This document shows positions 1 through 20,000 of a stretch of DNA of 20,000 bases, in pieces. Source of the stretch: an uncultured virus (IMG/VR IMGVR_UViG_3300035698_023758) (Duplodnaviria; Heunggongvirae; Uroviricota; Caudoviricetes); IMG/VR virus record IMGVR_UViG_3300035698_023758; one strand, 5' to 3'. The stretch's first letter is position 1; every line of letters starts with the position of its first letter. The position numbers were made by a program, and so were the translations under genes. The notes beneath the pieces were generated by a model. It searched no databases. It had not been told where the DNA came from and saw nothing but the letters and a program-made list of their open reading frames with translations.

Positions 1-1614
1 TACTTGAATATCAAAGCGATTACTTTGTAAATCTTTAATAATATCTGGGACGATTATTTTTTGTCTATTGTAGATCGCGAACACATAGATAGATTGTGTT
101 TTACTATTAAAGTAACCATTTGTTGTTATCGATAGGCTATTTTCTTCTCTGTTGAAAGTAATTGTGTTAACTGATAATGGTGATGTTCCAGTTGTAATTT
201 GACTGCTAACCTGTGCTAACTTACCGGTTAGAAGGATTTGATTAAATCCATCAGTGTCTAATCCAGACATTGCATCCGAGATTAAATTAGAATTTAAGAA
301 TCCATTTGTGTCAACTGTGCATCCTTCTAAATTCCCGTATTCTCCTGGATCATCTATTAAGTTATTTGTTATTTCTTGTAGTGCTTTATCCGCATCAGAA
401 TTTTTGGTAACTAGGTATGCTTCAATTGTTATATTGCCACCATCTCTAACAGCACCAAAATCTTCGAACCCAGCGTCGATTTGTGGTCTATATAAAAATG
501 GTATTGTTGATTTAGTAAATCCTTTTTTAGCATAATTGCTAAATATTGTGTCTACTTGGCAGACATTTTCTATTGTTATTTCTTCTGTCTCATATGGTGA
601 TGGTAGTTTTTCGTTTGGGCGTATTAATCTTTTTCCGTCACTGGACCACCATAAATTAGATATTAGAATTTCAAATCCAAATAATCTGAATATGTTGATT
701 ATAGATCGTCTTGATCCAGATAGATTTTGAAATTCTACTGTTCTTAGTAATACAGCTTTTCTTAATGCGTCTAAAGACTTTGGAAAATATGGTAAATCCC
801 ATCCCAACAATGAAGATAGGTATGGGATAGCTTCAGCCGGTGTTTTAAACACCCAATTTAAACTTTTTAACAGATTTTGTTCATCAAAGACATCTTGCAG
901 GACATCTGTGAATGGCCTATATAATCCAATTGTGGTGTCTTTTGATTTTGATGAATTTGTTAGGTATGGTGGCGGTGTTAAGTTGTAAAATTCATTGATA
1001 ACATCGCCTGGATGATTTATCTCAAGTTTTAAGCGAGTAATTGATTCTTGATTTATATCTATACATAAGAATTCTTTTACACCGTTTTTAGATATTACTC
1101 TGTTAAAATACCCAGCTTCATAAACTAAATTGTAGGTATCTGCCGGTAATAATTCCACTTCTATCAGCACGTCAGATAAATCATAATATGCAGCATCTGG
1201 GTAATATGGGACTGTGTCCATAACTCCAGTTGAAGACACAAAATAAAATGTACTATCATTATCAGCGTCGGCAATATTTATTATATTATTATTTCTGTCT
1301 CGGATTTCATAATCTTCAACGTCGATTTGTTTGTCTAACAATTGAGATTTTGTCAGTAGTTTTGAATATAATTCTCTGTCTGGTGATCGCTTTCCTACAT
1401 TATCATGCCCGGCAACTTTTGCTACTTTTGGGACATCTTCGACATATATTTTTATACTAAAGACATTGTTATTTGTAATTGGTGATCCATCATAACTTCT
1501 TTTGTGCGGCACAACCAAAACTACTGGTAGGCCGAAGGGCCGCCATGCGGTTCTGTTGTTATTGATTGGCATTAAAGCGAAGCTGGGGTTATGTCTGTCA
1601 TTAATTGTGGTCAT
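1..1614 (-). CDS. Large putative baseplate/tail protein with P2 gpI (Tail_P2_I)-like segment; runs off the left edge (>=538 aa)
   Basis: Not in ORF track. Hand translation is open from ATG at 1614 (GGAG RBS upstream) to position 1: MTTINDRHNPSFALMP...LYRPFTDVLQDVFDEQNLLKSLNWVFKTPAEAIPYLSSLLGWDLPYFPKSLDALRKAVLLRTVEFQNLSGSRRSIINIFRLFGFEI. The PYLxxLLGW...R...GS/TxxxI pattern matches gpI-like baseplate wedge proteins. Confidence 0.72.
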   Translation of the reverse strand, partial: MTTINDRHNPSFALMPINNNRTAWRPFGLPVVLVVPHKRSYDGSPITNNNVFSIKIYVEDVPKVAKVAGHDNVGKRSPDRELYSKLLTKSQLLDKQIDVEDYEIRDRNNNIINIADADNDSTFYFVSSTGVMDTVPYYPDAAYYDLSDVLIEVELLPADTYNLVYEAGYFNRVISKNGVKEFLCIDINQESITRLKLEINHPGDVINEFYNLTPPPYLTNSSKSKDTTIGLYRPFTDVLQDVFDEQNLLKSLNWVFKTPAEAIPYLSSLLGWDLPYFPKSLDALRKAVLLRTVEFQNLSGSRRSIINIFRLFGFEILISNLWWSSDGKRLIRPNEKLPSPYETEEITIENVCQVDTIFSNYAKKGFTKSTIPFLYRPQIDAGFEDFGAVRDGGNITIEAYLVTKNSDADKALQEITNNLIDDPGEYGNLEGCTVDTNGFLNSNLISDAMSGLDTDGFNQILLTGKLAQVSSQITTGTSPLSVNTITFNREENSLSITTNGYFNSKTQSIYVFAIYNRQKIIVPDIIKDLQSNRFDIQV

Positions 1615-1628
1615 GTATTCTCCAATTT

Positions 1629-1646
1629 TATTTATATTTATTTATA
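1629..1646 (-). promoter_or_regulatory. Two tandem TATAAATA boxes (T4-late-promoter-like) upstream of the baseplate-like gene
   Basis: Plus strand tatttata at 1629-1636 and 1639-1646 reads TATAAATA on minus, 15-30 nt before ATG 1614. AT-rich context lowers significance. Confidence 0.45.
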
Positions 1647-1661
1647 CCTATTAGGATTTTC

Positions 1662-2168
1662 ATGAAATTATCTGCTATAAATGAAGATAAAAATATAAGC
1701 AATATTATTTACAATCATCTACATAAGTATAAATCTAACGGTGAACCGGTTTCATATAAAATTTCAGTAGATGATATACCTATAATATTAAATATTGTCG
1801 CAATGGATAGTCATCCAGATAAAGACTACTTTATGTCTGGGGTACCACTTAAAATAGGAGGGAATGCGGGAAATAAAATAACAGTCAACATAATGTATGA
1901 TTACTCTAAAATTAAAGAAGTAAACATGGATAATATATTAAATACCATTAAGTATGTAACACATCATGAATTTGATCACCCAAAAGGAGACAATAACCAC
2001 AAGGAATATCATGTAGCTAGGCATGAACTGGAAGCTGACGCAAATGCAATAAATAAATTGAAGATAACTTCTTGGGATGAATTAAAACGTATTGCTCCTC
2101 ATTTGCCATTTAATGATTTTAAATGGCGTAAGATGTTAATTGATACTATTGGTAGAAAATTGACTTAG
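1662..2168 (+). CDS. Putative zincin-like (HExxH) metallopeptidase, 168 aa
   Basis: ATG 1662 (MKLSAINEDK) with AGGA upstream; motif VTHHEFDH followed by HELEADANA (HExxH plus downstream Glu). Confidence 0.55.
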   Translation: MKLSAINEDKNISNIIYNHLHKYKSNGEPVSYKISVDDIPIILNIVAMDSHPDKDYFMSGVPLKIGGNAGNKITVNIMYDYSKIKEVNMDNILNTIKYVTHHEFDHPKGDNNHKEYHVARHELEADANAINKLKITSWDELKRIAPHLPFNDFKWRKMLIDTIGRKLT

Positions 2169-2190
2169 GTTTTTTCTGTAAATATATTAT

Positions 2191-2688
2191 ATGATTAATC
2201 CAGCGGGTAATTTGTTCTTTAAAGATGATTACGGTGTCACTTATTTAGTTGAGTGGGAAACCGTAAGAGATCTATTAGATATAACGACTACAACAAAACA
2301 ACCATATGTTTGGGGCGAAGAAGATCAAGCATATGTTAAAAATCGCGTATTATTCAAGCGTGGTGTAATTACAGTTGAAAGACAAATTTTAAAAACATTG
2401 GAAAATGGATACGCTATCATAGCTGAGGGTGCATCACAAATCTGTGACTTCATACAGATGAATTTTCCATGTGAAACGGGACCATCTGATAATTTTACAT
2501 ATCATTTAAATTGTGCTATTGAAGATGATGTATTATTTAAAGTTTCGGATGGCCCACATTGGGCTGATGTAGAAGTTTTAAGCGACATCGACGCGGTCTG
2601 GGGGATTGTTGATTCAGATGGATCTCCTGGAGATCTAACATCAACCGGTGGTGTTATACCCTTAGAATGGATTGATGTCTGGACATAA
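2191..2688 (+). CDS. Hypothetical acidic protein, 165 aa
   Basis: Clean ORF preceded by GTAAATATA; no recognisable motif. Confidence 0.7.
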   Translation: MINPAGNLFFKDDYGVTYLVEWETVRDLLDITTTTKQPYVWGEEDQAYVKNRVLFKRGVITVERQILKTLENGYAIIAEGASQICDFIQMNFPCETGPSDNFTYHLNCAIEDDVLFKVSDGPHWADVEVLSDIDAVWGIVDSDGSPGDLTSTGGVIPLEWIDVWT

Positions 2689-2730
2689 CACATAACACAT
2701 ATCAATATCTGATACGTGTGGGGATCTAAT

Positions 2731-4458
2731 ATGAAAATATCATTGACTATATTATTTATAATGCTTTGTGCAACATGTAACGCACAAAAACCGGATTTCA
2801 ATTTAGTCACCGGGCAAGAAATAAATAATAACTCCAATACAGTAACAGGAGTGCCAACACCAGCCGACGCTGTTGCCCTAGCTGTGGCAGATCTGGGTAA
2901 AATGACCCAAGATATAAGACCATTCCAAAGATACATTTGGATACCAGAACCATCAAAAGCCAAAATAGGGGCAATATCCTACACATTAAATTTAGCATGC
3001 TCAAGAGCATCAACAATAATAAAACCAGCCATACTCGGCAATGGCCAATTAATAAGATGTGACCTACGATCACTCGCTCCAAGAGACGGCCAATTAAATG
3101 AAATGATCAAATTATGGGAAAGTTTCCAATTTGAGCCATACTTTCATATTACAAAATCATCAAATAGCATATTACCAGTAAACGCCGTTACAGTGGAACC
3201 AGTGTTGGGAGATCCGGTAGGATCAATACGATTTAATATCGATGACCAGCAATGGATGAAGACTCTTGACAACACATTCTTAGTGTGGGACGGTAATGAC
3301 TGGATTATCACGCAAGCACCAATCCAATTTTCAAAATCACAAGTGTCAACGTATGGTGCACATTGTGGATTAGAACAATCTGTTATACTACAAAGTTTGA
3401 CACAATCAAATGCCGCAATAGTGAGATATGATTATTTCTTGACTAAAGCATTAAGCACAACTAACGGTGGAATGTATTATGACTTTGTTGGGATAAAGTC
3501 AAATCCATCCGGTAAGTCAGCTCAATCAGCATTTTTAGAATCACTTGGTGCTAATGAGAAATTAGTGGAATCACTGCGGTCAGACCAAAGAGCAGCAATG
3601 TTTAGATCAAACGTGACCGGCAAACCAAGAAGAATCGATGCATTTTATGGTGTTGGGGTAAGACCAAGCAGCGGTACTGGTCTTATTACAATAACATATG
3701 ATTTAAGTGATGAAAATGTTGACCCACGATCTGACCCAATACGAAACTTGTTGGATTTCAAAGACAATGCTAGGGAAGTTATTGCTGAAAGATCAAATGG
3801 ATTGCATGTATTCGCATTATTTGATAATAATGGTGGGTTACAAGATGTTGCCCCGGATAATATTGTAAAAGATCATACCGTTCCTGCTCCTCATACTGCT
3901 AGATTACAACCGGCTATTAGTTGTATTCGGTGTCATGCGGCTAGTGAAGGATTTCAGCCATTTGAAAATGATGTCCAAAAGATGCTTTCTGGATTATTAG
4001 ATGTTTTTGGGGATCTTGATAGTAAGTCTTCTGTTCCAGATACATTAGATAGATTAGCTGGGTTATATGCTGGTGATCTTAGCAAACCACTTAGAAGGGC
4101 TAGGGATGATTATAATTCTGCGATATTTAGGGCAACTGATGGGATGGGTGCTACTAGTGTTGGGAATATGGTGGCTGATATTTATGGTAATTATAACTAT
4201 AATTTAATTGATGCTTACACTGCATGTTTAGAGCTTGGTTATGATGTTCCGGAAAAACAGGCACATCAGTACCTTAATCAATTGGTTCCACCATTAAACA
4301 GGGATTCTATTGGAATTAGCCCTGAAGATCCTATTATTGGTGCTTTAAAGGCTGGTTTAAAAGTTAATAGATATCAGTTTGAACAGGTATATGCTGATCT
4401 TGCATTTAGAGCACTTCAAACACGTAAAGAACAAAATAAACAATCCACACAAAAATAA
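2731..4458 (+). CDS. Secreted single-CxxCH (heme c) protein, 575 aa
   Basis: Sec-type signal peptide MKISLTILFIMLCATCNA|Q. The block DNAREVIAERSNGLHVFALFDNNGGLQDVAPDNIVKD...ISCIRCH resembles an uncharacterised bacterial monoheme family recalled from Planctomycetes and other bacteria. Confidence 0.75.
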   Translation: MKISLTILFIMLCATCNAQKPDFNLVTGQEINNNSNTVTGVPTPADAVALAVADLGKMTQDIRPFQRYIWIPEPSKAKIGAISYTLNLACSRASTIIKPAILGNGQLIRCDLRSLAPRDGQLNEMIKLWESFQFEPYFHITKSSNSILPVNAVTVEPVLGDPVGSIRFNIDDQQWMKTLDNTFLVWDGNDWIITQAPIQFSKSQVSTYGAHCGLEQSVILQSLTQSNAAIVRYDYFLTKALSTTNGGMYYDFVGIKSNPSGKSAQSAFLESLGANEKLVESLRSDQRAAMFRSNVTGKPRRIDAFYGVGVRPSSGTGLITITYDLSDENVDPRSDPIRNLLDFKDNAREVIAERSNGLHVFALFDNNGGLQDVAPDNIVKDHTVPAPHTARLQPAISCIRCHAASEGFQPFENDVQKMLSGLLDVFGDLDSKSSVPDTLDRLAGLYAGDLSKPLRRARDDYNSAIFRATDGMGATSVGNMVADIYGNYNYNLIDAYTACLELGYDVPEKQAHQYLNQLVPPLNRDSIGISPEDPIIGALKAGLKVNRYQFEQVYADLAFRALQTRKEQNKQSTQK

Positions 4459-4501
4459 GACAGAAAGACCGTATTTCAAATCGAGATCGCGGAGAAAAAT
4501 C

Positions 4502-5386
4502 ATGAAATCGATCGTAAAGTGTTGTTGCCGAATCTTAATCGTTAATCTGCCAATTGTTTTGGCAATAGCAATTATAACTTCTAGCAATTATGACAGTGCT
4601 ACAGCGGGTAGAAGATCAAGATGCTTCACTAGTTGTCAGCCCGTACAGCATGTACAGCATGTGCAACATGTCGCACAGCCCGTTATCCAAAGACAAGTAG
4701 AAACAAAAGTTGAAAATCAAACAACTGTTGTTAATAATCTTGTTGGGATTCCAGTTCCTGTAACATACAATGAGCCCATAACCGCTCAAGGTTCAACAGT
4801 TTATGGGTACTCAGCATTATCTGATTCCTACAGTAACATTGATCTAGGATTGCTTTATAACCAAGCGGCAAGACTTACTGATCAGGCACAACAATTAGCT
4901 GGTCAAGCCCACATGGATTTTTCAGCAATTGTTCAATCTGAAGGTCAGAACAGAGCAGAAGTTGCTAAAATTCTTGCTCAGGGTCAAGCGGCAAGGGAAG
5001 CTTTATCAGCATCTCGTGGCAGTGAATTACAACCAATCACTAAATCATTTGCATTTAAGGTTAGCCAGGGTTCAAATGGCGAATTAAAAGTAGAAAAAAT
5101 TGAAAAGACTTCTGGATCTGAACCAGAGAATTTTGATTTGGCTACTCCTGATATTAAAGATGTTTCACAACTTTTAAACAATAAGTGCGTTTCTTGTCAT
5201 AATTCTAATAACGCTCAGGGTGGGTTAAACCTATTAGGTGAAATCTCTGAAGATCAGCAAGATTCAATATTAAAGCGTGTCACAACCGATAATCTTGACA
5301 AAAGAATGCCAAGAAATTCGGATGGTGCTGGACAAAAATTGTCCATAGACGAATTAAGTGTATTATTTCGAGCTATGGGGAAATAA
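4502..5386 (+). CDS. Secreted protein with C-terminal planctomycete cytochrome c (PSCyt1-like) domain, 294 aa
   Basis: ATG 4502 with GGAG RBS; signal peptide ending SATA|; Q/H/V-rich segment; Ala/Gln-rich helical region; then LLNNKCVSCHNSNNAQGGLNLL...SILKRVTTDNLDKRMP (CxxCH, GGLxL, distal MP Met ligand). Confidence 0.82.
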   Translation: MKSIVKCCCRILIVNLPIVLAIAIITSSNYDSATAGRRSRCFTSCQPVQHVQHVQHVAQPVIQRQVETKVENQTTVVNNLVGIPVPVTYNEPITAQGSTVYGYSALSDSYSNIDLGLLYNQAARLTDQAQQLAGQAHMDFSAIVQSEGQNRAEVAKILAQGQAAREALSASRGSELQPITKSFAFKVSQGSNGELKVEKIEKTSGSEPENFDLATPDIKDVSQLLNNKCVSCHNSNNAQGGLNLLGEISEDQQDSILKRVTTDNLDKRMPRNSDGAGQKLSIDELSVLFRAMGK

Positions 5387-5400
5387 TTAAGGAGATTAAA

Positions 5401-5796
5401 ATGAAATTGGTTATGGTTGTGTTATTGGTTATGGTTGCGTTATTGGTTGCACCATTTGATGTGCAAGCACAGTGTGGTGGTCAGGCATTTATTCAACAGA
5501 ATGTTGGTGGTCAGGCATTTATTCAACAGAATGTTGGTGGTTTACAATGTGTAAATGGTGTCTGCTTTCAGCAACAGCAGGTATTTGTTCAACCACAATC
5601 TGTTGGATTTTTTGCTGCTAGTCAGCCGTCTTTCATTTCGCGACAATTTGTGAGCCAACCAGTTGCTTTCAACAGGGCAGCTGTTGTTGTGCCTCGTGTT
5701 CAAAGAACAGTTATTAGGAATAATGGTCGTGTTCAGAGAGTTAGAACAGTTAACCGTGGTGTACGAAGAAGCCGACAGGCAATAATCATTCGTTAA
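5401..5796 (+). CDS. Small secreted Gln/Val/Arg-rich low-complexity protein, 131 aa
   Basis: AAGGAG RBS; signal peptide ending VQA|; QCGG...CVNGVC motif; Arg-rich tail; last gene before a terminator. Confidence 0.8.
   Translation: MKLVMVVLLVMVALLVAPFDVQAQCGGQAFIQQNVGGQAFIQQNVGGLQCVNGVCFQQQQVFVQPQSVGFFAASQPSFISRQFVSQPVAFNRAAVVVPRVQRTVIRNNGRVQRVRTVNRGVRRSRQAIIIR
5475..5541 (+). repeat. Perfect 30-bp in-frame tandem duplication (GGQAFIQQNV x2)
   Basis: tggtggtcaggcatttattcaacagaatgt at 5475-5504 and 5505-5534, plus a 7-nt partial third copy. Confidence 0.95.
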
Positions 5797-5815
5797 TTTA
5801 AAATGTTGAATATAT

Positions 5816-5849
5816 AAGAGCCCTATTAATTTTTGTTAATAGGGCTCTT
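5816..5849. terminator. 14-bp-stem hairpin, probable intrinsic terminator of the cytochrome operon (possibly bidirectional)
   Basis: aagagccctattaa-tttttg-ttaatagggctctt, starting 20 nt after the stop at 5796. Confidence 0.8.
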
Positions 5850-5910
5850 GTTGTATTTAAGACGGGCCACTTTCTTTGTTTTTCCTTAAATTCCCTATCC
5901 GATGAAACTT

Positions 5911-5939
5911 CTTATAAGGATAGAACCAGATTATGTCAA
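5911..5939 (-). promoter_or_regulatory. Near-consensus sigma70-type promoter TTGACA-17-TATAAG pointing leftwards
   Basis: Minus strand reads TTGACA taatctggttctatcct TATAAG (plus strand tgtcaa 5934-5939, cttata 5911-5916). Confidence 0.6.
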
Positions 5940-5982
5940 GGGAAGGGAAAGAAAGTGCATTCCTTGATGATAGAAAGACAAT

Positions 5983-6180
5983 ATGAAGATAAGTGGCGTT
6001 TTTACAAAAGATGAAATAAAGTCAGCTTTAATTTTAGGAGCAAGAATTGAAAATGCCAAAGGCGGGCAAACAATCTTAAGATTTCAAAGTAAGAGCGTTT
6101 TCACCAGTTGGATAAAAGACCAAAAAGATTTATACCCAGAAAGATGGAAACATCTAATAAAAATAAAAACTGATGAATAA
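5983..6180 (+). CDS. Hypothetical basic protein, 65 aa
   Basis: ORF fills the gap and converges neatly on the stop of the next gene at 6184. Confidence 0.6.
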   Translation: MKISGVFTKDEIKSALILGARIENAKGGQTILRFQSKSVFTSWIKDQKDLYPERWKHLIKIKTDE

Positions 6181-6183
6181 TTG

Positions 6184-6597
6184 TTATTCGCGAACAATCG
6201 CAGATAAACTAGAAATAGTAACCACACCACCAACTGAAAAATCGATATTATCAAAAGTAATATCCCCAGAACCACCCTTTTCAGTCACGTCGCCATCTAT
6301 AACCGCTTCATCATTTTTATTATATATTCTAAACCAACCAGCCCTACCAGAAGCAAGAACACTAGTTTCACTAGAAATTGGATTAGACGAAGCATTACCA
6401 TTATTAAAAGATTTAAATGCTGGGTTTGAAAATTCTAAAACTGCGAGAACTATGCCAATGGCAGATGATTGTGGGGATGCCGGTTTAGCCCCTGTCCTAA
6501 TCTCTATATAACCATTTGCTTTAGATCCAACATCAATTAAATCAACAATGCAATCACCAGATTTATTTCTAGCTTCGGTATTTATTCTAATAGTCAT
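6184..6597 (-). CDS. Conserved phage virion-type beta-rich protein, 137 aa
   Basis: ATG 6597 overlaps the upstream TGA (ATGA). Pattern RN...IDxG...IxTGxxPA...LAxLxFSNPAF...GxAGWFRI...IDGxV...GGSGDITFDN is recalled from a widespread phage structural family. Confidence 0.7.
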   Translation of the reverse strand: MTIRINTEARNKSGDCIVDLIDVGSKANGYIEIRTGAKPASPQSSAIGIVLAVLEFSNPAFKSFNNGNASSNPISSETSVLASGRAGWFRIYNKNDEAVIDGDVTEKGGSGDITFDNIDFSVGGVVTISSLSAIVRE

Positions 6598-6851
6598 GTC
6601 GATGTCCGTTTCCAAGTTGCAGTTATAACACCAGATTCTTTTCTACTAATCACTTTTTTATATAAAACATTAGAAACAGCATTGTAATAATAATCACCCC
6701 TATGCGTATTTGGGTCTGGTTCAAAAGCTGTTGGCTCAACAATTTCAGCACCATCTAATTCAAGGAACCTGGCTGGATTATATCCACCAGTCTGTATCCC
6801 TCTTCTAACCGATAGGTCATCTAAAAATTCTTGAGGATTATGTCTAGTCAT
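6594..6851 (-). CDS. Hypothetical protein, 85 aa
   Basis: AAGGA RBS; translationally coupled to the downstream gene; GDYYYN...LYKK motif like short tail-associated modules. Confidence 0.7.
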   Translation of the reverse strand: MTRHNPQEFLDDLSVRRGIQTGGYNPARFLELDGAEIVEPTAFEPDPNTHRGDYYYNAVSNVLYKKVISRKESGVITATWKRTST

Positions 6852-6881
6852 AAAAACATCCTTACTTTTATATTTACCAAG

Positions 6882-6890
6882 TGATATAAT
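6882..6890 (+). promoter_or_regulatory. Extended -10 element TGaTATAAT upstream of the 7036-9512 cluster
   Basis: gtgatataat at 6881-6890. The same 9-mer occurs on the minus strand at 12848-12856, upstream of the 585-aa gene. Confidence 0.4.
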
Positions 6891-7035
6891 ATATTTGAAA
6901 GTATTTTAACAACAAACCATAAATATTACACTAAAGGCTCAATATATGGGTAATGTAAAATTGATTTCAGCAGCATTTCTTAATTTAACGCGATAATAGA
7001 ATCATGCAACATTCTTTCAATAAACAATATTTAAA

Positions 7036-7236
7036 ATGAGAGAATCCATGAAAAGCTTATTATATCATCTACTTGTTATAGCATTTGTAGGATCTATCTC
7101 AATTTCTATCCCGCGTATTTATAATGTATTCATTGTTGAAGAATATTATAATATTACGATTGAAGAGAATTTAAAATATGGGATAAATATGGATAATATA
7201 AACATCGGTCCATTAAATACACAAAAGGAAAAATAA
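7036..7236 (+). CDS. Small membrane protein, about 62-66 aa
   Basis: Hydrophobic segment LLYHLLVIAFVGSISISI; stop abuts the next start. Confidence 0.55.
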   Translation: MRESMKSLLYHLLVIAFVGSISISIPRIYNVFIVEEYYNITIEENLKYGINMDNINIGPLNTQKEK

Positions 7237-7237
7237 A

Positions 7238-7942
7238 ATGAAAATCAAACATGTTACATTAACTGGGGCAGACAACCAATCATCAATAGAAAAAATGCTC
7301 GAATTACACAATGAATTCACGTTCATTGAGTGGGGAATTTTATTCTCAAGTTCAAGCATGGGATCTCCAAGATACCCTACACATGATTGGATTAAAAAAC
7401 TATGTTCACATAACATGCGATTATCGGCCCATATGTGTGGTAAATTAGTCGATGACGCTATGAAATTTGGTACTATCATAGATGAAGACATTAAACTTTT
7501 AGTCGAATCTTTTACCCGCGTTCAATTTAATCTTTCTAAGGGAAGATTAAAAAAAACCCTATCTAATCCAGAATGTCGTATTTGGGATTTTGATTTTTCT
7601 GATATCATATTTGGCGGTGCATTTAGTCAATGCATGAATCTATTAGACCCCATATTGCTAGAACAAAGAAAAATTAGCCCATTATTTGATTCATCTGGTG
7701 GTAGGGGAGTGTTATCAGAATGGCCAAAAATCCCCAATCACAACTTTGGACCATTATGGTGTGGATACGCTGGCGGTCTTGGGCCAAACAACATTGTCGA
7801 TGAATTATTTAAAATCGAAGAAGCTGTTGGTGATGCTGAAATCTGGATAGACATGGAAAGTAAAATACGAAATAGTAATAATGAATTAGACTTTGATCTT
7901 TGTGAAAAAGTCTTAAAGGCTATTGAACCATTTACAAAATGA
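7238..7942 (+). CDS. Phosphoribosylanthranilate isomerase (TrpF)-like TIM-barrel protein, phage type
   Basis: Motifs VTLTGAD, EWGILFS, PRYP, SAHMCG, LFDSSGGRG, GYAGGLGPNN, WIDMESKIR parallel TrpF DS..GGTG / LAGGL.PEN / DVSSGVE. Confidence 0.8.
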   Translation: MKIKHVTLTGADNQSSIEKMLELHNEFTFIEWGILFSSSSMGSPRYPTHDWIKKLCSHNMRLSAHMCGKLVDDAMKFGTIIDEDIKLLVESFTRVQFNLSKGRLKKTLSNPECRIWDFDFSDIIFGGAFSQCMNLLDPILLEQRKISPLFDSSGGRGVLSEWPKIPNHNFGPLWCGYAGGLGPNNIVDELFKIEEAVGDAEIWIDMESKIRNSNNELDFDLCEKVLKAIEPFTK

Positions 7943-8385
7943 GTAATACATCAAAACAAATTTGCATAATAGCAGCCGCTATTAGAGATGAATTAAATAA
8001 TAGATTGGATGCTAATTATTGGTATGTCACAGATTGGCATAATATAACACACAGTTGCGAAATATATTATGATAAAGTTGATCCATCTTGTTACTTTTAT
8101 ATTGGATTTATTTTAAACATTTGCCCAATAGATGGTATAAGATTTTATTCACATATGGTGCCAAATTATTTTTTCGATGTTGAATTTGAAAAAAGAAAAG
8201 AACTAGATTATATCATAACCGATATCCATAACCCAAATTACATCGATTTATGTATAAACCATATTAATAAAATAATAAGCATCAATAAGATTTGCTTAGA
8301 AAAAAGAAAAATATTCGCTTCACAAGAAGAACACCATGCGATGACATTCGAACGATGCTCAGAGACATTGTTATGGGAACGATAA
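7939..8385 (+). CDS. Hypothetical protein, 148 aa (DIHNPNYID paralog motif)
   Basis: ATGA overlap with the previous gene. Confidence 0.7.
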   Translation: MSNTSKQICIIAAAIRDELNNRLDANYWYVTDWHNITHSCEIYYDKVDPSCYFYIGFILNICPIDGIRFYSHMVPNYFFDVEFEKRKELDYIITDIHNPNYIDLCINHINKIISINKICLEKRKIFASQEEHHAMTFERCSETLLWER

Positions 8386-8687
8386 AATGCACTGACCCTA
8401 TTATAATTGCAATTGTTGAATACATCTGCAATTATACTGTAATTGATAAGAATGACGTATGTTCACATAAGCATTCTAACAACAAATCACTACAAATGGT
8501 TGAATTGTCTTACTATGACACTAAAAATCATATATTGTTAGAAATAACTCAAAATGAAATAACTATTTTTAGATGGAGACAATCACAATTTGACCCGCAT
8601 GAAATCATAACTTTTAACTTGTCAGACCCAAGAAGTATTCCAAGGGCAATGATTTCATTAAAGGAGATGCTTTGGAATTTGGCATAA
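8373..8687 (+). CDS. Hypothetical protein, 104 aa (FNLSDPRSI paralog motif)
   Basis: ATG 8373 chosen to minimise overlap with the previous gene. Confidence 0.65.
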   Translation: MGTIKCTDPIIIAIVEYICNYTVIDKNDVCSHKHSNNKSLQMVELSYYDTKNHILLEITQNEITIFRWRQSQFDPHEIITFNLSDPRSIPRAMISLKEMLWNLA

Positions 8688-9013
8688 TGCTAAGAGACAA
8701 AATTGCAGATTATTTTGGGAATAAAATTGATTCTGAGTATGTTGTAAATTATTATGAATCAACGCAACATACCGCAAGCTATATTATAATGATTACTCAT
8801 GTTGGTGGTATGGAAGATATGAAAATGCACCTTGTTTTTTGTCTACCATTTATTAAATTAAGCATGCAATTAATCCCAAATATATCAAATTCATATAATG
8901 ATATTGAGCATAATACTTATGAATTTGATATATCAGATCAAGACTCTATTGATAATATGTTAAAAACTATGAGCTGGATTATAAATTATTGCGATCGTGG
9001 GAGAAAACAATGA
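8687..9013 (+). CDS. Hypothetical protein, 108 aa (FDISDQDSID paralog motif)
   Basis: TAATG stop/start coupling at 8685-8689. Confidence 0.7.
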   Translation: MLRDKIADYFGNKIDSEYVVNYYESTQHTASYIIMITHVGGMEDMKMHLVFCLPFIKLSMQLIPNISNSYNDIEHNTYEFDISDQDSIDNMLKTMSWIINYCDRGRKQ

Positions 9014-9228
9014 ATAAAGAAGAATTTACTTTTTATGGAACATTTGGACATGGGCAACTTCATTTTCCTGATTACTTTGAAGTTCATGTTATCGCTAATT
9101 CAAAAGAAGAAGCGGAGATGCTCGGTCGTAAACGTATGAGCGATGCTACTGACAATCGGTATTGCTGTTTTCATGATTCACTCGAAAAGGTTCATAAACA
9201 AGATCGAATTTACAGAGGAAAAGCATAA
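9010..9228 (+). CDS. Small phage hypothetical protein, 72 aa
   Basis: GGAG RBS and ATGA overlap; FYGTFGHGQ...YFEV..AxSxEEA pattern typical of small phage proteins. Confidence 0.7.
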   Translation: MNKEEFTFYGTFGHGQLHFPDYFEVHVIANSKEEAEMLGRKRMSDATDNRYCCFHDSLEKVHKQDRIYRGKA

Positions 9229-9233
9229 AGAAC

Positions 9234-9512
9234 ATGCAGCTAAGCATACTTCAATTAATTATAAAAGAGAATTTCCATGGGTTAAAGATAAGAAGTTCTA
9301 AAACATCAGAAGTGGAATACTTTATATACGAAGAAGAAAAAATGATTAAAGGGATTGAATATTATAATCACATAGTCAATATCCAATCAATTGGTACAAT
9401 AATTAAGGCACAAAATTTGCAATTTGACATTTCAAGTCAAAAACAATATAACCAATTTATAGAATTCATACATGATAAAATTAGAGATTCAAGAAATGGT
9501 GACTCTTGGTAG
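9234..9512 (+). CDS. Hypothetical protein, 92 aa (FDISSQ weak paralog motif)
   Basis: Follows the previous stop by 5 nt; converges on the stop at 9515. Confidence 0.65.
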   Translation: MQLSILQLIIKENFHGLKIRSSKTSEVEYFIYEEEKMIKGIEYYNHIVNIQSIGTIIKAQNLQFDISSQKQYNQFIEFIHDKIRDSRNGDSW

Positions 9513-9514
9513 AG

Positions 9515-10900
9515 TTAAAGATTATAAATAAATCTAGATTTTGGGAGCCCAAGCACTTTTAGTAAATGTTTGGACTTTGCATAATCAATTTCAGACACTC
9601 CGATTTTTTTAGCAGCATTCCAAATTGATTTTTTATGATACATTTTATTTTCTCTTCTATGATAGTACCAGTAGCTTTCCACAGTAGTGCCATCTAATAC
9701 CCAATTGCTGGCTTTATAAATAGTACCATCATGCCCAAAAGTAGCATCAGAAAACGATACTAACAATTTAACATGTTCAACATTTGACTTAATATATCGT
9801 ATGCAACGGGATATAAACCAGCTGCTAAAATTTTTTGCTTGATATTGTGGGTGAATAATTAATCTGGTTAATTCTAAAATCTGAAAATACTCAATATTTT
9901 GTTTTTTAGCCGTTTCTAAACGAGTTGGCTTTGCAAAAACAGCACAAGCAATTACTTTAGAGCCAAATTTAACTCCAAGACACATTCCAGATCTTCCATG
10001 TCCCTGATAATGCCAATTTTGCAATAATGCTTTTGCATCTTTCCAATTTATAATGGAGATAAACAGACTAGTAAAGTCAAATTTTGGTGGGTTAATAGAA
10101 TTTAATATTTTGTACTTTACTAATTCAGTATTTTCTAATTGATAATCCCAAAGAACTAACAATTTTTTACCATACTTTCTTGCTAGTTTTTGTTTGTATG
10201 AATCTCTTTGTCTTCGTTGTTTTTTAGTGTGCCAGTATGACCCTTGTATTTCGACAAGAATTGTGTCATTTTGTAGGCCAAAGTCATATCTGAATTCTTC
10301 TAGTGCTGGTTGTGTTGTATATTCAACGGCACATTCATCTAAAATCTCGCGAAATTTCACTTCTAAAGAGCTGCCACCAGATTTAATGCCGCGTTGCACA
10401 GCTTCTTTCCATTCTTTTGTTCCCTGTGTGGGCGACAGTCCTTTTCTTTTTAAAAACGCTTGCACTGATTGATAGGGCCATTCAAATTTTGCAGCTATTT
10501 TATATGATGATAATTTTTCTTCTTCAGACAATCGAATAATTTCATCTTGAAGATAAACTGGTATTACGCTTAAAGTGTCTGCAGCACTCCTAGCTTTATG
10601 ATTTTTATTGATATGATATCTTATAGTTTCTGGGTCAACAGAGTATTTTTCAGATATTGATGGCATTGACAGACCGGAGCTATATAATATTATTATGTTT
10701 GCGATATCTTCATCAGTTAATTTTTGAGCTTTTCTGTTACTATCTGTTTTGATACCTTTTTTTTCTAATATTCTAAATACTGTTCTTTTACCAATCCCTA
10801 GTTTTTTAGATATTGTATGGCCACCAAATTTATTATTAACATACAATTCAACAACCAAAGAATCTCTCTCATCTTTATTATCCCATTTCAAATTATTCAT
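9515..10900 (-). CDS. Fusion: 3x HTH + DUF559/Vsr-like PD-(D/E)xK endonuclease + Mom-family GNAT-fold domain, 461 aa
   Basis: HTH repeats (HTISKKLGIGKRTVFRILEKKGI; SMPSISEKYSVDPETIRYHI; SSYKIAAKFEWPYQSVQAFLKRKGL). Nuclease SSLE...YTTQ...RYDF...LVEIQGSYWH...RDSYK...LLVLWD. Mom-like NWHY...CAVF...ILELTRL...KNFSSWFISRC...LVSFSD...GHDGTIYKASNW. Confidence 0.82.
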   Translation of the reverse strand: MNNLKWDNKDERDSLVVELYVNNKFGGHTISKKLGIGKRTVFRILEKKGIKTDSNRKAQKLTDEDIANIIILYSSGLSMPSISEKYSVDPETIRYHINKNHKARSAADTLSVIPVYLQDEIIRLSEEEKLSSYKIAAKFEWPYQSVQAFLKRKGLSPTQGTKEWKEAVQRGIKSGGSSLEVKFREILDECAVEYTTQPALEEFRYDFGLQNDTILVEIQGSYWHTKKQRRQRDSYKQKLARKYGKKLLVLWDYQLENTELVKYKILNSINPPKFDFTSLFISIINWKDAKALLQNWHYQGHGRSGMCLGVKFGSKVIACAVFAKPTRLETAKKQNIEYFQILELTRLIIHPQYQAKNFSSWFISRCIRYIKSNVEHVKLLVSFSDATFGHDGTIYKASNWVLDGTTVESYWYYHRRENKMYHKKSIWNAAKKIGVSEIDYAKSKHLLKVLGLPKSRFIYNL

Positions 10901-10919
10901 GATGACCAAATTTCGGGTC

Positions 10920-10927
10920 TATTTATA
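10920..10927 (-). promoter_or_regulatory. TATAAATA T4-late-like box upstream of the nuclease-Mom fusion
   Basis: tatttata at 10920-10927, between the upstream terminator and ATG 10900. Confidence 0.5.
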
Positions 10928-10932
10928 GTAAA

Positions 10933-10960
10933 AGAAAAGGCCCTGTTATGGGCCTTTTCT
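10933..10960 (-). terminator. Intrinsic terminator after the 585-aa gene
   Basis: agaaaaggccc-tgttat-gggccttttct, 11-bp stem with A/T tracts on both sides. Confidence 0.82.
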
Positions 10961-11027
10961 CATAAAAGTATCAAATACTTAATCAAATGTTTAAAAACAA
11001 AAGAAAACAAAAAGAAGTACGTCTTCT

Positions 11028-12785
11028 TTAACCTTGCCAACTATCACCATTGAACCACATAAATCGTGTTCCGTTATACCATCCATCACCGAATTTTGGG
11101 TCACGTCCTAATAATATTTTAAGCCTTGGCAAAACATTGGTATTGTAAAATTCTGGGTCACTTCCAAGATTAGCTGTTTTGATTGGTAGATTAATTATTC
11201 TATGGTTTAATGCACCAGTATATCCATATCTATCAATGTTAGAATTGGCTGATATGCCGGATTGTGCCTCAAGATCAATAGTGTTACCAAGACCCTGATC
11301 CGCTTCGGTAACAAATCTGTTGTCATATCCCGGTTGAGATGGTGAATTTAAACGAGATGTGCTACCAAGAAGTGCTTGTGACTGCCCAATTGTCGGCGTG
11401 TATTTTGGTGTTCTACTAATTCCAAAAGAGCTAATTCTTGTAGAAGTTTGAGAAAATGATATATCTGCTGGTGTTTCTGCTATCGAATCAAATTCATCAA
11501 AAAAATCTTGGATCTCAGAGGTAGTACCACCCCAAATGGATGATAAAACAACGTGGCCTTTACCAAATCCTTGTTCCCATTGGGTAGAATCAGCACCTGT
11601 TTTTAATAGCAGATTATCTATCGAGATAATTTCTATTATATCACCGGCAGTGTAACTGCTTAGCAGATCTAATGATGCAAATTCTATACCTTCAGTGCTT
11701 GGTGTTCCACCTGTTTCAGAGTCTGTTACATTGTATGTTGAAAAATAAAATCGTAATTGGCTTCCGCTAGAATCTACTCTCTCTATTCGTGACACCCATA
11801 CTGGGTAGTATAACCCACTTGAGTCTCCAGTTGGTGAATCTCCAGCTGGGGCTGTTATATTGAATTCTCGGAACATTGCCTGCGGTATTGTGATGTTTTC
11901 AGTAGATTGCCTATTAGCGTTAGCATCATATGGATAATTAAATGAGTTTAACCATGTTTGAACATCACTATCAAGCTCTGGGATAGCATTCCATGAGCTA
12001 TCTGTTAATAATCCTGTCCCATGACTAAATGCTAAGGTTGAATAGTCATTTGTTACCGCAGACCCACCTGGAATTGTGTCTACTATTTCATAAATTGCTG
12101 GTGAATCGTAGAATCCATCACTATTTGAATCAGTTAGGTCTGCTGGGGGTTCTAGTAAGTCTAAAAACGCTTGGACTGTTGTTAAGTCGGTGTCGAGTGT
12201 TTTGAATGTTAAGAATCCCGCTACAGTTTCGGTTTCTCCTGAGTCTATTGCTGTTGATTCTTCTGTTGTGGTTACAACAGTTAGCCTTGTTGGTTGATAT
12301 GTTAATGTGCTACCAATATCATAGTCGGCTGAGAATATTGCTACTTCTGTTGCTGATCCAATAGCGTTGGCTGTGAATATTAACTTTAACCATCCATCAT
12401 ATCCGTTGGTGGTACTGTTTTCTCCAGCTATTCTTTTAATTTTTGATAATCTTAAGTTTTCCCATTTTTTGGGCATTGAAGCGTGCATGTCCCAGATCAA
12501 CTGAAGTGGGACATCAACTTCTGTCGTTCCGCTTGCCACTCTTGGTTGGACAACATATGGAAATAATGCTTGGTGTCCAAGTCTTAATTGTAAGTTATCA
12601 GTAGCTTTTGCTAATACTAATTGTCTAACTGTTAGATCTGCTAATGGCCTATTTAGGGCTTCAAAGAATACTGGGTCCTTGGCTGTAAGCCATCTGATAT
12701 TTAATGTATCATCGAGGCCAGTAAAGTTATCAAACAAAGTCCCAGGGGATTTTGTTGGCACTTTTGTTGGACTAATAGTTGGCAT
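11028..12785 (-). CDS. Putative virion structural protein, 585 aa, T/S/D/G-rich
   Basis: Long ORF with acidic beta-rich composition; N-terminal LNRPLADLxxRQLVL motif resembles tail-fibre/baseplate N-termini. Function is inferred. Confidence 0.6.
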   Translation of the reverse strand: MPTISPTKVPTKSPGTLFDNFTGLDDTLNIRWLTAKDPVFFEALNRPLADLTVRQLVLAKATDNLQLRLGHQALFPYVVQPRVASGTTEVDVPLQLIWDMHASMPKKWENLRLSKIKRIAGENSTTNGYDGWLKLIFTANAIGSATEVAIFSADYDIGSTLTYQPTRLTVVTTTEESTAIDSGETETVAGFLTFKTLDTDLTTVQAFLDLLEPPADLTDSNSDGFYDSPAIYEIVDTIPGGSAVTNDYSTLAFSHGTGLLTDSSWNAIPELDSDVQTWLNSFNYPYDANANRQSTENITIPQAMFREFNITAPAGDSPTGDSSGLYYPVWVSRIERVDSSGSQLRFYFSTYNVTDSETGGTPSTEGIEFASLDLLSSYTAGDIIEIISIDNLLLKTGADSTQWEQGFGKGHVVLSSIWGGTTSEIQDFFDEFDSIAETPADISFSQTSTRISSFGISRTPKYTPTIGQSQALLGSTSRLNSPSQPGYDNRFVTEADQGLGNTIDLEAQSGISANSNIDRYGYTGALNHRIINLPIKTANLGSDPEFYNTNVLPRLKILLGRDPKFGDGWYNGTRFMWFNGDSWQG

Positions 12786-12922
12786 TGTTGTAACCTTTTA
12801 AAAAATGATTTTACGTTTTATGTTTTATTCAAAATAATTTCACATGGATTATATCAGGTATTTTTATTTACTTATATTTGACAGTGTCTAAATAATTATA
12901 CCATCCGTATTTAAAAATTGTA

Positions 12923-13309
12923 ATGAATGATATAAAAAAATTTAAAACAATGTCAATCCCAAAAATAAAATTGAAAAAAAGAAAATTTAATTTTATTGGT
13001 GATTCTGAAGACGATTATCTAGAATTTATTAAAAATTACGTTGAATATTGTGATCCGGAATATTTTTCAGTAATTAGTTTTAATAACATAGAGGATGATT
13101 TTTTTCATATAAAACTCACAAATGATCTTTCAAATCCAGAGTTAGAGGTAAGTGCTAAATATGCAATAAACAGAATACCAATTTTTCTTTTTCGAAACGA
13201 TTTTTGGGTAAGTGCAGACGGCACAATGAAATCATTAACTGATGTTTTTCGACCTGATCCCACAGCAAATTCACCAAAAAACACTTCAAATGTAATTTAT
13301 AGGATATGA
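12923..13309 (+). CDS. Hypothetical protein, 128 aa
   Basis: ORF directly upstream of clpS with a 1-nt gap. Confidence 0.65.
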   Translation: MNDIKKFKTMSIPKIKLKKRKFNFIGDSEDDYLEFIKNYVEYCDPEYFSVISFNNIEDDFFHIKLTNDLSNPELEVSAKYAINRIPIFLFRNDFWVSADGTMKSLTDVFRPDPTANSPKNTSNVIYRI

Positions 13310-13310
13310 T

Positions 13311-13634
13311 ATGAAAACTAATGTAAAAGATCCAGATAAAAAAGATGATCAAAAACCAAAAAAGAATCCGCAATACTCTATTATATTATTTAACGATGAT
13401 GACCATACTGGCGTATACGTAGTTGAATTACTAGTGAAAGTATATAGGCACCAATTGAAAAAAGCTATTGAGTTAACAAATAATATTGATCAAAAAGGAC
13501 AATCGCTAGTATGGGTCGGGTCCAAAGAACTTGGAGAGTTAAAAATTGAACAGACCAAGAACTTTGGCAATGACCCATACGGGGAAAACTTGGTTAAATA
13601 TCCTATGATATGTAGTTTAGAGCCACTTTCATGA
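13311..13634 (+). CDS. clpS: ATP-dependent Clp protease adaptor ClpS
   Basis: PQYSIILFNDDDHTGVYVVELLVKVY...AIELTNNIDQKGQSLV...GELKIEQ...SLEP matches the ClpS core. Confidence 0.9.
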   Translation: MKTNVKDPDKKDDQKPKKNPQYSIILFNDDDHTGVYVVELLVKVYRHQLKKAIELTNNIDQKGQSLVWVGSKELGELKIEQTKNFGNDPYGENLVKYPMICSLEPLS

Positions 13635-13636
13635 TA

Positions 13637-14569
13637 TTAGATCAATACGAAGTCGTTTGGTTGTTTCCCATTGATTGTAACATCATCCAAGCTATCAACA
13701 AGTATTCTTAATTCAATCTTACCGCTTGGATCGGTTGGATCGCTTGGATCGGTTGGGGGGTTTGATGGCGTGGTTGTTGCCGGACCATATAATTTTTGAA
13801 TTCTTGGAATATCATCATTTACTTGTGGTTTAGTAATTGATGGAGTATAGTATGGTGCCATAAGAGCACTTTGTTGCTGTGAATGATCAAGACCAAGCAT
13901 ATGACCGAATTCATGCGTAGCAACATTCAAATAAAGAATACCACGATCTGATGCATTTTTGATCCATGTTTCATCAAGATCAAATCTCATCAATAATTGC
14001 CCATTATAATTCCCACCCTGTGGAAGATATGCCCAAGCTAATGTGTTACCTGGACCATCAAAATTCGCAGATTTTCCTCTACCAGTTGATAGTATTAATC
14101 TGGCATCTGCTGTAGATTGTACTCTTTCAAATTCTAAATCAGCAACTGCTGCCCAGTTGCTAAAGGCTAGTGCAATAAGGTCATCTTGATCCGATTTGCT
14201 TATTGCTTGAGTAGTGTAGCTTTCAATATAATATGTTAATTTTTTAATACCCCATTTAGATGATAAAGGACCAGCAGCCGCAGCCATTCTATAATCAGGG
14301 CAACCGCATCTTGGGGTGGTTTTCATTGCTCTAACGGTGACTTTATCAATCACTCCAGTAATCTTTAAGCCAAATGTTTTTTGAAATTGTTTTACGTTCT
14401 TTTTAAAATTATCCTCAGTGAATTTTTGAATTTTATTTGGGTTAATATAATAATGGTCAATATAATTTAAAGCATACTTTGTTTCTGTTTCAGATAATCC
14501 ACTATTATCTGCAACTGTTTTTACATTTTGTTTTGTGACCGCAAGTGTTGATTTTGTTACTTTTCTCAT
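13637..14569 (-). CDS. Matrixin / matrix metalloproteinase (peptidase M10A) with PG-binding-like prodomain and cysteine switch
   Basis: VKQFQKTFGLKITGVID (PG_binding_1-like), PRCGCPD (cysteine switch), KWxxKKLTY, FDGPG, HEFGHMLGLDHS (HExxHxxGxxH), ALMAP (Met-turn), P/T/D/S linker, short C-terminal module. Confidence 0.93.
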   Translation of the reverse strand: MRKVTKSTLAVTKQNVKTVADNSGLSETETKYALNYIDHYYINPNKIQKFTEDNFKKNVKQFQKTFGLKITGVIDKVTVRAMKTTPRCGCPDYRMAAAAGPLSSKWGIKKLTYYIESYTTQAISKSDQDDLIALAFSNWAAVADLEFERVQSTADARLILSTGRGKSANFDGPGNTLAWAYLPQGGNYNGQLLMRFDLDETWIKNASDRGILYLNVATHEFGHMLGLDHSQQQSALMAPYYTPSITKPQVNDDIPRIQKLYGPATTTPSNPPTDPSDPTDPSGKIELRILVDSLDDVTINGKQPNDFVLI

Positions 14570-14647
14570 TTTAAGTTCCTATCGGATGATTGGTAATTAT
14601 TGTTTAAACCCACCATTATCTTTAATTACTCATTAAATGGATTAAGA

Positions 14648-15004
14648 ATGGATACATTACCTGTGATAAATTGTGATGGATGTGGTGCCTGTTGTGAGAA
14701 AATGGGCAGTCCACCTTTTACTAAATTAGAAATAAAGGCCCTCCCACAAGATTTGCGTGAAGAAGTGCTTAAATATAATAAAGTAAAATATAAAAGAGAA
14801 GAAGACGGATTACCATGTTATTGGTTTGATACAGAAACAAAGAAATGTCAGAATTATGAGAACAGACCTTTTGTCTGCGAAGATTTCAATGTGGGTGAAA
14901 TTGCTTGCTTATATTGGAGAAGAAACGCCAAATTAATAACCGATAATGAATTATTTGAAATGACTAATATTTTGAACAAAACAGAAAAAAACAAAAATTC
15001 TTAA
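14648..15004 (+). CDS. YkgJ-family CxxCxxCC cysteine-cluster (Zn or Fe-S) protein
   Basis: CDGCGACC...PCYWFD...CQNYENRPFVCEDF...C; ATG 14648 preferred over TTG 14600. Confidence 0.88.
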   Translation: MDTLPVINCDGCGACCEKMGSPPFTKLEIKALPQDLREEVLKYNKVKYKREEDGLPCYWFDTETKKCQNYENRPFVCEDFNVGEIACLYWRRNAKLITDNELFEMTNILNKTEKNKNS

Positions 15005-15059
15005 ATTTAATAAGTTTAGTGTTGTATTTTCACTATACACATATCATTAAAATATTTTT

Positions 15060-15368
15060 CTAATTTTTGTTAAAAAAAGCTGGATCAGATATACTAAAAA
15101 CAGTGTGATCAGCACTCATAAATTTTTGATTTTCATGTGAACAAAAACTAATATCCACATCTGAAGACATAATAGAAATACCACCAATATCAAGCACAAT
15201 TGGCAATTCATCATAAGCATAATCAATAAGTGTTTGATGCATCCGAACAACATTGTGATAAAAATCCATTTTAGCACGAAATTTATTATTCAAGCTTTTA
15301 TTTTTTATTATTTTATTTAAAAAATCTTGAATAATAAGTAATGTTAATTCATTTGCATTTTCATTCAC
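15060..15368 (-). CDS. Hypothetical protein, 102 aa (FSISDPAFF paralog motif)
   Basis: Overlaps the stop of the upstream gene; part of a minus-strand cluster. Confidence 0.65.
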   Translation of the reverse strand: MNENANELTLLIIQDFLNKIIKNKSLNNKFRAKMDFYHNVVRMHQTLIDYAYDELPIVLDIGGISIMSSDVDISFCSHENQKFMSADHTVFSISDPAFFNKN

Positions 15369-15603
15369 AAAATTGATTTTCTAAAAATCGATTTACACTA
15401 TCATTAGATTCGATTTTTTGTTCTTGACCGCCATTCCAATGAATAAATGACCCAGAGCATGAAAATATAACGTACACTGATTCACATCCTTGACTTATCG
15501 CAATCTGCCCACATTCATTATCAAAATCAAACCAATGTTTCATAACGATAATAGGTTTAAGGTTATCCAACGTATCAAAGTATAAACGTGTTTGACTTTG
15601 CAT
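15361..15603 (-). CDS. Hypothetical protein, 80 aa
   Basis: ATG 15603 preceded by AGGTGG RBS. Confidence 0.65.
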   Translation of the reverse strand: MQSQTRLYFDTLDNLKPIIVMKHWFDFDNECGQIAISQGCESVYVIFSCSGSFIHWNGGQEQKIESNDSVNRFLENQFCE

Positions 15604-15609
15604 ATCCAC

Positions 15610-16014
15610 CTATCTCGTAAAGTTAATAATCCCTCTATTATTAACAGAGAAGGATTGTTTAATATAACCAGTAAGCCTCTTTTTTAATACTCTAGAAGGC
15701 ACCGTAGAATATTGTATTTCTTTGGTTTTAATATTTTGAATATTTTGGTTAAATTTATGCTTTCTAAACAAATTAGTTTGGTCAATTCTAGGAGCAATAC
15801 TTATTGACTCTGAAAGCATTTCCCATTGCCTCTGTAGTGCTAATTCTTGCTCAATATCATATTCCTGTTGCTCAAGAGGTATTACGTTTTGTTGTTGAAC
15901 AATAACCTCAACATTATTAGATATCTGTGTTTTATCTTTACAAACAAAGCAATAATCATTTGCAAATAAAATCGATACTGGTAGCATCACTAATATAAAT
16001 GTAACATATCTCAT
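15610..16014 (-). CDS. Secreted Gln-rich protein with N-terminal YCxxC, 134 aa
   Basis: Signal peptide MRYVTFILVMLPVSILFA|, then NDYCFVCK. Confidence 0.72.
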   Translation of the reverse strand: MRYVTFILVMLPVSILFANDYCFVCKDKTQISNNVEVIVQQQNVIPLEQQEYDIEQELALQRQWEMLSESISIAPRIDQTNLFRKHKFNQNIQNIKTKEIQYSTVPSRVLKKRLTGYIKQSFSVNNRGIINFTR

Positions 16015-16016
16015 TT

Positions 16017-16529
16017 TTAATACCTGCGTGATATAAACGGGCGTGGGAGTTGAGGTGATTGTTGTTTGATTTGTGTCTGTGGTTTAGATTTATTTTCTTG
16101 TATTATTTTTTTGGTTGTGGTAGTGTAACTAGATGCCTTACTTTCCTGAATGCCCTGATTTATAATAGTTGCCTCTATATCAGTACCAGAAGTCACCACA
16201 TTTTGTATAAGAAATGGTTGTGATTCTTCTTGATATTTAACCAACGGTTGCTGTATTCTTTGTTTTAGCTGCAATTTTGGTATGTTATTTGAAAATTGAA
16301 ATCTTCTACGCAATGGTTGTCTTATATCCTCTGGTATTAAAAACTCCATCGGAGCAAGTTGAGGTGGGTAAATAATATTATTTTCAACGCGGGTTTTAGT
16401 TGACACAGACGTTGTATTAGTTACAACAACTTTTGGTGGGCAATCATAACAATATGATGATTTTTTAGATCCATACCCAGCTGCCTCAAGATTTATTGGA
16501 ATTAGCAAAAATACTATAATATATTTCAT
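16017..16529 (-). CDS. Secreted Gln/Pro/Thr-rich protein with N-terminal YCxxC, 170 aa
   Basis: ATG 16529 with AAGGAG RBS; signal peptide MKYIIVFLLIPINLEA|, then SYCYDCPP. Confidence 0.75.
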   Translation of the reverse strand: MKYIIVFLLIPINLEAAGYGSKKSSYCYDCPPKVVVTNTTSVSTKTRVENNIIYPPQLAPMEFLIPEDIRQPLRRRFQFSNNIPKLQLKQRIQQPLVKYQEESQPFLIQNVVTSGTDIEATIINQGIQESKASSYTTTTKKIIQENKSKPQTQIKQQSPQLPRPFISRRY

Positions 16530-16688
16530 CAAATTTCTCCTTTTATCTATATTTGATATAATTAGCATTTCTACAGATATATACATTAAGAAGAACGGGG
16601 GCGTCGTAACCTTTCAATTGATCGTTTTCTTCTTACAAAGCTGGTCCACCCAGGTCTTTTTTATGATAGCATGTTCATCTGGGTCGAA

Positions 16689-17105
16689 TTAATTTTCAAG
16701 ATTATGTTTTTTTATTTTTCTTTCAAATCTTGTCCAGTGGCGTTTATTTAATAAACGATATGCCTTATCGAAGTTTTTAGCTGCTTCATGTATAAGATCT
16801 ATGATTGAATCAATAGACTCAGGTCTACATATATTATAGCTGAATCTATCTGTTTGATATGTGTTAAAAATTACGCTACGCACTGATCTAATATCAATAA
16901 CAAATTCATCGTCTCTAATAATACCAGAGGCATATTTTGACCAAGAGCCCATTGGGTATTGTGAAACAAAACAAGAAAAACCACAATCAGCTGATGATTT
17001 TGGTACCCAATCATCAGTCGTTTCTTTAATGTACATATATAAATTGTTTTCAGTTTTACCACACTTTTCAATGATGGTTTCGAATATTATTCTTTGGATA
17101 TTCAT
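16689..17105 (-). CDS. Hypothetical protein, 138 aa (YNICRPESID paralog motif)
   Basis: Clean ATG ORF of phage-like composition. Confidence 0.7.
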   Translation of the reverse strand: MNIQRIIFETIIEKCGKTENNLYMYIKETTDDWVPKSSADCGFSCFVSQYPMGSWSKYASGIIRDDEFVIDIRSVRSVIFNTYQTDRFSYNICRPESIDSIIDLIHEAAKNFDKAYRLLNKRHWTRFERKIKKHNLEN

Positions 17106-17239
17106 TATTACAAGCTGTTACGACGGTGCATGTCTCTGTTAACTTTCGACAATCAAGTTCCAAGTGGTCTTTTTCTACATTACCTGCCCACACCATATTC
17201 ATTTTACCGAACTTTAATATTGTTATTCAAACATAATCC

Positions 17240-17581
17240 ATGAAACTTTCAATGATATGTGAAAATATTAAAGAGCTCCAAAGTCAGTTAATAAAACAAT
17301 ACGGCTTAGAGCAATTGTGGTTAAATGAAAAACCAGATTATATTGAAGTAAATTATATTAAAGTCCCAAAAGATAAGCGAAAAAGTGGAATTGGAACAGC
17401 TGTTATAAAAGAAATACAAAAGTATGCACAGGATTCTGGTAAAAAGATAATATTATTAGCAAATCCAGAAAAACGGAAAAAATCTTCTTTGAACAGATTT
17501 TATAATAATTTGGGTTTTAAACGTAAAAGATCGACTGACTATTCTTTACCATCCCACACGCATACTTGGGATAATATATAA
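17240..17581 (+). CDS. GNAT-family acetyltransferase-like protein, 113 aa
   Basis: Acetyl-CoA motif A IKVPKDKRKSGIGT and motif B LNRFYNNLGF. Confidence 0.85.
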   Translation: MKLSMICENIKELQSQLIKQYGLEQLWLNEKPDYIEVNYIKVPKDKRKSGIGTAVIKEIQKYAQDSGKKIILLANPEKRKKSSLNRFYNNLGFKRKRSTDYSLPSHTHTWDNI

Positions 17582-17584
17582 GAA

Positions 17585-17692
17585 TTACTTAGAAACATCT
17601 TTGTACAGATAATTTCTTGACATTGTAAACAATACAGCACCAATTATCGCACCCACTACTACAATAACAATAATAATTATATCATTAGCCAT
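17585..17692 (-). CDS. 35-aa single-pass membrane peptide
   Basis: Not in track. AAAGGAGG RBS, then MANDIIIIVIVVVGAIIGAVLFTMSRNYLYKDVSK*; converges on the GNAT stop. Confidence 0.7.
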   Translation of the reverse strand: MANDIIIIVIVVVGAIIGAVLFTMSRNYLYKDVSK

Positions 17693-17741
17693 AATAATCC
17701 TCCTTTAATTCACTGTAACAACACTTCGCCACCCTAAACAA

Positions 17742-17774
17742 AAAGCACCCGACATTGATCCTGTCGGGTGCTTT
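17742..17774 (-). terminator. Intrinsic terminator downstream of 17847-18119
   Basis: aaagcacccgaca-ttgatcc-tgtcgggtgcttt, 13-bp stem; T-tract follows on the minus strand. Confidence 0.85.
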
Positions 17775-17846
17775 CAAATCTATTAGAAAATGTGGCAGAT
17801 TAAAAAGTTGACTTACAATTATTACACTTAATTCCCCCCAGCAGAT

Positions 17847-18119
17847 TCATTCAATTGTGTTTCCACCGCGAATTTGGCCTTTTGTGAGTTCAATATAATC
17901 TTGTGGGTTTCTTATAGCATCACCAATATTTGTAATCGTGTCCACAGATAAGTGCTGATCATTCCTGAGCTTAAATGATATGCGATTTTCCATCATGATA
18001 TCGATTCTAATGACATCAATATCATCTTTTTGCGATACTCTAACAATTTTCGATTCAGAATCTAGCCCGATAATTGATTCAAGTTGTTTTATTGAACAGT
18101 CAAAACTGATCTTTTCCAT
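17847..18119 (-). CDS. Hypothetical protein, 90 aa
   Basis: ATG 18119 has a GGAG RBS (track start at 18155 is an alternative). Confidence 0.65.
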   Translation of the reverse strand: MEKISFDCSIKQLESIIGLDSESKIVRVSQKDDIDVIRIDIMMENRISFKLRNDQHLSVDTITNIGDAIRNPQDYIELTKGQIRGGNTIE

Positions 18120-18309
18120 TTTTATCTCCGATGTATAATTAATAAATTGTTTCATTTAAAATACATCAGATAAAAATTCTTAATTTGCAGTCAAAGAAAC
18201 TGGGTTAATCGAAAAGAAAATTTGGATGAATATAATCGATTATTCAGTAGTAATCAGACCAATGAATCTGAAAATCCTAAGCCACCCAAGTTCACCAACG
18301 ATTTGTATT

Positions 18310-18483
18310 TCATAATACTCCAGTTATTGATTCCACGATTGAATTAATTTCATATTCCGATATATCTTCCTTCGGAATCTTTTTTAAGTCCTGTTCTGCT
18401 TCTTCAGGAGTCAGCGGACAGAGTCCTTTAAATCGACGTAATTTATCTGAATTTTCTTGCCAAGAGTTTTCAATATCGTTCAT
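18310..18483 (-). CDS. Small acidic hypothetical protein, 57 aa
   Basis: Not in track. GGGAGAGG RBS, then MNDIENSWQENSDKLRRFKGLCPLTPEEAEQDLKKIPKEDISEYEINSIVESITGVL*. Confidence 0.65.
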   Translation of the reverse strand: MNDIENSWQENSDKLRRFKGLCPLTPEEAEQDLKKIPKEDISEYEINSIVESITGVL

Positions 18484-18559
18484 TTCGCCTCTCCCTGTTT
18501 TTATCCCCAGATAATGTGGTTGATTCCTCTATTTAGTGTTGCAAAGTGGTGAGGGGGGA

Positions 18560-19606
18560 TTATGATAATATTATACGCCATCGCACTACGATTTCAAAGT
18601 CTTCTGATTTTTTTACTGGAGAAGACAAAATGCGATGTGAAAAGATTCTAAATCCATCTCTTAAAACACCAATACTACCAGTTAATGGTGTTCCATCTGT
18701 GTCGACTGGAACACGATCTAAGGTAATATCTCTACCACCAGATGCTTTGTTAGTAACAAGGTAATATGGGTTTAGTTGGTTTAGCGTGGAATCGTCACTA
18801 GCTGTAGTATTAGATTGGACAATTTTTATTTGATCGCCTTCTTTAATTACATTAACTTCAGTTTCACTAGAATCAAGAGAAATAGTAGATGCACCAGATG
18901 CGGTTGCTAAGAATGAATTTCCACTGCTGTTACCTGTTAGGAATATATCACGTGGGTCGCATTCACAAGAACCAACACTATCAAGTTCTTCGGCACCAAC
19001 CAAAGCCACTTCTGTCAATGTGAAAAAGTCACTTTCTGTTAAACCAAATCCATTATATTCATCTTTTCTCAATGTTGTTTCAAAAACAATAATGTTATTG
19101 ATGGCTCTTACATCAGCTTGCAATAAGGGGGTTCCTGATGGTTGATAACTAGATTCAAAAAATACTCGTTCAATTTTTTTCAGCGGTCTTGTTGGTTCAG
19201 AAATTGGAATAGCGTTTATTAGACCACCATCGTATTCTGAACCAATTCCTAGACTTATCGGAATATACCCACCAATAACAGAATTTTCTGTATAAAAACT
19301 AGTATCAGAAGAGTCAAGTGGATTACCATCAATATCAAATGATGCCCCGAACACAATATATTTTAGGGCGAATTCGTCGATATCGATATTATGTGATACC
19401 CAGGCCCCGGACCCTGAGTTTGCACTTGGGTCCCATATTTTGCTGTATGGGATTCTGTGTGCGATTATTTCTTTTGCTGGTATTTTGATAATATTGTGTT
19501 GTCTAATATTATCAATTTCTCTACCATGTTTATCTTTTATAATGAATTCAATTTCACCTTTGTATAGGTTATTGATTCCATCTGAGAGTCGTATTTTTTT
19601 AGACAT
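18560..19606 (-). CDS. Putative tail/baseplate-associated structural protein, 348 aa
   Basis: N-terminal KGEIEFIIKD...HNII, central IVFETTL..DEYNG...LTEVAL and C-terminal IFSHR....VKK...EIVVRWRI match the tail-collar/baseplate pattern, with an inserted beta domain. Confidence 0.65.
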   Translation of the reverse strand: MSKKIRLSDGINNLYKGEIEFIIKDKHGREIDNIRQHNIIKIPAKEIIAHRIPYSKIWDPSANSGSGAWVSHNIDIDEFALKYIVFGASFDIDGNPLDSSDTSFYTENSVIGGYIPISLGIGSEYDGGLINAIPISEPTRPLKKIERVFFESSYQPSGTPLLQADVRAINNIIVFETTLRKDEYNGFGLTESDFFTLTEVALVGAEELDSVGSCECDPRDIFLTGNSSGNSFLATASGASTISLDSSETEVNVIKEGDQIKIVQSNTTASDDSTLNQLNPYYLVTNKASGGRDITLDRVPVDTDGTPLTGSIGVLRDGFRIFSHRILSSPVKKSEDFEIVVRWRIILS

Positions 19607-19610
19607 TATT

Positions 19611-20000
<390 letters not shown>

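Follow-up and report, generated by a model that had tools for sequence, protein, structure and literature searches.

A cassette of three genes, designated here g1, g2, and g3, recurs in dozens of unrelated phages. g1 and g2 each encode a protein with a single conserved haem c motif (CxxCH), and g3 encodes a small protein with a signal-like N-terminus. The recurrence of the trio in dozens of phages, together with its relationship to an unstudied two-haem bacterial protein of which the phage pair is a split form, indicates that it is a real and undescribed module. We lean towards interpreting it as a two-haem envelope module produced from one transcript, whose most likely task is to sense, or to convert, a small redox-active ligand. 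To our knowledge, phages seldom carry c-type cytochromes, and in the known cases the gene is copied from a host pathway.

Layout of the Cassette

The DNA analyzed is a 20,000-nucleotide stretch from an uncultured virus, referred to as the window. The relevant features are as follows.

2191..2688, + strand: upstream gene in the same orientation as the cassette; 165 aa, without a signal peptide or known family
2731..4458, + strand: g1; 575 aa, N-terminus MKISLTILFIMLCATCNAQ
4502..5386, + strand: g2; 294 aa
5401..5796, + strand: g3; 131 aa, N-terminus MKLVMVVLLVMVALLVAPFDVQA
5475..5541, + strand: tandem duplication in g3; 30-nt unit, 2.2 copies, 100% matches, score 134
5814..5851, + strand: intrinsic-terminator-like hairpin at the 3' close of the cassette; 17 pairs, 4-nt loop, T-rich tail
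13637..14569, - strand: matrixin (M10) peptidase; Peptidase_M10 E 5e-36, PG_binding_1 E 7e-7, PRCGCPD cysteine switch

The three genes are all on the + strand and tightly linked, with intergenic gaps of 43 nt (g1-g2) and 14 nt (g2-g3), and AAGGAG is present upstream of g3. The first-pass annotation described three co-oriented, closely spaced genes with signal-like N-termini, followed by a hairpin, and this layout is recognized in both the open reading frame listing and the sequence, with a stem of 17 pairs. Signal peptides were assessed by visual inspection and by a simple rule based on hydrophobicity. Terminator-like sites in the region number 9, against 2.6 ± 1.6 in shuffled sequences, and promoter-like sites are not enriched (14 vs 16.0 ± 4.6). 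The three genes probably constitute one transcription unit. The gene at 2191..2688, which has no match in Pfam, PHROG, or NCBIfam, occupies the same position in the four closest jumbo-phage relatives (family F4; L006, L007, L008, and L010) and may be co-transcribed with the cassette. No tRNA gene was found within the window.

The public gene call for g1 (P0001, 565 aa) starts 10 codons downstream and truncates the signal peptide. Judging from the N-termini of homologues, the ATG at 2731 appears to be the better start.

Distribution and Viral Origin

The alignment-based scan of IMG/VR revealed 24 loci with the family. The single-protein pattern scan of the same database gave no confirmed locus, and the DNA search with the cassette against GenBank phages gave no match. 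Related loci are mostly on viral contigs of 14-408 kb with GC contents of 0.36-0.66, and the trio is also present, at only 25% identity, in a 595-kb uncultured phage. Of 29 related loci, 26 have g2 directly after g1 in the same orientation, and two of the other three end just past g1. Of 25 loci with g2, 23 continue with a g3-type gene, one of the 23 being doubtful. The co-occurrence of the three genes elsewhere, which had been put forward as a check, is thus observed.

The viral origin of the window, with no chimeric junction at the cassette borders, had likewise been put forward as a check, and both flanks bear it out. The left flank contains a P2 gpI-like baseplate gene and the right flank a phrog_3758 virion protein gene (E 1.9e-24), and both flanks share synteny with four IMG/VR contigs (146-408 kb). 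In relatives, the cassettes adjoin genes for HK97-type capsid, terminase, and tail proteins. The window is probably a fragment of the genome of a large tailed phage. Phage-type g1 was found in only 1 of 301 Planctomycetota genomes. Five family members came from bins named for bacteria; these bins represent five unrelated phyla, and the L004 contig is identical to the IMG/VR viral contig L021, which together indicate mis-binned phage DNA. The GC content of g1 follows that of its flanks (r = 0.96, 23 loci), in agreement with the long residence in phage genomes that the first-pass annotation had suggested.

Cytochrome c-Type Protein g2

The N-terminus of g2 resembles a signal peptide. It is followed by a Cys pair and a disordered linker, and then by a conserved QGxTxYGYS segment, a single long helix at residues 115-171, and a beta-hairpin. 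Residues 219-292, at the C-terminus, form a monohaem cytochrome c domain. In most g2 homologues the signal peptide looks cleavable and not like an anchor. The single CxxCH (KCVSCH) is at residues 229-233, and Met-Pro is at 269-270 (RMP, 35 residues on). From its own Cys and His content, only 0.0028 CxxCH motifs are expected by chance in g2. The motif is kept in 26 of 26 homologues, and in the larger set (n = 150) the C, C, H, M, and P residues are each at least 90% conserved. Met-Pro lies 29-38 residues past CxxCH in 24 of 26 g2 loci.

Cytochrome c domains of solved structures are matched by the g2 family profile with E-values from 7.7e-6 (the best, 6hwh_M) to 5e-4. By profile and motifs, the C-terminus of g2 is a class-I cytochrome c domain, with Met-Pro as the predicted sixth ligand. 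The PSCyt1 signature attributed to it earlier stands in part: CxxCH, a GGL-type loop, and Met-Pro are all present and Pfam PSCyt1 (PF07635) is matched with E 1e-3, but the score of 20.1 bits is below the gathering cut-off of 22 bits. The domain is therefore termed PSCyt1-like, rather than a member of PSCyt1. These sub-threshold cytochrome families are the sole Pfam matches of g2, which has nothing at E <= 0.01 in PHROGs or NCBIfam and nothing in PADLOC. In structure-based searches, the cytochrome rows from Foldseek were non-significant (best E 0.6), coiled coils dominated the output of the VIA search, and the Atlas search with g2 minus its haem domain gave no usable match. No known relatives were found for the long helix and the QGxTxYGYS segment.

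Large, Predicted Monohaem Protein g1

The g1 protein contains a small SH3-like barrel insert (about residues 144-207), a beta-sheet region with the CxxCH haem site (about residues 243-454), and a helical C-terminal domain. The single motif (SCIRCH) has its Cys, Cys, and His at residues 399, 402, and 403 in the numbering of the 576-aa translation from 2728. It is expected by chance 0.0013 times from the Cys and His content of g1, and is kept in 120 of 120 homologues. The conservation of CxxCH among homologues, which had been named earlier as a check, is thus seen for both g1 and g2. H383 and H389, just N-terminal to the motif, are near-invariant among 23 sequences, and no conserved sixth haem ligand is seen near CxxCH in the sequence.

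No family library searched names g1, and it has no clear solved structural relative. At E <= 0.01 it matches nothing in Pfam, PHROGs, or NCBIfam, and it has no match in PADLOC and none to PSCyt1. At E <= 10, Pfam matches of 23 g1 homologues were SH3_3 (two), CAP (one), and noise. Foldseek with the g1 model against PDB and BFVD found nothing at E <= 0.001, and the g1 profile against PDB sequences found nothing at E <= 1. Assignment of the haem region to P460/cytochrome c'-beta (PF16694) by sequence was rejected: hhalign of the g1 alignment (A3) with an 11-sequence P460 alignment gave 9.9% over 11 columns around CxxCH, and there was no Pfam match.

Small Protein g3 and Neighbouring Genes

The g3 protein of the window is rich in Q, V, F, and G, contains three Cys residues, and has a basic tail ending in AIIIR. 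Its 30-nt duplication results in a repeat of the peptide GGQAFIQQNV. Across phages the position of g3 is conserved and its sequence is not; by tblastn it is detectable only in L008 (E 4e-7). The g3-type proteins are small, signal-bearing, and rich in V, F, G, Q, and R. Their C-terminal residue is Arg in 16 of 22 cases, against 37 of 331 in the background (binomial p 2e-11). Many have no Cys past the signal, and a minority read AxAC. No match to g3 was found in Pfam, PHROG, or NCBIfam (E <= 0.01) or in PADLOC. Since the trio is unknown to PHROGs and PADLOC, these resources tie it to no process. The arrangement proposed earlier, in which a large protein with one haem is combined with a His/Met electron carrier and a small partner of low complexity, is consistent with these data, with haem binding predicted from the motifs. 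A two-component spanin, with g2 as i-spanin and g3 as o-spanin, was considered and is not supported; the g3 of the window has no lipobox (it reads QA then QC), and there is no PHROG spanin match.

A protease gene lies just upstream of g1 in 12 of 22 scanned phage loci, and four classes are represented (M10, S8, C1, and astacin). None of these proteases has an obvious signal peptide, which makes contact between them and the exported proteins harder to explain. The M10 gene is directly upstream of g1 in five other phages (L003, L005, L009, L011, and L012), and four of these five enzymes have a peptidoglycan-binding domain. The matrixin gene of the window is 8 kb away from the cassette, and it is possible that it is a partner of the cassette. 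Small hydrophobic ORFs are present in or beside the cassette in L004, L005, L015, and L018. The gene after g3 encodes a radical-SAM protein in L010 and a trypsin-like protein in L006.

Fused Two-Haem Proteins in Planctomycetota

Relatives from Planctomycetota, 583-815 aa long, unite the g1 body with a PSCyt1 haem domain in one polypeptide, with a second CxxCH. Among nine such proteins, PSCyt1 was matched with E 1.6e-9 to 3.9e-5 in seven and 0.0089 in one, and one had no match. The g1 alignment (A3) and the cellular family (A5) were aligned by hhalign with 99.7% and E 7e-27 over 400 columns including SCxxCH; the relationship of phage g1 to the cellular family is remote (E 6e-9 to 6e-4). Since the PSCyt1-type domain is on g2 in phages and fused in cells, the phage pair is a split variant. 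Database labels of the cellular relatives are 'Planctomycete cytochrome C', 'c-type cytochrome domain-containing protein', and, by transfer, 'serine/threonine-protein kinase'. The NCBIfam model NF040606, 'di-haem cytochrome c peroxidase', matched one cellular homologue with E 0.003 and was ruled out by hhalign (4% and 0.9%).

Among the 120 best cellular homologues listed, 18 have a protein kinase domain at the N-terminus and one has caspase and FHA domains. In one example, the order is kinase, one membrane helix, PSCyt1, and g1 body. The genomic context was analyzed at nine annotated loci of one phylum, and a caspase-domain gene is within about 8 kb of the haem gene in seven of them. Six of these genes encode WD40-caspases, four of which were checked as directly adjacent, and one encodes a caspase-FGE-sulfatase, also adjacent. 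A clear signal-like N-terminus is seen in five of the seven caspase proteins. Genes for TPR-CHAT proteins also neighbour the cellular haem genes. Downstream of the cellular homologues there is a gene for a secreted 360-430-aa protein of no Pfam family, which was rejected as a relative of g2 (hhalign 0.1%).

Proposed Function and Alternative Explanations

By the mechanism we favour, a tailed phage places a two-haem module in the periplasm of its host. Both g1 and g2 would be exported by Sec and have haem c attached by the host maturation system. In g2, a long helical stalk would bear a cytochrome c domain of the ordinary His/Met type associated with electron transfer. The single haem of g1 would be in a beta-sheet pocket similar to that of cytochrome c'-beta/P460. 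Because no conserved sixth ligand is nearby in sequence, this haem is likely to be five-coordinate, with a free site for a small ligand (NO, O2, or peroxide); H383 or H389 could be a source of the sixth ligand, which argues against an open haem. By analogy with the fused bacterial relatives, g1 and the haem domain of g2 may act as one unit. The complex prediction for g1 (36-576) and g2 (80-294) gave a score of 0.00 against the mark of 0.32, and is evidence neither way. The fused module in bacteria appears to be input- or sensor-like, as the outer part of Ser/Thr kinases or beside secreted WD40-caspases. For the phage version, the most likely role would be at the envelope, in sensing or converting a small redox-active ligand. 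The g3 protein would be its fixed companion, small, basic, beta-prone, and secreted, and proteolysis may be a recurring functional neighbour.

The kinase fusions and the adjacent secreted WD40-caspases and TPR-CHAT proteins would also suit a role as decoy or hijacker towards a pathway of host death or stress. A secreted copy of the two-haem input module would absorb or distort the signal, and an abortive response would thereby be prevented or set in its timing; the phage form is indeed an input module with no output domain. We regard this as rather unlikely. The cellular systems are not known to act against phages and have no model in PADLOC, and a mimic need not drift as far from the cellular family as phage g1 has. 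The wide GC range of the loci means that many hosts may have no kinase- or caspase-linked systems, and g3 and the phage proteases are left unexplained. These proteases are instead central to an envelope-breaching or lysis accessory: a cytoplasmic protease encoded next to g1 would be freed at lysis and cut the wall or envelope, g2, with its hydrophobic N-terminal segment and long helix, and the small, secreted, basic g3 would attack the membranes in the manner of spanins or a disruptin, and g1 would bind the wall through its SH3-like insert. The frequency of upstream proteases, the peptidoglycan-binding domains, the small hydrophobic ORFs, the single long helix of g2, and the SH3_3 matches in 2 of 23 g1 members all point this way. 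Such a role is unlikely, however, as most g2 homologues have cleavable-looking signals, the g3 of the window has no lipobox and many g3-type proteins no Cys, and none of g1-g3 matches a PHROG spanin, holin, or endolysin. Two invariant haem sites fit no known lysis mechanism, and the protease of the window is distant.

An enzymatic role similar to MauG or peroxidases was also considered. The g2 haem would feed or drain electrons, the g1 haem would oxidize, cross-link, or hydroxylate g3 or an envelope protein, and the protease would trim the product. The regular presence of a secreted g3-type protein with a C-terminus of conserved kind is compatible with a substrate of this sort, as are the radical-SAM and trypsin-like genes after g3. 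It is quite unlikely, given that there is no sequence link to CCP/MauG or NF040606 and no such fold among the structural matches listed, that g3 is unconserved in sequence, with many copies showing no Cys, Tyr, or Trp pattern, and that the protease class varies among loci, which disfavours a specific leader peptidase. Finally, haem attachment is predicted from sequence and five family members are in bacteria-named bins, so that the CxxCH motifs might serve another purpose (e.g., metal or disulfide) or cellular DNA might be misjoined to phage DNA. This is highly improbable: profile matches link the g2 domain to c-type cytochromes of solved structure, cellular relatives exceed the Pfam PSCyt1 cut-off, the bins and the L004/L021 identity indicate phage DNA, and phage structural genes common to four viral contigs border the cassette on both sides.

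The ligand-sensing or ligand-converting envelope module thus remains our preferred explanation. The haem-protein pair and its own small partner stayed together through wide phage diversification, across this GC range, on contigs of up to 408 kb and in the 595-kb phage genome. The bacterial relatives, as outer domains of kinases and neighbours of caspase-like proteases, point to bacterial signalling with a haem-based input module that is as yet unstudied. The role of these 'planctomycete cytochrome' modules, and the need of a phage for one in the host periplasm, can be tested with ordinary experiments. In the apoptosome, cytochrome c, WD40, and caspase are linked in one logic. It is conceivable, if unlikely, that Planctomycetota-type bacteria have an extracytoplasmic axis from the two-haem module to Ser/Thr kinases and secreted WD40-caspase/CHAT proteins, and that many phages carry the split, output-less copy, together with a small basic protein, in order to monitor, set off, or inhibit it during infection. 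Such an axis would, purely by analogy, be a bacterial counterpart of the apoptosome, at least in its parts list.

Comparison with Known Systems

In the literature searched, no description of the three-gene haem module was found, and the titles and abstract openings of the PSCyt1 papers listed contain nothing with phages. The soxD gene is reported as a phage-borne redox auxiliary gene in phages of sulfur oxidizers (PMC8190135). Genes of this type resemble the cassette in being phage-borne and encoding periplasmic redox proteins. They are copies of genes from known host pathways, whereas the cassette matches no known pathway, spans GC 0.36-0.66, and is far from cellular genes. The available part of a preprint on phages of ammonia oxidizers reports host-type cytochrome bc1 and Ccm genes and does not mention the g1-g3 family.

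With PSCyt1 (PF07635) and class-I cytochromes c, such as the actinobacterial bc1 subunit 6hwh_M, g2 shares CxxCH, the GGL-type loop, and Met-Pro about 35 residues on. It differs in that its domain is sub-threshold, is carried on the long helix and QGxTxYGYS segment, and is phage-encoded. Cytochrome c'-beta/P460 structures (7ead, 8brk, 7s5o, 6hih, and 6hiu) were compared with g1 for the beta-sheet haem pocket, and similarity at the level of sequence profiles was not found.

Di-haem cytochrome c peroxidases and MauG are periplasmic and combine an electron-transfer His/Met haem with a reactive, open haem. The g1 and g2 pair may follow the same working logic, but it belongs to no corresponding Pfam or NCBIfam family, and their fold is absent among the structural matches listed.

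The closest system is the cellular two-haem family, with proteins of about 580-600 aa. It differs from the phage cassette in that a single chain carries the haem domain at its N-terminal end, whereas the phages have two genes and this domain forms the C-terminal end of g2. It has no SH3-like insert, is often fused to kinase, DUF4384, or caspase domains, and adjoins WD40-caspase/CHAT genes and the gene for the secreted protein unrelated to g2. Common to both are the PSCyt1-type domain and the g1 body, which are predicted to be exported in cells as in the phage pair.

Organization of the cassette

Three genes of the window, designated as g1 (large CxxCH protein), g2 (cytochrome c-type protein), and g3 (small partner), are followed by a hairpin; the genes are placed by the ORF listing and the sequence.

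2731-4458, + strand: g1, 575 aa
4502-5386, + strand: g2, 294 aa
5401-5796, + strand: g3, 131 aa
5475-5541: perfect 30-nt tandem duplication inside g3
5814-5851: hairpin 3' of the cassette, 17 pairs with a T-rich tail

In the window sequence, the intergenic gaps are 43 nt (g1-g2) and 14 nt (g2-g3), and a Shine-Dalgarno sequence, AAGGAG, lies ahead of g3. All three N-termini are Sec-like, in that a basic residue precedes a hydrophobic stretch, with a small-residue site after it; these signal peptides were judged by eye, without a predictor. A single CxxCH is present in g1 (SCIRCH) and in g2 (KCVSCH, with RMP 35 residues further on), where the own composition of each protein predicts 0.0013 and 0.0028 such motifs by chance, respectively. 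The first-pass annotation had described a three-gene cassette with signal-like N-termini, a hairpin, and two single CxxCH motifs, and the ORF listing and the sequence bore this out.

Distribution and conservation

The protein collection includes at least 259 relatives of g1, and the Cys, Cys, and His of the g1 motif are invariant in 120 aligned homologues. The g2 family comprises 531 cluster representatives at E <= 1e-3; its CxxCH is invariant in 26 homologues, and in a set of 150, conservation reaches 90% or more at each of C, C, H, M, and P. An alignment-based scan revealed phage-type loci of the cassette, 24 in IMG/VR and 5 in genome bins that belong to five phyla unrelated to one another, among which the bin locus L004 is identical to the IMG/VR contig L021, and L015 and L019 are also duplicates. 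With HMMs of both families run against all ORFs, 26 of the 29 loci proved to have g2 3' of g1 in the same orientation; the exceptions are L002 and L019, which stop less than 400 nt from g1, and L020, which has a partial g2 at its end. These g2 proteins all carry CxxCH (26/26), with Met-Pro 29-38 residues later in 24. The sole GenBank phage match, an uncultured phage of 595 kb whose g1 is 25.5% identical, likewise carries the trio. The GC content of g1 tracks that of its flanks (r = 0.96, 23 loci), and therefore the genes have long been resident in each lineage.

A signal-bearing small ORF (80-180 aa) rich in V, F, G, Q, and R follows g2 in 23 of 25 loci, that of L005 being doubtful; only one of these ORFs was detectable with the window g3 as a tblastn query. 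The g3-type proteins have no sequence similarity to one another that could be detected, and what they have in common is the C-terminus. A C-terminal Arg after a short hydrophobic strand is present in 16 of 22 g3-type proteins, against a background of 37 Arg endings in 331 ORFs (p 2e-11), and the window g3 ends with AIIIR. The remaining six end with Pro (L006) or an aromatic residue (GF, GY, or PY). Cys immediately follows an AxA-type site in the g3-type proteins of six loci. Motif conservation and co-occurrence elsewhere, on which the first-pass annotation depended, are upheld, and its suggestion of long residence fits the data.

Two further small, signal-bearing, Q/N-rich proteins of the window are g3-like in style; they have Cys near the mature start (YCFVC, YCYDC) and no family match.

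15610-16014, - strand: small signal-bearing protein
16017-16586, - strand: small signal-bearing protein

Viral setting and neighboring genes

To the left of the cassette is a P2 gpI-like baseplate gene, whose match is weak in the window (E 0.005) and over the cut-off in the L006 orthologue (25.4 bits). To the right is the virion protein phrog_3758 (E 1.9e-24), and beyond it lie genes for a Mom-like DNA-modification protein and for a ClpS homologue. The gene order of baseplate, upstream gene, g1, g2, and virion protein is common to four IMG/VR contigs (146-408 kb) with 44-59% protein identity to the window; among these four, a g3 homologue was found by tblastn only in L008. The public record of g1 is on a 61.6-kb contig. 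In other loci, the cassette is flanked by HK97-type capsid genes (DUF6260/Linocin_M18), terminase, and tail terminator. The phage genes on both flanks and the synteny with the four contigs confirm that the contig is viral and that the cassette borders are not chimeric. Other genes of the window are as follows.

7238-7942, + strand: weak PRA-isomerase-like protein, E 1.9e-4, under the cut-off
9515-10909, - strand: Mom-like protein, 464 aa, Pfam Mom E 6.5e-28, phrog_1384 E 7e-30
13311-13634, + strand: ClpS homologue, E 1.7e-15, tail-to-tail with the M10 peptidase
13637-14569, - strand: matrixin (M10) peptidase with a peptidoglycan-binding domain and a PRCGCPD cysteine switch, without signal peptide
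14600-15004, + strand: CxxCxxCC zinc/iron-chelating domain protein, PF03692, E 5.6e-11
19611-20000, - strand: open-ended ORF starting with a long Pro-Glu (PEPEPE...) repeat

The Mom-like protein joins helix-turn-helix domains to a Mom-like DNA-modification domain, with a weak REase_MTES_1575-like stretch, and resembles a Mom protein of the homing-endonuclease style.

Annotation of phage neighbors covered 110 hand-picked ORFs of 163 (>=100 aa), with family assignment alone used for L007, L008, and L010. A protease is the nearest or second-nearest gene 5' of g1 in 12 of the 22 scanned phage loci: five M10 (four with PG_binding_1), five S8, one papain-like, and one astacin. None of these twelve has an obvious signal peptide. 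A trypsin-like gene with a signal lies 3' of g3 in L006, and the window M10 peptidase is 8 kb from the cassette. A radical-SAM gene is directly 3' of g3 in one jumbo phage (L010, 10917-11951). In L026, a gene with a CAP (cysteine-rich secretory protein) domain lies 3' of the cassette (10749-11306), and a CAP domain is fused at the C-terminus of P0106, a protein of the g1 family.

Predicted structures of g1 and g2

The g1 model is confident (pLDDT 93.2, pTM 0.89). Foldseek against PDB and BFVD returned no match at E <= 0.001, and g1 has no sequence relative in PDB and no family in Pfam, PHROGs, NCBIfam, or PADLOC. Residues ~144-207 form a small barrel, for which 2 of 23 family members give a match to Pfam SH3_3. 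Downstream of the motif, no Met or His is invariant among the aligned g1 homologues, which would fit an open, five-coordinate haem. Nearly invariant His residues just N-terminal of the motif could instead provide a sixth ligand.

In the g2 model (pLDDT 74.8), the linker is disordered and is followed by the QGxTxYGYS segment, which is nearly invariant, a 57-residue helix, a hairpin, and a C-terminal domain that is well modelled. The profile of the g2 family finds cytochrome c subunits of solved structure (6hwh_M with E 7.7e-6, CcoP, and others), as expected from the initial assignment to cytochrome c; the Pfam PSCyt1 (PF07635) part of that assignment fell slightly short, with 20.1 bits under the 22-bit cut-off.

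Cellular homologues

When 301 Planctomycetota genomes were searched by profile, the phage-type g1 turned up solely in the bin from which L001 came; remote matches (E 6e-9 to 6e-4) came from seven genomes. These remote homologues are exported, 583-815 aa long, and contain two CxxCH each, the first within an N-terminal PSCyt1 domain and the second at residue ~430-450. Of nine such proteins, seven gave a PSCyt1 match of E 1.6e-9 to 3.9e-5, one a weaker match (E 0.0089), and one none. Profile-profile comparison of g1 with these homologues gave 99.7% (E 7e-27) over 400 columns, covering g1 residues 45 to 561 except the SH3-like insert. Therefore, a single chain in the cellular proteins unites a haem domain of the g2 type with the g1 body. 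The strongest case for joint action of g1 and g2 comes from this fused form. A protein-atlas search agrees and also hints at Myxococcota and Pseudomonadota, as a lead only.

Among the best 120 of 199 cellular homologues at E <= 1e-10, 18 (1010-1141 aa) have an N-terminal protein kinase domain and one has caspase and FHA domains. One kinase-type example is ordered as kinase, single membrane helix, PSCyt1, and g1 body, so that the haem module forms the outer portion of a Ser/Thr kinase. A Peptidase_C14 gene lies within ~8 kb in seven of nine annotated cellular loci, all from Planctomycetota; six of the seven are WD40-caspase fusions (L044, L046, L047, L048, L051, and L052), directly adjoining the haem gene in the four checked (L046, L048, L051, and L052). 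In L050, a caspase-FGE-sulfatase gene adjoins it. TPR-CHAT genes are present at two of the nine loci, and five of seven caspase proteins have a clear signal-like N-terminus.

The WD40-caspase proteins are giant, most with signal-like N-termini, and TPR-CHAT, M48 peptidase, and HTTM/vitamin-K-carboxylase-like genes are seen nearby. In L046, L047, L049, L050, L051, and L053, the haem gene is followed by one for a conserved secreted protein (360-430 aa) that belongs to no family.

Proposed function and comparison with known systems

The cassette is taken to be an exported, split two-haem module. In this module, g2 would provide the electron-transfer haem and g1 a ligand-accessible haem, g3 would be their fixed small partner, and proteolysis may be a recurrent functional neighbor. 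That the fused form serves as a kinase ectodomain suggests that the module senses or turns over a small redox-active ligand.

An unlikely alternative, which draws on the kinase and caspase contexts, is that the module acts as a decoy for host signalling through kinases or caspases. A lysis or envelope accessory, considered with the upstream proteases in mind, is rated lower still, and the haem proteins acting as a MauG-like protein modifier is the least probable of these. Sensing or turnover of a small ligand by a split two-haem module is the reading preferred here.

No description of such a module was found in the literature library searched. The likeness of the g1 haem region to the cytochrome P460/cytochrome c'-beta type is coherent yet weak, and without sequence support: comparison by hhalign with P460 domains aligned from 11 Planctomycetota genes gave 9.9%, at the motif only. 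Compared with the cellular fused two-haem proteins, the phage version has a haem domain of like type and the g1 body encoded by two genes.
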